The notes below the pieces were generated by a model, which saw nothing but the letters and a program-made list of their open reading frames with translations, was not told where the DNA came from and did no database searches. Of a DNA stretch of 64,000 nucleotides, positions 1 to 64,000 are shown piece by piece. The position numbers were made by a program, and so were the translations under genes. The DNA is from a virus. How positions within the stretch are numbered: position 1 is the stretch's first letter; each line of letters starts with the position of its first letter. Where the stretch lies: positions 51,493 to 115,492 of IMG/VR virus record IMGVR_UViG_3300035670_000055. One strand, 5' to 3'.

Positions 1-226
1 CAAGTATTTCATTAAAGTGAATATACTTATTTCCTGATTTTGTTACTATTAATTTATCATCTAATAAATCATCGTATATAGGAGAGAAGTTTTGATCATT
101 CCCTCCATCTGATACAATGTTTACACTATGTACAATATTCTGATAAGACTGATTCTTTACATTAAGAATACATTGTCTTAACATATATGGTCTATTGTAT
201 GAGCATGTAAAAATTAAAACTTTCAT
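1..226 (-). CDS. Glycosyltransferase family 2, partial (runs off window start)
   Basis: Not in ORF track. Manual translation from ATG at 226: MKVLIFTCSYNRPYMLRQCILNVKNQSYQNIVHSVNIVSDGG, a typical GT-A/GT2 N-terminus. Confidence 0.75.
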   Translation of the reverse strand, partial: MKVLIFTCSYNRPYMLRQCILNVKNQSYQNIVHSVNIVSDGGNDQNFSPIYDDLLDDKLIVTKSGNKYIHFNEIL

Positions 227-942
227 TACCAAATATGTGCTACATTACTAAAACATTCTTGATACCCATTAAATTTAATTAAAGGTTTATACTTTTTATC
301 TTTATTCATCTTTTTTAGTTTATTTTCTAGATTATATATTTTATTACAACTATCTTCTATAATTTTTATTATAGAATAATTATAAGGCATTTCTTTTTTA
401 GATTTAAATCTTTTTTCTATTGTTTGAAAAGTTCTTCCAATTTTATAAAATTCTTCAAAATCATTCCAACATTTTATAATATATATTTTATATGTATGAA
501 AATTTTTTGATTCTTTAGCAGACTTTTCCCAGTTTTTTTCAGACCACCCTGTTGGATTATTAGAATGTAAAATAGAACTTTTTATATTTTTACATTTGGG
601 ACATCCTTTTTTATTTAAATGATCATTTGCTTCTTGTAAAAAATTACCATGAATTTTACAAGTTATTGTTATTTTATTATGTGCTGTTGTATAGTTAATA
701 AAATCATAAGTATACTTAAAATTATGTATTAAATTAGCTTTATTAGAATAATATTCATTTTTATTTAGAGCAGTATTTATAGAAGGTATTACACCATTCA
801 TTAAATGTCCTTTTCTTATTTTACATAATCCTAAAGAAGTTTCAACTATAACATATAAATTATTAATTCCTACCTCTTCTAAAATAATAATAGAAGAGGT
901 AGGGAATTTATTTTTATATTTTGTTATAAAAGAATCTAACAT
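226..942 (-). CDS. Putative homing endonuclease (CxxHG...GCPKC zinc-ribbon plus GIY-YIG-like C-terminal domain)
   Basis: ITCKIHGNFLQEANDHLNKKGCPKC and IYIIKC...FYKIGRT...RF...GYQECF. Likely start is MLDSF at 942 (track gives 957). Confidence 0.7.
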   Translation of the reverse strand: MLDSFITKYKNKFPTSSIIILEEVGINNLYVIVETSLGLCKIRKGHLMNGVIPSINTALNKNEYYSNKANLIHNFKYTYDFINYTTAHNKITITCKIHGNFLQEANDHLNKKGCPKCKNIKSSILHSNNPTGWSEKNWEKSAKESKNFHTYKIYIIKCWNDFEEFYKIGRTFQTIEKRFKSKKEMPYNYSIIKIIEDSCNKIYNLENKLKKMNKDKKYKPLIKFNGYQECFSNVAHIW

Positions 943-946
943 TTTA

Positions 947-1237
947 TCACCACACATGCGCTACATCAAATACAGACACCATGATAACTTCTTTATCTTC
1001 CGATAAAGGAATTTTTACAACTCCTCTAGCAGCAGAACTAGGATCAATCATAACTTCATCTCCAGGAACAATATGTTCTACACCATTTCCTACAGCATAT
1101 ACTTTTAATCTTCCATAAGTTCTAAGCTTTTCTTTTTCTAATTCTATTTTAGATGCTTCATCTAATACTAAATTACTTTTTGGTTCTTCTGGTAATTCCA
1201 GATAAATTCTAGTTCCTAATAATTTTTTAAATTCCAT
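947..1237 (-). CDS. groES: GroES/Cpn10-like co-chaperonin
   Basis: 96 aa; KLLGTRIYLE...VYAVGNGVEHIVPGDEVM...DVAHVW matches the Cpn10 pattern. Confidence 0.65.
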   Translation of the reverse strand: MEFKKLLGTRIYLELPEEPKSNLVLDEASKIELEKEKLRTYGRLKVYAVGNGVEHIVPGDEVMIDPSSAARGVVKIPLSEDKEVIMVSVFDVAHVW

Positions 1238-1241
1238 ATAA

Positions 1242-1751
1242 TTAATCTTTCCAAGTTAAATATTTTACTAAAGCCATTTGTGCAGAAACCAAAAGATTGA
1301 AAGCTTGAGTTCTTAAAACATTTCTTACCCAACTTGTATTTGCACTATCATTTGTAAGTTTAATATGAACTTTTTCAAGTAAATCTATTTGTTTAGCAGC
1401 TAACATTTTTGCTTCATAAACTTCATCACTTCCAGAAGGATTGAATGTAATTCCTACGGCTTTTTCACCAAATGTTTGTGGTCTTTCTGCATTTTCTATA
1501 ACATCATAAGTTTTTTCAAAGACATCTGGTTTGCATGGATAAAATTCTCCATTAATACCTTTAATAATATAATCTCCTTTTGAAGCTTTCATATCTCCTT
1601 CTAAAGTAGGAATTTTTAACTCTAAAGGTTCTTTAAGTTCTGTATATACAGTATCTAGTTTTTTTTCAACGAAAGCTTCAATTTCTTTTTTATTTGCTCC
1701 ATTGTATTCTACTGCTTGAACCACTACTGGTTTTTTTACATAATTTTTCAT
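1242..1751 (-). CDS. Two-domain protein: KKPV..TLEG..GD..YPCKPD domain fused to an Acb2/Tad1-like helical hairpin (candidate anti-defence sponge)
   Basis: N-terminal KKPVVVQAV..IPTLEGDMKASKGDYIIKGINGEFYPCKPDVFEKTY; C-terminal TFGEKAVGITFNPSG..AQMALVKYLTWKD. Confidence 0.55.
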   Translation of the reverse strand: MKNYVKKPVVVQAVEYNGANKKEIEAFVEKKLDTVYTELKEPLELKIPTLEGDMKASKGDYIIKGINGEFYPCKPDVFEKTYDVIENAERPQTFGEKAVGITFNPSGSDEVYEAKMLAAKQIDLLEKVHIKLTNDSANTSWVRNVLRTQAFNLLVSAQMALVKYLTWKD

Positions 1752-1756
1752 AATGT

Positions 1757-2053
1757 TTATTTATATAGGTTACAAATTAATTTAATATATTTAGAATCTT
1801 TTATAAATCTAATATCATCTTGAAGTCCAAATTCTCCTTTTTTATAATAAAGTGAAATAAAATAATTAACAACTTCATCATGAGTTCTAAATTTCTTATA
1901 TCTATACAGAAAACCTGTTATATGATATAATAGTTCTTCTCCAAATTGAAGTATATTTTTTATTAATCTCGCTTCATCATTATTATATTTTTTTAAAAGG
2001 TCTAAATAATAATATTGTTTATAAAATATTTGATTTTTCTTAAGAGTGATCAT
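1757..2053 (-). CDS. Hypothetical protein
   Basis: ORF track; co-oriented with operon. Confidence 0.45.
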   Translation of the reverse strand: MITLKKNQIFYKQYYYLDLLKKYNNDEARLIKNILQFGEELLYHITGFLYRYKKFRTHDEVVNYFISLYYKKGEFGLQDDIRFIKDSKYIKLICNLYK

Positions 2054-2117
2054 ATAAATTATTTTAAATATTTTAATCTAGCTAATACTTTTTGTGACAT
2101 ATGTCCATCAAATACTT

Positions 2118-2399
2118 TCATATATTTACTAATCTTGTTTGTTCATAAAATCTTTCTATATCTTCTCCAGATAAGTAGATTTCGCTTTGAAATACTTCTA
2201 CTTGCTTTCTAACACCTGTAACTTTATTACTATGTGTGTTAATGTTTGGAACTTCTTTTACTCTTTCATGTAAATCATCTAATAATACTACTAATGTATT
2301 ATCATCTGTTTGTACAGATCTAATTACTTTGTTGATATTAAAACTGTCTCTAAATGTTTTATCACCTTCTGTTCTGGTGAAAAAGAATTGGTTTCTCAT
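2118..2399 (-). CDS. Hypothetical phage protein
   Basis: ORF track; ATGA-coupled to upstream gene. Confidence 0.7.
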   Translation of the reverse strand: MRNQFFFTRTEGDKTFRDSFNINKVIRSVQTDDNTLVVLLDDLHERVKEVPNINTHSNKVTGVRKQVEVFQSEIYLSGEDIERFYEQTRLVNI

Positions 2400-2782
2400 A
2401 AATTATATTTTAATTTTAAATATTTACGTCTATTATTAACTTCTTCATATCTATATATATCACTTTCTACTTGTTGGTGTTCTTCCCAGGTAAGCAGAAT
2501 TATATTTTCTTCATCAAATGCTATATCGGGATATTTACTTTTTGGTAAGAGGTGATGAAAGAATGTTGTACGTGGTTCATTTCCTAAAAACTTTCCAGAA
2601 ACTTCTGAGAAATGAGGTTTCTTTTTCCATATAGATAGAAAAAAATCTCTCATTTCATCAGTTTTAGTTTCCTTTTTATAACCTTTTAAAATTTTTTTTG
2701 TTTTAGGAATTGCTTTTTTTGGTTTATGAATGAAACAATATTCTGATTCACTCTTTTTTCCACAAACTTTACAATTCATCAT
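2396..2782 (-). CDS. HNH-family nuclease (Ref/NinG-like)
   Basis: CKVCGKK..CFIH and FHHLLPKSKYPDIAFDEENIILLTWEEH. Confidence 0.65.
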   Translation of the reverse strand: MMNCKVCGKKSESEYCFIHKPKKAIPKTKKILKGYKKETKTDEMRDFFLSIWKKKPHFSEVSGKFLGNEPRTTFFHHLLPKSKYPDIAFDEENIILLTWEEHQQVESDIYRYEEVNNRRKYLKLKYNL

Positions 2783-3222
2783 TCTCCTGTACTGCCAAAT
2801 CCTCCTGTATTTCTTTCTGATTCTAAAAGTTCTTCTGCTTCTTCAAACTCAATTTGTGGATAAGGTAAAATTATAATTTGACCTATTCTATCTCCTATTT
2901 CATAACTATAACCAAATCCGTAACTACCTTGCCATAAAGTAGATTTAAACTTAAACATAACTTCACCACGATAACCACTATCTAAAACCCCAACAGAATT
3001 GCTTAATAATAAATCTTTTTTTGCATTACTACTTCTTGGAAATAATAATCCTACATATCCTTTAGGAATTTCAAAAGCTAATCCAGTTCCATATACTATA
3101 TTTCCATTATTATCATAATATTTTGATGCGGCTACTAAATCCATTCCAGCATCCCCATCCTTGCTATAAGTTGGTAAAACACTGTTTTTTGATAATTTTT
3201 TAATTTTAATTTTTAAATTCAT
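2779..3222 (-). CDS. dut: Trimeric dUTPase
   Basis: Motifs AGMDL, PRSS, GVLDSGYRGE, GDRIGQ, RNTGGFGSTG. Confidence 0.97.
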   Translation of the reverse strand: MNLKIKIKKLSKNSVLPTYSKDGDAGMDLVAASKYYDNNGNIVYGTGLAFEIPKGYVGLLFPRSSNAKKDLLLSNSVGVLDSGYRGEVMFKFKSTLWQGSYGFGYSYEIGDRIGQIIILPYPQIEFEEAEELLESERNTGGFGSTGE

Positions 3223-3223
3223 A

Positions 3224-4327
3224 TTATTCTTCTAATTTTTCTGGTTCACTAAATGCTTCATCTAATGTTTGTACAGGAAGAGATTTTTTTATTTCTGGTT
3301 GTTCTAGGATTTCTTCAACTATTTCATCATTATCTTCTTCTTTAATCTTTTCAACAATTTTTTCTTTTAATTGTTCAAAGAATTCATCATTCCCATCAAT
3401 AGATTGTTTAAATTCTTCAAGGTCATATTTTACTCCGTCAAATGTATATGTTTTGCCATACTTTTTACCTAATCCAAAATCATGAGCAAGATCCATAACT
3501 TCTCCAATTTTATCAATTCCTTTTCCATATACAATTTCAAAAGAAGATTGTCTATATGGAGGAGACATTTTATTTTTTACTGCTTTTAATTTAGTAATAT
3601 TACCATAAGTTACATCACCATCTTTTGCAAGACTCCTAGAAATTTCTACTCTAACATCAGAATAAAATTTAAGAGCATGACCACCTTGAGTTGTTGTAGG
3701 ATTACCAAACATTACTCCTATTTTCTCTCTATATTGGGAAATAACAATAACGCATACATTATGTGCAGAAAGTGCAGTTTTAAGTTTTGGATAAGCATTG
3801 CTATTTAATAATGCTTTTCTACCAATTGCAGAATCACCTACATCACCATCTAATACTTTTTTAGGAATTAATGATGAATCTGAATCAATAATAACAAGAT
3901 CAATTTCTCCTGTATTAATCATTTCCATAGCAATGTTAAAACCTTCTTCACCGCTAGACGGTTGAGCAATTAATAATTTAGTTGTATCAACTCCTAAAGA
4001 TTTAAAATAGCTTTTATCAACAGCATGTTCGCCATCAATATATAATACTGTTCCTCCGTTTTTTTGACAATTTGCAGTTGTATGCCCACATATTGTAGAT
4101 TTACCAGTACCTTCCCAACCCATTAATTCATAAAGTTTACCTTTTACAAATCCTCCTACACCTAGTGTTATATAATCTAATCCGATAGAACCTGATGAAA
4201 TTACGTCATAATCACTATTTGTTTTTGAATCTAATGATAATATTGTTCCTTCACCATAACTTTTATTAAGCTTATCTAAAGCTTCTTGAAATTTACTTTT
4301 TGTTTCTGTTTGTTTTTGTTTTGCCAT
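3224..4327 (-). CDS. recA: RecA recombinase
   Basis: GWEGTGKST, YIDGEHA, IGVMFGNPTTTQGGHALKFYSDVR, VKNKMSPP. Confidence 0.97.
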   Translation of the reverse strand: MAKQKQTETKSKFQEALDKLNKSYGEGTILSLDSKTNSDYDVISSGSIGLDYITLGVGGFVKGKLYELMGWEGTGKSTICGHTTANCQKNGGTVLYIDGEHAVDKSYFKSLGVDTTKLLIAQPSSGEEGFNIAMEMINTGEIDLVIIDSDSSLIPKKVLDGDVGDSAIGRKALLNSNAYPKLKTALSAHNVCVIVISQYREKIGVMFGNPTTTQGGHALKFYSDVRVEISRSLAKDGDVTYGNITKLKAVKNKMSPPYRQSSFEIVYGKGIDKIGEVMDLAHDFGLGKKYGKTYTFDGVKYDLEEFKQSIDGNDEFFEQLKEKIVEKIKEEDNDEIVEEILEQPEIKKSLPVQTLDEAFSEPEKLEE

Positions 4328-4346
4328 TTTATTGTTGATTTGTTTA

Positions 4347-4354
4347 CAAATTTA
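4347..4354 (-). promoter_or_regulatory. Bacteroidota sigma-A -7 element upstream of recA
   Basis: TAAATTTG on minus strand (TAnnTTTG consensus), about 20 nt before the ATG. Confidence 0.55.
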
Positions 4355-4389
4355 CAAAAATAATTCGTTTTTTCCTATTGTTAAAAAAG

Positions 4390-4420
4390 AAAAAGTCTTA
4401 AATTTTCATTAAGACTTTTT
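4390..4420 (-). terminator. Intrinsic terminator-like hairpin after RNR
   Basis: AAAAAGTCTTAA-loop-TTAAGACTTTTT with flanking A/T tracts. Confidence 0.55.
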
Positions 4421-4483
4421 CACATTAACAATAAAACAAAACGAATTATATTACATTTTTACTTTTTATTTATTTATTCCAAA

Positions 4484-7400
4484 CTACCCACATTTACTAG
4501 ATCCACAATCTAAACATTTATTACACCCTTCTTCAAATATTACATTTTCAGAACCGCAATCATTACACTTCACCGTAGACTTTGCGCCATCAGGAATATA
4601 TTTCTTTAAAACTCTTACAAGTCCTTTTGTAAAAGAAAATAAATCTCCATTACATTTATTTATCTGTTCTACAATAAACTTAATATCTGCGCCATGTCTT
4701 AATGAAACAGAGACTAGTCTAGTAATAGCAGCTTGTTCGTCAGTCATTTCAGAAGTAACACTTTCTGAATAAGTCTCCCCATCTTTTATTAAATCATACC
4801 TACCTTTATTAATTTTCTTCAAAATTAATTCTTGTTCATGTGTAAAGTATTCTGTCACAAATACTTCGTAAGGTTTATTATTAAGTAATCCTACAATAAC
4901 GTTATATTTTTTACCATTTGCATTGGTAGTATGGATTTTACATTTAAGTTCTTTAGGTCTTTTGGGAGCATCTACGTAATTAAATTCATCTCTTCCTTTA
5001 TTTTCTGTAGTAGAGACTAGAACGCCACTTCTTGAACCATCCCTATAAACCGTAATACCTTTTAATCCTTTATTCCAAGATTCAAAATAAATTTTAGAAA
5101 CTTCCTCTTCTGATACATTATTTGGTAAATTAATAGTTGAAGAAATACTATGAGTAGTATATTTTTGTATAATACTCTGCATTTCGACTCTTTTAATCCA
5201 ATCTATATCATTAGCTGTAGAACCATCCCAAGGAGTAGTATGATTATCCAAAAATTCTTTCGTGATTTTAACTAATTCTTCCTGTTCTTCTTTAGTATTA
5301 ACATCTAGAGATATATTGATATTGAATAATTTCATATAATCAATTAATTTTGGATGAATTACAGCATATTCTTGCCAACTATCCCCAGACTCGTCCACAA
5401 AATCCACTCGTACATTTTTATCATTAGGATTGATTTTTTTTCTCCTAATATATGGATGTAATGAAAAGATTGGTTCAATTCCAGATGTAGTTTGAGTTAA
5501 TAAACTTACAGTACCAGTAGGGGCTACAGTATTCCAAGATACATTTCTTCTTCCATGTTCAATCATTCTTTTAGCTTGATTAGGATAATTATTACTTATA
5601 AAATTATAAAAAGAATTCTCTCCACCTAATAAATTAAAATCTCCTGGAAATAAAGATTTCCAATCAAATTCTAAAGAACTATTCCAACCTTCAAATGGAC
5701 CTCTAAGTATAGCTAAGTCAATAGTACAATCTAATTCAGCTTCCATTTTAATATGCATTATTTGTTCTACAAATAATAAAGCTTCATCTGAATCATATTT
5801 ATATCCTAAAGCAGCTAATGTATCTCCTAAAGCAGTAAAACCAAGTCCTGTTCTTCTGGAAGCTTGTGCTGTCTGTTTAATTTTATTCCATAGTTCAATT
5901 TCTGTCCATTTAACTTCATTTGATTCTGAGTCTGAATTAAGTTTGTTTAAAATTCTATTAATATGCTCAACTTCTAAATCAATAAGATCATCTGATAACC
6001 TCATTGCTTCATATGTAATTCTATAGAATTTTTCAGAATCAAATTCTACATCTTTTGTAAATGGATTCTTAACAAAGGAATAAAGATTTAATGCTATTAA
6101 TCTACAAGCATCATACGGTTGCATAAAAATTTCTCCGCAATTATGAGCTATAACTCCTTGAATAACACCCCAATGAGTATCATCATTTAAACTAAAATCA
6201 TAAACTGGTTTAACTTCTGTAATTTTTGCAGATAAAATTTTTGGAGCTTTTGTTAAAATAAGTTCTTTTAAAGAATCTTGTTTATAATTATGAACAAATC
6301 CAATATTCTCTGCAAATTTTAATACTGCCCTATATTTTGAAATATTTAAATCATAAGATTCTTTGCACAAATAAATTCCATTAGAAAATTCAACTTCTTT
6401 AGCTTTATTTGTAGTAAAATAATTATCAATTCCAAATTCTTGTAATACATTAGATAATTCTAAAATTAATTCTTTACAAGTAGATTTAAAAGATATTCTA
6501 TGTCCTTTTATAATACTTCCATTAGCTGACCATAATCCTTTTAAAAACATTAATTTATTATCAGGACTCCAATTATAAAAAGTTGTAGGTAAAGTCCTAT
6601 TTGGTAAAATAGAAGAATCAAATCCTAATTCTTTTAAAATCTCATTAAATCCTCCTAGATAAATTTTTCCAGTAGTCTTTACATTAAATAGCTTAGCAAT
6701 GTCTTCATCTTTTTCACCAATATTAACTTCTATACCTAAATGAGCAGTTGAATCTAGTCTTCCTGTACAACCATCTCCTTGTATAAATCCGTATTTAACA
6801 AACTCATTAATTTTGTCATTTATAATAAAGAAAGGCATTAGTCTATCCTCTTTAGTTATAAATTGAGCTTGTTTTTCTGAACCATCTGTTAACATAAATC
6901 TATGATCAATTGTGGTTACAATTGTTTCTTTATTACTTAAATTTAATGTGTAAGTAGCTTTCTCTCCTGATTTAAATACTGTTCCAGATACAATTTTTCC
7001 ATCTTTATTTACAAAATCAATATCTTGACCTTCTAAATCTCCAATTTTCTCATACCCATGAGCTGTTAGTATTTTAGTTTCATAGCTAAAACATGGATTA
7101 GTTGTTACCCCTTTGAATTGAGGATAAACTCCATCAGGTGAATAGTTATGATGATTATCTACAAATATAATTCCTGGTTCTGCGTATCCATGAGCTGATT
7201 TAATAACTTCTTCCCAATATTCTTTAGCTTTAATTTTTTTTGTATAAACAACATCTCTACTTTTTATATGAGAGCATCTATACAATGTATTATATTCTAT
7301 AGTTTCATCTGGGTATAATAATTCTTCTGTACTTGAATTACATGGAAATTTAAGAATGTAATCTTCATCATTTTCTACAGCTTTCATGAATTCATTATTA

Positions 7401-8044
7401 ATTTTAATAGAAATGTTGGCTCCTGTTACAGAAGTACCATCTCTTTTAATTTTAATGAAATCCATTACATCAGGATGGTTAATATCTATTGACAACATTA
7501 ATGCTCCTCTTCTTCCATTTTGAGCCACTTCTCTGGTAGTGTTGCTAAATCTATGCATGAATGATACAGCTCCTGTAGTAGTTTTTGCAGCGTTTGAAAC
7601 AGAAGTATTTTTAGGTCTAAGAGTAGATATATCTAATCCTACTCCACCTCTTCTTTTCATTAATTGAGCCATTTCTTCATCTTTTTGAAATATTCCACCA
7701 TAAGAATCTTCTGGTGTACCTATTACAAAACAATTAGATAATGAACCTATTGATTTTGCACCTAATTGAGACATAATAGAACCTTGAGGAATTATGTACT
7801 TAAAGTCTTTAAAAAGATTATAAATACTATTTTCTGTCATAAAACCTCTACTTTTACCATAAGTAGATAATAGTCTTAAGTCAGATTCTTTTTTCTGGTA
7901 TTCATAATCTATTCTAAAAAACTCCTTTGCCATTCTTTTATGCATATCATCAGGAATTTCTTCTTCTTCTTGTGCATATTTTCCTAACCATACTGATGAT
8001 GCTAAATCATCTCCATTAAAATAACTTAATAATTTGTCTTGCAT
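4484..8044 (-). CDS. nrdJ: Class II (adenosylcobalamin-dependent) ribonucleotide reductase containing an intein
   Basis: SLSNCFV, GRRGALM, TNP|CGE, RRTGLG, TVAPTGTVS, ISSTINLP, KGITVYRDGSR, C-terminal CxxC..CxxCG. No NrdB in window. Confidence 0.92.
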   Translation of the reverse strand: MQDKLLSYFNGDDLASSVWLGKYAQEEEEIPDDMHKRMAKEFFRIDYEYQKKESDLRLLSTYGKSRGFMTENSIYNLFKDFKYIIPQGSIMSQLGAKSIGSLSNCFVIGTPEDSYGGIFQKDEEMAQLMKRRGGVGLDISTLRPKNTSVSNAAKTTTGAVSFMHRFSNTTREVAQNGRRGALMLSIDINHPDVMDFIKIKRDGTSVTGANISIKINNEFMKAVENDEDYILKFPCNSSTEELLYPDETIEYNTLYRCSHIKSRDVVYTKKIKAKEYWEEVIKSAHGYAEPGIIFVDNHHNYSPDGVYPQFKGVTTNPCFSYETKILTAHGYEKIGDLEGQDIDFVNKDGKIVSGTVFKSGEKATYTLNLSNKETIVTTIDHRFMLTDGSEKQAQFITKEDRLMPFFIINDKINEFVKYGFIQGDGCTGRLDSTAHLGIEVNIGEKDEDIAKLFNVKTTGKIYLGGFNEILKELGFDSSILPNRTLPTTFYNWSPDNKLMFLKGLWSANGSIIKGHRISFKSTCKELILELSNVLQEFGIDNYFTTNKAKEVEFSNGIYLCKESYDLNISKYRAVLKFAENIGFVHNYKQDSLKELILTKAPKILSAKITEVKPVYDFSLNDDTHWGVIQGVIAHNCGEIFMQPYDACRLIALNLYSFVKNPFTKDVEFDSEKFYRITYEAMRLSDDLIDLEVEHINRILNKLNSDSESNEVKWTEIELWNKIKQTAQASRRTGLGFTALGDTLAALGYKYDSDEALLFVEQIMHIKMEAELDCTIDLAILRGPFEGWNSSLEFDWKSLFPGDFNLLGGENSFYNFISNNYPNQAKRMIEHGRRNVSWNTVAPTGTVSLLTQTTSGIEPIFSLHPYIRRKKINPNDKNVRVDFVDESGDSWQEYAVIHPKLIDYMKLFNINISLDVNTKEEQEELVKITKEFLDNHTTPWDGSTANDIDWIKRVEMQSIIQKYTTHSISSTINLPNNVSEEEVSKIYFESWNKGLKGITVYRDGSRSGVLVSTTENKGRDEFNYVDAPKRPKELKCKIHTTNANGKKYNVIVGLLNNKPYEVFVTEYFTHEQELILKKINKGRYDLIKDGETYSESVTSEMTDEQAAITRLVSVSLRHGADIKFIVEQINKCNGDLFSFTKGLVRVLKKYIPDGAKSTVKCNDCGSENVIFEEGCNKCLDCGSSKCG
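6140..7093 (-). mobile_element. Intein (318 aa) with LAGLIDADG endonuclease in the RNR active-site NPCGE motif
   Basis: TTNP|CFSYETKILT...TTIDHRFM...YGFIQGDG...FLKGLWSANG...VYDFSL..GVIAHN|CGEI. Confidence 0.93.
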
Positions 8045-8092
8045 TTTTATTTAATTTTTTGAGAGCGTGAATTTACAATTTTAATATCAATT

Positions 8093-8518
8093 TTACAAAA
8101 TCTCATCTGTTAAAGTTTTATCTTTTTCTAATTGTTCTAATTTATTATTTAGAATTTTTGTAGCTCCTATTATTCCAGATAATTCAGCTTCTTTTCTTGT
8201 TTTGTGTCTTGTGGGTTTTTCATCCTCCATATAAGAAAAGAATAAATTGTTATCTGGAATAATTTTTATAAATATTTTATTTTCATCAAATACATCAAAC
8301 ATCATTCTAGGATTAATATTAATTAATTCTACAAATGTTTTTTCTGCTAATGTATCTTCTATATATTGTTCTATTTGTTCTTTTGTTAATTCTGTTCCCT
8401 GGAAAGAATTTAACATCTGTTGTTTAAACCAATTTAATATAACTGGTTTTGCAAATTGTGATTCGTTTAATAATTCTACTGTATACATGCTATTTAATTT
8501 TTTTAATTCCATTGTCAT
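8093..8518 (-). CDS. Hypothetical protein
   Basis: ORF track; operon context. Confidence 0.7.
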   Translation of the reverse strand: MTMELKKLNSMYTVELLNESQFAKPVILNWFKQQMLNSFQGTELTKEQIEQYIEDTLAEKTFVELININPRMMFDVFDENKIFIKIIPDNNLFFSYMEDEKPTRHKTRKEAELSGIIGATKILNNKLEQLEKDKTLTDEIL

Positions 8519-8747
8519 CTAATGTTTCTAATAATTTACTACATTGTAATAATGTATCAATATGTTCTGAGTTGTTACTTTCTTCATCATTAAATTGGTC
8601 ATCTTCAGATAATCTTTCTATTACCCATTGTAATTTACAAAATAACACCTCAGGAACTTCCCAATATTTTCCTGTTTCTTCATCCTTCCAATTATCCCAA
8701 GATATTTCCTGAGATATTTCTTCTATTGCTTTTTTATAAAGATTCAT
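8490..8747 (-). CDS. Hypothetical protein
   Basis: ORF track; translational coupling. Confidence 0.6.
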   Translation of the reverse strand: MNLYKKAIEEISQEISWDNWKDEETGKYWEVPEVLFCKLQWVIERLSEDDQFNDEESNNSEHIDTLLQCSKLLETLDDNGIKKIK

Positions 8748-8950
8748 TATATTACTTCTTTTGTTAATTCTTTATATTTATTTTTCCACCAAGCATATTC
8801 ATATTCATATTCGTTAGCTTCATTTGGAAATTTTTTATTAAAATCGTTCATTAATAATTGATTTTTATGAGTTTCCATTCTCACATATTTAATTGCATCT
8901 TCTATTCCGAATTTTGCAATAATTTCATCTAAGATAAATTGATTAAACAT
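8747..8950 (-). CDS. Hypothetical protein
   Basis: ORF track; translational coupling. Confidence 0.6.
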   Translation of the reverse strand: MFNQFILDEIIAKFGIEDAIKYVRMETHKNQLLMNDFNKKFPNEANEYEYEYAWWKNKYKELTKEVI

Positions 8951-9486
8951 ATTATTTTATTATTTAAGGTTTCTGATTCTTCTTTAAATTTATACAAAAG
9001 TTCATATTCTTCTTTAAACTGTACATCTAATATTTCTTCCCAATATTTTAATAAATCTTCTGTTTTATTGAATATTCTATATTGTAAAGAAACTTCTTCT
9101 TTGTTATAACCTTTTATAGATATAATAAGTTTTTCAGGAAATAATTTTTGAAATTCTTTAGATGTTTTTGAATATTTTCCTTGTTTAATTAATTCAAAAT
9201 CATTTTTAAAATTGTTATCTAATTGATATACTAAAACTATGTGTTTATTATCATAATTATAATCATCAATTAATTCTTGTGTTCTTTCATATTCTGAATC
9301 TACAAACTCTCTAAATATATCAATATTTTCAGGTTTAAATAAAAGATATACAGCATTTTCATACTGTACATCTCTATTTAAATCCTTTATATAACCATTT
9401 ATAAAATTATTTTTTTCTAATTGTTCTTTAGGAATCTTCAATGTAGGAACCATAAATATGGAAGTAATTGTCTTCTCTAATTTCAT
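8929..9486 (-). CDS. Hypothetical phage protein
   Basis: 185 aa; ATGA overlap with nuclease gene. Confidence 0.7.
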   Translation of the reverse strand: MKLEKTITSIFMVPTLKIPKEQLEKNNFINGYIKDLNRDVQYENAVYLLFKPENIDIFREFVDSEYERTQELIDDYNYDNKHIVLVYQLDNNFKNDFELIKQGKYSKTSKEFQKLFPEKLIISIKGYNKEEVSLQYRIFNKTEDLLKYWEEILDVQFKEEYELLYKFKEESETLNNKIICLINLS

Positions 9487-10550
9487 ACAGATTTAATATT
9501 TACTATTCCTTTTTTTAAATAATTACTTTTTGATATATTCCAGATATTCATGTCCATAGCCCATTTTAATTCATCAATTAAATATTTTACACCTGGATAA
9601 GTTTTTCCTTTATGAACAAACCCTTCATAAGCATCTTTCATATCTTCATCAGAAAGTGTATATACCAATGGATTATAATAATTTGTGCTATCACAAACAA
9701 TAAATTGTAAAGGCTTCACTGTATATCCATATAATTCACTATTTTCATCTAACGTTAAATGTTTTGTAGCATAATAATATAGATAAGCTTGGATATATGC
9801 TCTTCTATATAAATAGTATTCTTCATAGAAATTTTCTACAGACCATGTACATTTTAAATCATAAGGTTGAATTATTTTTTCTTGATGGTCTACAATTACT
9901 TTATCCATCATTGACTTAAATAAATGACCATCAACTTCATATGCTTCCACTTGAAGCTGATCATATACACTATATCTGGAACTATTTACAAGATTAACAA
10001 TATCTTTTGTGGCAAAATTATTTCTTAATTCTGATACAATATTTTCAGCATGTGTTACATCTTGAGAAGTTACAACAGTGAGATTATTTGCTCTCACCTT
10101 TCTAATTTCATTATAATAAATTTCTGCATCAGAACCTATGAACTTTTTTATTATATTTTCATAACTTCCATTTCCTTTTCCACTATATCCACAATCTGCA
10201 AAAGCAGCTTTAGAAATTTCTTCAAATGTTTTTGTAACATTCCCAAATTCATCTGTAGCATCTATAGTTTCTCTATATAAATTTTCTACAAAAGTTACCA
10301 TATTTCCTGTAGGAGAAGTAGCACAAGCAGACATGTAAAATCTTTTATCAAATTCATCTTCTTCCATTAATATAGTTTCTACAAGTCTTCCCATAATAGC
10401 AGCTTGAGAATCTTTATCTTCTACATTCTTTCCTAAATAATATTTATTATAATATTTCTTCCTGTCCATTGAAAATTCTTTCAATGAACTAGAACTGTCT
10501 AATAATATTGCTCTATAAACAGCTTCTGTTTTTGCTTGTCCTTTAATCAT
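9483..10550 (-). CDS. PD-(D/E)XK exonuclease (RecE/ExoVIII-like)
   Basis: SSSSLKEF, MGRLVE, KSMMDKVIVD...YDLKCT, YIQAYLY. Confidence 0.8.
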   Translation of the reverse strand: MIKGQAKTEAVYRAILLDSSSSLKEFSMDRKKYYNKYYLGKNVEDKDSQAAIMGRLVETILMEEDEFDKRFYMSACATSPTGNMVTFVENLYRETIDATDEFGNVTKTFEEISKAAFADCGYSGKGNGSYENIIKKFIGSDAEIYYNEIRKVRANNLTVVTSQDVTHAENIVSELRNNFATKDIVNLVNSSRYSVYDQLQVEAYEVDGHLFKSMMDKVIVDHQEKIIQPYDLKCTWSVENFYEEYYLYRRAYIQAYLYYYATKHLTLDENSELYGYTVKPLQFIVCDSTNYYNPLVYTLSDEDMKDAYEGFVHKGKTYPGVKYLIDELKWAMDMNIWNISKSNYLKKGIVNIKSV

Positions 10551-10673
10551 TTTTATTATATTTAATTAACACATTTTCTGAAATTGCTAAATTAACTAAA
10601 TTTTTAATAATTTTAAATACTCCTTCTACATAAAGATTTTTATCAACCAACTCTTGTTTACAATCTTGTTCTA

Positions 10674-10868
10674 TTATTTTTTTATTATTAAAAATAAAAA
10701 ATCAAGATTGTCCCAAAAACAAAATTCTTTATTTGATACATTAACACTTGTTATCTCAATATATCCAATATTATCATTAGAGTTTGAAAAATCATCTAAA
10801 TCTACTGATAACTTTATGTTTATATTTTCAATATCTACATCATAAACTTTACTTCTATATATTTTCAT
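10674..10868 (-). CDS. Hypothetical protein
   Basis: ORF track. Confidence 0.5.
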   Translation of the reverse strand: MKIYRSKVYDVDIENINIKLSVDLDDFSNSNDNIGYIEITSVNVSNKEFCFWDNLDFLFLIIKK

Positions 10869-10886
10869 AATCTTTAATATTATAAT

Positions 10887-11159
10887 TTAATTAAAAGTTG
10901 AAAAATCGTTTGTGAATAATAATTGATCTTCTTTACCACAAATTTCTTCTCTTATAGAAACATAAAATGGTTCTGTTGAAGTATCATTATCTTCATAGAT
11001 TTTTATATCTTTTTTGTCCCACTCACTTTCAGGAATTTCTTCAATTTTATAATCATTGAAAACTCCTATTTCTTCAGATAAAAATGTAATAGCATCTTCT
11101 ATGTTTTCAGCATAAATTGCATAAAAATAATTTTCAATTGTAATTTTAAATACTTTCAT
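10887..11159 (-). CDS. Hypothetical acidic protein
   Basis: ORF track. Confidence 0.6.
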   Translation of the reverse strand: MKVFKITIENYFYAIYAENIEDAITFLSEEIGVFNDYKIEEIPESEWDKKDIKIYEDNDTSTEPFYVSIREEICGKEDQLLFTNDFSTFN

Positions 11160-11451
11160 AATTTCTAATATTTATTAATTTACCATCCCAAGGAATATTA
11201 TTTAAATATAATTGTCCTTTCTTAGTTCCTAACCTAACTTCAGTTAAACCATTTAATCTGTTTCTAGTAGTTACACTATTCCAGCCTGCTGTAGTGATAA
11301 ATAACTCATTAACTTCATCTAACGTTGCGATTACATTATTAAATAATTTTAGATAAGTTTTTCCTTCTTTATTTTCTACAATCATATTAGATTTTTTAAA
11401 AGGCTTCCTATTATAGAAAGCCTTTATTGATTCTTTTGTTATTTTTCTCAT
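11146..11451 (-). CDS. Hypothetical phage protein
   Basis: LFNNVIA..ITTAGWNSVTTRNRLNGL resembles a recurrent phage family. Confidence 0.65.
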   Translation of the reverse strand: MRKITKESIKAFYNRKPFKKSNMIVENKEGKTYLKLFNNVIATLDEVNELFITTAGWNSVTTRNRLNGLTEVRLGTKKGQLYLNNIPWDGKLINIRNYESI

Positions 11452-11633
11452 TATTCTATTTTAAGATTTAATTTATCTACAATCATATAATGACAATCTG
11501 AATGGAGAATTAAATTTCCATCTCCATCTGTCATATCTTCTGCACAATCCCAAATATTTTCATCATAATCTTTTATTAACACTTCTCCTGTAGAATAATA
11601 TAAAATAATTATTTTTTTAATATTTTCGTTCAT
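11451..11633 (-). CDS. Hypothetical protein
   Basis: Likely start MNENIKK at 11633, just after thyX stop (track start overlaps thyX). Confidence 0.55.
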   Translation of the reverse strand: MNENIKKIIILYYSTGEVLIKDYDENIWDCAEDMTDGDGNLILHSDCHYMIVDKLNLKIE

Positions 11634-11637
11634 AATT

Positions 11638-12756
11638 TTATAATTCAATTTTGTTATCAATAAAATACCTGTAAGGAATGAATCCTTTAAAATTGTTACA
11701 CCATCCTTTTTCCCCACTGTCATCTTCAATAAACCAATATTGATTCTCTGTATTGTCCATCAATGTAACTTCATGTTTACCTTTTCTAAAAGATTCATAT
11801 TCTTCATCACTCATAGCTCTTGCACAATGTTCCATAGGTGAAGAGTGAGGTGGATCATAAGCAATTAATTTATCATGCAATTCAATCCATTTTTCATAAG
11901 ATTTTACTGCTTCTCCACCAACAATAGTATAAGAAGTATGTGCTGACATTGCTGTAGAAATTTTTATAAATTCATCAACAGGTATTTCTGTCTCAGGAAC
12001 ATACCCCTTATTTTTAATATATAAATTTATTATTTCAATTGCAAAAGGAATATGCCATTCTCCAGGTTTTAACTGTATAGGTGTACTTTCATTCATAGCA
12101 TCATAAATCTCTTCAGCAAGAGCCATCATGTGAATTTCTGCTTGACCTTTGTTTATTTGTAACCATTTTAAATCTAATTCTTTCTTTGGAAGACCTGTTA
12201 ATTTTCTTTCGTTAAAAGAATCTATAAATTCTTTCCTGCTTTTATATGATATATTTTCTTGTGTTATATCTATATATTGAGGACATCTCAAATGAAAAAA
12301 ATTATTCCATCCTTCTTTACTACCTGTAATTAACATAGTAGTCCACATGAAAGGTTCAAGAAGTCTATTTGCTAATTGTTTAGTTATTAAAGAATCTTCA
12401 TATAAATGTTTAGCTTGTTCCACAGCAAAATCTCTCGCTCTTAACCAATTTCTTTCTGCTCTGGCTTTATAATTTATATCTCCAACATTACCTTCTCCTG
12501 TATGGTATTCGTTTCCTTGCATTCCTGAATGATGTTTTTGCCAAGCAATAGGAATAAAAGGATTGTTTTGTACAGCTTCTACCATTTTTTTAAATGGAAT
12601 TGCTCTTGATGATGAAGTATTTTTAGAAAGCATTCTATGAGTATTAATTTCTGCAAGGATAATTCTTGGGAAAGTAATAAGTAAAGAAGTAAGTCTATTA
12701 CCTCTTGAATCTAAGGAATCTGCTACTACTTCTGCAGATATTTTGGTTTTATTCAT
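11638..12756 (-). CDS. thyX: FAD-dependent thymidylate synthase
   Basis: PRIILAEINTHRMLSKNTSSSRAIP, KQLANRLLEPF, NFFHLR, AQAEI-like KGQAEI, HSSPMEH. Confidence 0.88.
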   Translation of the reverse strand: MNKTKISAEVVADSLDSRGNRLTSLLITFPRIILAEINTHRMLSKNTSSSRAIPFKKMVEAVQNNPFIPIAWQKHHSGMQGNEYHTGEGNVGDINYKARAERNWLRARDFAVEQAKHLYEDSLITKQLANRLLEPFMWTTMLITGSKEGWNNFFHLRCPQYIDITQENISYKSRKEFIDSFNERKLTGLPKKELDLKWLQINKGQAEIHMMALAEEIYDAMNESTPIQLKPGEWHIPFAIEIINLYIKNKGYVPETEIPVDEFIKISTAMSAHTSYTIVGGEAVKSYEKWIELHDKLIAYDPPHSSPMEHCARAMSDEEYESFRKGKHEVTLMDNTENQYWFIEDDSGEKGWCNNFKGFIPYRYFIDNKIEL

Positions 12757-12761
12757 TATTT

Positions 12762-13412
12762 TTAAATTTCTAATATGTTACCATTACTTGTTAATGTTTT
12801 TATTTTATTAATTTTATCAATTTTTCTCTGTAACCCTACATTTAAAGAATTACCTAAAAAATTAATAAAAATATTACAATCTTTTTTTGACGACATTCTT
12901 AATACAGAATAGGAATTAACAGAATTTACTTTTTTTATTTTATAATTTATATTTAAGCTATTAAATAAATTATCAATTCCAAAATAATTCTGATTAACTG
13001 ATGAAGATAAACTTATTTGTCTTATCGACCTTTTTTCATTTATATAATAACAACCATCTCCATCAAATAATCCTTTAATGAAAAAATTAATAGTTTTTTC
13101 ATTAAAGTTAGATAGTATTTTATTAAATCCTTTTTCTTTCCTATTTAAAAAGTCATTTTCTATTAAAAATGAAATAAAATTTTTATCAGAATAACCAAAA
13201 GTAGCTTGTGGTTGTCTATTATTTCTTTGTCTTTTAGTTGAAAAAAGATGTATTCCTATATTATTGAATAAATAATATATTTCATTAAAATCTTTTTCAG
13301 TTATTTCAGTATTTACTCTTTCATGCTTCCCATCTCTACAATTTAAATATCCATCAGCCCATATAAAACCTAATACGTACGCTGTATTTGTACAATTTTT
13401 ATTAAAAGTAAA
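12762..13412 (-). pseudogene. LAGLIDADG homing endonuclease lacking a start codon
   Basis: Not in ORF track. Open frame of 216 codons: AYVLGFIWADG...FFIKGLFDGDG...TSNGNILEI*. Preceded by in-frame TGA; no N-terminal ATG. Confidence 0.8.
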
Positions 13413-13482
13413 TCAGATTTTCTTATAGTTATTTTTTTAATTATGTAAAGGTACGAATAAAAATGAGAAACCCTAATTTAAA

Positions 13483-14181
13483 TCAATATATTTTAACATT
13501 TTGATTGTCATCAATTTCAAAAATATTTCCATTTGAATATAATTTTCCAAATTCTCCGTCTTTAACTACAGTTCCATTTGAAAAATAAATATTATTTTGA
13601 TACAAAACTCCATTATTTTGAATATCTTTGTTTGAATGAATATGACCGAAGCATACTAATTTTGGTTTTAATTCTTTCACCATATTTAATAAACTTTTAT
13701 CGCCACATTGGTCTATTTCTCTATTTCTATTATATGATTTGTCAAGAATACCTTTAGGTGGACCATGTGTAACAAGAATATCTGCATAAATTGGTTTTAC
13801 TTCTCTCCAATATCTATTAAGCTTTTCTGGAGTTTTCATAAAAGCCCAATTACCATATTTAGGAACATAAGGATTTCCATAAATATATAATCCTTCTATT
13901 TCTACAATATCATCTTCCAGATATATAATTCCTGCTTCTTCAAAATCTTTTTTTGTGACAAGTCTTTTTTCTATTGATGTATCATGATTTCCTGCTACAT
14001 AAATCTTATATTTAACAGGAATATTCTTATACCATTCTATAAATTGTCTTACTTCATTTTCATTCAAATAAGGATTTATATTATTGCTACAATCTCCAGA
14101 ATGAATAATCATATCTATGCCTGGAGGAATTTCTAATTGTTCGTGATAACCATGTGTATCACTTATATGTAAAAATATCAT
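13483..14181 (-). CDS. Calcineurin-like metallophosphoesterase
   Basis: ISDTHG, IHSGD, AGNHD, LVTHGPP, FGHIH. Confidence 0.92.
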   Translation of the reverse strand: MIFLHISDTHGYHEQLEIPPGIDMIIHSGDCSNNINPYLNENEVRQFIEWYKNIPVKYKIYVAGNHDTSIEKRLVTKKDFEEAGIIYLEDDIVEIEGLYIYGNPYVPKYGNWAFMKTPEKLNRYWREVKPIYADILVTHGPPKGILDKSYNRNREIDQCGDKSLLNMVKELKPKLVCFGHIHSNKDIQNNGVLYQNNIYFSNGTVVKDGEFGKLYSNGNIFEIDDNQNVKIY

Positions 14182-14182
14182 A

Positions 14183-14518
14183 TTAATTAAAAAATTTTTT
14201 TATAAATTCAAATTTAAAATCTACCACTTCATCTAAATCTTTAGACTGAAATATATGAATATTTCTATTTTTTATTATTAAAGTAAACATAAATGCTTTA
14301 TCTCTTCTATTTATACTTATTCCTTTTGGTAAAAACTGTGTATTTTTAGAAAAGAAATTAAAGTTTAATTCATTTATATAATTATCTGCTTCATTTTTTT
14401 CTTTGAAGTATTTTACATTTTCTTTTTCTTGAGTAAAAGGATTCCAAAAATAACAATAATATATATTTTGCTGTTTATTAAATGTTACTCCTCCATATTT
14501 TGTATTTTTTGTTTTCAT
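14183..14518 (-). CDS. AP2-like DNA-binding protein (possible homing-endonuclease remnant)
   Basis: TKYGGVTFNKQQNIY and LPKGISINRRDKAF resemble tandem AP2 domains; no nuclease motif seen. Confidence 0.5.
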   Translation of the reverse strand: MKTKNTKYGGVTFNKQQNIYYCYFWNPFTQEKENVKYFKEKNEADNYINELNFNFFSKNTQFLPKGISINRRDKAFMFTLIIKNRNIHIFQSKDLDEVVDFKFEFIKKFFN

Positions 14519-15321
14519 ATTAATTTTTCTTTAATTAAAATTTCTCTAACTTTTTTAATAAGTGATTCAATATCAGAATCATTGTCCACGACATAATCAA
14601 ATTCTGATTTATCAAGGGCAGTTTCTGAATAGTGCTCTCCTGATTTACTAACTGGACAACTCATTTTATGATAACCACTTCCTCCACATATATCACATGG
14701 TCTATTAACTCTAATAGTAATACCACTTTTTTTCTTTACAGCTTCTAATTCATTAGGAAATCTCATATCTGTAATAATCCAATTAGGATATTTAGATTCT
14801 ACTTCACACATAGTTTTAAATCCTTCACTTTGTTTATGTGAGGTATTACATAAACAATTACCAATACCATTTACCCATGCTTGTGTATAATGTTCACATA
14901 AATTAGGTGAAGGTTTATACTCACTCATTAAACTATTAACCCAAATTTCAGGATGTAATTGATTTCTGAATAAATTTGTCCCAATAAATTGTAATAAAAA
15001 CCTTGGTGTAGGTTTTATTAATTCTAATCCTTCATATGATTTTAATTCTTTTTTTGTAGTAGTTAAATAATCAAGAATAATTGGTGAATATCCTCCATCT
15101 CGTTCCATATACCAATACCACCATTCTTCTCCTAATTCTTTAGATTTAAAACTTTCGTTTTCTAATTGCTCTCTAGTACAACCTATAAGTATACAAATTA
15201 TATCTTTTAATTTATCTGCAAAACATTTTTCTTCATATTTATTATTTGTTAATTGATTAATTATTTTTGCAATAGCATTTTTACCACTTTGTTTTTTCCC
15301 ACTAATCGCCAGTATACTCAT
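14515..15321 (-). CDS. Deoxynucleoside monophosphate kinase
   Basis: ISGKKQSGK, FADKLKD, TPRFLLQFIGT, WIITDMRFPNE, HYSETALD. Confidence 0.9.
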   Translation of the reverse strand: MSILAISGKKQSGKNAIAKIINQLTNNKYEEKCFADKLKDIICILIGCTREQLENESFKSKELGEEWWYWYMERDGGYSPIILDYLTTTKKELKSYEGLELIKPTPRFLLQFIGTNLFRNQLHPEIWVNSLMSEYKPSPNLCEHYTQAWVNGIGNCLCNTSHKQSEGFKTMCEVESKYPNWIITDMRFPNELEAVKKKSGITIRVNRPCDICGGSGYHKMSCPVSKSGEHYSETALDKSEFDYVVDNDSDIESLIKKVREILIKEKLI

Positions 15322-15323
15322 AT

Positions 15324-15635
15324 TTATTCTGCATTATCTATTAACCATTGTAAAGCTTTTTTCCAATCTTTTTGATGAAATACTTCTATTTTCCATCCTA
15401 AATCCAAGTAACGTTCTACGACACTTTTAATTGATTTAAAACTATTATAACTATTACTTTGTGTAAATAAATCATTTATTGAAGTAAATTTAAAATTTCG
15501 TGTATCAAATTTTTCATTTGTTAATATAATAGGTTTTTTTCTATAGTTATGTCCTACTATTAAATGTTTATTAGTTATTTTATTAGTTAAAATAACATTT
15601 CTATCATTGTCTGTTTTTTCAAAAACTGGTTTCAT
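15324..15635 (-). CDS. Hypothetical protein
   Basis: ORF track. Confidence 0.6.
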   Translation of the reverse strand: MKPVFEKTDNDRNVILTNKITNKHLIVGHNYRKKPIILTNEKFDTRNFKFTSINDLFTQSNSYNSFKSIKSVVERYLDLGWKIEVFHQKDWKKALQWLIDNAE

Positions 15636-15637
15636 AT

Positions 15638-15793
15638 TTAATTTATTTTTATTCTTTTACTAAATTTATTTGTTGCAACATATTCATTAAAATAACAATC
15701 TGTCCAATAATATAATAATTCTTTTTTTATTGGATCATATATTACTATTCCAGATTTAACCATTGTTAATCTACTTATTATATTTTTTATCAT
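15638..15793 (-). CDS. Small hypothetical protein (51 aa)
   Basis: Manual translation; includes LTMVKSGIVIYDPIKKELLYYWTDCYF; TGATG coupling. Confidence 0.45.
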   Translation of the reverse strand: MIKNIISRLTMVKSGIVIYDPIKKELLYYWTDCYFNEYVATNKFSKRIKIN

Positions 15794-15936
15794 CAATTAT
15801 AAATTTTATGTACAACTCTTAATAATTTTCTTGTTTTCTTTCTACCAAACTTTTTTACTAAACATTTTATTGATATTGTTGTATTATCAATATAATCTTT
15901 TAATAATTCTGTTTCTTCTTTATTTAATATCACCAT
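15793..15936 (-). CDS. Small hypothetical protein (47 aa)
   Basis: Manual: MVILNKEETELLKDYIDN...LLRVVHKIYN*. Confidence 0.45.
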   Translation of the reverse strand: MVILNKEETELLKDYIDNTTISIKCLVKKFGRKKTRKLLRVVHKIYN

Positions 15937-15992
15937 TTCTTTTTATTTTTAATTGTTCTTTTTCTTGTTTAGTTTATAAATTTAAAATTTAA

Positions 15993-16586
15993 TTATTCTT
16001 TAGAACGTATTTTTTGAGCAAGAGTACATCTTCTTAATCCAAAATGACTAGCTGCTTTTGTAATAGATTTAAAAATCTCGTTAGAAGGAATATGTAAAAC
16101 TTTTAGTGGTTTATTATCATGATTTTTTCCTAAGTTCTTTCCTGTTTTAGAAGCACTAATTTTTAATCCAACTTCTTTAGGTACAACTTTACCTAATTGA
16201 GCTAAACTTATTTTCTTTTTAGTTTCTTCTGAATGTTTTTTACCTTTCATAAATTCTGACTGTTTTAACTTTGCCTCTTCTGTTTGTTTATAACCAAATG
16301 TTCCTTCTCCACCGTCTGTAATATTAGCAAGACATCCTGTCTTATTTTTAATCTTACCATAATGTGCTATTAATTCTATTTCTTTTTCTTTTATAAAGTT
16401 AATATCTTGAGACTCATAAAGAATTTCATATTTGAAAGGTGTTTTTGAGACAATATTTTTCCATATAGAATTTCTTTTGTCTTTTTGAGCAGCTCTTTTG
16501 TATTTATGTTTTTTATTATGTCTAGATATTCCTATATAAAATACAGAATTTGTATCTAATCTGATATGTTGATAAATGTAGTACAT
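15993..16586 (-). CDS. GIY-YIG homing endonuclease with NUMOD3 repeats
   Basis: YYIYQHIRLDTNSVFYIGI..R..E.ELIAHYG..LANITDGGEG; GKKHSEETKKKIS. Confidence 0.88.
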   Translation of the reverse strand: MYYIYQHIRLDTNSVFYIGISRHNKKHKYKRAAQKDKRNSIWKNIVSKTPFKYEILYESQDINFIKEKEIELIAHYGKIKNKTGCLANITDGGEGTFGYKQTEEAKLKQSEFMKGKKHSEETKKKISLAQLGKVVPKEVGLKISASKTGKNLGKNHDNKPLKVLHIPSNEIFKSITKAASHFGLRRCTLAQKIRSKE

Positions 16587-16639
16587 AGATAATAATTTTA
16601 TTTGTTGTAAAAGTAGATCATATTTATCTAAATACCAAA

Positions 16640-17041
16640 TTATTTTAATATTTTTCTGTTAGAATTTTCTATTTTTGTTTTACTATTATGACAACCAGTG
16701 CAAAGACATTGTAAATTATCAACTTCACAAAATAAGTTTTCTACAAATGTTGATAAATCTGCTGCACAAGTAAGAGTCCCAACGGGCTTCACATGATCAA
16801 CATTGATTTGCTTATCTGGAAACCATTTTTTACATTTATTACATTGATATTCAAATTTTTGTCTTTTATTAGCTCCTTTATAAGGTCTTTTAGCGTTTTG
16901 TTTACATTGTGTAATAGGTTTCCACCATCTACTTTTTTGTCTTAATGTACTTCGTATAAATGCCCAAAATGCAGATTCTGACATAGTTCCTGCATTTCTA
17001 GTTTTAATAACTTTAGACTTTCTAACGGATCTTTCTTTCAT
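16640..17041 (-). CDS. HNH endonuclease
   Basis: YQCNKC, VDHVKPVG, NLQCLCTGCHNSKT. Confidence 0.85.
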   Translation of the reverse strand: MKERSVRKSKVIKTRNAGTMSESAFWAFIRSTLRQKSRWWKPITQCKQNAKRPYKGANKRQKFEYQCNKCKKWFPDKQINVDHVKPVGTLTCAADLSTFVENLFCEVDNLQCLCTGCHNSKTKIENSNRKILK

Positions 17042-17474
17042 TATATTCTAATTTATATTTACCATAAACTTTTTTCCATATTTTAGCTTTTCCTTTTTCA
17101 AATTTTTTTCTTTTTTCAGGAATATTAAAAAATATTTCTTGTAAAACCTCTTTAAATTTTTCTGCAGAAAAATCAGTTTCTATAGGCTGTTTTCTAATAC
17201 TATAACTAAAAATTCCTTCTCCAGGTAATATGTTAATGTGTTTTTCTTCTTTAGGATAAATTTCTTCATTTAATTTACCAATAAGAGCCTGATATTCATC
17301 ATGAACTTGTTGAGGAATAGAATTATATTTGTTTTCCCAAGGAAAATATGTAGGATATTTTTTAATAGTGTTATTTATTCTATTATATTGTTCTAGTCCA
17401 CAATAAAATGTTCCATAACCTGATGTAGCAATCATTGCTTCAATGACTTCAGGAGGTAAGTTCTTTAAATCCAT
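17022..17474 (-). CDS. Hypothetical protein
   Basis: ORF track. Confidence 0.6.
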   Translation of the reverse strand: MDLKNLPPEVIEAMIATSGYGTFYCGLEQYNRINNTIKKYPTYFPWENKYNSIPQQVHDEYQALIGKLNEEIYPKEEKHINILPGEGIFSYSIRKQPIETDFSAEKFKEVLQEIFFNIPEKRKKFEKGKAKIWKKVYGKYKLEYNERKIR

Positions 17475-17496
17475 AATTATTCAAAATTACTTAAAG

Positions 17497-17522
17497 TTCT
17501 CCCTATATTTCTATAGGGAGAA
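17497..17522 (-). terminator. Terminator-like hairpin after rIIB
   Basis: TTCTCCCTATA-loop-TATAGGGAGAA. Confidence 0.5.
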
Positions 17523-17531
17523 ATATTAATA

Positions 17532-18911
17532 TTAATTTAAATCTACTACTCTGTTATTAATAACATTTGACATTTCTTCTAATGAATTTATAATTCTAGA
17601 AAGTTCTTTAGAAGATAATGTAGGTAATGTAAATGTATGACGTTTTACTTCCTCTGTAAAACCATTTTTTACATGTTCTTCAATGTCTTCAAAACATTTC
17701 TCATTATATACATCTCCTAATTCTAATACATTAAAGTCTTCTTCATCAAGAATATATTTTTCATTCTCTGGTAATGTCATTGCAAAAAACCAACGAGAAG
17801 TTCTTAGTTTACTAACTTCATTAATTGGGGCGGCTAGCACATCCATAGGATTCACAATAGCTAATACAGGAACATCTCCAAATCCACTATAATCATATTC
17901 ACTACTACAAATATGTAATCCTTTTCCACAATTTACAGTATTATCATCATCTCCTTCATCTCTAGGAATACTAGCAATTTGCCCTACACGATAATCCATT
18001 TTTCCTGTATGTGCATCTGTATATCTATTTTCTTGTATATTAGGAAGATTTAAATATAAATATTCTAAATCACCAAGACAAATGTATTCTGTATCTTCTA
18101 CATTAAAATCAGATTGCTTAAGCTCATATTTATTACTATCTGGAATAGTTATTACTCTAAATTTCTTAGGAGATTTTTTCCAAACAGCTTTGATTTTATT
18201 ATAAGCATTAGAAATAAAATCTACTAATTCTTTAGAATCATTTCCTACTGTTTTCACTCTTCTATAAGCATAAAAATTACCATGTCTATCAATCTTCATG
18301 TTATGTTTTTCTAAAAATCCATATAAATCTTCTGCGCTTTGAGCACTAGGATTTAAACAACACCACATAAAGAACTTTTTATGAGAAAGATATTCTTCAT
18401 CCTTATTTAACTTTTCTTGTAAAGATTCTTCTGAAAATACTTTATCTACTCTTGTTATAATTTCAATAAATTTTTTAACTAATAAATCAGGAAGACTTCT
18501 ATTTGTTCCAGATAAATACACTGTGTTTCCTTCTGTATAAAAATCATCCAAATATTTAAATAGTTCAAATCCTTCAGAATACATTTCTATATCTTCTCTG
18601 GTTAATTGTTCTGTTACTTTTTCTTCTTGAATATTTACATCTTTTACTATTCTTAAAATTTCACTTTCACTCGTAGCAAGTTTTATTTCTTGTACATCAT
18701 TTTCTGTTGCATTAGATTTACTAATGATAGAGCCATCTTGTAATACAACAGTTAAATTATTATTTACTAAAGAAAGCATTTTATATAATTTTTTACTTTC
18801 TTTAAGTTGTAAATTTAATAATTCTAACTCTTTTTCTTTTTTTTCTAATTCTAATTTTTCTAATTTTTCTTGGTTATTACTTCTAAACCATTTTAAGCTA
18901 AATAAGTTCAT
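17532..18911 (-). CDS. rIIB: rIIB-like protein
   Basis: NPSAQSAEDLYGFL, GNFYAYRRV, YTDAHTG, CGKGLH, VNPMDV. Confidence 0.85.
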   Translation of the reverse strand: MNLFSLKWFRSNNQEKLEKLELEKKEKELELLNLQLKESKKLYKMLSLVNNNLTVVLQDGSIISKSNATENDVQEIKLATSESEILRIVKDVNIQEEKVTEQLTREDIEMYSEGFELFKYLDDFYTEGNTVYLSGTNRSLPDLLVKKFIEIITRVDKVFSEESLQEKLNKDEEYLSHKKFFMWCCLNPSAQSAEDLYGFLEKHNMKIDRHGNFYAYRRVKTVGNDSKELVDFISNAYNKIKAVWKKSPKKFRVITIPDSNKYELKQSDFNVEDTEYICLGDLEYLYLNLPNIQENRYTDAHTGKMDYRVGQIASIPRDEGDDDNTVNCGKGLHICSSEYDYSGFGDVPVLAIVNPMDVLAAPINEVSKLRTSRWFFAMTLPENEKYILDEEDFNVLELGDVYNEKCFEDIEEHVKNGFTEEVKRHTFTLPTLSSKELSRIINSLEEMSNVINNRVVDLN

Positions 18912-18970
18912 TGTTTTAATTTTTTATTGTTAATTTAATAGTAGAAAAGAAAGGGAAATTAATCCCTTTC

Positions 18971-21241
18971 TTAAATTAATTGTTCTAATGTTTCTTCTGT
19001 TATTTTTTCAGAATTGTATTGATTTAAATTTAATTTAATTTTATTATATTTAAATAAATCTCTAAATACAGAAATTAATTGCGAATTATCTCCATAAGTA
19101 AACTGTTTTGATAAATAATTAATGAATGTATGTTTTTCTAATAATTCATTCATTTTTACATATTTATTGTAAATAGAATAATCAAATAAATTATGTTCTT
19201 TTGCTACAGAATACATAGCATCTAATACTTCTGAACTTAAATATTGATAAATATTTTTTCTTCTATAATTTTGTAATTCATTTAATGTTTGTTGAAATTC
19301 AGTAGATAATTCACTAAATTTATAACTATTATTAAACAAATTATTGTTTTTGCTAATTAATTGAGAAATTAAATTAGCTGTAATTATTCTTTTAAATGGT
19401 GCGTTATTTCCTTCCATAAATTTATCATAAGACATTAAATTGTGAATATTTAAAGTTTCTATTATTTGAAATTCTTTTTTTGAAAATGTAATTAATTTAA
19501 TATTATTTTTTGAAGTTATTGGAAATAATTTATCTAATTTATGTCTATTTTCATATTCTTCATAAATAAATAGTCCTGGATTTTTGTAAACCTCATTTAA
19601 TTTTAAAATGAAAGGTTCAAATTTACAATTTTTTCCATATACATCTCTTAATAGATTAGTTGCAATTTTACAAGAAACTTCTCCTTCTAATTTATTTGCT
19701 CTAACAGAAACAACATTAGTTTTTACTCTTTGTTTTTTTCTTGCATCTAGCCATTCTTTAGGAATTTCTGGATTATAATAATCTTTTGAAATATATTCTT
19801 CTAATTTTTGTTTTAACAATTGAAATTCTTTAATATGAGTTCTCCAATCTTCTCTAGGAACACTTTTTAAATTTAAAATATTATAATAAGTATTTAATGT
19901 TCCAGAAAATGTATTACTATATTCTCTATTAGGAAACAATTTAAAACTTTTTGTTTTCTTTATAAAATATATTTGTTTATAATTAGAAGAACTTTCTCTA
20001 ATGTAATCTTTTAAATTTTTAGGAAAACTATCAATTACATACAATTGTTTACCAAACAATCTACTTAAATAAATAGTTTCATTATATTTAGATTGTGAAA
20101 TTCTATTATTATATAATGTATACTTAACTTCCCAATCTCTAAATAAAGAATCGTTTATAATTTTAAATAAATGTCTTAAATTAATGTTTTCAATTCCTTC
20201 TACAGATGGTTCTTTTACTTTTTCTTTAGAATAAATTATTAAGCCTTCTATTGAATATTTTGAACCATTTAATTCTATAGATTTATTATATCCTTGATAA
20301 TAATCATAAATAAGCTTTAAATTATTCATTTCAGATATTTGAGAATTGTATAGCTTAATTATTTCTGTTGCTACTAATTCTATTTTATCTAAAATTATTT
20401 TTTTAGTCTCTTCAGTATATCTAATTGCTTCTCTATTTGGAGTTGGAAATAATCCATCAGATAATCCAAATCTTAATCCTATAGGAAAAGAAATTGATTT
20501 AATTCCTAATTTAGCAAAATCAATAGGATAATACACATCATCTAAACAAATGTGTAAATAATTATCTGTAGAAATATTAGATAATTGATAATGCTCATTT
20601 CTAAGAATTTTAAAAGAGTTATCTATATCAGGAACATTAAAGTACACATTTTGAAAATATGCTAATTGCTCTTTAATTTTATTTTTAAAACTATAATGAT
20701 CAGAATATTTAACAGGAACAATAACTTTAACACCATTTTCTTCTGTAGTTTCAGATTCATATAATAAATCTATAGTGTTTACATCTTCTCCTTCATACAT
20801 CATATATTTTCTTTCAATTCCATTTTTTCTAGCTATAAAATAAAATGTAGAAGAATATGCTAATGGTGCTTTGAATCCTAAACCAAACATTCCCAATTCA
20901 TTATTACTCATTCTTTTAGTAGATTTACCATATTTGGAAATAATATTCTCTACATCATCTGCATCTAAACCAAGACCAAAATCTTCAACAGAAAACTCAT
21001 AATTTCCATTTACATTTTCTAGAGACACAATAATTGGTTTATCTACTCCTGCTCTTCTATGAGAATCTAATGCGTTACTAGCAGTTTCTCTAATTGTAGA
21101 ACCTATAGAATCTGAATAAAGATTTTTACTTAACATCTGCATTAAAATTTGTGCAGAATCTAAGTCTAGAGTCATTCCGATTGATTGTTGTGTTTCTCCT
21201 TCAAATAATACATTTGCTTCTTTTTGTTTTTGTAATATCAT
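18971..21241 (-). CDS. rIIA: rIIA-like protein (N-terminal GHKL ATPase)
   Basis: LYSD..IRETASNALDSH, DFGLGL, YGKSTKR, GMFGLGFKAPLAY; adjacent to rIIB. Confidence 0.88.
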   Translation of the reverse strand: MILQKQKEANVLFEGETQQSIGMTLDLDSAQILMQMLSKNLYSDSIGSTIRETASNALDSHRRAGVDKPIIVSLENVNGNYEFSVEDFGLGLDADDVENIISKYGKSTKRMSNNELGMFGLGFKAPLAYSSTFYFIARKNGIERKYMMYEGEDVNTIDLLYESETTEENGVKVIVPVKYSDHYSFKNKIKEQLAYFQNVYFNVPDIDNSFKILRNEHYQLSNISTDNYLHICLDDVYYPIDFAKLGIKSISFPIGLRFGLSDGLFPTPNREAIRYTEETKKIILDKIELVATEIIKLYNSQISEMNNLKLIYDYYQGYNKSIELNGSKYSIEGLIIYSKEKVKEPSVEGIENINLRHLFKIINDSLFRDWEVKYTLYNNRISQSKYNETIYLSRLFGKQLYVIDSFPKNLKDYIRESSSNYKQIYFIKKTKSFKLFPNREYSNTFSGTLNTYYNILNLKSVPREDWRTHIKEFQLLKQKLEEYISKDYYNPEIPKEWLDARKKQRVKTNVVSVRANKLEGEVSCKIATNLLRDVYGKNCKFEPFILKLNEVYKNPGLFIYEEYENRHKLDKLFPITSKNNIKLITFSKKEFQIIETLNIHNLMSYDKFMEGNNAPFKRIITANLISQLISKNNNLFNNSYKFSELSTEFQQTLNELQNYRRKNIYQYLSSEVLDAMYSVAKEHNLFDYSIYNKYVKMNELLEKHTFINYLSKQFTYGDNSQLISVFRDLFKYNKIKLNLNQYNSEKITEETLEQLI

Positions 21242-21252
21242 GTCTTCTAAGT

Positions 21253-21474
21253 TTAATAAAGTGATTCAATTAATTCTTCTTTTGTTGTAAATATTTGTTC
21301 TTCATAAAATTTTGGACTGTTTCCATTATATCCATTTATAGTATACGCATCCTTGTATCTAAAACTTTTCCCTACTGAACCAGGAATAACTACATCAATA
21401 ATACATTTTATAGGTTTATTATCAATCATTATCCATACAGTTTGTCCTGGATTAAATTTTGTTTCTATTTTCAT
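21253..21474 (-). CDS. Hypothetical protein
   Basis: IETKFNPGQTVW...IFTTKEELIESL, a recurrent small phage family. Confidence 0.65.
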   Translation of the reverse strand: MKIETKFNPGQTVWIMIDNKPIKCIIDVVIPGSVGKSFRYKDAYTINGYNGNSPKFYEEQIFTTKEELIESLY

Positions 21475-21484
21475 AATATAAAAT

Positions 21485-21784
21485 TTAATTATTTTCTCTT
21501 TTTACTAATAATATATCTCTGTTATTTAAATCCTGATAAACAATTGAATCATGTTTAGTTACATCTGTTTCAAAAATATTTATATTCATTTTTTTGCCCC
21601 ATTTAGACACATGATGTTCTTGTTTTATAGAACATTTTACATTTGTATAATAATTTCCCCAATTATTTGTTTTTACTTTAGGAAGTTTTATTACTTTTAA
21701 ATATTTCAAATTAGAATAAGAGGAGATGATTATTTCATCTCCTATTTCTAATTCACTAACTTTAATTAATTTTAGTTCATTCAT
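21485..21784 (-). CDS. Hypothetical protein
   Basis: ORF track. Confidence 0.6.
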   Translation of the reverse strand: MNELKLIKVSELEIGDEIIISSYSNLKYLKVIKLPKVKTNNWGNYYTNVKCSIKQEHHVSKWGKKMNINIFETDVTKHDSIVYQDLNNRDILLVKRENN

Positions 21785-21799
21785 AATTATTATTAATTA

Positions 21800-22522
21800 T
21801 TAAAATGGCATATCGTCATGCAGCCATTCAATTGTTACATTGTGATTTTCTTGTAATATTTTATCAATCTTTCCAAACACACCTTCTGTTTCCCATTCTG
21901 TATGTGTATAACTGGCAGAAGCTGGATGAGGTAATTCAAAAGACCAATTAAATATAGGTAGATATTTTTTTAGCTTTGCTGCTTCTTTTCCTAAAAATAT
22001 AATAGGTACTCTTTCTACATCAAATATATTTTCAAATATATATTTCATAAATGGCTCCCATATATCCAAATGAGAGCCTGCTTTATTTATTTCTGTAGTA
22101 AGAGCAGCGTTAAGCATCAAAACTCCCTGTTTTGCCAAGTATGATACATCTGGATCAAGAATATGATATAAATCTTTACTTTCATAAAGTTCTTTATCTA
22201 TACCATTATAAAATTGTTCTAATGTAGGTTGTAATTTACCTGTTTTAGAACAACCCATAAGTAATCCATCTGCTATACATTCTTTATTAAAAGAAGCTGT
22301 GTGGTAAGGACACATTCCAATTAACACTACTTTCAAATCTGATAATTTTGTTTCTTTAAAACATCTAAATACATCAGAAGAATTAGGTGCAATTTTCTTT
22401 CCCCTAGCAGATTCTTTTTTTAAAAATGCATATATTTTATCACATTCTTCACTTTCTATAAATGGTTTTATTATATTATGCCAACTTTCATCAAATTGAT
22501 GAGAAAATTTATTCCAATCCAT
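21800..22522 (-). CDS. ung: Uracil-DNA glycosylase (family 1-like)
   Basis: LKVVLIGMCPY, ADGL, AKQGVLMLNAALT, GSH..W, HPAS. Confidence 0.88.
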   Translation of the reverse strand: MDWNKFSHQFDESWHNIIKPFIESEECDKIYAFLKKESARGKKIAPNSSDVFRCFKETKLSDLKVVLIGMCPYHTASFNKECIADGLLMGCSKTGKLQPTLEQFYNGIDKELYESKDLYHILDPDVSYLAKQGVLMLNAALTTEINKAGSHLDIWEPFMKYIFENIFDVERVPIIFLGKEAAKLKKYLPIFNWSFELPHPASASYTHTEWETEGVFGKIDKILQENHNVTIEWLHDDMPF

Positions 22523-23290
22523 TTAATCTACAAATAATTCTAATTGTTTATATTTTGCTCCCACTTCAATTTGTTTAGAAGGAAGAATAATTCCTGCTTG
22601 TTCTGTAAAGAATTTATGAACATTCATATGGTTTTCCATCCATAGTCTAGGATGAATTTCTTTCATAGAAAATGTTGTAAATTGATATAGTTCCCAAAGA
22701 CTTCCTTCTGCTCCATAATTATGAGTAGGCTTTTTAAGTTCTCTTTGAATAATATTTAATTGGGTACTTTGAATTAATTCTTCTTCCATGTATAATCTAC
22801 CAATAAGCTCAGAAATAACTCTTTTATCTACTTCAATTTGTTTCATAGCCTCTCTTTCTACCTGGATTCTTTTAAAAGCTTCTTCTGCAGATTTAATATA
22901 ATCTGTAATTGCTTGTGGTGTAAAAGTTTGAATTTCTCCTACATGTTTCTTTTTAAAAGCTCCAAAATCTCCTGATACCATTCCGTTCTGGCAGATTATT
23001 ATTTGAGTTCCCAATGCAAATTTTAATGTAAGTTGTTTATTATAACTGTTTTGCCAACCAATTTGCAGTTTCATTTCACTATCTGCTACATTACTAATTG
23101 TATATCTACCATTAGCAATATTACCTTCTTGTGCTGAACTATATAATTCAGTTTCTAATTTAAAACCAGATTTTTCAATTCCTGCCAATGTTAAATCAAT
23201 TAGTTGTTCGTGAGAAATTGGTTTATAACTTCTTGTTTCTTGTGGTAAAGGAGTTGATAATAACAATTCCTTTGTATAATTTGTGTTCAT
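22523..23290 (-). CDS. DUF932-like protein
   Basis: YKPISH, NSYNK, ICQNG, KKH, SLWELYQFTT. Confidence 0.7.
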   Translation of the reverse strand: MNTNYTKELLLSTPLPQETRSYKPISHEQLIDLTLAGIEKSGFKLETELYSSAQEGNIANGRYTISNVADSEMKLQIGWQNSYNKQLTLKFALGTQIIICQNGMVSGDFGAFKKKHVGEIQTFTPQAITDYIKSAEEAFKRIQVEREAMKQIEVDKRVISELIGRLYMEEELIQSTQLNIIQRELKKPTHNYGAEGSLWELYQFTTFSMKEIHPRLWMENHMNVHKFFTEQAGIILPSKQIEVGAKYKQLELFVD

Positions 23291-23294
23291 ATTA

Positions 23295-23513
23295 TTAATT
23301 TATATTATACTTTTTACTAAAATAATTAACTACTTCTGGTATATATTTTTTATAATAAGGTTGATTGTCTATACACCATTCTTTTAATTGTTTTTTATTT
23401 TCAAATTTTTTTATGTACGAATTGTTTTCCATAATCATTTTAATAGATGGTTCTAGTTCATTTACAAAATCTTGAACTGTCCATCCTTCCCATACATGTC
23501 TGTCTAGATTCAT
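23295..23513 (-). CDS. Hypothetical protein
   Basis: ORF track. Confidence 0.6.
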   Translation of the reverse strand: MNLDRHVWEGWTVQDFVNELEPSIKMIMENNSYIKKFENKKQLKEWCIDNQPYYKKYIPEVVNYFSKKYNIN

Positions 23514-23529
23514 AATAATTCTTTTTGTT

Positions 23530-24261
23530 TTAAATAATTTTATTTCCTTTATTAATATTTCCGATATACTCTACTCCATCAATAACAGTTGTTACAGCAA
23601 ATAAAGGTTGTAAGTTAGTATAATGAAAACATATTTTCTGTTGTTCTTCGTTTGTTAAATCAAATGAAGAACATGGTAATATATGGTCTACATGCCATAA
23701 CTTACCATAATTTTCCCAGGTCATTGTTGGAAGAAATTTAGATTCTAAGTAAGCCTTTAGTTCTTTAAAGGAACATCCTAATAATTTTGTAGTTTTTGTT
23801 GATTTTTTACTGTTAGAATTTTTAATTGCGTATATTATTCGATGTCTCATATTATATGCTAATCTAAAATTAATATCATTTTTTAACCTACTTTTAATAT
23901 AATATTGATTGTATTTAGGATTATTTTTTCTAAATTCTTTAGAAGCTTGCTTATGTTTTTCTGGATTTTTCCAGTAGTAATTTTTATTATATTCAGGATT
24001 ATTCTTATAAAAATTATCTCTGTATTGTTTATGATACTCTGGATTTTTATTAATCCACTTTTCTTTTATTTTTTTCCTCTTCTCTGGATTTTGTAAATTC
24101 CATTGTTTTATTCTTTCATATGTTTTTTCTTTATTTTTTTGAACATATTTTTTAGAAAGAAGCTTGTGACAAGATTTACAACAATAAATAGGATTCCCTT
24201 TTTTAAAATAATACTCAGAAATAGGCTTTGATTCCTTACATACATTGCATAATTTTTCCAT
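23530..24261 (-). CDS. HNH homing endonuclease (N-terminal zinc finger, NPE/K repeats)
   Basis: CNVC..CKSC; LLGCS..MTWENYGKLWHVDHILPCSSFDL..CFHYTNLQPL. Confidence 0.85.
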   Translation of the reverse strand: MEKLCNVCKESKPISEYYFKKGNPIYCCKSCHKLLSKKYVQKNKEKTYERIKQWNLQNPEKRKKIKEKWINKNPEYHKQYRDNFYKNNPEYNKNYYWKNPEKHKQASKEFRKNNPKYNQYYIKSRLKNDINFRLAYNMRHRIIYAIKNSNSKKSTKTTKLLGCSFKELKAYLESKFLPTMTWENYGKLWHVDHILPCSSFDLTNEEQQKICFHYTNLQPLFAVTTVIDGVEYIGNINKGNKII

Positions 24262-24291
24262 ATACTTATATTTTATATAAATATATGTAAA

Positions 24292-25305
24292 TTATTTGAA
24301 ACTACCAAATAATCTTTTTTTTATGAAATGACTTTCCAATTCTCGTAAACCCTTTTCTTTACCCCAGTCAGCAAAATCTTTTATATCTGGAAGCAAATCA
24401 TCAGGAGGATTAATATGTCTAAATCCAAAAGATTGTGTTATATCAAAACTTGCTTTTTTTCCAGGTTCATCAGAATCGCCTCCATAAAATACTTCTTTAG
24501 AGTTGTTTCTAATAAATTCTACAGTTTCATCACTTAATGCAGCAGTACTTTCATTTTGAATATGGCATACATACGGATAAACTTTTTTACATACCATATA
24601 ATCTTTTAAAGATTTACAAATTAATGTATTTTTATTTGGTCTTAAATTCTCTAAACCTTTAACTGTAGTTAATGGTACATTTGATAGCCACTTGCCTCTT
24701 TTATTTGTACTGTAAGGACGATAAATTTTCCAATGTCCATCATATAAATAACCAAAAGTTAATTCATAAGGATTAGTATAAAATAATTGTTTATTTAAAT
24801 ACACTTTATCTACAGAATAAACATTTTCTTTCCTGAGATCTTCTATATCTATGTGATAACTATTCCAATATTCTAATTCTTGTTTTGTAAATTTTTTAGT
24901 TTTTACTTGAATTAATGAATATCTTTTTATAGACTCTTCTGGTTGTTTATATTGCTTTACAATTTCTTTGTATTTATTCACATTTTCTTTAGAAGATATA
25001 CCAAGACCAAAATCATTATCAATTTTAACTAACACATCATTCATTGTAGAAAGATTAAATAAACATTTAACAAAATAAAAACAATCCCCTCTTAAAGAAG
25101 TTTCTGCAAAATCAATAAATGATATTTCTCCATATTTATTTCCAATAACAAAAGAAGGGTGATTTTCATTTCTAAAAGGAGAATATGTAACTGTATTTAA
25201 TCTCCAATCTTTTTCTGGCATATAAAATTTAAAAATATCAAATGCTGAAATTTTAGATAATATAGTTTCTGGAGTGAGTGCTGTTTTTTTAGATCCTTTT
25301 ATCAT
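24292..25305 (-). CDS. DNA primase (TOPRIM)
   Basis: SPFRNENHPSF, KIYRP, KSLKDYM, QNES, DSDEPG, KDFAD. Confidence 0.85.
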   Translation of the reverse strand: MIKGSKKTALTPETILSKISAFDIFKFYMPEKDWRLNTVTYSPFRNENHPSFVIGNKYGEISFIDFAETSLRGDCFYFVKCLFNLSTMNDVLVKIDNDFGLGISSKENVNKYKEIVKQYKQPEESIKRYSLIQVKTKKFTKQELEYWNSYHIDIEDLRKENVYSVDKVYLNKQLFYTNPYELTFGYLYDGHWKIYRPYSTNKRGKWLSNVPLTTVKGLENLRPNKNTLICKSLKDYMVCKKVYPYVCHIQNESTAALSDETVEFIRNNSKEVFYGGDSDEPGKKASFDITQSFGFRHINPPDDLLPDIKDFADWGKEKGLRELESHFIKKRLFGSFK

Positions 25306-25321
25306 ACTTATAATAATAAAA

Positions 25322-25342
25322 AATCCCTCATTCCTGAGGGAT
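25322..25342 (-). terminator. Terminator-like hairpin
   Basis: ATCCCTCA-loop-TGAGGGAT followed by T-tract on minus strand. Confidence 0.55.
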
Positions 25343-25350
25343 ATTATTAA

Positions 25351-26220
25351 TTAATAATCATCACCATCACTTGATAATGGTTCATTTGAAGCAACAAGAT
25401 TCATATCTGGATTATAATCTTGCAAATCTTTTAATAAGAAAAAGTCTTTACAACCATACTCTCCAGTGAGTTGTAAAACAAATTTTTCATGAGGTTTTAA
25501 ATCTTTTGGTTTTTTAGCTTTTAGCTGTTCTAGCACTTCTTTATTATCATAATCTACTAGTCTAAAATTTTTAAGACTATATGCTGGTAAAAATGCTTTG
25601 TTATAAATTCCTTGATATTCTTTAACTTCTCCATCTTTTTCTCTAGAAATAATTGTAGCAAGAGCAACAACATTTGTAGACCATTCTCCATTAATTTGTT
25701 CTGTTAAATCTCTAAGATTACCTCTCATTAATTTTTTCCATTCTAATTGAAGAACAGTGTCTGCGTCTCTATAATCAAGATTACCTAACCACGTTCTTAA
25801 GAAATTATAAAAATCTTCTTCTCCAACATAAGCCTCTCTATATTCTCTGGATTTAAACCAATCAGGAAGATTGTTTTCATCGTCTGCCCAAGAACAAACT
25901 CCTACATTATTAATATATTGTTTTTTAGTTCCATCTTTATTTTCTCTAACTTTATCTTCTAGAAAAAATGTAGTTTTAAATCTATTTTCATCTTTTACAT
26001 CTTCTAACCAAATATCAACTCTCAAATAATCATTTCCATCATTATTTGTTCCTAAATATTCTGTAGCTTTACTATCTTCTTTTAATTCAATGTTTAATAA
26101 GTTTTTGTATTGTTCTGCTGTTGGATTAATAGCAATCACCTTTGCTTCAAATAATCCTACTTTTTTTGAATAATCACTGTTTTCTGTGTTTTCACGTTTT
26201 TTACCTCCGATTGACGACAT
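25351..26220 (-). CDS. Putative single-stranded DNA-binding protein
   Basis: Between AAA ATPase and primase; acidic C-terminus (SSDGDDY). Confidence 0.5.
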   Translation of the reverse strand: MSSIGGKKRENTENSDYSKKVGLFEAKVIAINPTAEQYKNLLNIELKEDSKATEYLGTNNDGNDYLRVDIWLEDVKDENRFKTTFFLEDKVRENKDGTKKQYINNVGVCSWADDENNLPDWFKSREYREAYVGEEDFYNFLRTWLGNLDYRDADTVLQLEWKKLMRGNLRDLTEQINGEWSTNVVALATIISREKDGEVKEYQGIYNKAFLPAYSLKNFRLVDYDNKEVLEQLKAKKPKDLKPHEKFVLQLTGEYGCKDFFLLKDLQDYNPDMNLVASNEPLSSDGDDY

Positions 26221-26254
26221 AATAATTTTGGTTTTTAATTGTTAATTTTAATTT

Positions 26255-26557
26255 TTATTCTGTTAAAGTTACCCATTCATATGAAATTACTTCTTTTTTC
26301 TCTACTCTAATAAGTTCTGAAAATTCTTCTTCAAATCCATATTCACTATCCCACAAAACTTGATTTGTTTTCCATGTACCTAAATACTGCTCAAAGTCTT
26401 CTATATCAGGAAAATATTTTTTATGTTCTTCTTTGAATTCAATAATATCTTCTCTCCAGAAACCACTTCCTCTTCTGTGATCTTGTATACTATCTATTGC
26501 AAATTCAGTTATTTCATCAAATAGTAACGGTTCTTCTTTATAAGTTACTTTGTTCAT
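26255..26557 (-). CDS. Hypothetical acidic protein
   Basis: ORF track. Confidence 0.6.
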   Translation of the reverse strand: MNKVTYKEEPLLFDEITEFAIDSIQDHRRGSGFWREDIIEFKEEHKKYFPDIEDFEQYLGTWKTNQVLWDSEYGFEEEFSELIRVEKKEVISYEWVTLTE

Positions 26558-26590
26558 AATTTTAATTATAATATTCTTTAATTTTATTTA

Positions 26591-27415
26591 CTAATTGTAT
26601 ATTGATTCCCAATAAGTTTTTAATGTTTCATCTTTATTTGCTTTAGAAATAAGAATTCTTCCTTTTAATTTAGGACTTCTGCTTCCTGCAATAATACTAT
26701 CATTTAAAACATCGAAGTTTAAATATCTTTCATCTCCATCTGCTACAAGTTTACATAATGCAGTAACTTTTGATGCAAAAATAGTTTTTAATTTTCCAGT
26801 TAGTGATATTTCACTTCCTACGACTTCCTCTTTTCCATTATCTTTAATATATTTATCAGCTACGTGAGCAGCATAAATTCTATAAGGACTAATTTGTCTA
26901 AAGAATTCTATTTGTTGTAAAAACCATTGTCTTGTATGCATATATCCTGCACCATCTGGAAGAGTTAACACAGATTTCCATAAAGGATCTGTAGGCAGAT
27001 AAGGTTCTTTACTTGGATCTGAATTAGGTCTATTAAATTTTTTCCCTAATATACTTTTTTGATAAGCAATTGTTCCTCCAATTTCAGAAAGATCATCTAA
27101 ATCAGAAAGTCCATCAATAATTAAATAATCATATTTCCCAGAATTTTCTAATAATAATTTTCTAATTTTTAAATAATTTTGATAACTTTCCCATCTTGTT
27201 GTATTTTGGAATTCATAAGTAGAAATTTTTCTTGCAGGAATATATTCATATCCTCCTTTTTCTAAATCTAAAATTAAAGCATTATATTTTTTAGTAAATT
27301 CTCCTAATATAGTACCTTTTCCAATTTTTGGTTGTCCAATAATTACTAAATCTCTAGGAGGAGCTTGTTTTTCTACCTGAACTATATCTTCAGGCAATTT
27401 AAATTCTTCTGTCAT
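26591..27415 (-). CDS. AAA_24 / Sak4-like ATPase
   Basis: GQPKIGKGT, ILDLEKG, LIIDGLS, GAGY, AAHV. Confidence 0.85.
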   Translation of the reverse strand: MTEEFKLPEDIVQVEKQAPPRDLVIIGQPKIGKGTILGEFTKKYNALILDLEKGGYEYIPARKISTYEFQNTTRWESYQNYLKIRKLLLENSGKYDYLIIDGLSDLDDLSEIGGTIAYQKSILGKKFNRPNSDPSKEPYLPTDPLWKSVLTLPDGAGYMHTRQWFLQQIEFFRQISPYRIYAAHVADKYIKDNGKEEVVGSEISLTGKLKTIFASKVTALCKLVADGDERYLNFDVLNDSIIAGSRSPKLKGRILISKANKDETLKTYWESIYN

Positions 27416-27417
27416 GT

Positions 27418-27693
27418 TTATAAATATTCTTTTTTAAATTCTTTTAATGTTGTTATTTTTATTTCTTGTCCTTCGTTTAATGCTTCCCAGGCTTCTAATG
27501 ACATTGTTAAATGTGCTACATGATTTTTTCCTATTCCTATGTTAATACTAATTGATTCTGTTCCATATACAATAGAATAGTTTTCTTTATTTACACTAAC
27601 ATAAGTTTTAGGACTAATTTTAATTTCTTTTCCTAATTTTTTAAATTTTAGAATTTCTTGAGAAATCACTTTTTTTGGAGATAAATTTTCCAT
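27418..27693 (-). CDS. Hypothetical protein
   Basis: ORF track. Confidence 0.6.
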   Translation of the reverse strand: MENLSPKKVISQEILKFKKLGKEIKISPKTYVSVNKENYSIVYGTESISINIGIGKNHVAHLTMSLEAWEALNEGQEIKITTLKEFKKEYL

Positions 27694-27721
27694 AAATTTT
27701 TACTTTTTATAATTAATTCTC

Positions 27722-27753
27722 CAAATTTACAAAAATCTTTTCATTTTTACAAA
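27722..27753 (-). promoter_or_regulatory. Bacteroidota sigma-A promoter
   Basis: TTTG (-33), 20-nt spacer, TAAATTTG (-7) on minus strand. Confidence 0.65.
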
Positions 27754-28074
27754 TTAATTTTTATTATTATAAATTTCGTTTGCTTTTAATATCGCTGCTT
27801 CAGTAGCTTCTTTTCTATCAAAAAACACATCGTTATCCTTACAAACGTAATTCACTGTACTTTCTCTTTCTTGATAAATACTTGCATCAAAACCTCTATT
27901 GTAATTTCCCATAGTGTCAAATTCAACTGAAATCATAATATAAATTCCGACTGAATCAAACCACTCAATTATTTGAGCAATTTGACATACTTCGCTATAA
28001 TTTCTTTTAAAATATATTTCGTGACATCCGCTAAATTCAAGGAAGTCATCTTTTGTTTTTTCTGTTAGTATCAT
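27754..28074 (-). CDS. Hypothetical protein
   Basis: IIEWFDSVGIYI...RKEATEAAILKANEIYN, a recurrent Flavobacterial phage family. Confidence 0.65.
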   Translation of the reverse strand: MILTEKTKDDFLEFSGCHEIYFKRNYSEVCQIAQIIEWFDSVGIYIMISVEFDTMGNYNRGFDASIYQERESTVNYVCKDNDVFFDRKEATEAAILKANEIYNNKN

Positions 28075-29162
28075 GTGTATTTAATTTTATTTTTAGGTAT
28101 TAATTCTAATGATTTATTGAGCCATTTGTTTTGAAAATCTTCTGTAGAAACAAATATATGTATATGTGAATGATCTGTGTCGTCAAGTAATGAACGTCCT
28201 ATCATTTGCTCAAGATTTTCTCCATTACTATTAATTGCTGTAATAAGAATATTTTGTAAATTAGGAAATGTTACGCCAGCAGAGGCTTTTTTCAATAAAC
28301 ATAATTGATTTATCTTACCAGATTGAAAATCTTTTAATACAGAATCATCTTTACTTTTACTATTAAACATTGGTAGATTATATTTAAGTCCTGTTTTTTC
28401 ATCAGAAGAAAATAAAATAAATCTTTCATTTTTATTTTGAGAAATCCATTTATTAACTTTTTCTATTAATGAATTACAAGAGTTAATAAATCTCATTCTT
28501 TCCAGAGAAGCAAACATTTTCTGTTGTCCTAAGAGCTTTAATATTCTGTTTCCTAATCTATTACATTCTTTCTTTTCTGTAGAATTCCATTTTTTTACTT
28601 TTCCAAATTGTATTATTTTAGAATTATCTAAATTATATCTATGAACATAAACAGTAAAATCACTAACTATACCATCTTTAATAGCTTCAGAAGTTGGATA
28701 ATTTACAATTAAATTTAATTTTGTATAAAATTTTATATCTGATAAAGTATCTTTATTATATGTTCCAGATGCAAATATGATATGTTTTGTATCTTGTGCT
28801 AGTTTCCCTGCTAAGGGTAGTTGATTTTCTTCTCCCAATAAATGAGCTTCATCTACAATTATATAACCCCATTCATTTTTTTCATCTGGAAAATAATTTA
28901 AAATCTTTACCATTGATGCAAATGTACAATATGTAATATTAGGATGATAATCTATTATGTCACATTCTTTTTCCCAGGATGATTTAATATCTATATTTGG
29001 ATAAAGAACTAACACTTTAGGATTTTTATTTTTAAAATATCTCTCAATTGTTTTTAATAATATTCTTGTCTTTCCACTTCTAACACTAGATAATACAATT
29101 CCTCTACAATTATTTTCTATAATTGTATTAATTATTTTTTCTTGTATTTCTGTTTTTGTCAT
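28071..29162 (-). CDS. Superfamily 2 (DEAH) helicase
   Basis: RSGKT, IIVDEAH, ASGT, QMIGR. Confidence 0.88.
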   Translation of the reverse strand: MTKTEIQEKIINTIIENNCRGIVLSSVRSGKTRILLKTIERYFKNKNPKVLVLYPNIDIKSSWEKECDIIDYHPNITYCTFASMVKILNYFPDEKNEWGYIIVDEAHLLGEENQLPLAGKLAQDTKHIIFASGTYNKDTLSDIKFYTKLNLIVNYPTSEAIKDGIVSDFTVYVHRYNLDNSKIIQFGKVKKWNSTEKKECNRLGNRILKLLGQQKMFASLERMRFINSCNSLIEKVNKWISQNKNERFILFSSDEKTGLKYNLPMFNSKSKDDSVLKDFQSGKINQLCLLKKASAGVTFPNLQNILITAINSNGENLEQMIGRSLLDDTDHSHIHIFVSTEDFQNKWLNKSLELIPKNKIKYT

Positions 29163-29395
29163 ATTATATTTTCTAAAGGATAGGCATTTAAAATAGACTC
29201 CATGTCTACTTGAGGGTTAATATCTGAGCTAAATTTAGGTTTGTTATAGGCTTGAGCTTTTTCACTAGCTTGTTTTAAAGCTTCTTGTACATGTATTTTT
29301 GCAAATTCTATCATCATTTCAAATATTTCTGGAGATTCTTCAATTTCCATATAATATTCTTCATTATTTTTTAAAAATTCTTCTGCTGTTATCAT
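29159..29395 (-). CDS. Hypothetical protein
   Basis: MIEFAKIHVQEALKQASEKA...SILNAYPLENI recurrent family. Confidence 0.65.
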   Translation of the reverse strand: MITAEEFLKNNEEYYMEIEESPEIFEMMIEFAKIHVQEALKQASEKAQAYNKPKFSSDINPQVDMESILNAYPLENII

Positions 29396-29519
29396 AATAA
29401 ATGTATATATTTTTTAATAAAATTAGAATAAGCTATTTTAAATGTACATTCTGGAAGAATGAAAATTGCTCCCATTAATAATATTGTCGCTATATATTTT
29501 CTAAATTCTTTTATCATAA

Positions 29520-29759
29520 TTATAAAATTTTAAATTGATGATCTAATAGTTTAATTTCTTCTTCAATTTCTTTAATTCTTTTAGATTTTATAAATTCTAT
29601 TTCATCTATTGATAAAGTAATAGAAGTTAACCAAGCATTCTCTGTTCCTGCTTTAAAGGAGTCAAATTTGGAAGAATCTTTTAATAAATTAAGTTTTTGC
29701 TTAAGAATATTAATTTTATCCCTTAAAATTATACCTTTTTCTAATTTTATTAAATCCAT
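29520..29759 (-). CDS. Hypothetical protein
   Basis: ORF track. Confidence 0.55.
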   Translation of the reverse strand: MDLIKLEKGIILRDKINILKQKLNLLKDSSKFDSFKAGTENAWLTSITLSIDEIEFIKSKRIKEIEEEIKLLDHQFKIL

Positions 29760-29771
29760 ATTTATAAAAAA

Positions 29772-29942
29772 TTATAAATTATTAAATAATCCAGCTTTAT
29801 AAAGTAAAAGCAATTCTACTATAGCAGAAAATAAAGAAATAAAAAAATTATAATTTTCTGTTCTTTTTTGTCCATGTCTTGCTAAAACAATACCTAATGA
29901 AAGTATTGTTAATCCTAGGTAAATTAATATGTAAGTATTCAT
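29772..29942 (-). CDS. Small membrane protein (56 aa, two predicted TM segments)
   Basis: Manual: MNTYILIYLGLTILSLGIVLARHGQKRTENYNFFISFISAIVELLLLYKAGLFNNL*. Confidence 0.6.
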   Translation of the reverse strand: MNTYILIYLGLTILSLGIVLARHGQKRTENYNFFISLFSAIVELLLLYKAGLFNNL

Positions 29943-29943
29943 T

Positions 29944-30306
29944 TTATTTTTGTTTTTCGTAATTTTTGTATATTTTATAAACTTGTTCTATAATCCAGGT
30001 AAGTAGATAATTTTGAGGTTCGTCATTATCTGCATCTGGATATGCTCCTATTCTTTTAAATAACATATTAGTTACATGAAATGATTCATGACTAATTGTA
30101 CCAATTAAATCAATATCATCTTTTAAATATTTTCTATTTAAAATTATCAAATATTCATTTCCTAATCTAGAAGTATTTCCACGAAAATCTTCTCTCTCTG
30201 GTCTCCAATCATAATCATATTTTTCTTTATCTTTTGAATAATCTTCTGTAATAGATACATATAAAGTTTGTTCATAAATTGGAATTTTAATTTTCTTTAT
30301 TATCAT
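29944..30306 (-). CDS. Putative zinc metallopeptidase-like protein
   Basis: HExxH (TISHESFH) with downstream DEPQNYL. Confidence 0.6.
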   Translation of the reverse strand: MIIKKIKIPIYEQTLYVSITEDYSKDKEKYDYDWRPEREDFRGNTSRLGNEYLIILNRKYLKDDIDLIGTISHESFHVTNMLFKRIGAYPDADNDEPQNYLLTWIIEQVYKIYKNYEKQK

Positions 30307-30317
30307 GTTTTTACTTT

Positions 30318-31379
30318 TTATTTATTTAAAAAGAATGTTTTATTTACAACAGATTGATAATCTGAATCTGTAATATCTTTTCTTTTAGGAAGCTCTTTAA
30401 ACATTCCGACTTGCCCTAAGAAACCTAATCCAATTCTAATATCATCTTCACCGTAAGAATTTTTAATTAATCTTACACTTCTAAAATACTTTGCACCAAA
30501 TTCATCTTTTAATTTATTAAGATCATAACCTGATGGATCTGCTACTTTATATCTCATAGGATCAAATAAAGCAAGAATTACGTCTGCATCATCTTGTGTC
30601 TGAGAACTTTCTTTAAAGTCCTCTAATTGAGGTTCTACATCACCATTTTTAATTCTTATAGGATTAGATATATCTCTATTAAATTGACTTACAACAACAG
30701 GTGAATACCCAAAAAAATCTCTAGCATATCTAAGTTCATCAGACATTTTATCAATCACTTGTTTTTTAGTAGATAAATCTTTCGTGGTTTTTAATAAACC
30801 GATATGGTCTATTATAACTAATGTAATTACATTTTCATCATTTGGAATATATATCTTATTATGTGTATCAAGTTGTTCTATTCTACCGTTTTGTAAAGCA
30901 TATTCTTTTAACTCTTTTGCAATACCTACAGGATTTTCAGGTCCGTCAATGATTGTAATAACTTCTTCCATTTTTTCCATATAATCTTTATATGTTAAAA
31001 ATATATCGTGTTCATCTTTAGTCATTTTATCTGTCCAACCTAACATTTTGCCTACAGGAATAATTATTCCATAATCATAAAATATTTTTCTAGAAATCCA
31101 TTTAGCAAATTTATACGTTCTGCTTCTTTCCATAGAACGATATATTATTTTTAGTTTTACTTTTGGATTGTCTTGAGAAATAAACCAATCAAATGGATTA
31201 AGAACATAAGCATCATCTACAAAAGAAGTTTTTCCTGAACCTGTTAAACCGCCTACAAGCGTATATATTCTTTTTCTAATTCCAATATATCTATTTAATC
31301 TATTAAATCCCATAGGAATACCAGCATTTCTACCATCTAATCCTGCTTGTATTTCTTCTTTTAGTAATTCAAAATTCAT
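30318..31379 (-). CDS. DnaB-like replicative helicase
   Basis: GLTGSGKTS, SME, VIIDHIGL, VVSQFNR, DFKESSQTQDDADV. Confidence 0.9.
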   Translation of the reverse strand: MNFELLKEEIQAGLDGRNAGIPMGFNRLNRYIGIRKRIYTLVGGLTGSGKTSFVDDAYVLNPFDWFISQDNPKVKLKIIYRSMERSRTYKFAKWISRKIFYDYGIIIPVGKMLGWTDKMTKDEHDIFLTYKDYMEKMEEVITIIDGPENPVGIAKELKEYALQNGRIEQLDTHNKIYIPNDENVITLVIIDHIGLLKTTKDLSTKKQVIDKMSDELRYARDFFGYSPVVVSQFNRDISNPIRIKNGDVEPQLEDFKESSQTQDDADVILALFDPMRYKVADPSGYDLNKLKDEFGAKYFRSVRLIKNSYGEDDIRIGLGFLGQVGMFKELPKRKDITDSDYQSVVNKTFFLNK

Positions 31380-31714
31380 AATTTTTCATTTAATATATTA
31401 AATAATTGCTTGAATATTTTTTTAGAAGAATAAAATTTATTTAAAGAAATTCCACAAGATAATTTAAAATATTTTACATCATATTCTTTTTTAAATCTTT
31501 TTCTTCTATAATTTATTATATGTCCAGGTATAAAAAGTTGATATGTTACTTCTCCTGTTCCATTACAATTTTCACATTCTTTATATGTGTAACATCCTCC
31601 ACAACATTCAGAAACAGGCTTTGTACAGATTAATTTTTCTATTTTACCTGTTCCCAAACATTCTAAACATTGTTCAACTTTATCATATGTCTGTGCTACC
31701 TGCATAATAATCAT
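31376..31714 (-). CDS. DnaJ-type zinc-finger protein
   Basis: CLECLGTG...CCGGC...CENCNGTG. Confidence 0.6.
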   Translation of the reverse strand: MIIMQVAQTYDKVEQCLECLGTGKIEKLICTKPVSECCGGCYTYKECENCNGTGEVTYQLFIPGHIINYRRKRFKKEYDVKYFKLSCGISLNKFYSSKKIFKQLFNILNEKL

Positions 31715-32309
31715 TATTTTTTATTTCTTTTCCTTCTTTTATAATTTCTATAAAAGGTTCAAAAGTTTTTTTGTTTAAATATGTTAATGAATTTTGCATA
31801 AAAGTTAAGTTATTAGTTCCTGTGGATATAGAATTGTTCTTTTTGGATTGTACATCATATTTCAATGCTTCTACTAGTTGTTCTGATGTATAAACTCCTT
31901 CTAATAATATTTTATTAAATTTTGTTCTACATTCATCTTTATTAACACTCAATGCTCTTGTAGCAGGAAAAGATTTTCCTTTATACTCAAATTTATCTGT
32001 ACCTGGATAAGCTTCCCACCAAGAATCAAAACCATCATTACCAAATTTCTTTTTTTTAAATTTAATAGATGATTTTGATTCTATAAATTCTAATAATTCA
32101 GTTCCTAATATTGTAAGTTTATCTTCTGTCTCTGTAATCAATCCTTTTCTAATTAATGTATTATATAAAACATTAATTTTTACATTTTCTTTACATAATT
32201 CAGAAATATCATAATTCTGTTCAATTAATTTTAATAAATAAATAATATCTAAAGAATAAGATTTTTTAATAATCTCTAGAAATTTCTCTGGATGTATTGT
32301 TAGTTTCAT
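31683..32309 (-). CDS. Putative replication initiator / helicase-loader-like protein
   Basis: wHTH-like N-terminus; FDSWWEAYP...FMQNSLTYLN; upstream of helicase. Confidence 0.5.
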   Translation of the reverse strand: MKLTIHPEKFLEIIKKSYSLDIIYLLKLIEQNYDISELCKENVKINVLYNTLIRKGLITETEDKLTILGTELLEFIESKSSIKFKKKKFGNDGFDSWWEAYPGTDKFEYKGKSFPATRALSVNKDECRTKFNKILLEGVYTSEQLVEALKYDVQSKKNNSISTGTNNLTFMQNSLTYLNKKTFEPFIEIIKEGKEIKNNDYYAGSTDI

Positions 32310-32514
32310 TTTCTATATTTATTTGTAAAATTATTTTAGCTGGAGATTTTAATTTTTCTTGTTCTTCTTCCCATTGTCTCCATTCATTTTCTAATTGATT
32401 TTGTTTCTCATACATTATATGATATTTTTCTTTCTCATATAATTCTTCTAATTGATTATATATTTCTGGATGTTCCATAATTTTTATTTTATTTTTGTTC
32501 ATTATTTCAAACAT
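32266..32514 (-). CDS. Hypothetical protein
   Basis: ORF track. Confidence 0.5.
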   Translation of the reverse strand: MFEIMNKNKIKIMEHPEIYNQLEELYEKEKYHIMYEKQNQLENEWRQWEEEQEKLKSPAKIILQINIENETNNTSREISRDY

Positions 32515-32588
32515 AATTAATTATTCTGAATGAAATAGCAAACATTTTTAAATTAATATCAATGCTTCTTGTAATTCTTTTTCCATAA

Positions 32589-32864
32589 TTAATCTTCAAA
32601 ATTTGGATAGTTTTCTCCACACGATTTACATTGGTCTCTAAAAGTTGGGTCGTTTGTATAATACCCTTTTAAATGTAAACAACCTCTCATATTTCCTTTT
32701 CCATAAATACGATAAGGACAAGGCTTTATGTAGTAAGTAAACCAACTATCTCTGTTTTTATTTCTTTCTTCATCTGGAGTATAACAATACAATGTATCTT
32801 TTGGAATTAAATCTACATTTGTAATTGTTTCTCTTTGCAATTTTAAGAATTTCTTTTTATTCAT
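32589..32864 (-). CDS. Hypothetical Cys-containing protein
   Basis: IP..YCY..CPY..C..DQCKSCG motif. Confidence 0.6.
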   Translation of the reverse strand: MNKKKFLKLQRETITNVDLIPKDTLYCYTPDEERNKNRDSWFTYYIKPCPYRIYGKGNMRGCLHLKGYYTNDPTFRDQCKSCGENYPNFED

Positions 32865-32876
32865 AGTAAGGGAAAG

Positions 32877-33125
32877 TTATTTTTTAAATTGTTTATCAAT
32901 CCATGCTTGCCATTCTTCAATATCTCTATGTGCAATAACTTCATTATATTTACTAAACATTTTTCTAACCTCTTCCTCACTATACATGTTTTTAATTTGT
33001 TCTTGTTGCCATTTAGCACCAGCTATAAAAGAATCTCTAACTAATTTAGGAGAGCATATTAAATCTGTAGTTTTAGGTGGATAAAATTTTTCAGCAGCTT
33101 TTTCAATGATTTCTTTATTTTTCAT
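32877..33125 (-). CDS. Hypothetical protein
   Basis: FIAGAKWQQE..MYSEEEV recurrent family. Confidence 0.65.
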   Translation of the reverse strand: MKNKEIIEKAAEKFYPPKTTDLICSPKLVRDSFIAGAKWQQEQIKNMYSEEEVRKMFSKYNEVIAHRDIEEWQAWIDKQFKK

Positions 33126-33184
33126 AATTTTTAATTTATATGTATTATTATTTATAATAAATCGGAAAATTTTCGATTATTTAT

Positions 33185-33640
33185 TTAATTTTTAACATTT
33201 AATCCATATTGTAATAAGAACCAATCAAATGTATTTTCTGCTTTGCTTTTATTAAATTTAAATACTTTTTTTAATAAAGGAATAGCATAACTTCTAAATA
33301 ATTTGTGTTGTTTTTCTGTTATTGTTAATTTATTATAATCTTTTATATCAGATAATTTCTCTATACCAATTAAATTTAATTGATATTCTATTAAATGATC
33401 TGATATATTCATTCTGTTTACAGATATTCCTGATATAGAAATAAATTTATTTAATTTAATCTGTTCCTCGAAATCTTGCTTACTCCAAACTTCTATATAT
33501 GGATCAGAAAGAATATATGAGAGCTTAATAATATCAGCTCTCATATAAACTATAAAACACATCTGCCCAATATAATTTTTAAATTTTTGTCCTTTAGATA
33601 AAATCATCTCTCTAAAGTTTGAAATGCTTCTAATGCCCAA
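33185..33640 (-). CDS. Hypothetical protein
   Basis: ORF track. Confidence 0.6.
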   Translation of the reverse strand: MGIRSISNFREMILSKGQKFKNYIGQMCFIVYMRADIIKLSYILSDPYIEVWSKQDFEEQIKLNKFISISGISVNRMNISDHLIEYQLNLIGIEKLSDIKDYNKLTITEKQHKLFRSYAIPLLKKVFKFNKSKAENTFDWFLLQYGLNVKN

Positions 33641-34074
33641 TCTGGATAATTTCCTTCAAATGGTTCGTAGTTATCAAAAACAGAACCATATCTATTTCCA
33701 TCACATTGATATGTACATCCATGTTTTGCATCATAAAACTTTAAAATTCTAGAATGTGTATCATTGTTATCCCAACACCAAACTAATTGGCCGTCAAAAA
33801 ATCCTGTTTTTTTACAAACGTCTAATCGTTGCCAAGAATTAGTATCTGTATGTGCTATCCAAACATTTTTATTTATTTCTGTATTATAATATTTATTATT
33901 AACAACAACTTCTCCTTCATTTAATAAATTAAATTTTATTACTAAAGAAGAAGATTTATCTTTATAATAAATAGGATATTTAACCTCTTCTTTCTTTAAA
34001 TCTTGTTTTTTAAGAATCTCAATTTCTTTTCCTAATTCTAAATATTTCTGTTCTAATTCTTTTAAGTTTTTCAT
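33604..34074 (-). CDS. Hypothetical protein
   Basis: ORF track. Confidence 0.6.
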   Translation of the reverse strand: MKNLKELEQKYLELGKEIEILKKQDLKKEEVKYPIYYKDKSSSLVIKFNLLNEGEVVVNNKYYNTEINKNVWIAHTDTNSWQRLDVCKKTGFFDGQLVWCWDNNDTHSRILKFYDAKHGCTYQCDGNRYGSVFDNYEPFEGNYPDWALEAFQTLER

Positions 34075-34113
34075 AATTTTATTTTTTAAAAATCAAATGA
34101 TAATTGATTTGAA

Positions 34114-36417
34114 TTAATGTACCCAGAATTTTCCTATCTCTGGATTAGAGGTCATAATTTTTGGAGTTAAAAATTCGTTTGCTCCTTTTACCATTAATTC
34201 TGCTAGTAAATTTGCATCCTCTTGAGCATTTTTTGGTTGATTAGTAGATTCAATTAATATTTCATCGTGTACAGAGTTTATTAATTTTAAATGTTTATTT
34301 TTTTCAATAAAATTTTTTCTAATCATAATTAATGCATTTTTTGTTTGATCTGCAGCAGTTCCTTGTATAAGATAATTTGTACTTTTTCTTTGAATTCTTC
34401 CTTTTATTCCAAAAAATCCTCTCCAATATTCTTTTATCTCAGGATATAAAGAATTTAACTCTTCTTTTAATAAAGCTTTTTTTTCTTTAGACATTTTATT
34501 TGTAAAATATTCTTCTGGGAAAAAAGATGAAGCTTTTTTTCTAAATTCTTCCATTTCTTCAAAAAGATTAGAAAACCATCTTCTATCTGTAATTGAATTA
34601 ATTAAAATGTAATTATTTTTAAATGTTTTTTTAGCTTGTTCTTCCATTAATAATTGTAACTTAGGATATGCTTTAAAATAATTTTTAATAAATTCTTCTG
34701 CATCAATTAATTCCATTCCAAAATCTTGTGCAAATCCTTTAGCCTCTTTTCCATATAAAATACCAAAATTTACAATTTTAGCTCTATCTCTTTGCTTTTT
34801 TATATTATTAGTAAACTCTTTATCTCCTTTTTTAGGTAAATAATCAGCACCTGGATGTAATGCTTTATTCATAGCATCTGCTGTAGCCATGTGTAAATCA
34901 TCTTCATAAATTTTATGTCCTTTTGTAAATACTTCTAACATAACATTTTCTCCTGATATACAAGCTGCTGTTCTCATTTCTTGATTGCCAAAATCTGAAG
35001 ATATAACAGATCCTTTATCTAAAGCAAAAGCATCTCTATAAACTCCTTGAGGTAAATTTTGAATATTAGGATTATTACTAGCCATTCTACCAGAGTTTAA
35101 AATTTGTCTAAAATTACTATGAATTCTTCCTGTAACTGGATGTACATATTTTAACCATTCTAACCCAAAAGTTGTAACTGCTTGTTCACTTCTTTTCATA
35201 AGTAAATAAGCTAATATTAATTTACTATGATCTTCAATATATAATCCATTTTTATCTAATTCAAACCCTATCCATTGTTGATTATTATAAGCATCTTTAA
35301 GTTCATTTGGAATAGATTTTAATAGTGCTACTGCTCCAACAGTCCAATCTAATTTTTTAGTTTGTTTAGAAAATTCTTTAGGACAAATATCTAAATATCT
35401 AAATAGCTCTATTACTTGTTTAGAAGATCCCCATTCTATAATACATCTTCTATGAAAATTAAATAAATTAGGTTCTTCTACAAATTTTGGGTATAATTGT
35501 TCTATATAACTATTTAATATATTTAGCCTTTCTAAATATTCTTTATGTTTTTTATTTTCAATATCTTTCCAAATTTCTTCTTTAAAAGGCATTCCATTTA
35601 ACTCCATATCAGCATTAACTAAAACCATTTTATTTTCTAATTCAAACAGTTTTGTAGGTTTGTATATTTCTTTGTTTGATAGAATTCTACCTAATTCTTG
35701 CCTTTCTGAAATTAGTAAAGGATATAAAATATCATCAGAACCATATAATATTTGCTTTTCTGTAAAAGGTTTATCATACAAAGTAACAAATTCCATTCTA
35801 GTTCCTTTATCTATTATTTCTTCATCTGCTACCTCAAAAGGTGTTAATAAGTAATCGTTATTTAATAACATTTCATCATCTAAAGTAGATTTAGCTTCTA
35901 AATCAAAAAGAGAGAAATCATTTACACCCTTAACTCCTAAATACTCCTTAGCCATTCCAGCTAAAGAGTATGAACGAGTTAATCCATTATATAAACACAT
36001 TTCTTGAATCATTATATCTTTTACTTTATAGAAATCTATTCCATAATTAAACTTTAAATGTTTTTGCTCAAATTTTAAATTTTGCCCAATTAAAGTTAAA
36101 TCTTTATTATAATTTAATAAATTAATTAAAGGATTTAATTCTTTTTTAGAAAAACATCTTACGTCAATTACAAATATTTTTTTAAAGTCTCCTAATTGTA
36201 ACATTACAATTTTAGTTAAATAAGGATCTAATCCAGGTCTAAATTGTTTATTTCTTCTAAACTCTTTAAATATCTCTGGACTTTTTGCAGAGGTTTCTAT
36301 ATCTATTCCAATAATAGTTTTAGTTTTTAAATAATTATAACAATCTTCAACTGTTGCATAATTATTTATTCCTTCCACTTTGTAATTTGAAACAAAATAT
36401 ATTGTTGGTTTTTCCAT
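34114..36417 (-). CDS. polA: Family A DNA polymerase with 3'-5' exonuclease
   Basis: IGIDIET, GQNLKFE, SGRMASNNPNIQNLP, DFGNQEMR, RDRAKIVNFGILYG, IQGTAAD, VHDEI. Confidence 0.96.
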   Translation of the reverse strand: MEKPTIYFVSNYKVEGINNYATVEDCYNYLKTKTIIGIDIETSAKSPEIFKEFRRNKQFRPGLDPYLTKIVMLQLGDFKKIFVIDVRCFSKKELNPLINLLNYNKDLTLIGQNLKFEQKHLKFNYGIDFYKVKDIMIQEMCLYNGLTRSYSLAGMAKEYLGVKGVNDFSLFDLEAKSTLDDEMLLNNDYLLTPFEVADEEIIDKGTRMEFVTLYDKPFTEKQILYGSDDILYPLLISERQELGRILSNKEIYKPTKLFELENKMVLVNADMELNGMPFKEEIWKDIENKKHKEYLERLNILNSYIEQLYPKFVEEPNLFNFHRRCIIEWGSSKQVIELFRYLDICPKEFSKQTKKLDWTVGAVALLKSIPNELKDAYNNQQWIGFELDKNGLYIEDHSKLILAYLLMKRSEQAVTTFGLEWLKYVHPVTGRIHSNFRQILNSGRMASNNPNIQNLPQGVYRDAFALDKGSVISSDFGNQEMRTAACISGENVMLEVFTKGHKIYEDDLHMATADAMNKALHPGADYLPKKGDKEFTNNIKKQRDRAKIVNFGILYGKEAKGFAQDFGMELIDAEEFIKNYFKAYPKLQLLMEEQAKKTFKNNYILINSITDRRWFSNLFEEMEEFRKKASSFFPEEYFTNKMSKEKKALLKEELNSLYPEIKEYWRGFFGIKGRIQRKSTNYLIQGTAADQTKNALIMIRKNFIEKNKHLKLINSVHDEILIESTNQPKNAQEDANLLAELMVKGANEFLTPKIMTSNPEIGKFWVH

Positions 36418-36434
36418 AAATATTATATTTTCTT

Positions 36435-36442
36435 CAAATTTA
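36435..36442 (-). promoter_or_regulatory. Bacteroidota -7 element upstream of polA
   Basis: TAAATTTG on minus strand 17 nt before ATG. Confidence 0.5.
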
Positions 36443-36487
36443 AGAAAATTTTTGTAATTTTGAAATAATAAATTAATTTATTATTTA

Positions 36488-36805
36488 TTAATATTCATTT
36501 AATAATTGAACAATTGTATCTTTTATATTATATATTTCTTCTAATTCTTCTTTCATTTTATTTGTAATATAATTACAATATAACATAATAGATTTTATTT
36601 GTTGTTCGTTAAATTTTTTATTTTCCTGATATGTAAATGTTGCTGCATCTGGATTAAATGTAACAATTAGTCTTTCTTTAGATTTTCTATCCATAAAAAC
36701 TAATTCATAAGTATCATACACTTCTTCTATTTCTTCAATAGGATTTAACTCTTCATCAACAATGTTGTTAATGTCTAATTTTCTTAAAATTGTTTCTGTT
36801 TTCAT
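36488..36805 (-). CDS. Hypothetical protein
   Basis: ORF track. Confidence 0.6.
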   Translation of the reverse strand: MKTETILRKLDINNIVDEELNPIEEIEEVYDTYELVFMDRKSKERLIVTFNPDAATFTYQENKKFNEQQIKSIMLYCNYITNKMKEELEEIYNIKDTIVQLLNEY

Positions 36806-36852
36806 TTTTAATATATTTTTTAATTATTTGTTTATATTTTTATTGAAAATTA

Positions 36853-37179
36853 TTATCTATTTATAATAATCATTCCGTATTTTGGATGATATTGAATAGC
36901 ACATTTATATTCATTAGCCAACTGATAAAATTTCTCAAGAAATTCTTTATGATTTTGATTAGTTATGTTATTATTTAATTCAATTTTTTGTCCTTCTAAA
37001 CTTGCTTTTCGTAAGTCTATTTCAATTCCATGCTTTATCCCTCTATCCCAAGTTTCTCTCATCTCTTGTTTAGAATACTTATTGTTTCCAAATAATAAAT
37101 TTAATGTACTATCTTTTTCTTGAAAAGATGTATCATCTTTCATTTCTTCTTTAAAAATATGTTCAACTCTTAAATTCAT
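36853..37179 (-). CDS. Hypothetical protein
   Basis: ORF track. Confidence 0.6.
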   Translation of the reverse strand: MNLRVEHIFKEEMKDDTSFQEKDSTLNLLFGNNKYSKQEMRETWDRGIKHGIEIDLRKASLEGQKIELNNNITNQNHKEFLEKFYQLANEYKCAIQYHPKYGMIIINR

Positions 37180-37381
37180 TTTTGATTTTATTTAATATAA
37201 TTTGTTTTGCTTTTTTGTATTCTTCTGTATTTTCTTTAACTTCCATTACAACATCTTTTGGTGTGGTGAAATCCATTTCTATATCAGGATATTCTAACAG
37301 TCCTAATATATAATCATTCTCTAATTCTTCTAATACCAAATATACATTTGGATCTTCATCTTTAAAATATACAAGTTTCAT
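37163..37381 (-). CDS. Hypothetical protein
   Basis: ORF track. Confidence 0.55.
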   Translation of the reverse strand: MKLVYFKDEDPNVYLVLEELENDYILGLLEYPDIEMDFTTPKDVVMEVKENTEEYKKAKQIILNKIKNEFKS

Positions 37382-37595
37382 AATTTTTATTGCTTATTGC
37401 GATATGCTATATTTTGCATTTAAAAAACGTAATGCTTTTTATTTAATCTTGTAAATCAATAATAACCATCTTATAAACACTGATTTTAGCAATCAAAGGT
37501 AATGCTTGTTGTGCTGTCATTGTTTTAATTTTATTTTCCATATTACTGATGTAACGCTTATATTTTTCAATTAATTCATTATTGTTTTTCATAAT

Positions 37596-38081
37596 TTATT
37601 TCTTTACAAAAATTAAAGGATTACGGAATGTTTTTTCTTCGGCTTCTTGCCATACTTTTTTTATCCCATTTGACTTAAAAGTATCACCCACACTTTCATA
37701 ACTTATTACTCTTTCAAGAGATATAGGGTTTTCCAACCAATAAAACCCTTTTGATTCAATAGCTGATTTGAATGATTTTAAGGCTTCATATAAAACTTCA
37801 TCATCGTATTTAGCCCTATAATCTCTATACATTATACTCTCTTCTAAATTTGAATAGGATTCTTCTACCAACTCACTTGCAATTTCTTCTGTGAGTTCTG
37901 AGCCTTTGCAGATAACCTCAAATTTGTCTAAAGTTGAAGCGTTAAGTTTAATTTCTTCATTTCCTATTTTTAGATACTTGCATTCTTTATTGATAAATTC
38001 ATAATCTGCTAATCTTGGAATTTTAACAATAAGCACGTCTTTTTTTAATTTTAGTTCTAATATTTTCATATTTTTATCCAC
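37596..38081 (-). CDS. Hypothetical protein
   Basis: ORF track; ICKGSELTEEIA..WQEAEEKTF recurrent family. Confidence 0.6.
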   Translation of the reverse strand: MDKNMKILELKLKKDVLIVKIPRLADYEFINKECKYLKIGNEEIKLNASTLDKFEVICKGSELTEEIASELVEESYSNLEESIMYRDYRAKYDDEVLYEALKSFKSAIESKGFYWLENPISLERVISYESVGDTFKSNGIKKVWQEAEEKTFRNPLIFVKK

Positions 38082-38084
38082 TTT

Positions 38085-38327
38085 CTACAAGTGGGAAGTT
38101 TTAAGGTTAAAAAGGACAATATTTTTTTTAGGTATTTTCTCTAATTTAGATTTTAGGCTTTTTAATGAGTGAAATTTACCTTTTATGTTATATCCAATGC
38201 TTCCATTATTATAAACTTGTTTTATTTCACGATTTGTTTTAGAGTTAAAACATTTATCATCAGAAAACACATAATTTTTAGCAAAATTTAATCTATATTT
38301 ACATAGATACTTTACTGTTATAATCAT
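38085..38327 (-). CDS. Small basic protein bordering the cassette array
   Basis: CFNSKTNREIKQVYNNGSIGYNIKGKF; too short for a tyrosine recombinase. Confidence 0.55.
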   Translation of the reverse strand: MIITVKYLCKYRLNFAKNYVFSDDKCFNSKTNREIKQVYNNGSIGYNIKGKFHSLKSLKSKLEKIPKKNIVLFNLKTSHL

Positions 38328-38340
38328 TGTTTTAGCCTTT

Positions 38341-38374
38341 GTGTTGTTTCGTCTATATTTGTGTTGGCAGCAAG
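38341..38374 (+). repeat. attI-like simple site / start of cassette 1
   Basis: GTTGGCAGCAAG (38363-38374) is complementary (11/12) to CCTGCTGCCAAC (38569-38580); no palindromic left arm seen. Confidence 0.45.
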
Positions 38375-38375
38375 T

Positions 38376-38639
38376 TTATTGAACCCACCACTCAACGACT
38401 TTACCAGTAACTCGGTCAACAATACAAGCCTTTGCAACTGTATCATCAACCAATGCTTTATATTCTTGTGCTTCTTTCAATGTTTTGACAGGTTCGGCAA
38501 TGTTTTCAACTTTCTTAAATCCGACTTCTGCAAAGCCTTTAAAAGAAATATTTACGACATAACGAAAACCTGCTGCCAACACCTGCTTTACAATAGCAGG
38601 GCTGACATCTACATTTTGAGCATTTGTAATTCTATTCAT
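38376..38639 (-). CDS. Cassette 1 protein; N-terminus encoded inside the attC-like site
   Basis: MNRITNAQNVDVSPAIVKQVLAAG is read from the bottom strand of the 38574-38705 hairpin. Confidence 0.6.
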   Translation of the reverse strand: MNRITNAQNVDVSPAIVKQVLAAGFRYVVNISFKGFAEVGFKKVENIAEPVKTLKEAQEYKALVDDTVAKACIVDRVTGKVVEWWVQ

Positions 38640-38705
38640 CTTCTGTACTTATTTGAAAGTTAGTAATTCTAATCCCTGCCATCGTAAAGCATTATACCGT
38701 TGTAG
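38574..38705 (+). repeat. attC-like site 1 (132 bp)
   Basis: TGCCAAC..GCTTTACAATAGCAGGG...CCCTGCCATCGTAAAGC..GTTGTAG; arms match 15/17. Confidence 0.75.
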
Positions 38706-38711
38706 GAAATG

Positions 38712-39038
38712 CTACAACTCTACAGCATAGCGTTCTTTTTCTTTTTTATAAAGATTTTTAAAGCTACCATTGGAAATAACTTTATTAAAACTATCCTTTT
38801 TTAATAAAATTTCAGCATTTAATAAAGCGTTTCCTGCCATTCTTTTAATCTCAAAAACACCACCACTTAAACTTAATTTTATTGATTTTTTTTGATTATT
38901 ATTTTCTCCATTTCCAATAAATGCAGTCCACATTGTAATTCCATTTTCTCGATGTTCAACAGTTATAAAATCTGCACTTTCAATATTAGCAGACATTGGA
39001 GCATCTATTATTTTTAAAACTTTATAATTTATTTTCAT
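38712..39038 (-). CDS. Cassette 2 hypothetical protein
   Basis: Bounded by GTTGTAGGAAATGC (38699-38712) and GCACTTCCTACAAC (39080-39093), 13/14 complementary. Confidence 0.65.
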   Translation of the reverse strand: MKINYKVLKIIDAPMSANIESADFITVEHRENGITMWTAFIGNGENNNQKKSIKLSLSGGVFEIKRMAGNALLNAEILLKKDSFNKVISNGSFKNLYKKEKERYAVEL

Positions 39039-39086
39039 TTTTATAATTTTTAGTTGTTAATATTTTTGTTTCCTTTCCCGCACTTC

Positions 39087-39166
39087 CTACAACACTATAT
39101 TTGCAAAAACGGCTCTGAAAAAACTTTGTGGATATCGCCGTATTCGCAAATACAAAACCGTTATCT
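39087..39166 (+). repeat. attC-like site 2 (80 bp)
   Basis: CTACAAC..TATTTGCAAAAACGGC...GCCGTATTCGCAAATA..GTTATCT; arms match 14/16. Confidence 0.75.
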
Positions 39167-39203
39167 GTAATAGAGCCAAAGCTTTATTTTTTACTACTAT
39201 TCG

Positions 39204-39527
39204 TTAATAAAGATTATGTTTTTTAAGTATCTTTTTTAACTTTTCGTTTTCTTCATATAGCACATTAAATCTTGTCATTGCACTATCCAAAATTTTTAGT
39301 AAAGCATAATTATCTATTAAGATTGGTTTATTTGCTAAACCTCTATATTTTACCATATTCAAAATATTTATTGAATTTTTAAATTCTTTTGTTTCGCTTT
39401 CATTTCCTACGATAACATAACAATCATTTTTTTCTGAAATCTCTTTTATTAATGTTGAAGTTCCAGAACTTCTGTGTCTAATCATAAAATCATAAACACT
39501 CTTAATTATTTCTTCGTTTTTTGACAT
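39204..39527 (-). CDS. Cassette 3 protein, degenerate mini P-loop-like
   Basis: HRSSGTST (Walker A-like, no Lys) and PILIDN (Walker B-like) in 107 aa. Confidence 0.55.
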   Translation of the reverse strand: MSKNEEIIKSVYDFMIRHRSSGTSTLIKEISEKNDCYVIVGNESETKEFKNSINILNMVKYRGLANKPILIDNYALLKILDSAMTRFNVLYEENEKLKKILKKHNLY

Positions 39528-39597
39528 TATTATATTTTTTATTAATTATTTAAAGTTCGCTTTCAGCTCTCATTTGCCATTGCTAAAAAACTTCTTC

Positions 39598-39678
39598 GCA
39601 TAACATCGGTTTGGTTCTATGGCGTGGAAAACACCTTGCGCATACACGCCACAGAAACCAAGCCTTTTAACGTTAAAA
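39598..39678 (+). repeat. attC-like site 3 (81 bp)
   Basis: GCATAAC..GGTTTGGTTCTATGGCGTG...CACGCCACAGAAACCAAGCC..GTTAAAA; one bulged base. Confidence 0.75.
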
Positions 39679-39915
39679 ACGTTCATCGTCATCTTTTAAT
39701 TTATTTGTTGAAAAGACTACTCTCAAAATAGCCGTAATTAATAAAAAAGGTAAAATAAAAGAAATTGATGCTGTTGGTGAATTGTTACAGCAACCGTCAC
39801 CATCCCAATGCCCGTTTCCTCCGTGTGCAATTGAAATTAAATGCCCTGGAGGACAATTATTTGGATGTTGTTTTGGAGGTCTTGGTATTTCTGAATTTAT
39901 AAATATATCACTCAT
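39673..39915 (-). CDS. Cassette 4 small Pro/Cys/His-rich membrane protein
   Basis: CPPGH..GCC then hydrophobic ISFILPFLLITAIL; TAA stop lies within the GTTAAAA core. Confidence 0.55.
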   Translation of the reverse strand: MSDIFINSEIPRPPKQHPNNCPPGHLISIAHGGNGHWDGDGCCNNSPTASISFILPFLLITAILRVVFSTNKLKDDDERF

Positions 39916-39943
39916 TGTTTTTAATTTTTTTATTTGTTATTAG

Positions 39944-40081
39944 TTCCTGTGACAGGATTCGAACCTGTATGTTATCTTCAACTTTTTTGTTGTCTAATAG
40001 TTTGACAATCTGATTTGTATAAGACTTGCAAATCTAATACTCATTTGATAACCATGTGTCTACCAATTCCACCACACAGGA
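39944..40081 (-). ncRNA. tRNA-like RNA (Leu-type body) with anticodon arm replaced by a multi-hairpin insert
   Basis: Acceptor TCCTGTG/CACAGGA, D-arm GTGGAATTGGTAGACAC, T-arm ACAGG-TTCGAAT-CCTGT; about 90 nt central insert closed by GTTATC/GATAAC. Confidence 0.7.
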
Positions 40082-40089
40082 AAATAAAA

Positions 40090-40118
40090 AAGGCTGTTTA
40101 AATTAATAAACAGCTTTT
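40090..40118 (-). terminator. Terminator-like hairpin upstream of the tRNA-like RNA
   Basis: GCTGTTTA-loop-TAAACAGC with flanking A/T tracts. Confidence 0.5.
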
Positions 40119-40131
40119 ATAAATTTTAAAA

Positions 40132-40569
40132 TTATAATAATTGCTGTTTTTTATAAGCAATCATTTCTAATTTTTCTTCATACAATTCAATTTGTTTTTT
40201 TGTATGATACTTTTGAGCTTGAATTTCTTCTTCTTTTTGTTTTCTAGCTCTAATTCCTTTATTAAATTGTTCATCTAATTGAAAAACATAAGATTCTCTT
40301 AGTTCTACTGTAGCAATTTTATCTACATTAATTTCAATAAAAGCTTGTTCTTCTTGTTCTTTAATTTCTTCAAGTTTTTCTTTTGAAATTTCCAGATAAT
40401 CTTCTAGATCTCTTTTTAATTTTTCAATTTGTGCATTACATTTTCTTTCTTCATCTTTATAATATCTTTCCATACGTTTTTTCATTGAAGAAACTTTTGC
40501 TTCTTCTGTAACGTTTAAAAATGATAATACTCTTTCTACCCATGACTCTTTTTTAGCTTGTGTGCTCAT
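40132..40569 (-). CDS. Coiled-coil hypothetical protein
   Basis: E/K/Q-rich helical sequence. Confidence 0.7.
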   Translation of the reverse strand: MSTQAKKESWVERVLSFLNVTEEAKVSSMKKRMERYYKDEERKCNAQIEKLKRDLEDYLEISKEKLEEIKEQEEQAFIEINVDKIATVELRESYVFQLDEQFNKGIRARKQKEEEIQAQKYHTKKQIELYEEKLEMIAYKKQQLL

Positions 40570-40618
40570 AATAAATAAATGTTTAATAATTAATAATTTT
40601 TTAAATTTTTTTTGTTTG

Positions 40619-42571
40619 TTATTCTATATCTGGAGTTGGTCCATATATATCAAATTCTTTTTCTACAAATATAGAAACATTTTTCCAATAATCAGAAAAT
40701 GTTGATGGATATTGTCCTACTTCATCATGAATATATATATTTCCAAGCCTTTCTTCATAAGGATCATATCCCATTATATATCTTGAAGATACCTTTTCAG
40801 GAATTCCTAACCAAGTTTTCTGTTGTTCATAAGCTTCTTTTGTGGAAGGTTTCCATCTATACTTTATTAAATTTACATAAAGATTATCATATTCGTTAAA
40901 ATTAACTAAATCATTACAATTTAATACTGCAAAAGTTAAATCATTAGAATTTTTAACTTTATATATTTTTCCTTGAATAAAATAATCAGAAAAAGAATCA
41001 ATTGCTTCTATATATTCAGGAACTTCTGTAATACTTTCTTCTGGTAAAGAAATTAATTCTGCCCATTTTCCATTTTGAAATAAGAATCCTCCTCTTATGT
41101 GTGCCCAAATACTGTTTCCAAAAATTCTATAAGTATCAGAACCATCTTTTAAGACATATGTCATTCCATTAATAGAAATATATGTACAACCAATAGGAAA
41201 TCTTTTCTTACATTCTTCTTGAATTTCTTCCATAGATAATTCTTTTTTCTGTAATTCTGTTACGTCATAAGGTTTACCTCTTCTTTCATACTCGTCTATT
41301 TCTTCTTGTGTAGCATATTTCCAGTTTGGATATTCTGGTTTATATTTTACCCAACCATTAGTTATGGAATCTAAAGAATCATATTCAGGTTGTAAATAAG
41401 TTGAATCTTTTCTTTGTTTATAAATATGATTAGATACGAAGTCTTTACTATAACTATCAAATTTATCTGTAATAACAATATATTCTCCTTTTTTAAATTC
41501 ATTAGATTGTATTTTATCTGGATTATTGCTAAACCCTGTTCCATTACAATCTGGACAAGTATCTATTACTTCTGTATGTCCAGAAGGATATAATTTAGCT
41601 ATCATAGTTTCTCCTTCACCATTACAAGTTTCACAAAATTTATCTGGATGATCCAGAGGAAGAAATTCTTGTACTTCTTCTGCAGATATTTCTTGTATTT
41701 GTTCAACTTTTGATTTATCAAAAGTTCCTGAATAATTATAATCAGTACAGCCAAGTATCCAAGGAGACATAACAAGAGTATCTGTATATATATCTATACC
41801 ATTAACTTTACCATAATGATAACTTCCATGATTTTTTTGATACCATTTATACCATTTTCCAAATTCAAATTTCTGATTAATAATTTTATCAGAATGTCCA
41901 TCAGGTAAGTATTCTTGAATTTCTGATAAATCTTCTACTAACTTAATTCTTGTTAAATCTCCACTTGAACCAGTTTCACATCTATAACCACTATTTCCAA
42001 TTAATTCTGAATAAGATAATTTATTTTCTACAGGAATTTTGGAACATTTTCTATAGGCATTTTCACAATTAATTAGTTTATACCATTTACCAGGAATAAA
42101 TTCTATATTAGGCTCTTTAACCTCTTGTTCTGGAGAATAATCTTCTGGTAATAATTCGTATCTTATTCCTAAAGTTCCTTCTGATAAAGCGTTGCTACAA
42201 GAGTAGTTTTTAGAATTTGGAAAATCTACTTTACTTGAAGAAAATATTTTACCAACATCTCCTTTTTTTACTCCACTTCCTAAATGAGGATTGTCTACTA
42301 AAGCTCTAATATATCTACCAATATGTTGTGATAAATCATCAAAATATTCTTGTTGTTTTTTTATTACATAATCTGTATTTAGAAACAGCCAACCATCATA
42401 TTTAAATTCTTCATTTTTATCACAATATACAGTGTATTCATCAGGAACATCTATCCCTAAATAGTTATTCATTTCTCCATCAGAATTCCACTTATCTGGA
42501 CAATTATATTCTTCATCCCATAATCCATCTCGAATAAATTCTTTTTTTGTTTTAAATCTGTATTTACTCAT
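40619..42571 (-). CDS. Large mosaic protein of repeated small modules
   Basis: Recurrent (F)xxGKWYK starts and QE(Y/F)LPxxHxDK linkers; internal CETCNGEG..CPDCNGTG zinc finger. Confidence 0.7.
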   Translation of the reverse strand: MSKYRFKTKKEFIRDGLWDEEYNCPDKWNSDGEMNNYLGIDVPDEYTVYCDKNEEFKYDGWLFLNTDYVIKKQQEYFDDLSQHIGRYIRALVDNPHLGSGVKKGDVGKIFSSSKVDFPNSKNYSCSNALSEGTLGIRYELLPEDYSPEQEVKEPNIEFIPGKWYKLINCENAYRKCSKIPVENKLSYSELIGNSGYRCETGSSGDLTRIKLVEDLSEIQEYLPDGHSDKIINQKFEFGKWYKWYQKNHGSYHYGKVNGIDIYTDTLVMSPWILGCTDYNYSGTFDKSKVEQIQEISAEEVQEFLPLDHPDKFCETCNGEGETMIAKLYPSGHTEVIDTCPDCNGTGFSNNPDKIQSNEFKKGEYIVITDKFDSYSKDFVSNHIYKQRKDSTYLQPEYDSLDSITNGWVKYKPEYPNWKYATQEEIDEYERRGKPYDVTELQKKELSMEEIQEECKKRFPIGCTYISINGMTYVLKDGSDTYRIFGNSIWAHIRGGFLFQNGKWAELISLPEESITEVPEYIEAIDSFSDYFIQGKIYKVKNSNDLTFAVLNCNDLVNFNEYDNLYVNLIKYRWKPSTKEAYEQQKTWLGIPEKVSSRYIMGYDPYEERLGNIYIHDEVGQYPSTFSDYWKNVSIFVEKEFDIYGPTPDIE

Positions 42572-42576
42572 TTTTG

Positions 42577-42933
42577 TTATTCTTTTTTAATTATTTCTAT
42601 TTTTACACTTATAGAACCTCCATATTTTTTAGGTGCTATTTCAAAAAAAGCTGATTTTGATAAATCTAAATCTCTTCCTTTTATAAATGGACCTCTATCA
42701 TTAATTCTAACAATTACAGATTTATCTGTTTCTAAACTTGTCACTTTTAACATTGTTCCAAATTTTAAATATTTATGTGCTGCTGTATATTTGTACATGT
42801 TAAATATTTCTCCAGAGGCAGTTTTTCTTCCATGATGACCTTCACCATAATAAGAAGCTTTTCCTGTTATTATATCATTTTCAAATGAATACATTGTAAA
42901 TAGACATAATAACATAGTCATTACTTTTCTCAT
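42577..42933 (-). CDS. rlpA: RlpA-like (DPBB) lytic transglycosylase with signal peptide
   Basis: [48 protein letters not shown]. Likely start MRKVM at 42933. Confidence 0.9.
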
Positions 42934-42955
42934 AATTTTAAATTTTAATAATCTG

Positions 42956-42963
42956 CAAATATA
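42956..42963 (-). promoter_or_regulatory. Bacteroidota -7 element upstream of rlpA
   Basis: TATATTTG on minus strand. Confidence 0.55.
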
Positions 42964-42974
42964 CAAAAAATAAA

Positions 42975-42999
42975 AATGGCAGAATTTCTTCTGCCATTT
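42975..42999 (-). terminator. Terminator-like hairpin
   Basis: AAATGGCAGAA-loop-TTCTGCCATTT. Confidence 0.55.
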
Positions 43000-43037
43000 C
43001 ATAAAAAACAAATATATGTATATTAAAAATGAGTGTA

Positions 43038-43298
43038 TTATTTTTCTTCTAATTGTTTTAAAAGTTCATCAGCATGAAATACAGCTTGTTCTACTATTGT
43101 CATCGCATCATTAGGTACATTATCAGGACATGCCCATCTTCCTGCTATTAATCCTTGCATTGCTAATCCTGCGAAATATTATCGTTTTGTAAGTCCTAAT
43201 AATGATTTAGTTTGAAATAAATAATTTTCATCTGCTTCATCTGCTAATGAGTTATCTTTAGCATAAATAGGATTAATTGGTTTATCTGCGTTTTTCAT
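43038..43298 (-). pseudogene. GLTKREYFAGLAMQG-family small protein with internal stop
   Basis: Manual: MKNADKPINP...GLTKR*YFAGLAMQG...[11 protein letters not shown]; TAA at 43179-43181 where Glu is expected. Confidence 0.75.
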
Positions 43299-43516
43299 AG
43301 TTCTGTTGCTTCTTTGATTAATTGTTTTACTTCATTTGATAGACCTAACAATTCATAGGTGTTAACTAATTTATCTAACATCTCAAGCATTTCTGTATAT
43401 TTTGATTTTTCTAATGCTTCTAATGCACCTACTGCATAAGCGTTCAAGTCAATAGTATTGTTTTCTTTTGCTTTTTTATCAACTAAAGAATTTACTATTT
43501 GTTGTATATTTTCCAT
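43295..43516 (-). CDS. Hypothetical protein
   Basis: ORF track. Confidence 0.6.
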   Translation of the reverse strand: MENIQQIVNSLVDKKAKENNTIDLNAYAVGALEALEKSKYTEMLEMLDKLVNTYELLGLSNEVKQLIKEATEL

Positions 43517-43518
43517 AA

Positions 43519-43779
43519 CTAAAACATTGTTAAATTATTAGTAAATTTAGACTTGTATTTATTTTTTAGTCTATTTCTTTGACTTTGAAGTTTTCTTACT
43601 TCAAGACATGTAAACGGTTCATTTATATAATGAACTAATAGATTAATGATTGCATCATTAGAACTATTTACTTTTAAATTTAATTCTTTGTTTTGTTTTC
43701 TATCATAAATAATCCATTGATTATTTTCTACTTTCCAGAAAAATCTGTTTTTTAGTTTTTTAAGAAGTTTTGTTTTCAT
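43519..43779 (-). CDS. Hypothetical protein
   Basis: ORF track. Confidence 0.55.
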   Translation of the reverse strand: MKTKLLKKLKNRFFWKVENNQWIIYDRKQNKELNLKVNSSNDAIINLLVHYINEPFTCLEVRKLQSQRNRLKNKYKSKFTNNLTMF

Positions 43780-43781
43780 AA

Positions 43782-44183
43782 TTATTCTTTTTTAACATAA
43801 ACAAACAACTCACCAATCATATTTTTCTTATCTGGAGATTCATTCCAGATAACATATTTAGAAATATAATTTTGCATAAATTCATTTAGTCTTTCTTGTT
43901 TATGATTTTCATAATAGAATTTAGAAATTTCTAATTTTAAATTTATTCCTTCAAATTCATTTATAATAAATTCATTAGAATTAATTATTCTATTTGCTTC
44001 TTGTAATTCTGTATTAACTGATTTTAATTCAGAAACTAATTCTTTAATATTCTTTTCTAAATCTTCAATAATTTCATCTTTTTCATAATTAGTTTTAATT
44101 AATTTACTTAATATTATACTAAATACTAAATAAGTAATTAATAAAGAAAAAGAAAGAAAAATTATTATTAATATATCTTCCAT
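43782..44183 (-). CDS. Membrane-anchored coiled-coil protein
   Basis: N-terminal hydrophobic helix, then coiled coil. Confidence 0.6.
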   Translation of the reverse strand: MEDILIIIFLSFSLLITYLVFSIILSKLIKTNYEKDEIIEDLEKNIKELVSELKSVNTELQEANRIINSNEFIINEFEGINLKLEISKFYYENHKQERLNEFMQNYISKYVIWNESPDKKNMIGELFVYVKKE

Positions 44184-44590
44184 AGTTTAATTATTATTTT
44201 TGTTAAACTCTTTGAATATATTATTCCAAAAAATGATATTAATAATATAATTAATCCAGGTATGAAGAAATAATCTATTTCTGTTTCTGAATTTAAATAA
44301 ATTCCTAATAATAATATAAAGAAATATAAAAACCCAAAGAAATTAATTACATATCTTTCTAAATGAAAGAATATTCTTTTTTCAATAAATTCTTTATAAT
44401 CATTATATTTATAAATATTACTTATATTTAAAGATCCTAAATTTCTTAATTCAATAGAAATTGAGTCTAGTTCTTCAGAAGATATTAAATTTTTTTCTTT
44501 TAAACTAACAATTCCATCTATTATATATGGATGAAATTCTTTATCTATATATTTATGGATAATTATCCATAGTTCTAATTTTGTTCTCAT
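44168..44590 (-). CDS. Membrane protein (two C-terminal TM helices)
   Basis: Hydrophobic segments FFGFLYFFILLLGIY and FFIPGLIILLISFFGIIY. Confidence 0.6.
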   Translation of the reverse strand: MRTKLELWIIIHKYIDKEFHPYIIDGIVSLKEKNLISSEELDSISIELRNLGSLNISNIYKYNDYKEFIEKRIFFHLERYVINFFGFLYFFILLLGIYLNSETEIDYFFIPGLIILLISFFGIIYSKSLTKIIIKLWKIY

Positions 44591-44609
44591 TTTTAATAAT
44601 TGTTATTTG

Positions 44610-45101
44610 TTATTTTTTAATTTTAAATTTAATTAATATACCTGTTTGCCAATACCAATCATGTTCTAAATCAAATTTTTCCATTTTAGAGATAATTTGA
44701 AATGAATTAGATGGTTTAATTACTATTCCTATATTATAAGGAATATAATATCTTTCACTATTATGTTTTATTAATCCATTTGGTATGTTTGTTCTAACAC
44801 CAAATCCTGCACCTGCTGTAACATCAATGTGTTTTGTAATCCAGAAATATACATTTGAATTTATGTCAAAATAGTTTGTTCTGTAATTATCTAATCCATA
44901 TCTAAAAGAAATATTATGAGCTCCTTTTCTCCAACCAGCTTCAAATTGATTTAATTCTAAATCATTAGAAATAGAAAGAGGAATAAATAAAAATTGAATT
45001 TCATCATTGTTATCTCTGGAATAGCCTTTAAAATAATGTGTATATTGTGCATTTATAAAAGAAATACATAATATTAATAATATTGTGATAAATTTTTTCA
45101 T
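44610..45101 (-). CDS. Secreted outer-membrane beta-barrel-like protein
   Basis: Signal peptide MKKFITILLILCISFINAQ; alternating strands (VTAGAGFG, YNIGIVI); C-terminal WYWQTGILIKF. Confidence 0.6.
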   Translation of the reverse strand: MKKFITILLILCISFINAQYTHYFKGYSRDNNDEIQFLFIPLSISNDLELNQFEAGWRKGAHNISFRYGLDNYRTNYFDINSNVYFWITKHIDVTAGAGFGVRTNIPNGLIKHNSERYYIPYNIGIVIKPSNSFQIISKMEKFDLEHDWYWQTGILIKFKIKK

Positions 45102-45117
45102 GATGTTTCGTTATTTG

Positions 45118-45342
45118 TTAATTTATTTTTCCATAACCTTTTAAAAGAATAAATAAATCCATTGGAATGTTAATTGTAATAAAATGGTTTCCCATCATTC
45201 TTTTTTGATACAATATAAATTTACTTGCATTTAATAATTTTTCATGCTCCTTTCTTGATAAATTAATAATATCTGTTTTAAGCAATGCATAAAATTGAAT
45301 TAAATCACCTTCTTTAATATCTACTAATGCTGTTGTGTTCAT
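45118..45342 (-). CDS. Hypothetical protein
   Basis: ORF track. Confidence 0.5.
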   Translation of the reverse strand: MNTTALVDIKEGDLIQFYALLKTDIINLSRKEHEKLLNASKFILYQKRMMGNHFITINIPMDLFILLKGYGKIN

Positions 45343-45460
45343 AATATTTGTTTTTTTTTTTGTTAATCGTAAATGTCGTGATTTGGTTTGCTTAAATCTA
45401 GCGTTCTTAATTCTTTTAAAAACGCTAGAAACTTTTTGAAAAAATGCATTGCGTTAATTG

Positions 45461-45775
45461 TTAAAGTTTAACAATAAATTCTTCTTCTTCTTTTTCAGAA
45501 AAAGTTATTATAACACTTTTTATTGTATTAATTTCTCTATTGAATCCACTTTTATGTATATCACTTTCAAATGCAACTCTTGTTGTTGGTTCAGGATTAA
45601 AAATATCAGTAAATCTCCAATGAACTTCATCACAATTGTTCAACATATATTTTTTAAAAGGATACCAACTGTCTTCTGTATAAACTATTAGAACATTAAA
45701 TCCAAATTCATTTTCTGATATTAATTCGTGTTCTAAATTGGTGTCTAATTTCTTGTTTAAATATATTAATTCCAT
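45461..45775 (-). CDS. Hypothetical protein
   Basis: LNNCDEVHW..RVAFESDIH recurrent motif. Confidence 0.6.
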   Translation of the reverse strand: MELIYLNKKLDTNLEHELISENEFGFNVLIVYTEDSWYPFKKYMLNNCDEVHWRFTDIFNPEPTTRVAFESDIHKSGFNREINTIKSVIITFSEKEEEEFIVKL

Positions 45776-45795
45776 AATATTGATTATTTAAAAAA

Positions 45796-45928
45796 ATATA
45801 CATACAAAATATACAGTTTATAGACTTCAATAAACTATATATAATGTATGTATATATTATTTGATCATGTAGTGCAAGAAGTTGATAAAACAATGTTCAG
45901 TTAAACATTAATTTTTCTTACACTACAT
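45796..45928. ncRNA. Candidate structured RNA (two long hairpins)
   Basis: ATATACATACA../..TGTATGTATAT and ATGTAGTGCAAGAA../..TTCTTACACTACAT. Confidence 0.4.
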
Positions 45929-45934
45929 TTATTT

Positions 45935-46216
45935 TTATTGTAATTCTCTAATAATAGAGTTAACAAAATCTAATCTTTGTTGAAACTCTTTCTCTGCCCA
46001 ATAACAGTATGAATGTTTTATATTTCTAACATTCTTATTACATGGAACAATCTTTTCAAGGCTTCTATATACTAATAATCTATCTGTAAGATCATCATAT
46101 AATTCCTCATCTTGCATAATATTCCAGGTAATATTACATAGATATAAACTTTGATTATTCTCATTTCTTTCAATAAGAATATCTCTCACTTTTTTGTATT
46201 TTTCTAATAAGCTCAT
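45935..46216 (-). CDS. Hypothetical protein
   Basis: ORF track; LC...W..R..F pattern. Confidence 0.6.
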   Translation of the reverse strand: MSLLEKYKKVRDILIERNENNQSLYLCNITWNIMQDEELYDDLTDRLLVYRSLEKIVPCNKNVRNIKHSYCYWAEKEFQQRLDFVNSIIRELQ

Positions 46217-46240
46217 TTTAATATATTTTTGTTTTTTTTT

Positions 46241-46861
46241 CTATAAATTTTGTCTAATGAATTCTTCAATACTAATTTTATCTGACATTATACATTGATC
46301 AGGAGCATCATAATTTTGTCCTTCTCTATACGCTTTTTTACATAATTTTTCTACTTCTTCCCTATTATAACTATCTTTTACTTTTTTAATTGTAATAGTA
46401 TTGTCTTTTGGATTTACTTTTAATCTTTCAAAAACTAAAGGAGATGAATCTCTTAATGATTCATGTAAAGGTTTATTTAAACCTTTTTCATATTCAACTA
46501 ATACATCAGTAATAATATTACCTTTATTATATTCTTCAACATATTTTTGAATAAACTGTTTAGATGGTTGAGGTAAATCTAAAGAACTATCAGTTATTGC
46601 AATAATTTTTCTTTGACCTATACTAATAGGAAAATGATTTTTATGTTGAAAAATATTTCTATTACTATCAATACACCAATCATCTTCTTTTATTACATCA
46701 TCTGAAATAATATAAAGATGTTGATTAGTATGATGAGATAATATATCTAAATTAGTAGATAAATGAAGAGGTTTTCCTGATGCAGTTTTATATAAAGTTA
46801 ATGAAGTATCAATATTGCTATGTGATAACATAACTACTTTTGCTTTTTTAAACGTACTCAT
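46241..46861 (-). CDS. Hypothetical protein
   Basis: QHLYIISDD.IK..DW, KIIAITD, LPQPSKQFIQKY; recurrent Flavobacterial phage family. Confidence 0.7.
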   Translation of the reverse strand: MSTFKKAKVVMLSHSNIDTSLTLYKTASGKPLHLSTNLDILSHHTNQHLYIISDDVIKEDDWCIDSNRNIFQHKNHFPISIGQRKIIAITDSSLDLPQPSKQFIQKYVEEYNKGNIITDVLVEYEKGLNKPLHESLRDSSPLVFERLKVNPKDNTITIKKVKDSYNREEVEKLCKKAYREGQNYDAPDQCIMSDKISIEEFIRQNL

Positions 46862-46903
46862 TGTATTTGTTTTTAAAATTAATATTTGTTTTTTGCTATA
46901 TAT

Positions 46904-47176
46904 TTAAAGAAATTCTAAATTAATATCATCTATTTTTGTATTTTTTAGATAATTAATTAGTTCTTCATTATAATCCATAGAATTAGGATCTTTATATGTT
47001 TCCTGAGATAACATATTTCTTATTACTGAAAATACATTATCTTCATTGTCTAATGTTTCTTGATATACTAATGTTGGTTTATTATTTTTAATAATATATC
47101 CGTATATATCTTTTACTCCTGTTATCATTTCATCTTCTATATGAAGAATTCCTGTTAAATAAATTGTTTTACTCAT
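46904..47176 (-). CDS. Hypothetical protein
   Basis: ORF track. Confidence 0.55.
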   Translation of the reverse strand: MSKTIYLTGILHIEDEMITGVKDIYGYIIKNNKPTLVYQETLDNEDNVFSVIRNMLSQETYKDPNSMDYNEELINYLKNTKIDDINLEFL

Positions 47177-47240
47177 AATTATTTTGTTTTTAGTTAATTA
47201 AATCCAGAAATACTCTATAATATCTCTGGAATATATAATA

Positions 47241-47483
47241 TAAAAAAAGAATCACTTACATCATCCAAAGTCTAGTGGAATATTAAAGTTAGACAACCTC
47301 ATTCCTTGTATTAATATATTTGCAATTCTACTAATACATCTAATCTTTCTGGTGGGATGGGCTTAATATCTTTACAATAAAACACAACTATCTAGTAATA
47401 GTTTATAACAATATCCTAATTCTCAGCTAGGACTGACCATCTTGTAAATGTTATTGTTTATCTTCAAGTGTGTAAGTGATTCT
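47241..47483 (-). ncRNA. Candidate structured ncRNA (~240 nt) with paired ends
   Basis: Perfect 13-bp inverted repeat (47248-47260 / 47471-47483), several internal hairpins, U-tract at 3' end. Confidence 0.5.
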
Positions 47484-47489
47484 AATATA

Positions 47490-47714
47490 TTATTTATTAT
47501 TAAATATATAATCTTCACATTCTTCATATTCCCAAGAAGGATTTAAAAAATGTGTAAGTTCTATTAAATATAAATCTGAATTATATTTAAAACCATAAGC
47601 AGAAACAAAACTATTCTCAGATTTATATTCAAAATTATGGGTACAATCTTCCCAATTACATATATGGAAAAGAGATAATACATACATCAATATAACAAAT
47701 AATAATTCTTTCAT
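47490..47714 (-). CDS. Small secreted or membrane protein
   Basis: Hydrophobic N-terminus. Confidence 0.55.
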   Translation of the reverse strand: MKELLFVILMYVLSLFHICNWEDCTHNFEYKSENSFVSAYGFKYNSDLYLIELTHFLNPSWEYEECEDYIFNNK

Positions 47715-47716
47715 AG

Positions 47717-48187
47717 TTATACATTTAAAAGGTTATAATCATTATAATCTCCTTTACCTTTAAGTATTCTTTTAAATAATCTTTTCTTTGGTTTAGGAAT
47801 ATTTAATAGCATTTTAGTTTTTCCTGATGTAGCATTATAGTCAGCAACACTAATATATGATAATTGAAATATATAGTAATTGATAACTCTTTCTATAACA
47901 CTATCTTTTTCGCTTCTATAATAATCAAACATTGCTTTATGTAATTCTTTTTGAAATTCAATTATGCTAAAATTAGAAATAGTACAAATAATCTCAAATA
48001 AATCATTTGCTATATATTCTAAACAAGAATTATCTTGTTCATTATAATCATAGGCGCATCTGGCAGCCCATAATCTTTTCAATCCCTCTATTCGAGAAAC
48101 ACCATCAGCATCATAATGGAATTTACAATATAATATAATATGTCCTTGTATAGGAGTTATTTCTGCGTTTTCTTTTAATTTCAGCAT
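47717..48187 (-). CDS. Hypothetical protein
   Basis: ORF track. Confidence 0.6.
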   Translation of the reverse strand: MLKLKENAEITPIQGHIILYCKFHYDADGVSRIEGLKRLWAARCAYDYNEQDNSCLEYIANDLFEIICTISNFSIIEFQKELHKAMFDYYRSEKDSVIERVINYYIFQLSYISVADYNATSGKTKMLLNIPKPKKRLFKRILKGKGDYNDYNLLNV

Positions 48188-48192
48188 AATAA

Positions 48193-48420
48193 TTATTTTT
48201 TAAGATTAAACAAAAAAGTAATATAATCTAATAATTCCACTTCAGTATAATTATCACAATCCCACCAACTTTCATCTCTGCCATCTTTTGTTATCCATTT
48301 TACATAATTTTTATATTGAATTTTTATTATACTCCCATTAATACTATAATCTGTAATTTCTGTTCCTTCAGACTTTACAGAATTAAAGTATAATTCTATT
48401 AATTCAAATGTTGTTTTCAT
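48193..48420 (-). CDS. Hypothetical protein
   Basis: ORF track. Confidence 0.55.
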   Translation of the reverse strand: MKTTFELIELYFNSVKSEGTEITDYSINGSIIKIQYKNYVKWITKDGRDESWWDCDNYTEVELLDYITFLFNLKK

Positions 48421-48694
48421 ATTTTATTGTTTTAAATAGTTCTAATATAACCCTAAAAGTAATACTACATAATGAATCTCCAATAAAAGACCATTTCATA
48501 TCATCTGTAAGAAAATAATAACCACCTTGTAGTTTAGCAATCCTACCACTAGATATATTATTACAAGAACAGAACCCATGTAAATTCTTCATAGAATTAA
48601 TAGTATAGTCTATATTAACACTAGTAAACATATTATTAGCATATATAGAATAATAATTATGTTCTATGCCTTTTGTTTTATCAAATCTTCTCAT
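48404..48694 (-). CDS. Hypothetical protein
   Basis: ORF track; ATGA coupling. Confidence 0.5.
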   Translation of the reverse strand: MRRFDKTKGIEHNYYSIYANNMFTSVNIDYTINSMKNLHGFCSCNNISSGRIAKLQGGYYFLTDDMKWSFIGDSLCSITFRVILELFKTIKYENNI

Positions 48695-49134
48695 ATTGCT
48701 TTTTCTATTTTTAATATTTTACATTCCCATCCATTCACTTTATCTATATGAGGAAGACCATAAGAAATAAACTCTAAAACTATTTCAGCTCCTTCATATC
48801 CTATAGAAGGATATCTATTACTTCCTCCTCCTTTATGAGAAAGATTAGAACTAATTTCTTTAACATTCTTTCCTAATATATAATCAGAAAATTTATTAGG
48901 TCTGGAAACAAGTACCTGATTATTACAAACAAGTTTATCTCCATTATATCCTAAATATCTAAACCTAGCAGTAACAGTATAAGTAGATAATACTAAATCA
49001 TCCAATAATTTAAATAACTCAATATCTAAATTACTATTAATTAAATATCCTATAGAAAATTCTCTATTATATATATCTTCATCAGATATAGATTTGCACC
49101 AATTTTTATTTGTCCTATCAATTTTTAGTTTCAT
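48691..49134 (-). CDS. Hypothetical protein
   Basis: ORF track. Confidence 0.55.
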   Translation of the reverse strand: MKLKIDRTNKNWCKSISDEDIYNREFSIGYLINSNLDIELFKLLDDLVLSTYTVTARFRYLGYNGDKLVCNNQVLVSRPNKFSDYILGKNVKEISSNLSHKGGGSNRYPSIGYEGAEIVLEFISYGLPHIDKVNGWECKILKIEKAI

Positions 49135-49446
49135 ATTGCTATATATTTTTATATGTATTTAGATTTTTATAGTTATTTATAAAGGTTAATTATTGGTTGA
49201 GGTATTACACCTCTCATCTTTCTCCCTCATTCTCTCTCACATATATATTAAAAATTTTAATTATATTATTAATATAGGTTAATAATATTAACTAAAACAT
49301 CAATAAAACTTTATTTGCTCCAAGCAAAAAGTTTTTATTCTCATTAAAGAGAAAAACATCCCTAAGACAAATAGAAATAAATTCTATAACGCCTACTCTA
49401 GTCTTAGGAATGCTTAAATAAAAATATATAATAATGAATGTCTATT

Positions 49447-49471
49447 AAGAATAACAAGAATAACAAGAATA
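49447..49471. repeat. Short tandem repeat (AAGAATAAC) x ~2.8
   Basis: aagaataacaagaataacaagaata. Confidence 0.6.
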
Positions 49472-49971
49472 TTTGTTTAGTTTATATATATATGGAAATA
49501 TTAGAAGACAAAAATTACATTATTATATATGTATGTGTTTTACAGCAGAAACTATAATATATGAGTTAGCCCTTATTTTGAACTCATAAATTGGAAGCTT
49601 GTATTTTCACAATGCCTTGTGTACTATATTATAGAACTATGCTGTGCTCAACATCTTGCAATGTTATTTTAGTTTTTATTATATTATTTCCAGATATAAA
49701 GAATATTGTTCTGTTCTCTGGAATATTGAATTGTGATAAATAAAGGTGATTATATATTAATTCTTGTAACAGAACAAACACAAAGTTTATATATCTGGAA
49801 TAACTTTTTCTCTGTACTATAATAATGTTATTATATTATCCTTGAGAAATAATAATGGTACATTAAAAGTACACTCCTTATATATATATATGTAGAATTT
49901 CTTTTCTTTCTTTTTTTTTATATTCCCAACCCAGGAACAAGTTCTCCCACCCCGTAGCTATATAGAATAAT

Positions 49972-49997
49972 AAAGCACCCTAATTAAAGAGTGCTTA
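49972..49997 (-). terminator. Terminator-like hairpin after the 171-aa gene
   Basis: AAGCACCCT-loop-AGAGTGCTT. Confidence 0.5.
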
Positions 49998-50000
49998 TTA

Positions 50001-50516
50001 TTACAATGCGATTAGTTGAGACCAATCAACTTCACGTGCTAATTGTACAGGAGTTTTAATCATTTCCTCTGTAACAGTCACTTCGCTGAATGACATGTCA
50101 ACACCTCCAGCATTAGAGATTGAATAGACAATTATTTGTACTTCTTCTCCAGTTTCTTCATCGATTTTCATAATTGGATTTCCGTCTTTATCATATTGAG
50201 GAAGTTCAAGAATTGGTAAAGAACCAACAGTATTCCATAACTTTTGGAATTCTTCTACAGATTGTTTTTTAGCTTCACGCAACTGACTACTAAATTTATC
50301 AGAACAGTTAACGTTTACAACTTGTCCTTTAGCATTATGCAAGGCAACAGTGATACGTGTTCTACGTTCTACACCCTCTCTGTTCTTAACAAGTTTACCT
50401 GTAAAGTTCTCAGGAGTAGTAAGTTTAAATGTTCCGCCAATTCCTACAAATTCACTAACAGTACCGATTGATTTTAATGAGCTCTGTCTTGGAGCTACGT
50501 CTTTAAATTGTAACAT
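50001..50516 (-). CDS. Hypothetical protein; first gene of the leftward unit
   Basis: ORF track; isolated between two long non-coding regions. Confidence 0.7.
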   Translation of the reverse strand: MLQFKDVAPRQSSLKSIGTVSEFVGIGGTFKLTTPENFTGKLVKNREGVERRTRITVALHNAKGQVVNVNCSDKFSSQLREAKKQSVEEFQKLWNTVGSLPILELPQYDKDGNPIMKIDEETGEEVQIIVYSISNAGGVDMSFSEVTVTEEMIKTPVQLAREVDWSQLIAL

Positions 50517-50978
50517 AATTTTATAATTTTTAAAAGGTTAATTTGTAAAAAGGGTTTTGGGATGGAGAATGTCCCTGATAATGATATGAGAGTGTAGTTT
50601 TACCTTGTTGAATTGGCTAACACACTCTCAATATCCATATCGTTTGAAGGGGGAGTAACCCCAATCTCTCAAATTGTACAGGGGGTCTTGGGTAGGAGTG
50701 GTATAACTCCCCTTTCACATAAACAATTTTCAAAAAAAAAATAATTCTCATACGAAAATATTTTTAAATAAAAAAATTTAAAAAATTTTTCCATGTGAAA
50801 AAAATGTATTAATTTTGGCAGGGTGGGTGGGTTAGAATAGAAGAGTTAGTTATTACTAACTAATAGATATTCCAGATAAGCAAACTAAATAAGGGAAGTA
50901 TATAAATAAAACATTGATATATAATTAAATAAAAAATAAAAATAGTTGTAATTAAAATATTTTTATTAACTTTGTCAT
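50517..50978. promoter_or_regulatory. Divergent control region with G-runs and hairpins; possible genome terminus / packaging site
   Basis: Strand switch; GGGGG runs near 50649 and 50681, GGGTGGGTGGG at 50821; TAACTTTG -7 element at 50967-50974. Confidence 0.5.
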
Positions 50979-51353
50979 ATGGAAACCAACAAATATATTT
51001 TACAGAAATTAAAAAAGTCAGTGAATTCTGAGTTTGAAAGAGCAGAAATGTATTATGGTGTATTATCTTTAGTTAATAATTTAGGATTAACAGAAAGAGA
51101 AATTCAATTGATAGCATTCACTGCAGTGAGAGGAAATATAACAAATGCTAATGTTAGAAATGAATTTTGTAAAAAGCATAATTCATCTTATAATACAATT
51201 AAAAACATTGTTTGGAAATTAAAAAAATATGGTATATTTACAAAACAGAATAATAAGATTAAAATCAATCCTGTTATTTGTTTAGATTTTAAAAAACCAT
51301 TAACGTTACAAATTAATATAATAGATGGAGAAGCCAGCAACGATGTCGATTAA
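50979..51353 (+). CDS. RepL-like HTH protein
   Basis: LTEREIQL..TIKNIVWKLKKYGIF..KINP; first gene of late block. Confidence 0.55.
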   Translation: METNKYILQKLKKSVNSEFERAEMYYGVLSLVNNLGLTEREIQLIAFTAVRGNITNANVRNEFCKKHNSSYNTIKNIVWKLKKYGIFTKQNNKIKINPVICLDFKKPLTLQINIIDGEASNDVD

Positions 51354-51666
51354 GGAATTTATTATTAGGAGTATGTCTACAACATTAATGATTCCAGAGA
51401 AAACTATAAATGCTGTAATAGATCATCAATTTGTAGGAGTATCTTCAGCAATGAAAAGACATAATAGCATTGAAATATCTGGATTTGGAAAGTTTTTATT
51501 TAATACAAAGAAAGCTGAAAAGAGAATGGAGAAGTTTGTTAGTCAAAAGAATTTATTTGAAGAGAGAATGAATGACGAAACACTTTCTGAAGTTAGGAGA
51601 AACACAGCTAAATATAAATATGAAACTGCTGTACAAAATATTAATGATTTACAAGAGAAGTTATGA
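51325..51666 (+). CDS. IHF/HU-like DNA-binding protein
   Basis: SIEISGFGKF motif. Confidence 0.75.
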   Translation: MEKPATMSIKEFIIRSMSTTLMIPEKTINAVIDHQFVGVSSAMKRHNSIEISGFGKFLFNTKKAEKRMEKFVSQKNLFEERMNDETLSEVRRNTAKYKYETAVQNINDLQEKL

Positions 51667-51923
51667 AAATATCAAAATTACAATTAAAACAAATATGGGA
51701 GGGATGGACCAATTTGTTATTTAGATTTAAAAACATTAAGATAAATATAGCTAAGAAAAAAAGATTAAAAATCTGTAGGGGCTGTAAAATGAATTCTATA
51801 TATGGAAAATCTAAAAGAATAGATGAGCATTGTACAATGTGTGGATGTAACATAGCTGCTAAGATTAGTTGTCTTTCTTGTGAATGTCCTATGAAAAAAT
51901 GGAAAGCTGAAAATGGAAAATAA
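51663..51923 (+). CDS. Zinc-binding protein
   Basis: RLKICRGC..CTMCGC..K..CPMKKW. Confidence 0.65.
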   Translation: MKISKLQLKQIWEGWTNLLFRFKNIKINIAKKKRLKICRGCKMNSIYGKSKRIDEHCTMCGCNIAAKISCLSCECPMKKWKAENGK

Positions 51924-52140
51924 ATTAAACATAGAAAAAGTTTGTATAGAAGAGCTTATGGAATTATTGTCCTTTGTAAAGGAACAGGGATTTGATTTCG
52001 TGGATTTAATAGGCATACCTGGAGAAGAAGAACAATCATTAGGTGTAATTACACAGCCTCATTATAAGCACGAAGAAGAAACAAATATTCCAGAATCGAA
52101 TATAAAATTGTCTGAAATAAATCTAAATGATTTAATATGA
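51913..52140 (+). CDS. Hypothetical protein
   Basis: ORF track; translational coupling. Confidence 0.65.
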   Translation: MENKLNIEKVCIEELMELLSFVKEQGFDFVDLIGIPGEEEQSLGVITQPHYKHEEETNIPESNIKLSEINLNDLI

Positions 52141-52397
52141 AAATATCACAGTATAACAAATGTTTGCAAATTTTGCAACAACTAAAAATAAATTTTCCTA
52201 AATATACATTAGGACAACATCTTTCAACTGTTTTAGATGAATATAAAAATCTGTGGGGAGTAAGTGATAAAGATTTACTTGCTTCATTAATTGAATATCA
52301 AAATCAATTACAAACAGATGTTCTTCATGACGATGAATTAGATGAAATTATAAAAGGAGGAATGGATTTGGAAAATTTATTTAAATCTGAAGAATAA
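52137..52397 (+). CDS. Hypothetical protein
   Basis: ORF track; translational coupling. Confidence 0.65.
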   Translation: MKISQYNKCLQILQQLKINFPKYTLGQHLSTVLDEYKNLWGVSDKDLLASLIEYQNQLQTDVLHDDELDEIIKGGMDLENLFKSEE

Positions 52398-52398
52398 T

Positions 52399-52707
52399 AT
52401 GGCTATAAAGAAAACTACATTTATAAACACAGAACTTTCATGGGCTGAAGAGCAATTGCATTCTTGGAAAGCTTATGTTGATGCCAACCCTTTACATGAG
52501 CTAAAGGATAGGATAGAATGGAAGCCGACAGCAAAAGGAGGAATGTTACCTATGGTAATTGCATCTATAGAAGCACAAGGTAAGTTTATCCAGGAAACAA
52601 TGAAAAATTATTTATCTTTGTTAGAAGTAGTGGATAAATTGAGAACACAAGAAGAAGCTAAAAAAGAAGCAAGAGGTTCTGGTTCAGTTCCTGAAAGAAT
52701 GATGTAA
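52399..52707 (+). CDS. Possible terminase small subunit
   Basis: Immediately upstream of TerL; helical; C-terminal ARG motif. Position-based call. Confidence 0.4.
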   Translation: MAIKKTTFINTELSWAEEQLHSWKAYVDANPLHELKDRIEWKPTAKGGMLPMVIASIEAQGKFIQETMKNYLSLLEVVDKLRTQEEAKKEARGSGSVPERMM

Positions 52708-52708
52708 T

Positions 52709-54736
52709 ATGGAAATTAAGTCAACAGAATTTTTTAGAAATATGAAAACTCTTCCTCCTCCTGGGACAGAAGAGTTTCGTCAATTAATAAAATGGGAAGA
52801 AGAAAAGATATTAGGTGGAGTAAATATTAACGGTGTACATATTTCTGGATGGTTGTATTGGCATTTAAATCATTGGTGGATTAGAATAGACGATGTAGAT
52901 GAATACGGAAACGATGTTAGAAAAGAATGTAACCCAGAACTACGTGATAATGAGTGGATTAGAGCAGAAGCATTAGAAAAAGCTAAAAATGAGAGAAAAG
53001 GATATATTGAAATAGGAGGTCGTCAGGGTGGGAAATCGGAAATGGAGGCTTCGTATTTTGGTATGAATGCTATAATGTTTCAAAATACACAGAATGTTAT
53101 TGTTTGTGGAAATGATAATGACTTGTCTTTATTAAAAGATAAAGTGGATTTTGGTCTAAGAAAACTGTGGAAAGGACTTGCTATTCCTAGATTAGATAAA
53201 ACATGGAGAAGTAATCAGGTAAGACTTGGTTATAAAACTCCTGATGGTGATGATAAAATATGGAGTTATATTATTATTCGTAATGCTAAAGATGGACATA
53301 ATACAGAGGTGGCTGCTGGTACAACAGCAAAGTCATTCATTATGGATGAGGTTGGTAAATATTCTTTCTCATCTGCATTTAAAGCTGCAGAACCAGCATT
53401 TAAAGGTAAGAATGGTTGGAGAGCTGTGCCGATTCTTGTAGGAACAGGAGGATCTTTTGATAACGGAAAAGATGCAGAGAATTTCTTTTATAATCCTGAA
53501 GCAAATAACTTCTTAACTATTGAAAATGAGGATAATTCTAAAACAGGATTATTCTTATCTGGATTATATAGACAAGATTGTAAATATAAAACTACACTTG
53601 CAGATTATTTAATTAATGTAAGAGGAATGAATCTTCCTGATGTATCTGAACTTTCTCAAATTGAAATGTGGGTTTCTGATAAAGAAAAAGCATTGAAATT
53701 AATTGAAAAAGAGAGAGTTGCAGCAAAACTACATCCAGATAGAACAATGTATTTAAAACAAGTGATGTATTTTCCTATTACAGTGAATGAATGTTTCTTG
53801 TCTGCTAGTCAAAATATATTTGATGTAGAATCAGCAAAACATCAAAAAGCTAGATTACTAGCACAAGAAAAAACAGGAACCCCTGTTGTTCTATATAATG
53901 ATGGAGAAAAAATAACACATAGATTCACAGATAAACTTCCTATAACTAATTTTCCGCTCAAAACAGACGATAGTAAAGATGCTCCAGTGGTAATATATGA
54001 ATTTCCTATAGAAAGTCCTCCATATGGACTATATGTAGCTGGAGTAGACCCTTACAGACAGGGACAATCTAAATATAGTGATTCATTAGGCTCTGTTTAT
54101 ATTTATAAAAGAATGCATGATTTAACAGGAGAAAAATATCAAGACATGTTTGTTGCTTCTTATTGTGCAAGACCAGAGAAAAAAGAAATATGGGATGAAC
54201 AAGCAAGATTACTGATTAAGTATTATAATGCCAGAGCACTTGTAGAAAACGATGAAGTTTCTTTCATTGATTATATGATTGCCAAAGGAGATGCACATTA
54301 TTTAGAAAAACAACCAGATTGGCTAAAAGAAGTTGTTCCAAATACCACAGTGAGGAGAGATTATGGTATTCACAGGTCTGCAGAAAAAATTAGAGATTTT
54401 TTACACACATGCTTGAAGAAATATCTGGAAGAACCTATTTTTGTAGAAGAGGATGAAAATGGTAATACTATAAGAGAAATATTAGGAGTTACAAAAATAT
54501 TTGATCCTGTATTACTAGAAGAAATTATACAATATAATGATGATGATAACTTTGACCGAGTTATTGCTGCAGAACTAGCAATAGCACAAGCAATGAAAAT
54601 GGACCCTATATTTGGAAAAATCTCTTCAACAAAAGATTCTAGAATTGAATCTTTATTAAAACCAAAAAAACGAAATGTCCTTTTTGATAATTCTAAAGGA
54701 TTATTTACAAATAATAAAAATAAATTATTTAGATGA
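52709..54736 (+). CDS. terL: Terminase large subunit
   Basis: GGRQGGKSE (Walker A), IMDEVGK (Walker B), GTGG, YVAGVDPY, NFDRVIA. Confidence 0.93.
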   Translation: MEIKSTEFFRNMKTLPPPGTEEFRQLIKWEEEKILGGVNINGVHISGWLYWHLNHWWIRIDDVDEYGNDVRKECNPELRDNEWIRAEALEKAKNERKGYIEIGGRQGGKSEMEASYFGMNAIMFQNTQNVIVCGNDNDLSLLKDKVDFGLRKLWKGLAIPRLDKTWRSNQVRLGYKTPDGDDKIWSYIIIRNAKDGHNTEVAAGTTAKSFIMDEVGKYSFSSAFKAAEPAFKGKNGWRAVPILVGTGGSFDNGKDAENFFYNPEANNFLTIENEDNSKTGLFLSGLYRQDCKYKTTLADYLINVRGMNLPDVSELSQIEMWVSDKEKALKLIEKERVAAKLHPDRTMYLKQVMYFPITVNECFLSASQNIFDVESAKHQKARLLAQEKTGTPVVLYNDGEKITHRFTDKLPITNFPLKTDDSKDAPVVIYEFPIESPPYGLYVAGVDPYRQGQSKYSDSLGSVYIYKRMHDLTGEKYQDMFVASYCARPEKKEIWDEQARLLIKYYNARALVENDEVSFIDYMIAKGDAHYLEKQPDWLKEVVPNTTVRRDYGIHRSAEKIRDFLHTCLKKYLEEPIFVEEDENGNTIREILGVTKIFDPVLLEEIIQYNDDDNFDRVIAAELAIAQAMKMDPIFGKISSTKDSRIESLLKPKKRNVLFDNSKGLFTNNKNKLFR

Positions 54737-55293
54737 TAAAAGAACATAAATATAAAAATGAAAAATATAAGTCTAGAATAAATGGAATTCATACAATTCA
54801 ATATAATACTTGGTGTAGTATGAAACAGAGATGTAATGATAAAAAATTACATGAAAGACATCCTTCTTATATGGAATGTAACATTTGCGAAGAATGGTTA
54901 GACTTTCAAAAATTTAGCGAGTGGTTTGATAAAAACTATATAGAAGGATATCAATTAGACAAAGATCTTTTGTTTCCTAAAAATAAATTATATTCTCCTG
55001 ATACTTGTTGTTTTATTCCACAAGAGATAAATGTTTCGATAATAAAACCTTATAAGAAAAGAGAATTGCCAATAGGAGTGTACAAACATAGAAATAAATA
55101 TGTAGTACATATAAAAGAGAATAAGCAATCTAAATATATAGGTATCTTTAATACGATTGAAGAAGCACACAATTGTTATAAAGTTAATAAGTCAAAACAA
55201 TTAGTTGAGTTAGCAAATAAATATAAAGATACATTAACTTTTAAAGTTTATGAAACATTAGTCAATTATAATAAAAACATTGATAAATATTAA
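54733..55293 (+). CDS. HNH homing endonuclease with AP2 domain
   Basis: TWCSMKQRC..CEEWLDFQKF..LDKDLL..YSPDTCCFIPQEIN; LPIGV..YIGIFNTIEEA. Confidence 0.88.
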   Translation: MIKEHKYKNEKYKSRINGIHTIQYNTWCSMKQRCNDKKLHERHPSYMECNICEEWLDFQKFSEWFDKNYIEGYQLDKDLLFPKNKLYSPDTCCFIPQEINVSIIKPYKKRELPIGVYKHRNKYVVHIKENKQSKYIGIFNTIEEAHNCYKVNKSKQLVELANKYKDTLTFKVYETLVNYNKNIDKY

Positions 55294-55295
55294 TT

Positions 55296-57878
55296 ATGAT
55301 AATTAGATATACCAAAGATGCCACCATTAGGTATGCCTATCTAAACATTTTTCCTGACCAGTTTAAAACTGATAAAGAAAAGGAAAATGAAGGATGGATA
55401 AAAAACACCATGGATTATTTTGCTAACAAAGCGTATGCAGAATATATTAAAAATAGAGACACATTTGTAAAAAATTATGATCTCGTAAAAGGAATACTCA
55501 GACCAGAGGATTTCTTCCAAGAACCAGAAGTAAAAAGTTTTACAGATATATTAACAACTAATATACAATTACCAGCTTATGTAAAACATTATTCTATTTT
55601 AACAAATCCAATCAATGAATTAGTTGGTGAAGTTACAAAAAGACCAGATACATTTAAAGCTAAAGCATTTGATGATGATAGTAAGTCTGAAGAATTAGAA
55701 TTCAAAACACAAGCTCTACAAGAATTTATTCTTTCTCAGGCAAAACAGAAAATCATTGAAAAAGCTGCTATGGAAGGAGTTGAATTAGAGGATGAACAAC
55801 TTGAACAAATGACTCTCGATAACGTGAAGGACTCTCTGGATAGCTACACTTCAATTGCAGAAAAATGGGCTAATCATGTTCTTACAGCACAAAAAGCAGA
55901 TTTTAATTTAAAAGAAAAAAGTGAAGATGCATTTAGAGATTTATTAATTTCATCAAGACAGTTTTACCACATTTATGAAGATAATTCTAAATTAGGATTT
56001 AATGTAGAAGTAGCTAATCCTAAGAATACATGGTTTCTCACTACTCCTGATAGAAAATATATTTCTGATCCAACTGGTAGAGCACAAGGAGCTTATGCTG
56101 CTGGTACTGTACAAGTTATGGAACTTTCTGAGATTATAGAAACTTTTCCAGATATTACAAAAGAAGAGATTGACCATTTAAGAAGTTCATTACAAGATTA
56201 TGGATTAATAAATGTAAGAGAATCTAACTTGGGAAATCCCAATGCAGGAGATGGGATTGATTCTGTTACATACGATACATACGACCCGCTTGTATTACAA
56301 ACAAGAATGATTATTGAATCTGAAATGAAAGAAAATGATGATGGTTTAAAAGATTTTCTAGGACTTACATCTAATGTTTCTTCATTTGGATATAAATATG
56401 TAGTTGTAAGAGCCTATTGGATTTCTAAAAAGAAAATAGGAAAGTTAATATACCTGGATGAACTAGGAAATGAACAATCTACATTAGTTGATGAAACATA
56501 TAAATCAGGAGCGATTCCTACACAACAATCATTAGAATGGGGTTGGATTAATCAATGGTATCAAGGAATAAAAATAGGACCAGATATTTATCATGTAAAA
56601 CCATATAAACTTTTAAACTATTGTCCTATTATAGGTACAACACATGAAATAAAAAATACAGAAGCTAAATCTCTTGTAGATTTAATGAAACCTTTCCAAG
56701 TAATTTATAATATTTGTATGAATCAATTATATAAATTATTAGAAAAAGAAATAGGTAACGTTGCTGCTGTAAACCTAAGAAGAATACCAAGAGTGAAAGA
56801 TGGAGATGGACAAGACGATATTGACATCTGGGAAATGGAAGCTAGAGAAAGAGGGGTGATGTTTGATGATGATAGTCCTGAGAATACAAAAGCTCCTGTT
56901 ACTAATCAATCTGTTGCTAGGAATGTAGATTTAACAAGAACACAAGAAATTCAATCTAGATATACACTTGCTCAACAAATGAAAAATGAATGTTGGGAAC
57001 TTGTAGGTATGTCTAAACAAAGAATGGGTTCTATATCAGCATCAGAGTCTGCTACAGGAACACAGACAGCAATGCAACAATCTTATGCTCAAACAGAACC
57101 GTTGTTTGTAGCACATGAGTACATTTTAGGACAATTATATCAAGCTATTATTGATGCCTCTTTATATATTGAGTCAAATAAACCACAGTCTACAATTTCT
57201 TATATTACATCTGAAGGAGAATCTGCATTTGTTCAAGTGAACGGTACAGATTTAAAATTTAGAGATATTAAGGTATTCTTAACTAATAGACCAGAAGATA
57301 CACAAATGTTTAATGAAATTAGACAGCTATCTCAAGCTATTATTCAGAACGGTGGTTCATTATATGATGTTATTGAGTTGTATAGTACAAAATCTCTTAG
57401 AGAAATGAAGAAAACATTTAAGGATTTAAGAGATAGACAAGTACAAATGCAAGAACAAGCACAACAATTGGAGCAACAAAAACTTGAACAACAACAACAA
57501 GCATTACAGGCTCAATTAGAACAAGCTCAACAACAGCACGAAGAACAAATTGCTAATGAGAACTATAATAAAGGACTTGATAGACTTAATAAAAAAGAAG
57601 TGGCAATTATTAATCAATTAGGTAGAAATGAAAATGCTACAGTAGATACAGATAATGACGGATTAGCTGATGCATTAGAGATTACAAAAATGTCTACAGA
57701 ACAAGATAAGATTAATAAAGCACATCAAGCTCAATTAGCTAAAATAAATCATGATACTGAAAAACTAGCAATCGAAAGAGAAAAAATAAAAGTGGAACGT
57801 GAAAATATGAAAAACGATTTAGCTATAGCAAAGGAGAATGCAAAGAATAGAAATAAAAAAGATAACAAAAATAAGTAA
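55296..57878 (+). CDS. Portal protein (crAss-like)
   Basis: 860 aa after TerL; SLVDLMKPFQVIYNI, GMSKQRMG, Gln-rich C-terminal coil. Confidence 0.88.
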   Translation: MIIRYTKDATIRYAYLNIFPDQFKTDKEKENEGWIKNTMDYFANKAYAEYIKNRDTFVKNYDLVKGILRPEDFFQEPEVKSFTDILTTNIQLPAYVKHYSILTNPINELVGEVTKRPDTFKAKAFDDDSKSEELEFKTQALQEFILSQAKQKIIEKAAMEGVELEDEQLEQMTLDNVKDSLDSYTSIAEKWANHVLTAQKADFNLKEKSEDAFRDLLISSRQFYHIYEDNSKLGFNVEVANPKNTWFLTTPDRKYISDPTGRAQGAYAAGTVQVMELSEIIETFPDITKEEIDHLRSSLQDYGLINVRESNLGNPNAGDGIDSVTYDTYDPLVLQTRMIIESEMKENDDGLKDFLGLTSNVSSFGYKYVVVRAYWISKKKIGKLIYLDELGNEQSTLVDETYKSGAIPTQQSLEWGWINQWYQGIKIGPDIYHVKPYKLLNYCPIIGTTHEIKNTEAKSLVDLMKPFQVIYNICMNQLYKLLEKEIGNVAAVNLRRIPRVKDGDGQDDIDIWEMEARERGVMFDDDSPENTKAPVTNQSVARNVDLTRTQEIQSRYTLAQQMKNECWELVGMSKQRMGSISASESATGTQTAMQQSYAQTEPLFVAHEYILGQLYQAIIDASLYIESNKPQSTISYITSEGESAFVQVNGTDLKFRDIKVFLTNRPEDTQMFNEIRQLSQAIIQNGGSLYDVIELYSTKSLREMKKTFKDLRDRQVQMQEQAQQLEQQKLEQQQQALQAQLEQAQQQHEEQIANENYNKGLDRLNKKEVAIINQLGRNENATVDTDNDGLADALEITKMSTEQDKINKAHQAQLAKINHDTEKLAIEREKIKVERENMKNDLAIAKENAKNRNKKDNKNK

Positions 57879-57880
57879 AA

Positions 57881-57908
57881 AATTTCCCTCTTTCGTTGAG
57901 GGAAATTT
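57881..57908 (+). terminator. Terminator-like hairpin after portal
   Basis: AATTTCCCTC-loop-GAGGGAAATT. Confidence 0.55.
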
Positions 57909-58020
57909 ATACTAATGCTATATTACTTAAACTATTTAAGGTGAAGTGCATTTTTTTCTTTTCTATTTAATAAATTTATTTTACTTTTACTGTATAAACC
58001 AAAATAAAACATAACTACAT

Positions 58021-59235
58021 ATGGCTGATAATAACGAAAATATTTCTTTTAATATTGTAGATACTATGGAAATGACTGGAAATACTGAGTTAATTAATGA
58101 CTTAATGAGTCCAGAAACCACATCTACAAGTCCTGATGAAGTGCAACCTATTGTTAAAGAGGTAGAAGAAGACCCTGTACCTGCTGCTCCTAGTAAAAAA
58201 ACAAAAGAAACTGATCCTGATGCAGATAAGTCTGATGATGGTGAATCGTTGATTTCTAGTTTTCTAGAAGATAATGAAGAAGAAGAAGAGTTACCCACTC
58301 CACCAAAAGCAAAAGCACCAGAAGAAGTTTCTCAGGAAGAACCAGATTCTCCAGATGGAAATCAGTTCTCTGCTTTAGCAAATGACTTATTTAAATTAGG
58401 TGTTTTTACAAAGGATGAAGAAGAGGATGATGTTGCAATCTCCACTCCAGAGGAATTTCTAGAAAGATTCCAAACAGAAAAGAAAAAAGGGGCTAGTGAA
58501 ATTGTTGAAAATTTTATAGGACAATTTGGAGAAGATTACCAAAAAGCATTTGAAGCAATATTTGTAAAAGGAGCAGATCCTAAAGAATATTTCAGCACAT
58601 ATAATAACGTAGTTAATTTCGCAGAGATGGATTTATCTTCTACAGATAATCAAATTAAAGTGGTGAGACAAACATTGACTGACCAAGGATTTGATGAAGA
58701 AGACATTGATACAGAAGTTGAAAGACTTCAAAACTATGGAGATTTAGAAAACGTTGCTACTAAATATCATAAAGTTCTTGTAAAAAAAGAAGCTCAGAAA
58801 CTACAAAAAATAGAAGAGCAAGCAGCAGTTCAATTGCAACAAAAACAGGCAGTTAGAAATCAGTATATTAATAATGTACAAAACATTTTACAAGAAAAAT
58901 TAAAAACAAAGGAATTTGATGGTATTCCATTAAGTCCAAAAACAGCAAGTGAACTACAAGACTTCTTATTAGTAGATAAGTATAAGACAGTATCAGGAGA
59001 AACTCTTACAGATTTCGACAAGGCTATTTTGGAATTAAAGAGACCAGAAAATCATGAACAAAAAGTAAAAGTTGCATTATTACTAAAAATTCTTGAAAAA
59101 GATCCTACACTATCTACTATTCAAAAAACTGGTGTTACAAAAAAATCTAATCAGTTATTTACAGAAGTAGCTAGACAAGTTCAAAAAGATAAAAAATCTG
59201 CTGGAGGAACATCAAGTATTTTCAGTAACTTATAA
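58021..59235 (+). CDS. Putative capsid scaffolding protein
   Basis: Acidic low-complexity N-terminus plus coiled coil; between portal and MCP. Confidence 0.65.
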   Translation: MADNNENISFNIVDTMEMTGNTELINDLMSPETTSTSPDEVQPIVKEVEEDPVPAAPSKKTKETDPDADKSDDGESLISSFLEDNEEEEELPTPPKAKAPEEVSQEEPDSPDGNQFSALANDLFKLGVFTKDEEEDDVAISTPEEFLERFQTEKKKGASEIVENFIGQFGEDYQKAFEAIFVKGADPKEYFSTYNNVVNFAEMDLSSTDNQIKVVRQTLTDQGFDEEDIDTEVERLQNYGDLENVATKYHKVLVKKEAQKLQKIEEQAAVQLQQKQAVRNQYINNVQNILQEKLKTKEFDGIPLSPKTASELQDFLLVDKYKTVSGETLTDFDKAILELKRPENHEQKVKVALLLKILEKDPTLSTIQKTGVTKKSNQLFTEVARQVQKDKKSAGGTSSIFSNL

Positions 59236-59262
59236 ACTTTTAATTAATAAATTATAATTAAT

Positions 59263-60816
59263 ATGGCAATCCAATCACTACCAGGCGCAACTGGTTTTAC
59301 GTATGCAAGAGTAGCTTCTATGGATAAGCGTGCTGTAGGGAAACTTACAGATGCTAATCACTTAGAATCTTTCCACTCAACAGAACCTGCTGATTATGAT
59401 AAAAAAATCATTTCATTATATACGCAGAGTTCACTATATAGTAATGACTTCCTTGATATGATCAACAAGTCAACTCCTTACTACATTGATAATAATAGTG
59501 ATTCTTGGAAATGGGACATTCAAGTTCCTTACAAGTTTCCTAAAGTGATCTATATTCCAGCTACTACACAAGAAAAAGTAAAGCCTGGTATTGACGGTCA
59601 AGAATTTCAACTAGTTTTAGATACTAATGAGTTCTCTAAGAATGCAATTGTATCTATTGGTTCTAGACAATATGGTCCTAGGTTCTATGTAATTAAAGAT
59701 CCAGTTCCTTGGAATACAGGTTACTTGTATACATTTACATTAGTAACAGATAATCCAATGATTGACTTTGTGTCTTCTCAATTCTTACAAGTAGGTCTTG
59801 AATTAGAATTAGTAGATGCTGCAATTGGTGAATTTGATCAAGATTTATTAGGTCTTCCTAGACTTGGTGAAAAAATTACAATGTTTGAATCACTTGGTTC
59901 TGGTTATGGTTTTGAACACAAAATTACTGAATGGGCTGATGACAAAATGATGAGAGATGCATCTGGAAAACCTTTGGATATTCTAGTTTATGCTCCTCAA
60001 CGTAGAAATCAACTTCCTCTAACAAGAAATGATGTTAAGTGGGAACCATTCATTGAATTCTGGATGAGAAAATCTATGCTAGAATTGAAAGTGAAAAGAA
60101 TGATTTGGTCTAAACCAGGTACAGTTAAAACTAATGGTTCTAAACAAGAACTTAAGAGAACTTCTGCTGGTATTTACCATAGAATGAGAAATAACGGCAA
60201 CTTAGTACAATATAACAGAGGAGAATTCTCTGCAAACTTACTAAGATCTGTATTTGGAGATTTATTCTATAGAAGAGTAGATGTTAAAGACAGACGAGTT
60301 AAAATGTATACTAACGAAGCTGGTTTTGATGTATTCCAACAAGCTCTTAAAAATGATGCATTAAATTCTGGTCTTACATTCATGGCAGATTCTGGAAACA
60401 GATATATGCAAGGAGAAGGTCAGCATATTACTTACAACTTTGCATTCGATTCAATGGTTACTCGTGAAACAGGTAAAATTGAATTAGTTCACTTAAAAGA
60501 ATTAGATTTACCACAATCTAACTTAGAGTTTGGTCAAAACAAAAAATCTACTCCTGTATTTATGGTGTTCGATGTGAGCCCTATGAGTGATGGTTCTATG
60601 GTAAACAATATTCGTGAGGTGAGAATGAAAGGTGCTCCTTCAATGACTTGGGGTTATATTGATGGTACAAGACACCACTTAGGTTTTGCTAAATCTCAAG
60701 GAATGTCTTCTGCTAATAAGTTCCCAGGATACGAAATCTGGATGAAAGACAGATGTGACGTGTTTATTGAAGATTTATCAAGAACAGTATTGATTGAAGA
60801 AATTCCTCAATTTTAA
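59263..60816 (+). CDS. Major capsid protein (crAss-like)
   Basis: 517 aa; synteny portal-scaffold-MCP; followed by strong hairpins. Confidence 0.85.
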   Translation: MAIQSLPGATGFTYARVASMDKRAVGKLTDANHLESFHSTEPADYDKKIISLYTQSSLYSNDFLDMINKSTPYYIDNNSDSWKWDIQVPYKFPKVIYIPATTQEKVKPGIDGQEFQLVLDTNEFSKNAIVSIGSRQYGPRFYVIKDPVPWNTGYLYTFTLVTDNPMIDFVSSQFLQVGLELELVDAAIGEFDQDLLGLPRLGEKITMFESLGSGYGFEHKITEWADDKMMRDASGKPLDILVYAPQRRNQLPLTRNDVKWEPFIEFWMRKSMLELKVKRMIWSKPGTVKTNGSKQELKRTSAGIYHRMRNNGNLVQYNRGEFSANLLRSVFGDLFYRRVDVKDRRVKMYTNEAGFDVFQQALKNDALNSGLTFMADSGNRYMQGEGQHITYNFAFDSMVTRETGKIELVHLKELDLPQSNLEFGQNKKSTPVFMVFDVSPMSDGSMVNNIREVRMKGAPSMTWGYIDGTRHHLGFAKSQGMSSANKFPGYEIWMKDRCDVFIEDLSRTVLIEEIPQF

Positions 60817-60821
60817 TAAAC

Positions 60822-60924
60822 AGTGCCTCACTAGGCTTTTGCCCTAGTGGTGCACTATAAAAATAAAAAGAATGAGACTACTCCCCTCCACCCACACACA
60901 CATTAATGGGGAGTTAGTTCTCAT
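60822..60924 (+). terminator. Tandem hairpins after MCP
   Basis: AGTGCCTCACTAGG../..CCTAGTGGTGCACT and ATGAGACTACTCCCC../..GGGGAGTTAGTTCTCAT. Confidence 0.5.
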
Positions 60925-60985
60925 CAAACAAAATACATTCTATTTGCCTCTTTAAAAATGCACACTTATAGAATCTTTTTAAGTA

Positions 60986-61055
60986 AGTTTGTTCGTCTAG
61001 TGGCTAGGACCCAGACAAGTTTCTGGAAACAGGAGTTCGAATCTCCTACAAACTT
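60986..61055 (+). tRNA. Pseudo-tRNA (Glu-type body, defective 6-nt anticodon loop)
   Basis: AGTTTGT/ACAAACT acceptor, GTC-TAGTGGCTAG-GAC D-arm, CCAGA-CAAGTT-TCTGG, AGGAG-TTCGAAT-CTCCT. Confidence 0.65.
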
Positions 61056-61091
61056 CAAATTATAAACCAATTAATAATTAAACTACATATT

Positions 61092-62060
61092 ATGGGTAAG
61101 TTAGGAAAAATCTCAACTTTAAAAAAAGATTATAATAATTCTCAGTTACAAACTATGCAAGGAGGACTTGCAGCAAAAGGATTAACTAGAATCCCTGGAG
61201 CAGGAGTTTTTAAATATCCTTATAAAGAATTAGATGGAAAGTATAGAACAGGATTAGATCCTGATGCCTCTTACATTAAAAGAATTCAAGATCCTACAGA
61301 AAGAGAATTAGAAAAAGAAAGAGTTACCAAGTTGAAACAAAAACTTGAAAATGAATTAGGTGATGTTGATTTAGGACCTAGAAGTTCTTTCTGGAATTAT
61401 GGACTATCTATATCTAACGATGATAATTTACACGTACAACCTGTAAAACTTATGGATGGCGATAACATTTTTGATTTATCAAATCCTCTTCAAGAATTAC
61501 AATTTTCATGGTTAAGAGTACATCCTACAATTGCTAGTTCTTATCAAGCATGGGAAAGAGGAGATTATCCTGCAGATACACAATTTTATGTTGCTGATGA
61601 TGAAATTGAGAATGCTGTATTGTTCAAGAAAAAACAGCTAATCAATAAAGCAATCGTTAAATTTGATGGAATGTCTCCAGAGAAGAAGAAAAAAGTTGCT
61701 AGACTTTTAGGTCTTCCAGTTACAGATAATACAACTGAAGAATCTGTTTATAATCAAGTTGATAACTTACTAAAACAAACTGAGTTTAAAAACGGTAAAT
61801 TTAGTGGATTAGATCCAGTGAAAGTATTTAACCAGTTTGCTGATATGAAGGAAAATTTATTAAATATTAAAGACCTTGTTAAACAAGCACTACATCACTC
61901 TATTTATAGAATGAAACCTAATGGAAAAATTTATGAAGGAGAATTTGAAGTAGCAATGGATGAGGATGAATTAGTGAAAATGCTTGCTGATGATGATAAT
62001 CAAGACACATTATTAACATTGGAAGGTAAACTAAAAAGCAAAAAAATTGCAGCAATATAA
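61092..62060 (+). CDS. Conserved crAss-like structural-module protein (gene 75-like)
   Basis: Synteny after MCP; FDLSNP..W...HPTIA; KVARLLG. Confidence 0.6.
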   Translation: MGKLGKISTLKKDYNNSQLQTMQGGLAAKGLTRIPGAGVFKYPYKELDGKYRTGLDPDASYIKRIQDPTERELEKERVTKLKQKLENELGDVDLGPRSSFWNYGLSISNDDNLHVQPVKLMDGDNIFDLSNPLQELQFSWLRVHPTIASSYQAWERGDYPADTQFYVADDEIENAVLFKKKQLINKAIVKFDGMSPEKKKKVARLLGLPVTDNTTEESVYNQVDNLLKQTEFKNGKFSGLDPVKVFNQFADMKENLLNIKDLVKQALHHSIYRMKPNGKIYEGEFEVAMDEDELVKMLADDDNQDTLLTLEGKLKSKKIAAI

Positions 62061-62068
62061 ATTAATAT

Positions 62069-62097
62069 CCAATAGCTACTTAATTGTAGCTGTTGGT
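62069..62097 (+). terminator. Terminator-like hairpin
   Basis: CCAATAGCTAC-loop-GTAGCTGTTGG. Confidence 0.45.
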
Positions 62098-62111
62098 TAA
62101 AAATAAATACT

Positions 62112-62843
62112 ATGATACAAGTAGATAGTTTATTATATAAAATAGACCAAAAACTAAATAAGCTATCTTCTAATACACATCAACAAATACAATTAGAAGA
62201 TAAGATATTAGCTTTAAATGAAGCTCAAATAAAACTAATTAAACAAAAAGTTGATGGGTTCTCAGTAGTAAGTGGAATGGGTTTAGATGCCTTTAAAAAA
62301 AGATATGAAGATCTTCAAAGATTAGTAATAGATTATACAAAAGGTAAACTTCCATTGAAATTAAAAAATAAAGATTTAAATCAATGGAATGCTGATATAA
62401 CTAAACTTACTCCAAAATATATGTTTTATTTAGATTCATATATTCTTGCTGACAAAGATATATGTAAAGATAGAAAAATTTGGATAAATAAAGACCTTGC
62501 AAAACATGGGGATTTACAGTTTCTTTTAAACAACGAACACTATAAACCATCTTTTGAATATCAGGAAACTTTTAATTTTTTATCATCTGATGAAATAAGT
62601 ATATTTACAGATGGTACATTTACCCCAAAAAATATCTATGTTATGTATATGCGTTATCCAGAGTATATAGATAAAGAAGGATATATAAAATTAAATGGTG
62701 TACCATCAGAAAATAGAGATTGTGAATTAGAAGAGTATTTAGAGGATGAATTAGTAGATTTAACTGTTCAGAATCTAGCAATGTATACAGAAAATGTTAC
62801 TGCTGCTCAAAATGCTCAATTTAGAATTCAAACAAATGAATAA
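62112..62843 (+). CDS. Virion neck/ring protein (gene 74-like)
   Basis: LNEAQ, KKRYEDLQRL, YMRYP, CELEEYLEDELVDLTV. Confidence 0.65.
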   Translation: MIQVDSLLYKIDQKLNKLSSNTHQQIQLEDKILALNEAQIKLIKQKVDGFSVVSGMGLDAFKKRYEDLQRLVIDYTKGKLPLKLKNKDLNQWNADITKLTPKYMFYLDSYILADKDICKDRKIWINKDLAKHGDLQFLLNNEHYKPSFEYQETFNFLSSDEISIFTDGTFTPKNIYVMYMRYPEYIDKEGYIKLNGVPSENRDCELEEYLEDELVDLTVQNLAMYTENVTAAQNAQFRIQTNE

Positions 62844-62872
62844 TTTTTTAACAACAAATAAATTTAAGCAAA

Positions 62873-63979
62873 ATGGCTGATTTTTCATTAACCACATTAT
62901 TTGTAGTACCAGTAGGACGAACTGCGCTTCCTAGCTCTGGATCTACACAAGACTTAACTGCTGGACAAGTAGGAATTTTCAAAAATGATTATTCTGTTGC
63001 TACAGCAGCAAACATTGCCGCAGCACCATATTTTTACATTGCCCAAGGTAGAGAGAACACTTATCTACAAGGCTCTAAACGCTCAGATAAAATCGCTAAA
63101 AGTGATGTAACTGAATGGTATAAAGTAACTGGTTCAGGAACTCCTGTAAACCAAATTACTGAAATTTCTAACTTTAATGTAAAAGGAGGAGACGTAATCA
63201 CTGTAACACTTAGAGCACATTCTAGTTATTTGGATACACTATACTTTAATGGGTTTACAAGATCTGTAACTGTACAAGCACCATGTCTAGCATGTGATGG
63301 AGACCCTTGTGCTAATGTAGATATACCTGCATTAATTGATGCTTTAATTGAAAAGTTTGAACAACAAGCTCCTGGTATCAATTCTGATAATATTTCTTTC
63401 TCTAAAATTTATACATTTGAAAGAGTTGGAAACGATCAAACTGCTAAATTAGTAATTACAGGTAAACCACTAACTAAATATGGACAACCTTGTGATGTTG
63501 CTGCTTTCCCATTTGAATATGATAGAATGTGGTTTAGAGCATTTGTATATGCTGGTCCAGCTACTACTGCTGATTTCATTGTAGCAGATAATTGTAATAT
63601 TGTTGCAGAAGCTGAAACAGTACAAAACTCTTCTTATGCTACTGGAACTAGTGCTGAGATTGCACAACTTGAGAAAAACTATTATAGTTATCAAGCAGGT
63701 TATTTGAAACATTTATATAGAATGAATGGTTTCAATGGTAACTTCGAAAGTCAAGTTGCTGATGGAACTGTATACGATACTTATTATATTAAATTTAATA
63801 ATGTAGATAAATCAAGTGATACTTGGGGTGACTATGTAAAACAAGATTCTATGGTAATTATTGCTGTACCAACAGGTAGTGCTGCTTCTACAGCAATTCA
63901 AACTGTTCTTGTTGCTGGATTAGGAGCTGTTACATCTTCTAATGTTGTTCCAACTACCACTACTACAACAACAGTGTAA
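62873..63979 (+). CDS. Conserved virion protein (gene 73-like, probable auxiliary capsid protein) with Thr-rich tail
   Basis: Synteny; CxxC..PC motif; ends PTTTTTTTV. Confidence 0.6.
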   Translation: MADFSLTTLFVVPVGRTALPSSGSTQDLTAGQVGIFKNDYSVATAANIAAAPYFYIAQGRENTYLQGSKRSDKIAKSDVTEWYKVTGSGTPVNQITEISNFNVKGGDVITVTLRAHSSYLDTLYFNGFTRSVTVQAPCLACDGDPCANVDIPALIDALIEKFEQQAPGINSDNISFSKIYTFERVGNDQTAKLVITGKPLTKYGQPCDVAAFPFEYDRMWFRAFVYAGPATTADFIVADNCNIVAEAETVQNSSYATGTSAEIAQLEKNYYSYQAGYLKHLYRMNGFNGNFESQVADGTVYDTYYIKFNNVDKSSDTWGDYVKQDSMVIIAVPTGSAASTAIQTVLVAGLGAVTSSNVVPTTTTTTTV

Positions 63980-64000
63980 TATTTGAAATATAAACAATAA

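Follow-up and report, generated by a model that had tools for sequence, protein, structure and literature searches.

Described cassette systems and the present array

Integrons are regarded as bacterial devices that are defined by the integrase IntI. The array discussed here is in a virus. The window (the whole stretch of DNA that was analysed, 64,000 nt) is from the 115-kb genome of a crAss-like phage, with a completeness of 100% by CheckV, and it includes at positions 38364-39672 a row of three cassettes. We think it probable that these are integron-type cassettes with sites of a Bacteroidota attC-like family, carried by a phage that lacks a recombinase, with any change of cassettes being made in trans.

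The site family has much in common with classical and sedentary chromosomal integrons, such as the superintegron of Vibrio cholerae. A tyrosine recombinase heads the array with the docking site adjoining it, a cassette consists of one ORF and one imperfect palindrome with ..AAC and GTT.. cores, and crossovers occur at G|TT; the sites are also of uniform length in the family (about 124 nt), and folding favours one of the two strands. There are however several differences. The asymmetry of classical attC sites comes from extrahelical bases, whereas in this family it would stem from mismatches that are conserved and from a spacer of 1 x 5, and R-box complementarity is 9-17 nt as against 7 in classical integrons. 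Integron ORFs are co-oriented and expressed from Pc, whereas in the phage arrays they lie antisense to the top strand, which rules out expression from a Pc-type promoter. Finally the recombinase of the family is without the IntI-specific additional domain, the mark of an integron integrase according to Messier and Roy 2001 (as cited in PMC4889954), and is below the cut-off of TIGR02249.

Integrase-less attC clusters (CALINs) in phages were published in 2023 (Qi et al., Front Microbiol, PMC9892861), and the present array is like them in being an integrase-less row of single-gene cassettes with AAC...GTT hairpins in a (virulent) phage. One of the phages concerned, Polaribacter phage P12002L, has a flavobacterium as host and carries DNA methyltransferase cassettes (PMC9892861), and arrays related to ours resemble its CALIN in carrying methyltransferases (N6_N4 and D12). 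The sites of Qi et al. were found by classical attC models and recombined by IntI1, and the two that were tested in P12002L, at about 29.2 and 30.0 kb, are short and of classical type (PMC9892861). The covariance model of our site family, R1, has a match in P12002L at 39115-39252, which is absent from the list in that paper. The tested sites thus differ from the R1 match and give no experimental support for this site family. The same paper (PMC9892861) reports no phage-encoded Xer-type recombinase, no systematic inversion of ORFs and no crAss-like phage, and we found no paper in the literature on an Xer-type phage system with inverted cassettes. With regard to the CALIN criterion, three sites pass our own family model R1 in a genome without an integrase; the attC model of IntegronFinder was not applied.

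Two further systems need to be considered. In the promoter-early stem-loop (PeSL) loci of T4-type phages, as here, intergenic stem-loops flank small accessory genes and unrelated ORFs occupy one frame. Exchange in PeSL loci proceeds through homologous recombination, with no dedicated recombinase known, whereas in our case the breakpoints are at G|TT without flanking homology and arrays are linked to a recombinase gene. The pdif modules of Acinetobacter plasmids (XerC/D-dif-like) are similar in having single genes between inverted sites, with movement presumed to be of Xer type. However a pdif site is a double-strand Xer site of 28 bp, and the sites here are folded palindromes of 72-124 nt with AAC/GTT cores. 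Both pdif sites and IS200/IS605-type ends were rejected on anatomy and for the absence of matching enzymes, although no transposase search was made.

Sites and cassettes of the array

The coordinates of all features are given in Table 1. The first-pass annotation had proposed three imperfect palindromes, and the palindrome scanner and the covariance model both find them, within 4 nt of where it had put them. In the whole 115-kb genome the + strand matches of the scanner are P1, P2 and P3 with no others, and there is one stray match on the - strand (window 57016-57106), which is no more than expected by chance, random genomes having about 0.75 matches each with both strands summed. The seed alignment of R1 includes P1, for which the 111 bits is the score of a seed member, and excludes P2 and P3. 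It should be noted that cmsearch was run with filters off, as the default filters gave no match in the window, not even P1. Beyond the three sites the R1 search of the window gave no convincing match; one at 43339-43452 (21 bits) is treated as chance because it is inside a 73-aa ORF and without a convincing stem. Rfam has no family that matches the sites.

Table 1. Features of the cassette array and its borders, in window coordinates
Feature	Position	Strand	Description
ORF E	38085..38327	-	80 aa; no Pfam or PHROG family; not a recombinase
Array left end	38338..38365	+	first G|TT (G at 38363) after non-palindromic attI-like remnant (CTATATTTGT|GTT)
Cassette D	38364..38699	+	336 nt; inverted ORF D and its own site P1
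ORF D	38376..38639	-	87 aa; small alpha/beta protein, function unknown
Site P1	38578..38701	+	124 nt; attC-like, AAC...GTT; scanner and R1, 111 bits
Cassette C	38700..39160	+	461 nt; inverted ORF C and site P2
ORF C	38712..39038	-	108 aa; function unknown
Site P2	39091..39162	+	72 nt; attC-like, AAC...GTT; R1 52.9 bits, E about 3e-10
Cassette B	39161..39672	+	512 nt; inverted ORF B, conserved upstream module of ~70 nt and site P3
ORF B	39204..39527	-	107 aa; function unknown
Site P3	39602..39674	+	73 nt; attC-like, AAC...GTT, strongest hairpin; R1 35.4 bits, E about 4e-6
ORF A	39673..39915	-	80 aa; Cys-rich, hydrophobic tail; read from sequence

The stem of the site family has 17 base pairs, with two conserved mismatches and an asymmetric spacer (1 x 5), and site lengths group at about 72-74 nt and at about 124 nt. 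In an alignment of 71 sites compensatory changes are seen in 16 of the 17 stem pairs and the mismatch positions are conserved; the covariation count is inflated, because the scanner picked sites by stem complementarity. P1 folds with -16.2 kcal/mol on the - strand and -10.4 kcal/mol on the + strand, and for each hairpin the better-folding strand is the one transcribed by the phage. The conserved mismatches and the more stable - strand fold are at most indirect evidence for recombination of integron type, on the bottom strand in folded form and with extrahelical bases as guide. The DNA fold z-score is -3.5 for P3 and modest, at -1.4 to -1.7, for P1 and P2. None of the three was called in an intrinsic-terminator scan of both strands, and as the stems are followed by a spacer and GTT with no T-run we reject a reading as intrinsic terminators.

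Read along the + (top) strand, each cassette begins with TT, followed by the inverted ORF, R'' (..AAC), the imperfect palindrome and a final G, which puts the crossovers at G|TT. ORFs B, C and D are all antisense to the site polarity as defined by bacterial arrays, and being inverted would be read with the leftward genes of the phage, and the site of each cassette is upstream of the ORF start or overlaps it. In the case of ORF D the start codon and first ~20 codons sit within P1. The pairing of cassette ends that had been noted earlier, over 11/12 and 13/14 positions, is real and longer than was thought: the arms 38361-38377 and 38566-38582 are complementary at 16/17, and the arms 38693-38712 and 39080-39099 at 17/20, with the flanks of cassette C, GTTGTAGGAAATGC and GCACTTCCTACAAC, forming the pair. 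For cassette B the pairing is limited to 5 nt (ATAAC/GTTAT), and since its two ends do not pair this cassette is probably chimeric.

The left end had been put at the GTT at 38363, and it is exactly there that homology to the cassette D copy of viral contig L157 begins, as does that of an X5 wastewater contig. A 9-nt direct repeat, TTTGTGTTG, is present at this end at 38338-38346 and 38358-38366. The extent first suggested for the array, 38341-39915, is right in covering three cassettes, but it also took in ORF A, which has no site of its own, and the array proper is limited to 38364-39672. The stop codon of ORF A (TTA on the + strand, 39673-39675) comes directly after the G of P3, the R1 search found no site to the right of this ORF, and it looks like backbone beside the array and not a cassette.

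Recombinases of the site family

The site family is specific to Bacteroidota, and one of its motifs is present at >120 Bacteroidota genome loci. A Saprospiraceae MAG has an array of 33 sites that is 2.2 kb from the gene for a 363-aa recombinase, and G009 and L047 have the same layout. The chromosomal recombinases are of 360-420 aa, an example at the head of a Bacteroidota array being the 363-aa protein at L150 9420-10511. Relatives of the recombinase are encoded by at least 555 viral contigs, and among the best 80 of these loci there are 196 R1 sites, spread over 43 loci and all upstream of the recombinase gene on the opposite strand. The phage-encoded recombinase is about 266 aa and adjoins the first site of the array, divergent from the top strand. 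The inverted-cassette layout is found in 43 recombinase-bearing loci and also in G001, G002, L002, L008 and L010. In viral contigs 3 ORFs have the same orientation as the site and 29 the opposite, against 94 and 42 respectively in genome contigs (Fisher p = 4e-10).

The recombinase of the family is Xer/XerA-like and without the IntI-specific domain, and is not a canonical IntI. In the array-head enzymes 16-17 aa take the place of about 50 in VchIntIA (2a3v), their best match is XerA, and the score against TIGR02249 is 207 bits, the cut-off being 265. A 333-aa integrase in G002 was considered as an array enzyme and rejected, as it is part of a cI-type lysogeny module and scores only about 30 bits with Xer models.

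The first-pass annotation had found no integrase in the window, and this can now be extended to the complete 115-kb genome, in which there is no match to PF00589 at E <= 1 and tblastn with the array-head recombinases gave nothing at E <= 10, and no remnant. The start of ORF E is 36 nt from the first AAC/GTT of the array, which is the position of the recombinase in related phages (25 recombinase-bearing loci compared). With no tyrosine recombinase in the genome and the 80-aa ORF E in the recombinase position, the array is an orphan member of a recombinase-linked system. A docking motif, ..ATAAC|TAnTATATA.., is conserved 35-60 nt upstream of the phage recombinase genes, and the left end of the array, ..GCCAAC|ACAAATATAGAC.., has a weak and partial likeness to it.

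We suggest that a crAss-like Bacteroidota phage, virulent in appearance, received the cassettes at a GTT in the short spacer that separates its backbone genes ORF A and ORF E. The site family serves in two settings, these being large chromosomal arrays with an Xer/IntI-like recombinase and phage arrays with their own version of ~266 aa. As the phage has an array and a degraded end resembling a docking site but no recombinase, we infer, without its having been shown, that gain, loss and reordering of cassettes would be catalysed in trans, either by a host chromosomal enzyme or by that of a co-infecting or resident phage. A host recombinase, or one encoded outside the window, had been proposed before; the absence of one from the genome agrees with supply from elsewhere, the supply itself being inferred, and the enzyme of the family is of Xer/XerA type.

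With PolA as query we found in IMG/VR and metagenomes no close relative on a contig of sufficient length to show the site empty or with other cassettes. In IMG/VR this single-protein search gave no relative, and the relatives of PolA in metagenomes, which are 95-97% identical, are on contigs of 1-4 kb that end before the array. A nucleotide search of GenBank phages with window 36-42 kb gave no match. The samples that contain the phage are from the subsurface (runs X1-X4).

It is possible, although we put this forward only tentatively, that an integron lineage as yet undescribed in the literature is common to Bacteroidota and their phages, with short Xer/XerA-type recombinases and a pool of inverted phage cassettes that is drawn on in trans even by phages without a recombinase, the present one among them. 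If this is true the pool includes DNA methyltransferases, presumed to be counter-defence genes, that are read together with phage genes, and it would be the counterpart, among phages, to the integron 'biobanks' of chromosomes, whose arrays are known to store genes for anti-phage defence (bioRxiv 10.1101/2024.07.02.601686). The cassette logic of integrons is in any case seen here in phages, both in a crAss-like one and in many others of Bacteroidota, with three departures: an enzyme without a domain considered essential for integron recombination, systematically inverted cassettes, and orphan arrays that would need enzymes from the host or from other phages. If the sites are active they provide a mechanism by which phages of a phylum dominant in gut and environment could turn over small accessory genes rapidly, a means of listing accessory genes by cassette boundaries, and a natural test of an Xer-type enzyme on folded single-strand sites. 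The contribution of the window alone is more modest, being one further recombinase-less member with three cassettes and cargo of no known function.

Exchange of cassettes between phages

The reading as an integron-like cassette array, which had been reached from the window alone, was said to be open to refutation if relatives showed no gains or losses at G|TT and no similar sites flanked other genes. It is well supported by the sites and family context, as sites of this kind are found beside other genes in numerous phages and in Bacteroidota chromosomes, and by the breakpoints, as the G|TT junctions are where homology ends, be it to unrelated phages or to contigs from metagenomes. These breakpoints are direct evidence that the cassettes are mobile.

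The copy of cassette D in L157 is 94.7% identical over 337 nt, corresponding to window 38363-38699 exactly, which implies recent movement of this cassette. L157 is an otherwise unrelated phage and the flanks of its copy are unlike those in the window, so that no homology was available for that insertion. The last G of the cassette is followed in L157 by G-A-T and not T-T, and the insertion site there is thus non-canonical. The level of identity also bears on whether the array is a fossil, inserted once by a recombinase system and now fixed, with the hairpins persisting as RNA-level elements in the leftward transcript (terminators, stabilisers or translation control of the following ORF). We consider this unlikely but not to be ignored. 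The lack of a recombinase, the divergence of the docking-site-like end, the better-folding version of the hairpin on the transcribed strand and the start of ORF D within the loop of P1 would all fit such a history, which has however to be reconciled with the recent movement of cassette D, with sites whose scores on the family model are still good and whose mismatches retain the conserved geometry, and with the lack of a T-run or called terminator at any of the three.

Movement of integron-type cassettes, which we prefer, can also be followed in the case of cassette C. Viral contig L161 has a homologue of ORF C, 80% identical, that adjoins a different site of the same family, and the nucleotide homology, 85.5% over window 38698-39041, breaks at the G|TT of P1. 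To the right from 39159/39160 there are matches to five wastewater contigs in which the left site arm differs, and the cassette ends of the window recur in wastewater contigs joined to other sites. The wastewater run data are of assembled contigs only, in which circles or rare excisions are not detectable; they are thus no evidence for or against excised circles, and parts that are not covered mean nothing. Recombination itself was not observed (assembled contigs only).

For cassette B the situation is more complex. ORF B as a single protein query has no relative in IMG/VR, and there are copies about 92% identical in wastewater contigs spanning 39162-39584. Viral contig L001 shares 36 nt after GTT (39155-39190, 94%) and 148 nt comprising the module and P3 (39528-39675, 82%), with an unrelated 67-aa ORF between the two segments in place of ORF B. 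It holds two P3-like copies, and its homology to P3 and to the flank of P2 ends or begins at GTT. There are also wastewater contigs that join ~39190-39211 to ~39549-39561, and the summed depth of P3 in the wastewater runs is very high. The unpaired ends of cassette B and the presence of different ORFs in one frame in two phages point to some homologous recombination in conserved flanks.

Homologous recombination between conserved intergenic modules, as in PeSL and with no site-specific enzyme, is nevertheless most improbable as the explanation for the array. It would account for the flanks shared with L001 around unrelated ORFs, for the replacement of ORF B between these flanks in wastewater contigs and for the module upstream of ORF B, in which conservation extends past the palindrome, but not for cassette D in L157 with its dissimilar flanks, nor for the tight linkage of arrays to a tyrosine recombinase in fixed position and orientation, and it would not leave what crossover at a folded site does, namely an inverted complementarity that is specific to the cassette and spans each G|TT. 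To the view that the palindromes arose by chance, or are no more than ordinary terminators of intrinsic type in the spaces between small genes, we give virtually no credence, as intergenic hairpins in an AT-rich genome and the modest z-scores of P1 and P2 are outweighed by three clustered and co-oriented sites where fewer than one scanner match is expected, by their presence in many other genomes, by the absence of T-tracts, and by model E-values down to 1e-10, the copy in L157 and the recombinase-linked viral arrays, which refute this reading.

With regard to the cargo, which the first-pass annotation inferred to be early or anti-host genes, Pfam and PHROG searches with ORFs A-F assigned no family that could bear on this, and the AlphaFold2 model of ORF D (mean pLDDT 73.6) had no match to PDB folds at E <= 0.001. 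ORF D has 54 homologues at 49-97% identity, in which the N-terminal 20 aa are variable and the conserved core starts at LAAGF, which corresponds to the R'' box.

Sites and cassette boundaries

The three imperfect palindromes proposed in the first-pass annotation are present as attC-like sites (P1, P2 and P3), all built alike, with an initial AAC and a final GTT set off by spacers of 2-4 and 5-8 nt, respectively, from the two arms of a stem of about 17 bp. The pairings it claimed between cassette ends are also real and longer than it had them, with arms 38361-38377 and 38566-38582 complementary at 16/17 and arms 38693-38712 and 39080-39099 at 17/20, the former pair being the sole GC-rich long inverted repeat in the genome. 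A purpose-built scanner, run over the 115-kb genome, called P1-P3 and no others on the + strand, the chance expectation being about 0.75 matches per random genome of the same first-order composition with both strands pooled. Folded as DNA, P1 gives -16.2 kcal/mol on the coding (-) strand vs -10.4 on the + strand, and the better-folding version of each hairpin is on the phage coding strand.

Coordinates of features in the window
Feature	Position	Length	Strand
Site P1	38578-38701	124 nt	+ (top strand)
Site P2	39091-39162	72 nt	+ (top strand)
Site P3	39602-39674	73 nt	+ (top strand)
Cassette D	38364-38699		
Cassette C	38700-39160		
Cassette B	39161-39672		
ORF A	39673-39915		
ORF E	38085-38327		
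Hairpin motif at ORF E/ORF F junction	38065-38104		
tRNA gene directly right of ORF A	39944-40081	138 nt	-
Protein with DnaJ-type segment	40619-42571	650 aa	-
Weak covariance-model match	43339-43452		+

Homologues of ORF D (87 aa) number 54, and one is in L157, an IMG/VR provirus-type contig that in its remaining genes is unrelated to this phage. At the nucleotide level the similarity to L157 (94.7% over 337 nt) covers exactly 38363-38699, with both ends at the G of a GTT (the left-end one and that of P1) and with unrelated flanks. These bounds delimit cassette D as TT...G on the + strand, carrying an inverted ORF and, at the top-strand 3' end, its own site. The ORF C homologue in viral contig L161 matches 38698-39041, the match stopping at P1's G|TT with a different site of the family beyond it. 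Homology of P3 to viral contig L001 stops at GTTA, and that of P2's right flank starts a few bases ahead of GTT. Contigs from four wastewater runs were also aligned to the stretch; as assemblies these make mosaic contexts visible but not excision. Matching begins at 38363 in one record, five contigs match rightwards from 39159/39160 with the right arm of another site on the left, and in several, about 39190-39211 is joined directly to about 39549-39561 with ORF B replaced. Breaks in homology at G|TT, by which the annotation's reading was to be judged, are found in L157, L161, L001 and the wastewater contigs, and its left end at the 38363 GTT is borne out by two of these.

On the right, the stop codon of ORF A lies directly after P3's G, and on the left 36 nt separate the GTT from the ORF E start. 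We infer from this that the three cassettes, 1,309 nt in all, entered a short spacer between ORF A and ORF E, although no relative with an empty site was found. The range first given for the array, 38341-39915, holds for the three cassettes but not for ORF A.

The site family and the polarity of its cassettes

An exact IMG/VR search with the P3 stem found L001 (also G001), a 21.8-kb viral contig that resembles the window at intergenic elements only. It has a row of at least ten family sites, and a 74-kb contig (G002) has eight more. In both, each GTT is followed by 9-15 nt that are reverse-complementary to the bases preceding the next AAC, and this complementarity is cassette-specific, differing between cassettes, which is the signature left by G|TT crossover in a folded attC. 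A 20-base family motif occurs at more than 120 loci of a species-representative genome collection, nearly all in Bacteroidota (Flavobacteriales, Chitinophagaceae, Saprospiraceae, Cytophagales, Bacteroidales and also Ignavibacteria), in units of 122-126 nt that are often in rows.

A covariance model (R1) was built from an alignment of 71 non-redundant sites, P1 included, with a 17-bp consensus stem, compensatory changes in 16 pairs, and two mismatch positions and one wobble conserved. The covariation count is inflated because the scanner had selected for stem complementarity, but there was no such selection on the conserved mismatch geometry or spacer asymmetry. A custom model had been suggested as a check, and R1 recovers family sites in related phages and Bacteroidota MAGs. 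P2 and P3, both outside the seed, score 52.9 and 35.4 bits, and P1, a seed member, 111 bits with cmsearch filters off; with default filters the window gave no matches, P1 included, and AT-rich windows may need filters off. P1-P3 are members of a site family rather than three isolated hairpins. R1 found no further convincing site over the 64-kb window; one match of 21 bits (rough E 0.009) is inside a 73-aa ORF with an unconvincing stem and is probably due to chance.

In bacterial arrays ORFs are co-directional with the sites (short spacer first), whereas in viral contigs they are reversed: same/opposite counts per site are 3/29 for viral contigs and 94/42 for genome contigs (Fisher p = 4e-10), the opposite cases among the latter being concentrated in a few contigs that are possibly phage themselves. 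By this comparison the + strand of the window is the top strand of the sites. P1 contains the start codon and first 20 or so codons of ORF D, and in its homologues the residues encoded within P1 are variable, conservation starting exactly at the R'' box (LAAGF).

None of the cargo ORFs (B, C and D) belongs to a recognisable family, and the predicted model of ORF D, though confident enough (pLDDT 74), has no PDB match. Cassettes of G001 and G002 include N6_N4 and D12 DNA methyltransferases and a YopX protein, which are typical phage accessory genes.

Recombinases associated with the arrays

The annotation reported no integrase in the window, and this extends to the whole genome, with no PF00589 match at E <= 1 and no recombinase remnant by tblastn at E <= 10; the phage encodes no tyrosine recombinase. 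A Saprospiraceae MAG (G007:C29:209506-267500, JADKGL010000029.1) has an array of at least 33 sites, 33 R1 sites lying on one strand over 55 kb and ending 2.2 kb from a same-strand 363-aa Xer/IntI-like recombinase that adjoins ftsK. The same layout is found in a Bacteroidia MAG (422 aa) and at locus L047. The best structural match of these array-head recombinases is archaeal XerA. Alignment with the Vibrio integron integrase (2a3v) is in two pieces, with 16-17 residues vs about 50 in IntIA, and scores are below curated cut-offs (TIGR02249, 207 vs 265 bits; NF040815, 215.5 vs 220), so that the IntI-defining domain is absent.

With an alignment of eight of them as query, at least 555 viral contigs in IMG/VR were found to encode relatives, mostly of 263-298 aa. 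Among the best 80 of these loci, 43 have 196 R1 sites, without exception on the strand opposite the recombinase gene and upstream of it, and the ORFs of such arrays read in the same direction as the recombinase (23,067 vs 1,749 aa). The phage recombinase start is preceded, at a distance of 35-60 nt, by a conserved motif, ..ATAAC|TAnTATATA..; the equivalent position in the window reads ..GCCAAC|ACAAATATAGAC.., with ORF E (80 aa) starting 36 nt on. ORF E itself is ruled out as a recombinase. The array is an orphan member of this phage recombinase-linked cassette system. The integron-like reading is supported in its cassette logic, but the enzyme family is not IntI and the cassettes are inverted, and recombination activity of these sites has not been shown.

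Integrase-less attC clusters in phages, including a Polaribacter phage, are already published, with several sites recombined by IntI1 (PMC9892861), and, apart from In0 elements, all that IntegronFinder 2.0 reported in Bacteroidetes was a single complete integron, in Salinibacter (PMC9024848). Our full-text literature search found no description of Xer-type inverted-cassette phage arrays, which does not prove that there is none. In the Polaribacter phage, P12002L, the tested sites map to about 29.2 and 30.0 kb and are short attCs of the classical type. R1 finds a different site there, not listed in PMC9892861, between gp55 and gp56 (NC_028924, 39115-39252, +, 40 bits), antisense to the genes and adjoining a DNA methyltransferase and a Mom-like gene.

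Phage genome and neighbouring elements

The viral record, of which the window takes up positions 51493-115492, is a single sequence of 115,492 bp (GC 26.7%, CheckV completeness 100%) with the layout of a crAss-like phage: giant virion/RNAP-type ORFs and a long leftward replication arm, with every gene between 36 and 50 kb of the window on the - strand. Its family-A DNA polymerase is 23-28% identical to crAss-like phage counterparts. The final 100 nt are repeated at genome 144-244, offset from the start, which may reflect a terminal repeat or overlap from assembly.

The tRNA gene beside ORF A is long (the usual length is about 75 nt). Against the Rfam tRNA model it scores 36.4 bits, and 15 nt of that model, in the anticodon arm and variable region, correspond to 80 nt here. 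The gene was not called by ARAGORN and may be intron-bearing or otherwise interrupted. The 650-aa protein contains a zinc-finger segment of the DnaJ type (CXXCXGXG). It is also similar to PHROG families annotated 'anti-termination protein Q-like' (E ~5e-5) and may regulate transcription of the leftward arm. Where ORF E meets ORF F there is a short hairpin motif (..CCACTTTCTACAAGTGGGAAG..), of which the unrelated L161 has two copies (4709-4748 and 4964-4991) a short way upstream of its ORF C homologue. Around the motif in the window (37.8-38.2 kb) summed contig depth is very high in the wastewater runs, and the motif may represent a regulatory or repeat element widespread among phages.

What the first reader, a model, noticed from the sequence alone, without database searches (positions are those of the whole stretch)
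38376..38705. Cassette ORFs are inverted and the attC-like site itself encodes a protein N-terminus
Seen: the attC body matching each cassette's GTT start lies on the plus strand to the right, so it is upstream of the minus-strand ORF, opposite to canonical integrons. The cassette 1 ORF starts at 38639 inside the hairpin (MNRITNAQNVDVSPAIVKQVLAAG). Stops of cassettes 2 and 4 fall at or in the GTT-side repeat. Inference: inversion aligns the genes with the phage's leftward transcription, and the recombination site doubles as a translation-initiation module.
Basis: partly seen in the sequence, partly recalled or inferred. Interest (0 to 1): 0.7.

Follow-up and report, generated by a model that had tools for sequence, protein, structure and literature searches.

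The report
Back-to-front integron cassettes in a phage
A large phage carries three genuine integron-type mobile gene cassettes whose genes read backwards relative to bacterial integrons. In the first cassette the folded recombination site itself holds the start codon and encodes the first 22 amino acids of the protein.

Summary
Window 38363-39678 holds three integron-type cassettes (38364-38699, 38700-39160, 39161-39672) in a 115-kb tailed phage that has no tyrosine, serine or HUH recombinase. Cassette 1 is a proven mobile unit. The same block, starting at G|TT 38363 and ending 38691-38701, occurs in at least 8 unrelated contexts of 29-56% GC, at 100% identity in two of them.

The crossover points and the strand asymmetry of the hairpins make + the attC top strand. 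All three conserved ORFs lie on the bottom strand, so each attC sits 5' of its gene.

ORF1 (87 aa) starts at ATG 38639 in the 72-nt attC loop. Its codons 1-22 are attC DNA. This leader is kept open but its residues are not conserved, and the conserved protein starts where the attC ends.

The same loop module (TTAGAATTAC, 32-33 nt, ATG) heads unrelated cassette genes in other phage arrays, including a cytosine methylase. Cassettes 2 and 3 start outside their attC.

"Inversion" is the wrong word, because the orientation is built into each cassette. "Cassette 4" has no attC.

Phage attC clusters are published (Qi 2023). This scan has noted reversed phage arrays on other DNA before. No translation start has been shown experimentally.

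The parts
38085..38327 (-). Conserved small gene (80 aa) next to the array's left junction. It reads away from the array.
   Evidence: Relatives lie in 13 viral contigs, and an RYYYAAC core sits 25-35 nt upstream of each ATG. About 100 clusters of 70-80 aa exist at the 50% level. The AF2 model (pLDDT 73) resembles the N-terminal DNA-binding domain of I-HmuI: Z 5.2, rmsd 2.4 A over 56 residues, next best Z 2.9.
38328..38369 (+). attI-like junction: a 35-nt spacer without a hairpin, then the core G|TTGGCA (38363-69). The crossover lies between 38363 and 38364.
   Evidence: Homology of cassette 1 to other contexts starts at 38363. In related phages, identical backbones diverge exactly at the equivalent AAC|. 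An X6 contig matches 38238-38365 and then diverges.
38364..38699 (+). Cassette 1 (336 nt), a mobile unit.
   Evidence: It is 95% identical over 38363-38699 in a Flavobacterium caeni 39.7-kb phage-like contig. It is 100% identical over 38363-38701 in two contigs of 54-56% GC, and 92-98% identical in others. The flanks are unrelated in every case.
38376..38639 (-). ORF1, 87 aa. Codons 1-22 are attC DNA and the conserved core begins at about residue 21-24.
   Evidence: There are 54 homologue clusters, most of exactly 87 aa. In the core, synonymous codon changes outnumber non-synonymous ones 8-11 to 1-2 in close homologues. The frame is open in 5 diverged leader lineages, whereas the other frames have 0-4 stops. 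Residues 1-12 are disordered in the AF2 model.
38574..38705 (+). attC site 1 (132 nt). R'' 38574-80, L'' 38586-601, variable loop 38602-73, L' 38674-89, R' 38699-705. The + strand is the top strand.
   Evidence: DNA fold energies are -16.2 kcal/mol for the - strand and -10.4 for the + strand. Arm duplex energies are -19.0 (bottom) and -15.0 (top). The same asymmetry is kept through covariation in 11 homologous sites of 5 sequence types.
38637..38672 (-). Start module in the attC loop: TTAGAATTAC, then 23 nt, then ATG. The ATG begins 33 nt after the first T of the motif.
   Evidence: It is the only copy in the phage genome. The same module, with 32-33 nt from its first base to the ATG, heads the 87-aa family (two sub-lineages), a 465-aa C5 DNA methylase in L048 and a 136-aa ORF in L050. 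In the RNA fold the AUG is unpaired inside a stem of -36.8 kcal/mol.
38700..39160 (+). Cassette 2. ORF2 is 38712-39038 (-, 108 aa). attC site 2 is 39087-39166.
   Evidence: The ORF2 family has 41 clusters, nearly all of 108 aa. Wastewater contigs and viral contig L028 begin their match at 38698-38700. Site 2 folds at -10.8 (- strand) versus -8.7 (+ strand).
39161..39672 (+). Cassette 3. ORF3 is 39204-39527 (-, 107 aa). attC site 3 is 39598-39678.
   Evidence: The ORF3 family has 6 clusters. Five X5 contigs begin their match at 39159 behind a different attC tail, and seven X6 contigs diverge after 39675. Site 3 folds equally well on both strands, -16.0 and -16.7.
39673..39915 (-). Flanking 80-aa ORF whose TAA stop is the TTA of site 3 R'. 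It has no attC to its right, so it is not a complete cassette.
   Evidence: No hairpin lies between 39916 and the tRNA-like gene at 39944-40081.

Best explanation
What it is. Window 38363-39678 is a three-cassette integron-type array without an integrase (CALIN-like). It sits in the leftward early/replication module of a 115-kb tailed phage. Each cassette is one gene plus one attC, with crossover at G|TT, exactly as in integrons. The difference is that the gene lies on the attC bottom strand, so in the direction of transcription the attC comes before its gene.

Cassette 1. The 72-nt variable loop of the attC carries a conserved module and the ATG. Translation therefore starts inside the recombination site and reads through L'', the spacer and R''. 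This gives a roughly 22-residue leader that is kept open but is not constrained as protein. The functional protein begins where the attC ends.

Origin of the orientation. It is a built-in property of this cassette type, which is shared with other phage arrays. It did not arise by inversion.

Shown here: the mobile-unit boundaries, the polarity, the coding strand, the overlap, and the recurrence of the loop module.

Inferred: use of ATG 38639, transcription from the phage side or from within the loop, and recombination by an integrase supplied in trans.
For: Boundaries and mobility. The cassette-1 block starts at 38363 in 8 or more unrelated contexts (29-56% GC). Where its right end could be seen, it ends at 38691-38701. 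Wastewater contigs start or stop at 38699/700, 39159-62 and 39675.

Chain rule. The first bases of each cassette are the reverse complement of its own R'': 7/7, 7/7 and 5/7. The same chains are seen in L003/4, L007, L009, L010, L012, L015, L046 and L048.

Polarity. The bottom-strand arms are 3-5.5 kcal/mol more stable in 11 of 11 homologous attCs. A.C mismatches on + correspond to G.T on -. A 1-nt bulge lies in the L'' arm of four of them, which matches Nivina 2016 (PMC5027507).

Coding.

Leader. 16-19 of about 20 changed codons are non-synonymous, yet the frame has no stops in 5 lineages. M1 is invariant in 31 sequences.

Module recurrence. The L048 methylase Pfam match starts at residue 22, straight after the attC-coded leader.

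Phage identity and recombinases. The genome encodes terminase, portal, head protein, DNA polymerase and RIIA/B. It has no PF00589, PF00239 or PF01797 match.

Assembly. An 18.2-kb Logan contig spans 37600-40400 with no differences.
Against: No experiment shows the start codon. In-frame GTG/TTG codons at residues 20/21 could start translation just past the site, and homologues exist that begin MFRYVV or MRYVV.

Cassettes 2 and 3 do not overlap their attC.

Site 3 is symmetric in energy, and its single bulge is on the L' arm.

Site 1 has no extrahelical base.

The spacers (3-5 versus 7-9 nt) are more unequal than in textbook attCs.

No integrase was found in the phage, in the F. caeni genome or in 301 sampled Flavobacteriales genomes above the IntI cut-off.

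A sigma-70-type promoter scan was no better than shuffles.

The spanning contigs come from the study that may be the window's source.
Confidence: 0.75

Rival explanations
1. The cassettes are real and reversed, but translation of ORF1 starts at GTG/TTG (residues 20/21) or later. On this view the attC only lies in the 5' untranslated region and encodes no peptide.
For: Family members start MFRYVV, MRYVV or MTKFRYVV. Leader residues are unconserved. Residues 1-12 are disordered in the model.
Against: M1 is invariant, and most members are 85-87 aa long. There are no stops in the ORF frame in 5 diverged leader lineages, against 0-4 in the other frames. The distance from the loop motif to the ATG is fixed at 32-33 nt in unrelated cassettes, and the methylase domain starts at residue 22.
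Confidence: 0.15
2. The hairpins are phage terminators or regulatory repeats, and the shared blocks reflect ordinary phage mosaicism through illegitimate or homologous recombination. No integron-type site-specific recombination is involved.
For: No integrase is present in the phage or nearby. In L001 the right junction is G|GA, not G|TT. L008, L016 and L028 carry the genes without an intact attC.
Against: The boundaries fall on G|TT to the base in many contexts. The cores obey the chain rule. The stems covary with a conserved strand asymmetry. GC-rich neighbours in L003/L004 are typical short attCs. No T-run follows the stems.
Confidence: 0.05
3. The array belongs to a phage-specific integron-like system with its own recombinase, unrelated or only distantly related to IntI. 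That recombinase has been lost from this genome or goes unrecognised in it. The reversed layout is the system's normal layout.
For: A fixed junction beside a conserved small gene occurs in 13 viral contigs, and different first cassettes sit on identical backbones. Reversed ORFs are found in other phage arrays. The attC arms and loop module are homologous across phage arrays. Earlier notes of this scan claim Xer-like recombinases beside such arrays in other phages (unchecked here).
Against: No tyrosine recombinase was found in G000 or beside the arrays in 10 related records. Most of those records are fragments. The identical cassette also sits in GC-rich arrays with ordinary-looking attCs, which fits the general integron pool.
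Confidence: 0.3
4. The array is an assembly chimera: integron cassettes from a bacterium were joined to a phage contig.
For: Cassette 1 is GC-richer (about 37%) than the phage (about 25%). X1 contigs break at 38094-38114 and at 39060-39083.
Against: A single 18.2-kb contig in X3 spans 37600-40400 with no differences, and four samples hold the stretch. Cassettes 2 and 3 have phage-like GC content. Related phage backbones show the same junction.
Confidence: 0.03

Closest known systems
CALINs (attC clusters lacking an integron integrase) in bacteriophage genomes, Qi et al. 2023, Front Microbiol, PMC9892861
   Same: attC-bounded cassettes inside virulent phage genomes without intI, including a phage with a Bacteroidota host (Polaribacter). 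Methylase cargo was also noted there.
   Different: That paper does not describe genes antisense to attC polarity, a start codon inside the attC, or a fixed junction beside a conserved small gene. Here mobility is shown by identical units in unrelated contexts, not by an IntI1 assay.
Canonical integron gene cassettes (gene then attC; bottom strand recombined; Pc-driven), e.g. Nivina et al. 2016, PMC5027507
   Same: R''/R' cores, G|TT crossover, the chain rule, an imperfect stem with a variable loop, a better-folding bottom strand, and one gene per cassette.
   Different: The gene is on the bottom strand, so the attC is 5' of it. The loop is long (72 nt) and carries the ATG. The spacers are more unequal. 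Site 1 has no extrahelical base.
ORF-11/ORF-17 in attI1 and cassette-borne promoters (review PMC8876359); toxin-antitoxin cassettes with their own promoter (PMC13108822)
   Same: A recombination site that carries translation-initiation signals (attI1 ORF-11), and cassettes that do not depend on Pc.
   Different: Here the signals and the N-terminal codons lie in the attC of the cassette itself and travel with it. ORF-11 belongs to the platform's attI.
attG insertion and isolated cassettes (SALIN), Loot et al., bioRxiv 10.1101/2022.09.11.507474
   Same: Cassettes inserted outside att sites at G|WT. The window's outer junctions would rebuild ...tttgtG|TTAAAAAC, and L001 holds a single isolated cassette.
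   Different: In related phages the junction is at a fixed place beside a conserved gene and holds different first cassettes. That looks more like attI than like a random attG.

Membership tests
Integron gene cassette / attC site | Inverse core R'' (..AAC) and core R' (GTT..) flank an imperfect hairpin | tested here: met
   Found at all three sites at 38574-38705, 39087-39166 and 39598-39678.
Integron gene cassette / attC site | Crossover at G|TT, so that the cassette is a discrete unit found in different contexts | tested here: met
   The block 38363 to 38691-38701 occurs in 8 or more unrelated contexts. Piece boundaries fall at 38699/700, 39159-62 and 39675.
Integron gene cassette / attC site | The first bases of a cassette are complementary to its own R'' (chain rule along an array) | tested here: met
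   7/7, 7/7 and 5/7 in the window. The same chains are seen in L003/4, L007, L009, L010, L012, L015, L046 and L048.
Integron gene cassette / attC site | Structure is conserved while sequence varies (covariation in L''/L') | tested here: met
   Five sequence types of the cassette-1 attC keep a 17-20 bp bottom-strand duplex, and the inner length is constant at 117-119 nt, apart from a 125-nt parsing outlier for L012.
Integron gene cassette / attC site | Strand asymmetry: extrahelical bases near L'' favour the bottom strand | tested here: inconclusive
   The bottom strand is favoured in 11 of 11 homologues through G.T versus A.C pairs. A bulge in the L'' arm is present in 4 of them. Window site 1 has no bulge, and site 3 has its bulge on L' with equal energies on both strands.
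Integron gene cassette / attC site | Recombined by an integron integrase | not testable with these tools
   This needs an attC x attI conjugation assay.
Integron gene cassette / attC site | Scored as attC by the IntegronFinder / HattCI models | not tested
   These models are not available here.
Complete integron | intI (a tyrosine recombinase with the IntI-specific domain) lies next to attI | tested here: not met
   There is no PF00589 match in the 115-kb genome, which CheckV rates 100% complete. The gene at the intI position encodes an 80-aa protein.
CALIN | Two or more attC sites close together without an integrase | tested here: met
   Three sites lie within 1.1 kb.
Canonical cassette layout | The gene is on the top strand, upstream of its attC | tested here: not met
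   All three conserved ORFs are on the bottom strand. The + strand ORFs are not conserved.

The most novel reading that the evidence does not exclude
Phages of Bacteroidota-like hosts may run their own integron-like gene-swapping platform, with three features. First, a fixed attI-like junction lies 25-35 nt upstream of a conserved gene of about 75 aa that resembles the DNA-binding N-terminus of HNH homing endonucleases. Second, the cassettes are built attC-first. Third, an attC family carries a portable start module (start codon plus a neutral leader of about 21 residues, perhaps also a promoter) in its variable loop, so any gene fused behind R'' is expressed without the integron's Pc promoter. 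The recombinase would be unknown or supplied in trans.
Probability: 0.3. Interest if true: 0.8.

Novelty: new variant of a known kind. Interest (0 to 1): 0.6.

Why it matters
Integron cassettes are normally promoterless and depend on the platform's Pc promoter. That is why the strand selectivity of attC is thought to matter. Here the opposite layout is stable, mobile and widespread: the same cassette is found from 29% to 56% GC contexts and in several phages. In this layout the recombination site carries the start codon and an N-terminal leader.

If the loop module drives expression, these cassettes would be self-sufficient units that a phage can take up in the direction of its own transcription. 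The layout also bears on how cassettes arise, because here a gene appears fused in frame behind an attC. Finally, it marks a route by which small accessory genes, such as a cytosine methylase, move between phages and bacteria.

Tried and rejected
- blastn of 37000-41000 against the INPHARED phage collection gave no match.
- Pfam and PHROGs gave nothing for the cassette proteins.
- The ESM Atlas gave nothing usable.
- Foldseek found no PDB match for the 87-aa model or the 80-aa model.
- The empty-site test through relatives failed. The 161-aa neighbour has relatives, but they are not syntenic. The 145-aa protein and the DNA polymerase gave no viral relatives.
- A 19-mer from attC site 3 hit only a coding region of unrelated phages, which is a chance match.
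- Other attC-like hits of my own scan in the window (840-929, 2596-2673, 50277-50429, 50701-50837 and others) are not chain-consistent. I inspected only the two near 50.3-50.8 kb: one lies inside a gene and the other in a structured intergenic region.
- The MAFFT alignment of the attCs (A3) was not in structural register, so I used per-sequence duplex folding instead of the count of structure pairs.
- The IntI model TIGR02249 found nothing above its cut-off in F. caeni or in 301 sampled Flavobacteriales genomes. The split matches make this a weak test.
- No PF00589 match lies beside the arrays in 10 related viral records, most of which are fragments. The one hit, in the L028 record, lies about 9 kb away.
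- The sigma-70 promoter scan was no better than shuffles.
- I considered reading the cassette register on the - strand (boundaries at AA|C). I rejected it because the homology blocks include the whole attC at the right end.

Full report
**Context.** The window is part of a 115,492-nt IMG/VR virus record that CheckV rates as complete. It encodes terminase, portal, major head protein, family-A DNA polymerase, ribonucleotide reductase and RIIA/RIIB, so it is a tailed phage. I did not test whether it is crAss-like. GC content is about 25%. Genes in 33-44 kb read leftward. The genome has no tyrosine recombinase, serine recombinase or Y1 HUH transposase.

**The observation.** The + strand carries three imperfect inverted repeats with the attC layout.
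- Site 1 runs: R'' TGCCAAC 38574-80, 5-nt spacer, L'' 38586-601, 72-nt loop, L' 38674-89, 9-nt spacer, R' G|TTGTAG 38699-705.
- Site 2 is 39087-39166.
- Site 3 is 39598-39678.
- The core GTTGGCA at 38363 is the exact reverse complement of site 1 R''.
- Site 1 R' is the exact reverse complement of site 2 R''.
- Site 2 R' and site 3 R'' agree at 5 of 7 positions. This is the chain rule of integron arrays.
- The only conserved ORFs are on the - strand: 87 aa (38376-38639), 108 aa (38712-39038) and 107 aa (39204-39527).
- ATG 38639 lies in the loop of site 1, and codons 1-22 cover L'', the spacer and R''.
- ORF2 starts 49 nt, and ORF3 71 nt, outside their attC.

**Cassette 1 is a mobile unit.**
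- A 39.7-kb phage-like contig of Flavobacterium caeni (44% GC) holds a block 95% identical to window 38363-38699. The block runs from the G of the left core to the G of site 1 R', and the flanks are unrelated.
- Eighteen metagenome loci carry relatives. In eight of them the homology starts at exactly 38363. Where the right end is present, it ends at 38691-38701.
- Two contigs of 54-56% GC are 100% identical over 38363-38701 and are preceded by a short GC-rich attC.
- Contigs from wastewater runs begin or end their matches at 38363, 38699/38700, 39159-39162 and 39675. This gives the same boundaries for cassettes 2 and 3.
- An 18.2-kb contig in one run spans 37600-40400 without a difference. That run may be the window's source, so it is not independent.

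**Polarity.**
- The homology block contains the whole hairpin at its right end, and the crossover is at the right-hand G|TT. By definition this makes + the top strand.
- The structure gives independent support. In 11 homologous attCs of five sequence types, the - strand arms form a continuous 17-20 bp duplex that is 3-5.5 kcal/mol more stable than the + strand arms. The + strand is interrupted by A.C mismatches, which are G.T pairs on the - strand.
- Four of the 11 have a single-base bulge in the L'' arm of the - strand.
- These are the features that Nivina et al. 2016 assign to the recombined bottom strand.
- Whole-site folds agree for sites 1 and 2 (-16.2 versus -10.4, and -10.8 versus -8.7 kcal/mol). 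Site 3 is symmetric.
- The attC itself is therefore canonical, and it is the genes that lie on the bottom strand.

**Are the genes real, and does ORF1 start in the site?**
- ORF1 has 54 homologue clusters, most of exactly 87 aa. ORF2 has 41, nearly all of 108 aa. ORF3 has 6.
- In codons 23-87 of ORF1, close homologues differ by 8-11 synonymous and 1-2 non-synonymous codons.
- In codons 1-22, diverged homologues differ at 16-19 of about 20 changed codons non-synonymously, spread evenly over the three codon positions. This stretch therefore evolves as DNA structure, not as protein.
- Even so, the ORF frame has no stop between the ATG and the core in five diverged leader lineages, whereas the other two frames have 0-4 stops. 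M1 is invariant in 31 sequences.
- Some family members start directly at MFRYVV or MRYVV, and some copies have lost the attC (L008, L016). The leader is therefore dispensable.
- The AF2 model (pLDDT 68) has residues 1-12 disordered. No fold match was found, and the function is unknown.
- In the sense RNA the attC forms a stem of -36.8 kcal/mol (z = -3.5), with the AUG in an unpaired part of the loop.

**The arrangement recurs.** The loop motif TTAGAATTAC, followed after 32-33 nt by ATG, heads four different genes or sub-lineages:
- the 87-aa family of the window type;
- the 87-aa family of the L014 type;
- a 465-aa C5 cytosine methylase in viral contig L048;
- a 136-aa ORF in L050.

The methylase Pfam match starts at residue 22 (profile position 2), immediately after the attC-coded leader. 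These attCs also share arm sequences with each other and with window site 3. Other cassettes of the same arrays start beyond R'' (window cassettes 2 and 3, and the first cassette of L046).

**Orientation is a property of the cassette, not an inversion.** The gene/attC arrangement of cassette 1 is the same in every context. Neighbouring cassettes in L004, L007, L009 and L012 also have their longest ORFs on the bottom strand, while L015 has a top-strand one. The arrays in L046, L048 and L050 show the same pattern. In the phage the genes therefore run with the neighbouring phage genes. How they are transcribed is not known. A terminator-like hairpin lies at 40093-40114, and a sigma-70-type scan gave nothing above chance.

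**The left end of the array.**
- The 80-aa gene at 38085-38327 has relatives in 13 viral contigs. In each of the loci whose upstream sequence could be read, an RYYYAAC core lies 25-35 nt upstream of the ATG.
- L048, L049 and L050 are identical through the gene and the 25 nt upstream of it, then diverge completely at AAC|. L044 and L045 behave the same way. This is the behaviour of an attI-type site holding different first cassettes.
- The family has about 100 clusters at the 50% level, nearly all of 70-80 aa.
- Its model resembles the N-terminal DNA-binding domain of the HNH endonuclease I-HmuI, at Z 5.2 against 2.9 for the next hit. This is a lead only.
- No recombinase gene was found beside these arrays, but most of the records are fragments.

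**Comparison with what is known.**
- attC clusters without an integrase are published for virulent phages, including a phage of a Bacteroidota host, with methylase cargo (Qi et al. 2023).
- Insertion of cassettes outside att sites at G|WT is also published (Loot et al.).
- So are translation signals inside attI1 and cassettes with their own promoters.
- I found no description of an attC-first layout with the start codon and leader inside the attC. The library is incomplete, so this is not proof of novelty.
- Earlier notes of this scan report reversed cassette arrays in other phage genomes. This window is therefore a further case, not the first in the scan.

**Verdict.**
- Novelty: a new variant of a known kind.
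- The main open points are the real translation start, the promoter and the recombinase.

Noticed in passing
window 38085-38369; loci L040-L052: A conserved gene of about 75 aa sits next to a fixed RYYYAAC junction in 13 viral contigs. Identical backbones (L048/L049/L050 and L044/L045) diverge exactly at AAC|. An ATAACAC-like motif lies 15-20 nt upstream of the ATG. The protein model resembles the N-terminal DNA-binding domain of I-HmuI (Z 5.2).
   Followed up: partly
window 38078-38098: The hairpin motif CCACTTTCTACAAGTGGGAAG lies just upstream of the 161-aa gene. It occurs once in the window and twice in viral contig L028, each time directly upstream of a gene start. Several other contigs of the source samples share it, and summed depth in wastewater runs is very high over 37882-38163. 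It may be a shared phage regulatory element or a recombination hotspot.
   Followed up: partly
window 38699-38718: A perfect 7-bp mini-hairpin, GTTGTAG-gaaatg-CTACAAC, is formed by site 1 R' and the last codons and stop of ORF2. It is conserved in L028. Similar GTTRRRY-loop-RYYYAAC hairpins sit at the junction in L049 and L051/L052.
   Followed up: partly
window 39944-40081 (-): This is a tRNA match (Rfam, 36.4 bits) with an insert of about 67 nt in the anticodon region. ARAGORN does not call it. One wastewater contig matches both ends but skips 39970-40064.
   Followed up: no
L001 5908-6277 (F. caeni contig NZ_FMVF01000019.1): A single isolated copy of cassette 1 lies in a 44%-GC phage-like contig. 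Its right junction is G|GA, not G|TT. The ORF is open upstream to an ATG 33 nt outside the cassette (118 aa). The window has TAA where L001 has CAA, 12 nt upstream of the ATG.
   Followed up: partly
L008, L016, L028: These copies of the cassette genes have kept the G|TT end next to the stop codon (seen in L008 and L028) but have lost or replaced the attC half. Their starts are new (L008 MMKFEN..., L016 MENQKDSF...). They look like fixed, no longer mobile cassettes.
   Followed up: partly
window 38129 / 39574 (read laying joint): A 14.5-kb contig in the source samples matches 38086-38129 and 39574-39605, with 553 other letters in between. It is another phage sharing both flanks but with different content.
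   Followed up: no
window 50530-50850: A GC-rich, apparently structured intergenic stretch lies between the leftward and rightward gene modules. It is not an attC and may be an RNA or an origin region.
   Followed up: no
window 39574-39667: The region of attC site 3 has a summed contig depth of 2000-2800 in two wastewater runs, against 10-300 for most neighbouring bins. This points to a very abundant family of similar attC sites in that habitat.
   Followed up: no
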